NCBI GenBank assembly: GCA_046861395.1
Contig: JBHHUC010000044.1
Span: 1 to 17,147, forward strand
Origin: Fidelibacterota bacterium
GTDB lineage: Bacteria > Fidelibacterota > Marinisomatia > Marinisomatales > JABMOV01
DNA length: 17,147 nt
Direction of reading: 5' to 3'
The translations under genes were made by a program, and so were the position numbers. Each line of letters starts with the position of its first letter. The first letter of the stretch is position 1. Positions 1 to 17,147 of the stretch are shown here, in pieces. The notes under the pieces are model-generated. The model did no database searches and was not told where the DNA came from. It saw only the letters and a program-made list of their open reading frames with translations.

Positions 1-191
1 GCACTTTTCCCTGTCCGGAAGAATGCATTTACATGACCGGTGGCCCGAATGCCCAGAAAACACCCATTGATTATGAATTCTCCGAATATGATCGCAATAA
101 TCTGATCTATAAGTTTTCCCATGTCACGACGGAAGAAATTGAACGTGTGACACAACCGCCTAAACCAGTGGACACGGAGGAAAATGCATGA
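1..191 (+). CDS. nuoI: NADH-quinone oxidoreductase subunit I, 3' end (5'-truncated by window)
   Basis: Not in ORF track. Frame starting at base 3 reads (C)[62 protein letters not shown], i.e. the end of the second 4Fe-4S motif (CxxxCP) and the NuoI-like 'DYE.SEYDR..LIY' tail. TGA 189-191 overlaps the nuoJ ATG (ATGA). Confidence 0.88.
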   Translation, partial: TFPCPEECIYMTGGPNAQKTPIDYEFSEYDRNNLIYKFSHVTTEEIERVTQPPKPVDTEENA

Positions 192-676
192 TGATCCTGG
201 GGTTCTGGTTTGTGGTGTTGCTGACGGTTTTATCGGCCTTTTTCGTGGTTACCAGCCGTAATCTTGTCTATTCCGCCGTCAGCCTGTTTTTTACCTTTGT
301 GGGGGTGGCAGGACTCTACATTTTTCTCTGGGCCGATTTCCTGGCCGGGGTTCAAATCATGGTCTATGTAGGCGGGGTTCTGGTGCTCATCCTCTTCGGT
401 ATCATGCTCACCCACCGGATTACATCAGTGAATATTTCCCATGGCAGCCGACAAAGAAGTCCGGCGGCTTTGGTGACGATGATTATCATTGCCGGCCTGG
501 CCTGGGTTGTCCGGCATACACCCTGGTACTGGGCATCGTCCGTCGAACCCGACAGTACGGCCAGGGCAGTGGGTACCTCCATCATGACGGAATACCTGTT
601 ACCGTTTGAGGTGGCATCGATTCTACTGCTGGCGGCACTGGTTGGAGCCGCCGTATTATCAAGGAGGCAATCCTGA
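188..676 (+). CDS. nuoJ: NADH-quinone oxidoreductase subunit J
   Basis: 162 aa, hydrophobic. Motifs '[26 protein letters not shown]' and '[19 protein letters not shown]'. GGAGG at 176-180. Confidence 0.96.
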
Positions 677-981
677 TGGCGCAACTGGAAGTTTATTTAA
701 CCGTCGCCGCCATTTTGTTCGGCCTGGGGCTGTATGCCGTTATTAGTCGCCGCAATGCGGTAGCTGTATTAATGGGGGTAGAGCTCATCCTGAATGCCGC
801 CAATATCAATTTTATCGCCTTTTCCCGGTTTGGCGGCATGAATATTTCGGGACAGGTTTTTTCTCTATTTGTCATTATCATGGCAGCGGCCGAAGCGGCC
901 GTGGCGCTGGCCATCGTAATCAATATCTTTAAGAATTTCCAAACAATTAATGTGGATGAAGTCCATCAATTACGACGATGA
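676..981 (+). CDS. nuoK: NADH-quinone oxidoreductase subunit K
   Basis: 101 aa, 3 TM segments, both conserved glutamates ('[11 protein letters not shown]', '[10 protein letters not shown]'). AAGGAGG at 661-667; TGATG overlap with nuoJ. Confidence 0.97.
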
Positions 982-3023
982 ATATTTTCCTTAAATACGC
1001 CCTGGTCGTCTATTTTCTGCCGCTGGCAGCCTTTATCATTCAGACCTTTTTCGGGCGGAAATTACCACGGAAAGGGGATTGGGTTTCCATCTCCGCCATC
1101 CTGCTGGCCTTCGCTCTGTCCATTGCAATGTTCGCCGGTATGCTCTTGAATTATGACCCGGAATTCCAGGTCCACGGCTCATTCAACTGGATGGATCTGG
1201 GTCACTTCAGGATTCAGTTAGGTTTTCTCATTGACAATATGACCGTTATTATGATGCTGGTGGTAACACTGATTTCTTCCATGAGCCATATTTATTCACT
1301 GAAATACATGGAAGGTGATCCTGGCTACTCCCGTTATTATTCCTATCTCTCTCTGTTTACCTTTAGTATGATGGGAATTGTTCTGGCTGATAATCTGATG
1401 CTGTTATACGTCAGTTGGGAACTAGTGGGATTGAGTTCCTATTTATTAATCGGTTTCTGGTATGAAAAGGATAGCGCGGCCAATGCCGGGAAAAAAGCAT
1501 TTCTCACCAATCGGGTGGGGGATATCGGCTTTTTCATTGGTATCATGCTCTTTTTCACTGCCATCGGTTCCTTCAATTACCTGGATATTTTCGCCGGTGT
1601 GCAGTCCGGAATCATCAGCGGCACGGTCCTGACCCTGGCCGGCATTGGATTATTCATGGGTGCTGTGGGTAAATCGGCCCAGGTTCCACTTCATATCTGG
1701 TTGCCGGATGCCATGGAAGGTCCCACTCCAGTATCGGCTTTGATCCATGCCGCCACCATGGTGGCGGCCGGTGTCTACATGATGGTTCGCCTGTTCGGCA
1801 TCTTGTCACCGGATGCGCTGGTCCTGGTAGCTTATATCGGTGGAATTACAGCCTTGTTCGCCTCCTTGATTGCCATTACCCGGACTGATATTAAACAAGT
1901 TCTGGCCTATTCCACCGTGAGTCAGCTGGGTTACATGATTCTGGCGGTGGGAACCGGTGCTTATGTGGCCGGCTTTTTCCATCTTGTCACCCATGCCATG
2001 TTTAAGGCCAATTTATTTTATGGCGCCGGCAGTGTCATTCATGGCATGCATCACAGCCTGGATAAACTGGGTGATCATGATACCGATCCTCAGGATATGC
2101 GTAATATGGGCGGACTCAAGCGTAAAATGCCTGTGACCTACTGGTCCATGATGATAGGGTCACTGGCCATTTCCGGTGTTCCACTGTTCTCCGGATTTTT
2201 ATCCAAGGATGCCATTCTGGCCGGTACGCTGGCGTTTAGTCTGGAGCATCCGGGCCATATTCTATTACCGGTATTCGGATTCAGTGCGGCCTTGCTGACA
2301 GCCTTTTATATGTTCCGCATGATTTTTCTTACATTTCACAACGAACCGCAACGCCAGGATATTCATGCTCATATTCATGAATCCCCAGCGGCTATGAAAT
2401 TGCCCCTGGTTCTGTTAAGCGTTTTCAGTTTGTTTATTGTGTTTACGCTGCCGTCTCTGAACCCATTTCACGGGGAAGGCTGGTTACCCACTCTGGTGGA
2501 ATATCATAACAGTTTTATACCAGGAGGTCAGAGCGCGGAAGGCGTTGTAGAGGCATTGCATCATGCCCACGGAACAGCGATGACGCTCTCCCTGATCGTG
2601 GCGGCTCTGGGAATTGGGTTTGCTTTTCTGGTTTATTACAAGCATACGGTTTCAGCGGAAAAACTGGCCACGGTTACCGGCCCCTTTTACCGCCTTTCCC
2701 GGGAAAAATTTTTCATTGATGAACTCTATGCCAGATTATTATACCGCCCGTTTCTTAGATTGGCGGACCGGATCGCCTATTTGGATTGGGACCTTTATGA
2801 TAAATATTTCATCAATGGATTTGGGCACGTAACGACGTTCCTGTCGAATATTGTTGGTAAAGTGGATTACGACGGGCTGGATCAGACCCTGGTGGATGGT
2901 GTGGGTCGCTCTGCCAATTGGTTTGGCAGACGCCTGCGGACGGTCCAAACCGGTCGCGTTCAGCATTATGTCCTTTTTGCGCTGACAGCTATTATTATGC
3001 TTATGATTTGGAAAGCCATCTAG
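978..3023 (+). CDS. nuoL: NADH-quinone oxidoreductase subunit L (extended C-terminal amphipathic helix)
   Basis: 681 aa. Motifs '[15 protein letters not shown]', 'NRVGD', '[35 protein letters not shown]', '[12 protein letters not shown]', 'GFLSKDAIL', C-terminal 'QTGRVQHY'. ATGA overlap with nuoK. Confidence 0.97.
2784..2945 (+). repeat. Degenerate protein-level tandem duplication (2 x 27 aa) in the NuoL lateral helix
   Basis: Residues 603-629 [27 protein letters not shown] align with 630-656 [27 protein letters not shown] (pattern D-[WY]-D-x-x-D-x-x-h-h-[ND]-G-h-G, period 27 aa / 81 nt). Poorly conserved at DNA level. Confidence 0.7.
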
Positions 3024-3053
3024 GAATGCTTTCAAGGAAGTAAAGGATTTAGC

Positions 3054-4604
3054 ATGGATACAATGTATTTAAGTTGGTTGGTATGGTTGCCCGTGGTAGG
3101 CATGATCGCGATTGCCTTTATTCCCCGGGAACGAAATGATATCATCAAGATAGTTGCTGCCGTAGCAACCGGACTTCAAGTCTGGGTTGCCATGCTCCTA
3201 TGGGTAGATTTTGACAGCGCTGTAGGCGGTATTCAATTCGCGGAAAAACTGGCCTGGATTCCTTCCTTTAATATCAATTACCATCTGGGCATCGACGGTC
3301 TCAGTTTGCCCATGGTCATGCTTACACCGATTCTATCCTTTATCGCCGTCTTTGTCAGCTGGAAAATCGACCGGGCTGTGAAGGGGTATTTTGCGCTGTT
3401 TCTGCTCCTGGATACGGGCATGATCGGTGTTTTCCTGGCGTTGGACTTTTTCCTGTTTTATGTTTTCTGGGAAGTGATGCTCCTGCCCATGTATTTCCTG
3501 ATCGGTATTTGGGGTGGGCCGAAGCGGGAATATGCCGCCATTAAATTTTTCTTATTTACACTGGTGGGATCGGTCTTAATGCTGGTGGCGATTCTGGCCC
3601 TATATTTCTATTGCGGACGAACCTTTGATATGCTGGTTCTGATTGAAACTGCGCCCATGGCCCTAAATGGTGTCATATGGTGGGGTGTCTCCGCCATGAA
3701 GGTAATCTGGATTCTGTTATTCATCGGATTTGCCATTAAAGTCCCAATTTTCCCCTTCCATACCTGGTTACCCCTGGCGCACGTGGAAGCGCCCACGGCC
3801 ATTTCGGTCATTCTGGCGGGGATTCTTTTGAAACTGGGAGTGTACGGATTACTCCGGGTAAATTACGGCATGTTGCCGGATGGCGTTTGGTGGTTTGCCG
3901 GCGCCCTGGCATTTTTGGGATTGGTGAATGTTATCTGGGGCGCCATGTGTGCCCTGGCTCAGACCGACCTGAAAAAACTGGTGGCCTATTCCAGTATCAA
4001 CCACATGGGATACGCCCTGCTGGGGATGTCAGCGGTCGTTGCCGCTGGTGTGGCCAATGGTAGCAATGTCAGTGCCGCCGAAGCCGGTCTGACGGGCGCC
4101 ATTTTTCAGATGTTCAACCATGGTACGATTTCCGCCATGCTCTTTATCTTGGTGGGCGTTGTCTATGACAGGGCTCATCACCGGGATATAAATGGTTTTG
4201 GTGGTTTGGCCAAACAAATGCCGGTATATGCAGCTGTAACCGGCGTTGCCTTTTTTGCCGGTCTTGGGCTGCCGGGCATGTCGGGTTTCGTCAGTGAATT
4301 CATGTGCTTCGTCGGCGCTTTTCCCGTCTTCCGCGCTGTCGTCATTGTTTCCACTATTGGTATTTTACTCAACGCAGCCTATTTCCTCTGGGCCTATCAA
4401 CGGATTTTCTTTGGGAAAGTGAATGAAAAATACACGTCGCTGCATGATATCAACGGACGGGAATTGTTCGCCGTGGTTCCTCTGGCCATCATTACAATCA
4501 TCCTGGGAATTTATCCGGGCCCCTTCCTGGATATGCTTAAAGCAACCGTCACTGTCATTATTGATCACGTAGTTACCTGGGGAGACCTGGCACTTCTGCC
4601 GTAG
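3054..4604 (+). CDS. nuoM: NADH-quinone oxidoreductase subunit M
   Basis: 516 aa. Motifs 'LGIDGLS', 'FYVFWEVMLLPMYFLIGIWG', 'FAIKVPIFPFHTWLPLAHVEAPT', 'LLKLGVYG', 'GLPGMSGFVSEF'. AAAGGA at 3042-3047. Confidence 0.97.
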   Translation: MDTMYLSWLVWLPVVGMIAIAFIPRERNDIIKIVAAVATGLQVWVAMLLWVDFDSAVGGIQFAEKLAWIPSFNINYHLGIDGLSLPMVMLTPILSFIAVFVSWKIDRAVKGYFALFLLLDTGMIGVFLALDFFLFYVFWEVMLLPMYFLIGIWGGPKREYAAIKFFLFTLVGSVLMLVAILALYFYCGRTFDMLVLIETAPMALNGVIWWGVSAMKVIWILLFIGFAIKVPIFPFHTWLPLAHVEAPTAISVILAGILLKLGVYGLLRVNYGMLPDGVWWFAGALAFLGLVNVIWGAMCALAQTDLKKLVAYSSINHMGYALLGMSAVVAAGVANGSNVSAAEAGLTGAIFQMFNHGTISAMLFILVGVVYDRAHHRDINGFGGLAKQMPVYAAVTGVAFFAGLGLPGMSGFVSEFMCFVGAFPVFRAVVIVSTIGILLNAAYFLWAYQRIFFGKVNEKYTSLHDINGRELFAVVPLAIITIILGIYPGPFLDMLKATVTVIIDHVVTWGDLALLP

Positions 4605-4615
4605 GGGACGGACGC

Positions 4616-6088
4616 ATGGATAATCTGCAAAGTCTGCAATATTTCTGGCCGGAAATGCTCTTGGCCGGTGTAGCGATCCTTTTACTGTTGGTGGATATTT
4701 TCCGCCGGAAACCTACTGTACAATATTTACAGTGGATTGCCGTGGCAGGTGTCGTGCTGACCTTCATCGCCGTGGCACTCCAGAGTGGGCAGCCGGCCGT
4801 CACCTTGTTTTTCCAGCAGGTTGTTGCTGATCCCTTCGCTTTGTTTTTCAAAAGCCTGATCTTGTTGGCTACACTTTTTTTACTGTTTGTCATTGCAAAG
4901 TCCGAGCAATTGAAGACCTACCATCTGGGAGAATTTTTTTCCCTCATCTTTTTCATGGTGTTGGGCATGTTTCTATTGGTTTCGGCCTATGATCTGGTCA
5001 TGGTGTATCTTTCGCTGGAGGTCGTATCCATCACATCCTTCATTCTAGCCGGATACATGAAGCAGAATAAAGCATCCAATGAAGCGGCCTTGAAATATGT
5101 GATATACGGAGCATTCTCTTCCGGATTAATGCTTTTCGGGTTTAGCCTGCTTTACGGATTGACAGGGGCTACGAATTTTCATGCCATTGGATCGGCCGTT
5201 CCGCTGTTAGGGGGCACGGCTCAGGTGGCTCTGCTGATATCGGTTATTCTGGTGTTGGCCGGGTTTGGCTATAAAATTTCCGCCGTTCCCTTTCATTTCT
5301 GGACCCCAGATGTATATGAAGGAGCACCCACTCCCATCACGGCATATTTATCCGTGGCACCCAAGGCGGCCGGATTTGCGATTTTAATTCGCTTCTTCAG
5401 TGATATTTTTACTGCTATGCCCTTGGTGGAGGGCTGGTACGGCTGGCAGATGCTGCTGGCAGTCCTGGCAGCCGTCACCATGACATTGGGGAATCTGGTT
5501 GCGTTACAACAGACCAATGTGAAACGCATGCTGGCCTATTCCACCATCGCTCATGCCGGGTATATGCTTATGGGTATTCCCATTGTCTCTCAGGAGGGCC
5601 AATACGGAATCATGATTTATCTGATCATGTATTTATTCATGAATCTGGGGGCATTTTTCGTTGTCATCGCCGTGCAGAATCGCAGCGGAAGCGCCGACCT
5701 GGGAGCCTTCCGGGAACTAGGCTGGAAGATGCCGTTTCTGGGTGTTGTAATGACCATCTTCCTGTTTTCTCTTACTGGTCTGCCGCCTACCGCTGGATTC
5801 ATCGGAAAATTCTACATTTTTGCCGCTGTAATTAAAGCTGGGCCAGATTTTTACTGGCTGGCCCTGGTCGGTATTTTGAATAGTGTTGTCTCCCTGTATT
5901 ATTATTTCCGTGTGGTTAAAATTATGTTTTTAAGGGGAGAACGGCAGGAAACGCTGCTCAATCCTTCGCGGACCATGATGGCCTTGCTGATCTGTCTAGC
6001 GGTGCCGGTCTTATTCCTGGGGATTTACTGGGCACCCATTGCCGATTGGGTTCGAAACTCAATGGTATTATTTACCAACACACTGTAA
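4616..6088 (+). CDS. nuoN: NADH-quinone oxidoreductase subunit N
   Basis: 490 aa. Motifs 'YLSLEVVS', 'EAALKY', 'YKISAVPFHFWTPDVYEGAPTP', 'APKAAG', 'KRMLAYSTIAHAGY', 'GLPPTAGFIGKF'. Confidence 0.97.
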   Translation: MDNLQSLQYFWPEMLLAGVAILLLLVDIFRRKPTVQYLQWIAVAGVVLTFIAVALQSGQPAVTLFFQQVVADPFALFFKSLILLATLFLLFVIAKSEQLKTYHLGEFFSLIFFMVLGMFLLVSAYDLVMVYLSLEVVSITSFILAGYMKQNKASNEAALKYVIYGAFSSGLMLFGFSLLYGLTGATNFHAIGSAVPLLGGTAQVALLISVILVLAGFGYKISAVPFHFWTPDVYEGAPTPITAYLSVAPKAAGFAILIRFFSDIFTAMPLVEGWYGWQMLLAVLAAVTMTLGNLVALQQTNVKRMLAYSTIAHAGYMLMGIPIVSQEGQYGIMIYLIMYLFMNLGAFFVVIAVQNRSGSADLGAFRELGWKMPFLGVVMTIFLFSLTGLPPTAGFIGKFYIFAAVIKAGPDFYWLALVGILNSVVSLYYYFRVVKIMFLRGERQETLLNPSRTMMALLICLAVPVLFLGIYWAPIADWVRNSMVLFTNTL

Positions 6089-6100
6089 CCTGGAAAGACT

Positions 6101-7453
6101 ATGACCTACTTACGGTTAAAGAAAGGACACGATATTGGTATCAGCGGGAAACCGTTGGCGGAATACCTGGAATCGAAATCCATATCATCGGTTGCCTTAC
6201 TTCCAAATGAATTTCTCTATACCAAGCCGAAACTCATGGTGAAAGAGGGGCAATCCGTGCGTCGCGGAGAAGCGCTGTTTTATGACAAAAAACGACCCGA
6301 AATCAAATGGGCCTCTCCCGGTGGAGGAAAGGTAAAGCATGTGCAATTCGGAGCACGGCGGGTCGTGGAGCAAATTGTCATTGAATTGGACCAGGATGAA
6401 GACATCCTGGATCTCGGTTCCATCGCTGAAGGGGACTTGAGCGGAATGGGCCGGGAAGCGGTAATACAGCGGATTTTAGCCTTGCATCTCTGGCCTCTGA
6501 TCCGTCAACGGCCGTTCAATAAAATTGCCGATCCGTCAGTAACACCCAAAGCAGTGTTTATCTCAGCCTGGGATTCGGCTCCCTTGGCGGCCGATCTTGA
6601 ATTTATTCTGAAAGAGCAGGGCAGTGATTTCGCCGCAGGTCTGGATATTCTAGCTAAACTGACTGACGGAGAGATCCACCTGGCCATTCACGAAGACAAT
6701 ATGAGTGGCACATTCGATTCCTTGAGCCAGGTCCGGCTGCACCGTGTCAACGGTCCCCATCCGGCCGGAAATGTCGGAATTTTAATCCATCATCTGGCTC
6801 CGTTGAAACCGGGTGAAATTGTCTGGACCATGAATCCCCAACATGTTTTATTGCTAGCCAAAGCCTTCTCCACCGGACAGTATGACCCCACACTGACTGT
6901 GGCTGTCGGCGGTCCATCCTTAAACAGGACCGGCCATATCAAAACTAGGATGGGTGCCAATATTCAGAGTCTGGTCAAACCCTACCTACGGGACGGGGTT
7001 CATCGTCTGATTCGGGGAGATGTGCTAACGGGATCGATGGTACCGGAAGAAGGATATTTGGGATTTTATGATACCTGTGTCAGCTGTATTCCGGTGAGTA
7101 AGGAACGACCATTTCTAGGCTGGATTCGTCCCGGGTCCGCAAAAAAGAATTATTCGTTATCCCGGGCTTACCTGGGGCGGAACCGTTCTGATTTTGACTT
7201 TTCAACCCTGAAAAACGGAGGACAGAGAGCTTTGGTTCCCATCAACGCCTGGGAAGATGTCCTTCCCATGGATATTTTACCGAATCCATTATTTCGTGCC
7301 ATCCTGGCCCGGGATTTGGAAGAAATGGAAAAATTGGGTATTCTTGAAATGGTGGAAGAGGATGTAGCCCTGTGTAGTTTTGCCTGCCCCAGTAAAATTA
7401 ATCTGGGTCAAATCGTACGCCAGGGTCTAGACCTGATGGAAAAAGAGAGCTGA
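6101..7453 (+). CDS. nqrA: Na(+)-translocating NADH-quinone reductase subunit A
   Basis: 450 aa, soluble. Motifs 'LKKGHDIGISG', 'IRQRPFNKIA', 'GPHPAGNVG', 'LGILEMVEEDVALCSFACPSK'. First gene of an nqrA-F series. Confidence 0.95.
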   Translation: MTYLRLKKGHDIGISGKPLAEYLESKSISSVALLPNEFLYTKPKLMVKEGQSVRRGEALFYDKKRPEIKWASPGGGKVKHVQFGARRVVEQIVIELDQDEDILDLGSIAEGDLSGMGREAVIQRILALHLWPLIRQRPFNKIADPSVTPKAVFISAWDSAPLAADLEFILKEQGSDFAAGLDILAKLTDGEIHLAIHEDNMSGTFDSLSQVRLHRVNGPHPAGNVGILIHHLAPLKPGEIVWTMNPQHVLLLAKAFSTGQYDPTLTVAVGGPSLNRTGHIKTRMGANIQSLVKPYLRDGVHRLIRGDVLTGSMVPEEGYLGFYDTCVSCIPVSKERPFLGWIRPGSAKKNYSLSRAYLGRNRSDFDFSTLKNGGQRALVPINAWEDVLPMDILPNPLFRAILARDLEEMEKLGILEMVEEDVALCSFACPSKINLGQIVRQGLDLMEKES

Positions 7454-7455
7454 TT

Positions 7456-8631
7456 ATGAAAATCATTCGCAAACTCCATGATCAATTAAGACCAAAATTT
7501 GAGACCGGTGGTGCCTGGCATAAATTTCATCCCCTATTCGAAGCCCTGGACACATTCATGTTCAATACCGATGAGCAGACCCAGTCGGGGCCCCACATTC
7601 GGGACAGCATCGATCTTAAACGGGTCATGATCATTGTCGTATTCGCCCTGCTACCAGCCACCATTTTTGGTATGATTAATATCGGCTACCAGCAGGCCTT
7701 GGCTTCTGGTCTGGTTCGCAGTTGGGCCGAAAACTTGAGTGTGGGATGCTCGTATTTTATTCCTATTGCTCTGGTTTCCTATTTAACTGGCGGGTTCTGG
7801 GAAGTTCTCTTTTCCATTGTACGTAAACATGAAGTGGACGAAGGATTCCTGGTGACCGGTTTATTGATTCCATTGATCATGCCCCCGACAATTCCTCTCT
7901 GGCAGGTGGCTGTGGCCACCACCTTTGGTGTGGTCATTGGAAAAATGATTTTTGGCGGAACGGGAATGAATATTTTCAACCCGGCTCTGACGGCCCGTGC
8001 CTTTGTGTTTTTTGCCTATCCCGGTAATATATCCGGTGACAGTGTCTGGGTGGCCGGACCGGATGGCTTTTCGGGGGCAACGGCTCTGGCCATTCCCGCC
8101 GGACAAATCAGTCAGGATGCCGTTACATTACTGGATAAAGTAGCACAGTTCGATTTTTCCTGGTTTAATCTTTTCATGGGATGGGTTCCGGGATCCATCG
8201 GTGAAACCAGCGCCCTGATGATCCTGATTGGGGCCGTAATTCTGATTTATACTAAAATCGGGTCCTGGCGCATTATGGCCGGATCGGTATTGGGTTTGGT
8301 ACTGACTGCCTATCTCACCAATGCACTGTCGGGATATTCCACCAATACGATGCTGACCTTACCCCCCCATTATCATCTGGTCATGGGTGGGTTTCTTTTT
8401 GGTACTGTTTTCATGGCGACCGACCCCGTGTCTGCCTGCTATACCAATACGGGTCGTTGGATTTATGGCTTCCTCATTGGATTCCTCACCGTTATTATTC
8501 GTTCAATAAACCCGGCCTATCCAGAAGGAACCATGCTGGCTATATTATTAATGAATGCATTTTCGCCGTTGATCGATTATTTTATTGTTCAGCGGAATAT
8601 CAAAATAAGGATGGCGCGTTATGCGAAGTAA
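7456..8631 (+). CDS. nqrB: Na(+)-translocating NADH-quinone reductase subunit B
   Basis: 391 aa. Motifs 'HIRDSIDLKRVM', 'GGFWEVLF', 'FGGTGMNIFNPAL', FMN attachment motif 'DGFSGAT' (Thr209, nt 8080-8082), 'GSIGETS', 'FMATDPVS', 'PAYPEG', 'PLIDYF'. Confidence 0.97.
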   Translation: MKIIRKLHDQLRPKFETGGAWHKFHPLFEALDTFMFNTDEQTQSGPHIRDSIDLKRVMIIVVFALLPATIFGMINIGYQQALASGLVRSWAENLSVGCSYFIPIALVSYLTGGFWEVLFSIVRKHEVDEGFLVTGLLIPLIMPPTIPLWQVAVATTFGVVIGKMIFGGTGMNIFNPALTARAFVFFAYPGNISGDSVWVAGPDGFSGATALAIPAGQISQDAVTLLDKVAQFDFSWFNLFMGWVPGSIGETSALMILIGAVILIYTKIGSWRIMAGSVLGLVLTAYLTNALSGYSTNTMLTLPPHYHLVMGGFLFGTVFMATDPVSACYTNTGRWIYGFLIGFLTVIIRSINPAYPEGTMLAILLMNAFSPLIDYFIVQRNIKIRMARYAK

Positions 8632-9322
8632 CCGGTATGTCCTCACCTTCATGTCGGTGATTACGATCGTCCTGGGAATCCTGCTATCCGTGGCGGCCAC
8701 AGCCCTGAAGGATATCCAAGAACGGAATGTTCAGATTGACATGAAAAAAAATATTCTACGTTCCATGCAAATCCCCGCTGACCGAACCAAGAAACTGTCG
8801 CCCAATGAAATTGAAACCCTATACAACCAATACATAAAAGAAATATTTGTCAATAAGGAAGGCAATGACGTTTCGGAGGGAGGTCACCCTGTTTTTGTGA
8901 AGATGGTTGATGGGGTGGCGGACGGTTATGCTATTCCCATTTCCGGAAAGGGGTTGTGGTCAACGATTTACGGTTATATGGCTATTGAACCCGATGGTGC
9001 CACGGTCAAAGGTGTGACCTTCTATAAACATGGCGAAACACCGGGCCTGGGGGGCGAAATCGAAAAGGAATGGTTTACAGCCAACTTTATCGGGAAAAAG
9101 ATTGTTACCCCGGATGGAAAACCTTGTTCTGTGGAAGTGTATAAAGGAAAGGTTCATCCCGGAAATCCCAAGGAATATTGTCTGGTGGATGGAATCTCAG
9201 GAGCAACAATGACGGGAAAAGGCGTAACCTTGTTTATTAAAAAGGATTTAGAAATATATGGCGGATTTTTCGGCAAATTGCGACAATCCTATCAGGGGGG
9301 AGGGGTGAAATATGGCGCTTGA
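8621..9322 (+). CDS. nqrC: Na(+)-translocating NADH-quinone reductase subunit C
   Basis: 233 aa. N-terminal TM helix, '[10 protein letters not shown]', '[11 protein letters not shown]', FMN motif '[10 protein letters not shown]' (Thr196). 11-bp overlap with nqrB. Confidence 0.96.
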
Positions 9323-9935
9323 CAAGAAATCGAAACAGGCTTTTACCGATCCGCTGGTAAATAATAATCCAATTGCTTCCCAGATTCTCGGGATTTGTTC
9401 TGCGTTGGCGGTGACGGTGAAAATGGATACGGCCATTGTCATGACTCTGGCGGTACTGTTTGTTCTCTCCCTTTCCAATACCATTATTTCCATGATGCGG
9501 AAATGGATCCCAGGTCGGGTCCGAATTATTGTTCAACTGACAGTTATTGCATCTCTGGTGATCCTGGCTGATCAGATCCTAAGAGCTTATCTCTATGACA
9601 TCAGTAAGCAACTTTCCGTATTCGTTGGGTTGATTATTACCAACTGCATCGTCATGGGACGGGCCGAAGCCTTTGCCATGCAGAACCCACCGGGGCGCTC
9701 ATTCCTGGATGGTGCCGGCAATGCGCTGGGGTACGGACTGATTCTGATTACCGTCAGTTTTTTCCGTGAATTGTTCGGCAGCGGGACCTTACTGGGTATG
9801 CCCATCATTCCCCAGGCCTTCTATGATGCCGGTTATGTGAATGTCGGACTGTTTGTGTTATCGCCGGGAGCCTTTATCATCCTGGGATTAATAATCTGGG
9901 TGCAGCGTACCGTTTCCCACTATGAGGAGGCCTGA
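9312..9935 (+). CDS. nqrD: Na(+)-translocating NADH-quinone reductase subunit D
   Basis: 207 aa. Motifs '[18 protein letters not shown]', '[25 protein letters not shown]', 'RELFGSG'. Both Fe-S ligand cysteines present. Confidence 0.97.
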
Positions 9936-9937
9936 AG

Positions 9938-10549
9938 ATGCTTGAACATTATTTATCGCTGGTTACCAAATCCATTTTCATTGAAAATATATTACTGGCT
10001 TATTTTTTGGGCATGTGCTCTTTTTTGGCCATTTCCAAAAAAGTGGATACATCCATTGGTCTGGGCTTTGCCGTGGTTTTTGTTCTGACCATCACAACGC
10101 CGGTGAACTGGTTGATCCACTACTATTTTCTGCAGGACGGAGCACTGGTCTGGCTGGGATTCCCGGATGTGGATCTGAGTTTTTTAAATTTCATTGCTTT
10201 TATTGCCGTTATTGCTGCCATGGTGCAGTTGGTGGAAATGATTCTGGATCGCTTTTTCCCGCCACTATATTATGCGCTGGGGATCTTTTTGCCCTTAATT
10301 GCGGTGAATTGCGCCATCCTGGGTGGATCCCTTTTCATGGTGGAAAGGAACTATACCCTGGGTGAATCGACAGTTTTCGGTTTCGGTTCCGGCATGGGCT
10401 GGTTCCTGGCGATTGCTTCCATGGCCGCCATCAGGCATAAAATGCGCTATTCTAACGTACCGTCAGGACTCCGGGGCCTGGGGATCACAATGTTATTAAC
10501 AGGATTGCTCAGTATGGCATTTATGGCCTTCTCAGGAATCGATTTATAG
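9938..10549 (+). CDS. nqrE: Na(+)-translocating NADH-quinone reductase subunit E
   Basis: 203 aa. Motifs '[19 protein letters not shown]', '[10 protein letters not shown]', '[21 protein letters not shown]', '[13 protein letters not shown]'. GAGGAGG upstream. Confidence 0.97.
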
Positions 10550-10558
10550 GATTGATTT

Positions 10559-11782
10559 ATGATTACTGGAGTTATCGGTGTAATAGTATTCACAGCACTT
10601 ATTCTGCTGCTGGTCTTACTGCTGAATTTTGCCGAAAGCAAATTACTTCCTCAAGGGGATGTAACGATTACCATTAATGGTGAACCCAACAAGGCAGTGA
10701 CCGCCAAACCGGGATCAACCCTCCTGAATGCCCTGGTAAGTAAGAAGGTTTACCTGCCCAGTGCCTGTGGTGGTGGCGGGACCTGCGCCCAATGCAAATG
10801 TCAGGTTCTTTCTGGTGGCGGTGACATCCTGCCTACGGAAACCAGTCACATCAGCCGCAAAGAGGCTAAGGATCACTGGCGCCTGGCCTGTCAGGTAAAG
10901 GTGAAACAGGATTTATCCATTCAGGTCCCTGACGAAATATTCAGTATTCAGAAATGGGAGTGCAGCGTGCGGTCCAACCGCAATGTTGCCACGTTTATCA
11001 AGGAACTTATTCTGGACCTGCCGGAAGGGGAGCGTCTGGATTTCCGTGCCGGTGGTTATATCCAGATTGACATTCCCAAATATGAACTGGATTATAATGA
11101 ATTCGATATTGAGGAAGAATATCGTGATGTGTGGGACAAGTTTAACATGTGGAAATACCACGCCTCCAATGAAGAGGATATTTACCGGGCCTATTCCATG
11201 GCCAACCATCCGGCGGAAGGCAATATCGTGATGCTGAATGTCCGTATTGCGTCACCGCCGCCATGGGCACCAGATGCACCACCAGGAATTGCTTCTTCCT
11301 ATATTTTTAATCTGAAACCCGGAGATAAGGTATGGATTTCAGGACCGTATGGTGAATTTTTTGCCAAAGATACCGACCGTGAAATGGTCTTTATCGGTGG
11401 CGGAGCAGGTATGGCACCGATGCGGAGTCACATCTTTGATATTGTTAAGACAAAACGGACGAAGCGTAAAGTATCTTTCTGGTATGGCGCCCGGTCGGTG
11501 CGGGAAATGTTCTATGAAGAAGATTTCAAGGAACTGGCAGCAGAATTTCCGAATTTCACTTTTACCGTTGCCATGTCCGAACCCGTCCCCGAGGACAATT
11601 GGACCGGTCCAACCGGATTTATCCATCAGGTTCTCTATGATGAATATCTGAAAAACCATGATGATCCCGCAGAAATCGAATATTACATGTGTGGACCACC
11701 GCCAATGATTGATGCCGTGGACCGGATGCTGTATGATATCGGTGTTGAGCCGGAAATGATCGCCTACGACAAGTTTGGTTAA
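10559..11782 (+). CDS. nqrF: Na(+)-translocating NADH-quinone reductase subunit F
   Basis: 407 aa. N-terminal TM, 2Fe-2S motif '[12 protein letters not shown]...RLACQ', FAD motif 'RAYSMAN', NADH-binding '[12 protein letters not shown]', 'YMCGPP', C-terminal 'DKFG'. Confidence 0.98.
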
Positions 11783-11806
11783 TGGGGGTTGAAACACGGA
11801 ATTGAG

Positions 11807-12856
11807 ATGGAAATAAACCTTTATTTCAGGAAAAAAGTTCGTTTTGCGAGCTTTTTTCTTTTTATCCTGGTACTCTGGGCCGGCTGTCAATCAGATGAAC
11901 CGGAAACGGTTCTGCGGGGATATACCATGGGGACAACATATTCCATCCGTATTCCCGGTACCATCACCGTGTCGGAATCTTTTCTCAAGACAGCGGTTGA
12001 TTCGATATTAAGTGAAATCAATCATCAAATGTCTGCTTGGGATTCAACCTCAGATCTTACACGAATCAACCGTACGCAGGATCTTTCCTGGCATCCCATT
12101 CCTGTAGAATTCGCTGAAGTGTTGAATTTAAGCAACCACTTGTCGGACTTGACGGAAGGGGCCTTTGACATTACCGTCGGTCCCTTGATTGAATTATGGG
12201 GTTTTCACCGTCCTATTAAGCCGGAATACTGGAATCCGCCTTCGCCACAGGCTATTGATTCAACCTTACGTCATGTAGGTTATCGCCTTCTCCAGGTGAA
12301 AGGCAACCGGATACAGAAATTCGATCCCAATGTTGTGATTGATGTAAATGCCATCGCCAAGGGATACGGAGTGGATGCTATTGCCGAATGGCTGGATCAT
12401 ATCCCTGTGGAAAATTATATGGTAGAAATCGGGGGAGAAGTACGCTGTCGTGGAAAAAACAAACGGAACAGTTCCTGGGCAATAGGAATTGACAACCCCA
12501 CATTCGGCAGCCGTCCCGGAGAACGGTTTCACACGATTGTGGCCTTGCCGGATGGTGCCCTTGCTACCTCCGGTGATTATCGGAATTTTATTTCATATCA
12601 GGGGAAAACGTATAGCCACACGATTGATCCTCATACCGGATATCCTTCGCAATGGAAGGTGGGATCAGCCAGCGTGTTTGCTCCAGCCTGCGCTCTGGCA
12701 GACGGATTGGCAACGGCCTTGTTGGTTCTATCACCGGAGAAGGGATTAGCCCTTATTAATCAACTGGACGGTGTTGAAGCATTATTGATCGTGCGGACGG
12801 AAACAGGCTTTATAGATAAAAGATCGGATGGGTTTGCCGAACTGGAGAACCCTTAG
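11807..12856 (+). CDS. apbE: FAD:protein FMN transferase (ApbE), predicted lipoprotein
   Basis: Motifs 'TMGTTYSI', 'GAFDITVGPLIELWGF', 'DVNAIAKGYGVD', 'VEIGGE', 'ATSGDYRN', 'HTIDPHTG', 'ADGLATA'. Signal peptide with lipobox WAG|C. Start uncertain: ATG 11807 preferred, in-frame TTG 11789 possible. Confidence 0.95.
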   Translation: MEINLYFRKKVRFASFFLFILVLWAGCQSDEPETVLRGYTMGTTYSIRIPGTITVSESFLKTAVDSILSEINHQMSAWDSTSDLTRINRTQDLSWHPIPVEFAEVLNLSNHLSDLTEGAFDITVGPLIELWGFHRPIKPEYWNPPSPQAIDSTLRHVGYRLLQVKGNRIQKFDPNVVIDVNAIAKGYGVDAIAEWLDHIPVENYMVEIGGEVRCRGKNKRNSSWAIGIDNPTFGSRPGERFHTIVALPDGALATSGDYRNFISYQGKTYSHTIDPHTGYPSQWKVGSASVFAPACALADGLATALLVLSPEKGLALINQLDGVEALLIVRTETGFIDKRSDGFAELENP

Positions 12857-13026
12857 ATTGAATCGATAGTCGGTGAGTTTTCACAACGACTGGCATCGCC
12901 TTTACAGGTTTCGCAAGACCCGGTCCCGCCACAGGAACCACGGAGCGGCTTATTGCTAAAAAGTATACCGAGGGCCAATCCCCCGATACTGATTGCGATT
13001 GCGATGATTGCCAGAAGTATTTCCAT
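12853..13026 (-). CDS. nqrM: NqrM (DUF539)-like Na+-NQR maturation protein, 57 aa
   Basis: C-terminal half of track ORF 12853..13200. From the ATG at 13026: MEILLAIIAIAISIGGLALGILFSNKPLRGSCGGTGSCETCKGDASRCENSPTIDSI, i.e. one TM helix, a 'KPLRGSCGG' signature and four Cys, adjacent to nqrF-apbE. Confidence 0.85.
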   Translation of the reverse strand: MEILLAIIAIAISIGGLALGILFSNKPLRGSCGGTGSCETCKGDASRCENSPTIDSI

Positions 13027-13177
13027 GGCTGAATTTACGACGACCCCCCGAGTAATTTCGTCAGGAAGTTGACAGTTTGATGCACATGAGTCACCGATCA
13101 CACAATAAAAATGTTCCGGTCGAATTCCATTCCCCGTAATATTCATACTTATAAACTCGTTAGTAAGGCTTAAAACA
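13027..13177. promoter_or_regulatory. Divergent intergenic region (nqrM / antiporter operon), expected bidirectional promoter region
   Basis: 151 bp between divergent start codons, with an AT-rich 3' part. Several -10-like hexamers (TAATAT 13137-13142, TAAACT 13152-13157) but no convincing -35/-10 pair. Confidence 0.45.
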
Positions 13178-14611
13178 ATGTATAGAAAATCCCTGTTCAA
13201 GATAGTACCGATTGTCTTATTCCTGTTTAACCCGGTTCTGTTACTGGCAGAAGAGGCCGGCCACCATGCTCCGCATGTCGACGGGAGTTCCCTAGCGGTT
13301 TACTGGGTCATACCCTTTTTCGGCATTCTTCTTTCGATTGCAGTGATGCCACTGGTCGCACCGCGCTTCTGGCATCATAATTTCGGAAAAATATCATTCA
13401 TGTGGGCGGCAATCTTCATGATTCCCTTTTATTTCAGTGAAGGGTTTGATGTCACCCTGTTCGAACTGCTACACGTGGGTTTGCTGGACTACATTCCCTT
13501 CATCATTTTATTGTTTGCCTTATTTACCATCTCTGGAGGTATTCGTATTACCGGAACCTTGGTGGGACGCCCCGGATTCAATACCGGTCTTATACTACTG
13601 GGAACCATCCTAGCCAGCTGGATGGGAACGACCGGAGCCGCCATGCTGCTCATCCGGCCTTTGCTACGGGCCAATGCCTGGCGTAAACATAAGATTCACA
13701 TCGTTGTCTTTTTCATTTTCCTGGTGGCAAATATCGGTGGTTCTCTTACGCCGCTGGGAGATCCACCGCTTTTTCTGGGATTCCTAAAAGGTGTGGACTT
13801 TTTCTGGACTACCAAATCCATGTTTATTCCCATGGTTTCGGTAGTCGTATTCTTACTGACACTGTTTTATTTCATGGATTCATTTTATTATAAAAAAGAG
13901 GGGACAGCACCGAATCCAAGTGTCAGTGAACGCAAAATAGGCGTCGAAGGAGCAGTGAATTTTCTATTACTGGGAGGTGTGATCGGTTCCGTCCTTCTGA
14001 GCGGAATCTGGGATCCAAAAGTCACCTTCCATGTCTTTTACGTCGAAGTCTTATTACAGAATTTGACCCGTGATATTTTATTACTAATCCTGGCCTTTAT
14101 GAGTATGCGTCTGACCGCCGGGCAAATTCGGGAAAAGAATGAATTCACCTGGTTTCCCATTGTGGAAGTGGCCAAGCTCTTTGCTGGCATATTTGTCACC
14201 ATTATTCCTGCCATTGCCATCCTGAGAGCCGGCACCCACGGTGCCATGGCACCTATTATCAGCACCCTGTATTCCGATGGTGAACCACTGAATATCTGGT
14301 TTTTCTGGCGCACGGGTCTGTTGTCTAGTTTTCTGGATAATGCCCCCACCTATTTGGTTTTCTTTAACGCGGCTGGGGGGAATGCCATGGACTTGATGAC
14401 TACACACTATAATACCCTTCTGGCCATATCGGCCGGGGCAGTGTTTATGGGTGCCAACACCTATATCGGGAATGCCCCGAATTTCATGGTAAAATCCATC
14501 GCCGAAGAATCGGGTGTCCAGATGCCCAGCTTTTTTGGTTATATGCTGAAATATTCGCTCCCAATTCTCATTCCGACCTTCCTTTTGGTTGGGTTTATAT
14601 TCTTTACGTGA
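13178..14611 (+). CDS. Ion-transporter (IT) superfamily permease, putative sodium:proton antiporter (CitMHS_2-like)
   Basis: 477 aa, multi-TM. Motifs 'MGTTGAAMLLIRP', 'VANIGGSLTPLGDPPLFLG', 'EVAKLFAGIF', 'SSFLDNAPTYL', 'GAVFMGANTYIGNAPNFMV'. Probable cleavable signal followed by 'EEAGHHAPH'. Substrate is not demonstrable from sequence. Confidence 0.8.
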   Translation: MYRKSLFKIVPIVLFLFNPVLLLAEEAGHHAPHVDGSSLAVYWVIPFFGILLSIAVMPLVAPRFWHHNFGKISFMWAAIFMIPFYFSEGFDVTLFELLHVGLLDYIPFIILLFALFTISGGIRITGTLVGRPGFNTGLILLGTILASWMGTTGAAMLLIRPLLRANAWRKHKIHIVVFFIFLVANIGGSLTPLGDPPLFLGFLKGVDFFWTTKSMFIPMVSVVVFLLTLFYFMDSFYYKKEGTAPNPSVSERKIGVEGAVNFLLLGGVIGSVLLSGIWDPKVTFHVFYVEVLLQNLTRDILLLILAFMSMRLTAGQIREKNEFTWFPIVEVAKLFAGIFVTIIPAIAILRAGTHGAMAPIISTLYSDGEPLNIWFFWRTGLLSSFLDNAPTYLVFFNAAGGNAMDLMTTHYNTLLAISAGAVFMGANTYIGNAPNFMVKSIAEESGVQMPSFFGYMLKYSLPILIPTFLLVGFIFFT

Positions 14612-15144
14612 GAATAACCAAAGTTACTACAAAAACAGGAGATTCGGGCCGGACCCGGTTAGGTACCAGAGAAACGGTTGCCAAATCGGATCCGATGATT
14701 CATGCCCTGGGCGAACTTGATGAGTTCAATACCTTCATGGGCTGGCTGGCGGTCATTTTCCCGGATGGGGACCGGGCCGACATGATTCGGAGCATCCAAC
14801 AGGATTTATTCAATCTTGGCGGTGAATTGTCGTTACAGGGTAAAACCCAGCTCTTGGATGAAGAGCGGATCGAAACTATAGAACGCCAGAGTGAAGAACT
14901 CAACGAACACCTGCCTCCATTAACCGAATTCGTGATACCTGGTGGAAGTGAACTCGTGGCTCGGATTCAGATAAATCGCGCTATTTGCCGCCGGGTGGAA
15001 AGAGCCATTTGCGGACTGGATGAAGCATTGCCGCGACGAGATATCTGGATTAGGTATCTGAACCGTCTTTCCGACTGGCTGTTTGTGTTTGCCCGTTATG
15101 AGGTGCAGGACAAGGAGGTAGACGAAATACAGTGGCAGCGATAA
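14608..15144 (+). CDS. pduO: PduO-type ATP:cob(I)alamin adenosyltransferase
   Basis: 178 aa. Motifs 'TKTGDSGRT', 'GELDEFN', 'IQQDLFNLGGEL', 'FVIPGG', 'RAICRRVER', 'YLNRLSDWLFVFAR'. GTG start overlaps the upstream stop (GTGA). Confidence 0.92.
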   Translation: MRITKVTTKTGDSGRTRLGTRETVAKSDPMIHALGELDEFNTFMGWLAVIFPDGDRADMIRSIQQDLFNLGGELSLQGKTQLLDEERIETIERQSEELNEHLPPLTEFVIPGGSELVARIQINRAICRRVERAICGLDEALPRRDIWIRYLNRLSDWLFVFARYEVQDKEVDEIQWQR

Positions 15145-15232
15145 ACATTCTATTTGTCACAGGCAGTCGATTTTCATATACGCTTAGCAAATTATAAGTT
15201 AAATTCTCTGTCTTGCTTTGGAATGATTTATT

Positions 15233-16237
15233 ATGAATTGGAACGAACTCCATCACCGCATTCTGCAGGCTGAAAAAATCCTGCTCACGACGCATGAAAA
15301 TCCCGATGGGGACGGACTGGGGTCGGCCGCTGGCATGTATCATTTTCTACGTCATTTTCAGAAAGAATGCCGCATCATCAATGTATCGCCGTTGCCGGAA
15401 GAGTTTGAGTATCTGAATCCGGGGGAAATTTTTGAAACATACCAGCCCGCTGAACATCAGGCCTGGATAATTAACGTTGATCTGGTAATTATTTTTGATG
15501 TGGGCGATTTCAGCCGTCTCCGTGCCATTAAGGATGTCATAGAGAAGTATGATCTAGAAACCATTAATATCGATCACCATCCTTATCCTGAAGAAACACC
15601 ATTTTCCGTCAATATTGTAAACACCAGGGCGGCTGCTACCGGCGAAATTCTGTATGATTATTTTACTGCAGTAGCGCCGGAAACATTGACCCGGGAAGTC
15701 TGTGATGGCATTTATACGGCAGTAATGACGGATACCGGTTCCTTCCGTTACAGTAATACCACAGCCCGTTGTCATGAGGTAGCCATTGCCTGTATTCGGG
15801 CCGGTGTCAATCATACAGCCATCTACCAGCATGTGTATGAGACCAATTCTCTGCCGCGGGTTAAATTGTTAGGCCAGGTTCTGAATAATCTGCAACTGGA
15901 TGCCAATGGAGAACTGGCCTGGTTCATTGTCGATCAGTCCATGTTGGAAAAAGCGGATGCCACGCGGGAAGATGTGGACGGATTTACCGATTTTGTTCGG
16001 ACCATTCGCGGGGTGGAAGTAGCCCTCATGATTTTTGAGCAAAATTTATCCACTTGTCGTATTAATTTCCGTTCCAAGGGGAAATATATTGTGAATACCA
16101 TTGCCGGGGCCTTCGGCGGCGGAGGTCATCAACTGGCTGCCGGAGCTGTCATCCCGGGAAAATTAAATGAAATCACCCCCCGGGTACTTCGGGAAACCAA
16201 GCGACAGATTTTCAGCCAAAACGGAAATCAATCATGA
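15233..16237 (+). CDS. nrnA: DHH/DHHA1 phosphoesterase, bifunctional oligoribonuclease / pAp phosphatase NrnA-like
   Basis: 334 aa. Motifs 'THENPDGDGLGS', 'IFDVG', 'NIDHH', 'MTDTGSF', 'FRSKG', 'GGGGHQLAAG'. Confidence 0.88.
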   Translation: MNWNELHHRILQAEKILLTTHENPDGDGLGSAAGMYHFLRHFQKECRIINVSPLPEEFEYLNPGEIFETYQPAEHQAWIINVDLVIIFDVGDFSRLRAIKDVIEKYDLETINIDHHPYPEETPFSVNIVNTRAAATGEILYDYFTAVAPETLTREVCDGIYTAVMTDTGSFRYSNTTARCHEVAIACIRAGVNHTAIYQHVYETNSLPRVKLLGQVLNNLQLDANGELAWFIVDQSMLEKADATREDVDGFTDFVRTIRGVEVALMIFEQNLSTCRINFRSKGKYIVNTIAGAFGGGGHQLAAGAVIPGKLNEITPRVLRETKRQIFSQNGNQS

Positions 16238-17097
16238 AAATCCTGGTTGCCAAGGATGCGGGCTATTGTTTCGGTGTCAGAGATGCCGTAAACCTGGCCT
16301 ACGAAACGGCAAAAAAACACGGTGAAGTGTATATGCTGGGGCATATCGTACACAATGAAAACGTCGTTTCAGCCCTGGAAGAAGCAGGTGCCATCGTTGT
16401 CAAGAAATTGAAGGATGTACCCTTGGGAAAACCATTGCTGTTACGGGCACACGGTACCCGCCCCGATGTCTGGCAGAGAGCCCGGGAGAAGGATATTGCC
16501 CTTGTTGACGCCACCTGTCCCCTGGTCCTGGAAATACACAATGAGGTTCGTAAGCTTGAAGCAGAAGGACGACGGATTATTATTATCGGCGATCACGGAC
16601 ATGACGAAGTGGTGGGCATCGCCAGTCAGGTTTCCGATCCTATCATTATTGCCACACCTGACGAAGCGAAATCATTGCGGAAAATGAAACTGGCGGGAGT
16701 GGTTAGTCAGTCAACACAAATGATTGAAAATGTACAGGCGATTATCAATATCTTGATGACGAAAGTGTTTGACCTGCATTTTGTGAATACGATTTGTTAT
16801 CCGACAAAACGAAATCATGAACAAATCAAATCACTGGCGGAACAGGCCGATGTAATGATTGTGATCGGTTCATTTACATCGGCAAATTCCAAGCGTTTAA
16901 CACAATTGGCCCGGGAGAGAAATCCCCATTCCTATCAGGTTACGTCGGCCGATGATTTGAAGCTGAAATGGTTTGAGAATGCCGACATTGTCGGTATTTC
17001 TGCCGGTGCTTCCACACCGGATAATATCATCGAATCGGTCATCGAAAAAGTGAAGCGCTTGGGACAGGTTGCACAGGAGGAAATATATCATGGCTAA
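16234..17097 (+). CDS. ispH: 4-hydroxy-3-methylbut-2-enyl diphosphate reductase
   Basis: 287 aa. Three cluster Cys (C12 'GYCFGV', C95 'DATCP', C188 'TICY'), plus 'IVHN', 'RAHG', 'HDEV', 'AGASTP'. ATGA overlap with nrnA. Confidence 0.96.
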   Translation: MKILVAKDAGYCFGVRDAVNLAYETAKKHGEVYMLGHIVHNENVVSALEEAGAIVVKKLKDVPLGKPLLLRAHGTRPDVWQRAREKDIALVDATCPLVLEIHNEVRKLEAEGRRIIIIGDHGHDEVVGIASQVSDPIIIATPDEAKSLRKMKLAGVVSQSTQMIENVQAIINILMTKVFDLHFVNTICYPTKRNHEQIKSLAEQADVMIVIGSFTSANSKRLTQLARERNPHSYQVTSADDLKLKWFENADIVGISAGASTPDNIIESVIEKVKRLGQVAQEEIYHG

Positions 17098-17147
17098 AGG
17101 AACATTTGAAGTGAAAGTTGGTCTGGCCGAAATGTTAAAAGGCGGTG
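17090..17147 (+). CDS. pdxS: Pyridoxal 5'-phosphate synthase lyase subunit PdxS, 5' end (truncated by window)
   Basis: Not in ORF track. Reads MAKGTFEVKVGLAEMLKGG(V), matching the PdxS/Pdx1 N-terminus 'VKxGLAEMLKGGV'. AGGAGG at 17075-17080; 8-bp overlap with ispH. Confidence 0.88.
   Translation, partial: MAKGTFEVKVGLAEMLKGG

What the first reader, a model, noticed from the sequence alone, without database searches (positions are those of the whole stretch)
2718..2954. NuoL lateral helix lengthened by a 27-aa duplication although the cluster has only one nuoM: a complex I built for a fourth membrane module
Seen: from the Asp of 'FFIDELY' (D581) to the Gly of 'QTG' (G659) there are 79 residues, containing two copies of a D-[WY]-D-xx-D-xx-hh-[ND]-G-h-G unit exactly 27 aa apart. 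Knowledge: the equivalent span is roughly 48-52 residues in ordinary NuoL (48 in E. coli by my recalled sequence). Large insertions in this helix are the described signature of '2M' complex I cassettes encoding a fourth antiporter-like subunit (Chadwick et al. 2018). 27 helical residues add about 40 A, roughly one antiporter subunit. Seen: the order here is J-K-L-M-N with a single nuoM and no remnant of a second. Inference: the slot could be filled by (a) two copies of the same NuoM, a cryptic 2M complex invisible to gene counting, (b) a NuoM/MrpD-like subunit encoded elsewhere, or (c) a different membrane partner such as part of the adjacent NQR; or (d) the extension is a relic. Options a and b would predict a higher ion/electron stoichiometry, which suits a low-potential donor or reverse electron flow.
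Basis: partly seen in the sequence, partly recalled or inferred. Interest (0 to 1): 0.8.

Follow-up and report, generated by a model that had tools for sequence, protein, structure and literature searches.

The report
Complex I strap for fourth pump
In this marine bacterium the helix that straps together the proton pumps of respiratory complex I is one pump-width longer than usual although the genome shows only three pump genes, and the enzyme likely builds its middle pump (NuoM) in twice, which would let it move an extra proton per turnover.

Summary
Confirmed. NuoL (978-3023) spans 79 residues from D581 to G659, against 48-55 in 129 ordinary clusters and 77-81 in two-nuoM (2M) clusters. The extra length is an old 27-residue duplication. 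The genome (Marinimicrobia, 94% complete) has three antiporter-like genes and no nuoEFG; 57 of 88 genomes of the order have exactly three, one of them a single contig. That counts against a pump gene elsewhere. NQR is missing from long-helix genomes.

Best reading, inferred (0.58): one nuoM supplies two adjacent subunits (L-M-M-N).

For:
- Both modules keep the NuoM-anchoring Asp (143/143, 142/143).
- Lengths come in whole modules.
- The modules stay alike with one nuoM and diverge in true 2M clusters.
- nuoM has the stronger ribosome site in 96/113 long versus 14/46 short clusters.

Against:
- The ribosome-site proxy fails in this window and weakens in a metagenome sample.
- Single-nuoM helices with 2-3 extra modules exist.
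- No complex model could be run.

The mismatch is in print (Yu 2022), and this scan found it at least eight times on other DNA. I did not find the one-gene, two-copy explanation in print.

The parts
978..3023 (+). nuoL, 681 aa, antiporter-like subunit with the long lateral helix HL
   Evidence: NCBIfam NF005141 and TIGR01974 over cut-off; AF2 model
2718..2954 (+). HL span D581-G659, 79 aa; predicted as one helix 580-657 at low confidence (pLDDT about 50-64)
2763..2843 (+). HL module 1 (about residues 596-622) with anchor D603 (codon 2784-2786) and D608
   Evidence: D603 in 143 of 143 and D608 in 142 of 143 aligned clade members; coordinates; module borders approximate
2844..2924 (+). HL module 2 (about residues 623-649) with anchor D630 (codon 2865-2867) and D635
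   Evidence: D630 and D635 each in 142 of 143; coordinates; module borders approximate
2946..3017 (+). Q657-T-G659 motif and final helix 661-680 (TM16), intact
   Evidence: Q657 141 of 143, G659 143 of 143; helix
3024..3053 (+). 30-nt nuoL-nuoM spacer with nuoM's own ribosome-binding site; AU-rich, weakly structured
   Evidence: SD -6.1, local fold -1.7 kcal/mol; sequence
3054..4604 (+). nuoM, 516 aa, the only nuoM; keeps TM5 Glu, TM7 Lys and His, TM10 Tyr, TM12 Glu
4616..6088 (+). nuoN, 490 aa
   Evidence: TIGR01770 over cut-off
3..981 (+). 3' end of nuoI, nuoJ and nuoK; nuoA-B-C-D-H and the nuoI 5' part continue on contig C95; no nuoEFG
6101..11782 (+). nqrABCDEF, adjacent but not part of the element; likely the cell's NADH dehydrogenase
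   Evidence: adjacency not conserved

Best explanation
NuoL of this 11-subunit complex I has a lateral helix one 27-residue module longer than usual and the genome shows one nuoM, and the enzyme likely assembles as L-M-M-N with two NuoM subunits from that single gene, which would give it a fourth antiporter module. Each module carries the Asp that in solved complexes grips NuoM, so the anchors D603, D630 and Q657 sit 27 residues (about 40 A) apart and are predicted to dock on NuoM, NuoM and NuoN before TM16 closes the arm. nuoM is predicted to be translated more strongly from its own start site. With no nuoEFG and three 2-oxoacid:ferredoxin oxidoreductases in the genome, the donor is likely ferredoxin or flavodoxin, and the larger redox drop would pay for about 5 H+ per 2 electrons instead of 4. 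Shown: length, duplication, conservation, gene counts. Inferred: the second NuoM, the donor, the stoichiometry.
For: (1) HL length tracks antiporter number in solved relatives (PMC8165549 passage). Spans in 299 distinct clusters are 48-55 (129), 76-82 with one M (161) or 77-81 with two M (9), none between 56 and 75. (2) P. denitrificans D648 on HL binds NuoM H239/Y315 (PMC9802314). By the motif that follows it (alignment, my mapping) both D603 and D630 correspond to it; they are Asp in 143 and 142 of 143 clade members, against 88% for the single copy in short helices. (3) The two modules stay alike where there is one nuoM (median score 41; 150 of 173 above the 2M maximum of 24; window 29) and diverge where two different M genes exist (median 15, n=16); within one Chloroflexota clade it is 32 versus 15. 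(4) The same one-residue insertion is in both modules in 40 of 48 Marinisomatota, in the first only in 3, in neither in 4, and 1 is unclassified. (5) nuoM SD is stronger than the mean of nuoL and nuoN in 96 of 113 long versus 14 of 46 short clusters, and in 0 of 4 2M clusters; the L-M gap is 3 nt or less in 1 of 158 long versus 56 of 122 short. With SD-independent starts it is 80 of 112 versus 15 of 46. In Dehalococcoidia (2 of the 4 long clusters fetched after the prediction) nuoM is strongest in 4 of 4 long (2 origins) versus 4 of 16 short. atpE has the strongest SD of the atp operon in this genome. (6) No spare antiporter gene. (7) In E. coli, loss of TM16 abolishes activity and 6-7 residue loops in HL often destabilise the enzyme (PMC3274701). 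(8) Long helices are not one clade (AU p 2e-25, 5 changes among 38 rows).
Against: No direct evidence of a NuoM-NuoM contact. In this window nuoM's SD (-6.1) is not above nuoN's (-6.8), nuoJ and nuoK are stronger, and the equimolar nqr genes range from -3.3 to -12.3. The SD bias also appears in short Poribacteria clusters (5 of 6) and short metagenome clusters (19 of 24, median -1.15, against 7 of 9, median -3.5 for long). It is absent in Anaerolineae span-82 (1 of 3) and weak in Chloroflexota span-78 (2 of 5) and Planctomycetota (3 of 5, then 1 of 5). One long Dehalococcoidia cluster has overlapping nuoL-nuoM, and those long genomes hold 5-6 antiporter genes. Single-nuoM clusters with spans 103-105 (9) and 132-133 (4) exist, and fragments reach 129 and 155 (printed +1); strict counting would then mean 3-5 NuoM. 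Once a repeat exists, recombination alone gives whole-module steps. Module likeness could reflect age or gene conversion. Most counted rows belong to one clade and are not independent. The interface-convergence test was inconclusive.
Confidence: 0.58

Rival explanations
1. Three antiporters only. The extra module loops out or lies on the membrane as a tolerated repeat or a relic of a lost second nuoM, perhaps kept as a second grip on NuoM.
For: Helices with 2-4 extra modules and one nuoM show that the repeat expands readily. Yu 2022 allows an evolutionary transition. In one tree Chloroflexota single-M long clusters nest among 2M clusters, which fits loss of M2. AF2 confidence for HL is low. 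Some HL insertions are tolerated in E. coli.
Against: Four aspartates are near-invariant over five phyla; no eroded intermediate lengths among 299 clusters; parallel change in both modules. No 2M cluster lies in the window's clade, and with more sampling 2M clusters nest among single-M long ones.
Confidence: 0.17
2. The helix spans four modules in another arrangement, such as a second NuoN or a helix that crosses to the NuoM of a second complex in a dimer.
For: The His and Tyr that bind the HL Asp are conserved in NuoN as well as NuoM, so NuoN could accept an Asp anchor. nuoN's SD is as strong as nuoM's in this window and in Poribacteria and Chloroflexota long clusters.
Against: The duplicated unit is the Asp-x4-Asp-Gly type that sits over NuoM, not the Gln-Thr-Gly type at the NuoN end (assignment of the Gln to NuoN is inferred). 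The SD bias favours nuoM over nuoN in Marinisomatota, Ignavibacteria and KSB1.
Confidence: 0.12
3. An unrelated membrane protein encoded elsewhere fills the slot, for example the CitMHS_2 transporter or a part of NQR.
For: nqrA-F follows nuoN here. A PF16980 gene lies in the window and sits between nuoM and nuoN in other nuo clusters.
Against: NQR is not found in four long-helix genomes. The PF16980 insertion goes with short helices (spans 52-53). Module 2 keeps the anchor for an antiporter-type fold. An unknown partner cannot be excluded.
Confidence: 0.09
4. A second NuoM- or MrpD-like gene elsewhere in the genome supplies the fourth module.
For: This genome is 94% complete in 136 contigs. 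The option stays plausible in other lineages: Anaerolineae span-82 clusters have diverged modules (median 12.5) and several share genomes with a 2M cluster.
Against: Only 3 PF00361 matches here, in 57 of 88 genomes of the order and in single-contig G198.
Confidence: 0.04

Closest known systems
Single-nuoM clusters Complex_I_1 and Complex_I_2 of 'Ca. Manganitrophaceae' with the NuoL insertion (Yu et al. 2022, PMC9040806; section 10 read, Fig. S2 not seen)
   Same: Canonical gene content and order with an HL insertion like the 26-aa one the paper describes.
   Different: Those genomes hold three complex I clusters, including extra NuoM and MrpD genes; this genome has no spare antiporter gene. 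The paper leaves the use of the insertion open and does not name two copies from one gene in the section read.
2M complex I (Chadwick et al. 2018, ISME J 12:2668; not held, known only through PMC9040806, PMC6606698, PMC7117926, PMC7419157)
   Same: Lengthened NuoL: 77 in Nitrospira-type B-C-D-G-I-J-K-L-M-M-N clusters and 77-81 in Chloroflexota, 79 here.
   Different: No second nuoM gene. The window's NuoL and NuoM group with neither 2M lineage. In 2M clusters the two M genes are distant, not sisters, and the HL modules have diverged.
Headless 11-subunit complex I (nuoABCDHIJKLMN), e.g. the second locus of Caldithrix abyssi (PMC5317091 passage) and cyanobacterial NDH-1 (6HUM)
   Same: Same gene set, no nuoEFG; ferredoxin proposed as donor; NdhF1 is the best PDB sequence match.
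   Different: Solved NdhF1 has the short helix and three antiporters. I did not measure the Caldithrix helix.
Canonical three-antiporter complex I (E. coli, T. thermophilus, P. denitrificans)
   Same: Same fold (Foldseek TM 0.71-0.77 for these) and the key Glu, Lys, His and Tyr residues in L, M and N.
   Different: HL here is 27-31 residues longer and has two Asp anchors; N-module absent.

Membership tests
2M complex I | NuoL lateral helix lengthened by about 26 residues | tested here: met
   79 versus 48-55; 2M clusters 77-81
2M complex I | A second nuoM gene in the cluster | tested here: not met
   L-M-N only; three PF00361 genes in the genome
2M complex I | Belongs to a described 2M lineage | tested here: not met
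   Separate from Nitrospira-type and Chloroflexota 2M clusters in NuoL and NuoM trees; the third published clade was not sampled, and 'Nitrospira-type' is by gene order only
2M complex I | Four antiporter subunits in the assembled enzyme and more than 4 H+ per 2 electrons | not testable with these tools
   Needs structure, proteomics or pumping assays; only indirect sequence signals here
Headless 11-subunit complex I | nuoABCDHIJKLMN without nuoEFG | tested here: met
   A-B-C-D-H-I on C95 continuing into the window; no tblastn or TIGR01959 match for the N-module; genome 94% complete
Headless 11-subunit complex I | Ferredoxin or flavodoxin as electron donor | not testable with these tools
   Three PF01855 genes in the genome make it plausible only
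Long-helix, single-nuoM complex I (Manganitrophaceae type) | HL insertion with canonical L-M-N order | tested here: met
   descent from the Manganitrophaceae clusters was not tested
Mrp antiporter / Fpo | MrpA/MrpD or FpoL family score over cut-off | tested here: not met
   All under cut-off while NuoL, NuoM and NuoN models pass; the FpoL profile leaves 33 positions for 55 residues at the C-terminus

The most novel reading that the evidence does not exclude
The NuoL lateral helix is a molecular ruler that sets how many copies of a self-associating NuoM are built into complex I: two here and across Marinisomatota, Ignavibacteria, KSB1, Poribacteria and part of Planctomycetota, three or four in some Anaerolineae. 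A cell changes its H+/electron gearing by adding a 26-29 residue repeat with no new gene, and described 2M complexes arose when a foreign NuoM took over one of these ready-made slots.
Probability: 0.35. Interest if true: 0.85.

Novelty: new variant of a known kind. Interest (0 to 1): 0.6.

Why it matters
Complex I core subunits are taken to be 1:1, and pump number is read from gene count. If one nuoM supplies two subunits, four-antiporter enzymes are far commoner than gene counting shows. That would include a common marine phylum in which this appears to be the only complex I in most genomes examined, and energy budgets for such organisms would change. It would also offer a simple route to the repeated appearance of 2M complexes. 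A natural series of enzymes with 3, 4 or more identical modules would test directly whether each antiporter adds one proton. As a single locus the window is an ordinary member of a widespread family; its value is that the lineage has no spare pump gene, which narrows the options.

Tried and rejected
Complex prediction of NuoM with itself was not available; no verdict. No RNA holder was listed for the locus. The single-chain AF2 model gives a continuous helix but at pLDDT about 50-64 and without partners, so it cannot show docking. Paralog-interface convergence: L-M similarity is higher at TM4, 5 and 8 and M-N at TM13 in long clusters, but the driving positions are scattered, faces were not defined from coordinates and the Anaerolineae span-82 lineage shows nothing; inconclusive. 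Hydrophobic-moment scan: uninformative. Module co-evolution by phylum: same-phylum above other-phylum in Marinisomatota, KSB1 and Ignavibacteria, about equal in Planctomycetota, reversed in Poribacteria. A DNA-level repeat was not found. The idea that 2M arises by duplicating the resident nuoM is rejected for both 2M groups sampled. A motif-based count of long helices over all GTDB genomes was not made, so no global frequency is given. Chadwick 2018, Zhu and Vik 2015 and Baradaran 2013 are not held. Paper searches for the two-copies idea found nothing beyond the papers cited (Marinimicrobia context); Chadwick 2018 and Fig. S2 of Yu 2022, which I could not see, may bear on novelty.

Full report
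Observation. The window is the start of contig C94 of a 94% complete genome; named close homologues are Marinimicrobia. It carries the 3' end of nuoI, nuoJ, K, L (978-3023), M (3054-4604), N (4616-6088), then nqrA-F. D581 to G659 of NuoL is 79 residues, best self-match at lag 27; the cores at D603 and D630 score 29, reached by 8 of 2000 shuffles, and the DNA copies share only 34 of 81 nt. Solved NuoL proteins align with a break of 27-29 residues here. AF2 draws one helix 580-657 at low confidence.

Context. nuoA-B-C-D-H and the start of nuoI end contig C95, so this is one 11-gene cluster; nuoEFG were not found, and three 2-oxoacid:ferredoxin oxidoreductase genes are present. The genome has three antiporter-like genes. 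Of 88 genomes of the order, 57 have exactly three, 16 none and 15 another number (counted from the table); single-contig G198 has three. All 32 genomes of the order whose NuoL I measured span 79-80. Other classes of the phylum span 77-80, while second, 14-subunit clusters in the same genomes span 52.

Spread. All 80 loci from a GTDB scan with a long-helix query have one M at most; 79 parse at 77-79 and one did not parse. This sample is biased to long helices by design. Phylum samples centred on nuoM gave both kinds. Among 299 distinct clusters (346 before removing duplicates), spans are 48-55 (129), 76-82 with one M (161, of which 132 show nuoN next) and 77-81 with two M (9). In a metagenome sample, short helices went with one M in 32 of 32 countable cases and one-module-longer helices with one M in 13 and two M in 4; 30 were uncountable. 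Of 150 profile hits, 139 span 77-80, four span 104-155 and 7 did not parse (printed +1). In Anaerolineae, spans 103-105 go with one M in 9 clusters and two M in 1, and 132-133 with one M in 4. Trees built without the helix put the window in a clade with KSB1, Poribacteria, Planctomycetota and, by NuoM, Ignavibacteria. Monophyly of long helices is rejected (p 2e-25, 38 rows), with further origins among short-helix Dehalococcoidia.

What the module is. In P. denitrificans, HL residue D648 binds H239 and Y315 of NuoM, and the helix is structural rather than a coupling rod (PMC9802314, passages). By the motif that follows it, D603 and D630 both correspond to D648; this mapping is mine, and HMMER's gapless piece paired D648 with D635. 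In 143 clade members D603, D608, D630 and D635 are present 143, 142, 142 and 142 times. D603, D630 and Q657 are 27 apart, and the single Asp-to-Gln distance in short helices is 26. HL is described as just long enough for one, two or three antiporters in MBH, Mrp/MBS and complex I (PMC8165549, passages). In E. coli, loss of TM16 kills activity and several 6-7 residue insertions destabilise, though some are tolerated (PMC3274701, abstract and passages).

Tests of two copies from one gene. (i) If both modules bind the same protein they should stay alike. Median self-score is 41 in 173 single-M clusters and 15 in 16 two-M clusters; within one Chloroflexota clade 32 versus 15; the window scores 29. 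Anaerolineae span-82 clusters are the exception (12.5); several of those genomes also hold a 2M cluster. (ii) Both modules gained one residue at the same place in 40 of 48 Marinisomatota. (iii) nuoM has the stronger predicted ribosome site in 96 of 113 long versus 14 of 46 short clusters, and nuoL-nuoM are tightly coupled in 1 of 158 versus 56 of 122; with SD-independent starts 80 of 112 versus 15 of 46; in Dehalococcoidia nuoM is strongest in 4 of 4 versus 4 of 16. Against: the proxy is noisy, fails for nuoM versus nuoN in this window, and shows a weaker bias of the same sign in short metagenome clusters (19 of 24) and short Poribacteria clusters (5 of 6). Most rows are kin. (iv) Interface convergence was inconclusive. 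A complex model could not be run.

Rivals. A gene in trans is unlikely here. NQR is not found in four long-helix genomes and follows nuoN only in part of Marinisomatota. The CitMHS_2 gene inserts between nuoM and nuoN only in short-helix clusters. A relic or tolerated loop is the main rival: ladders of up to four extra modules show that the repeat expands, and recombination between repeats gives whole-module steps without selection. It does not explain why the two-module state and its four aspartates persist across phyla when contraction should be as easy. A second NuoN or a cross-dimer strap is not excluded.

Energetics. With recalled potentials (ferredoxin to menaquinone about 0.36-0.43 V), five protons per two electrons are feasible below about 144-172 mV, whereas an NADH donor (0.25 V) would need 100 mV or less (arithmetic). 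This fits a headless enzyme beside an NQR that handles NADH. The donor, quinone and direction were not tested.

Known work. Yu et al. 2022 report the insertion in canonical-content clusters of Manganitrophaceae and say these can either already take extra subunits or are in transition (PMC9040806, section 10 read, supplements searched, Fig. S2 not seen). 2M complexes are known to me only through passages of citing papers; the original is not held. In the 2M clusters sampled, the two M genes are distant lineages, and the window belongs to neither group, so it is not filed as 2M, though it likely works like one. Searches for a one-gene, two-copy proposal found none. This scan had noted the same mismatch on at least eight other stretches of DNA; those notes are unchecked and are not counted as support.

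Verdict. Real, old, widespread and under selection; a new variant of a known kind. L-M-M-N from one nuoM 0.58; loop or relic 0.17; other four-module geometry 0.12; unrelated partner 0.09; gene in trans 0.04. Interest 0.6.

Noticed in passing
window 13178-14611; L039:9703-11193, L041:8518-9960, L326, L327, L329-L331, L352-L359, L349, L350: A PF16980 (CitMHS_2) membrane protein lies downstream of nqr here; homologues sit between nuoM and nuoN in short-helix second nuo clusters of Marinisomatota and Poribacteria and before nuoJ in two KSB1 clusters, a recurrent link to complex I.
   Followed up: partly
L502-L513, L515, L516 (Anaerolineae class); P0185, P0242: NuoL helices with two or three extra modules beside a single nuoM (spans 103-105, 132-133); fragments with spans 129 and 155, the latter labelled Actinomycetota by its source.
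   Followed up: partly
L507 (G612:C33): Three-module helix (span 104) with two nuoM genes of different lineages: one more module than genes.
   Followed up: partly
L383 (G501:C13): A recent-looking 26-residue duplication in a Dehalococcoidia NuoL, separate from the span-82 lineage on the tree.
   Followed up: partly
L136, L137, L139, L140, L142, L144, L148, L149 with L164-L171: Anaerolineae genomes with a long-helix single-nuoM cluster whose modules have diverged, several also holding a 2M cluster; a candidate for sharing a NuoM in trans.
   Followed up: no
L366 (G359:C6): Planctomycete long-helix NuoL whose core groups with short-helix NuoL while its NuoM groups with the window's clade; possible chimaera.
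   Followed up: no
L034:12187-13593, L035:8272, L037:10489: NuoI reading frames of 410-478 aa, about twice the usual length, in same-class genomes; Pfam finds only the N-terminal 4Fe-4S region in the one scanned.
   Followed up: no
family f13 / genus g14 of the order: 15 small genomes (0.8-1.1 Mb, 92-99% complete) with no antiporter-like gene found at all.
   Followed up: no
window 6101-12856: Complete nqrABCDEF plus apbE starts 12 nt after nuoN; this nuo-nqr junction is seen in 9 of 16 Marinisomatota clusters with room to check.
   Followed up: partly
L164, L167, L168, L171 (complete 2M clusters, second NuoM): In the merged alignment the N-proximal NuoM shows Leu at the TM7 Lys column and Phe at the TM10 Tyr column in 4 of 4; the first may be an alignment shift.
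   Followed up: no
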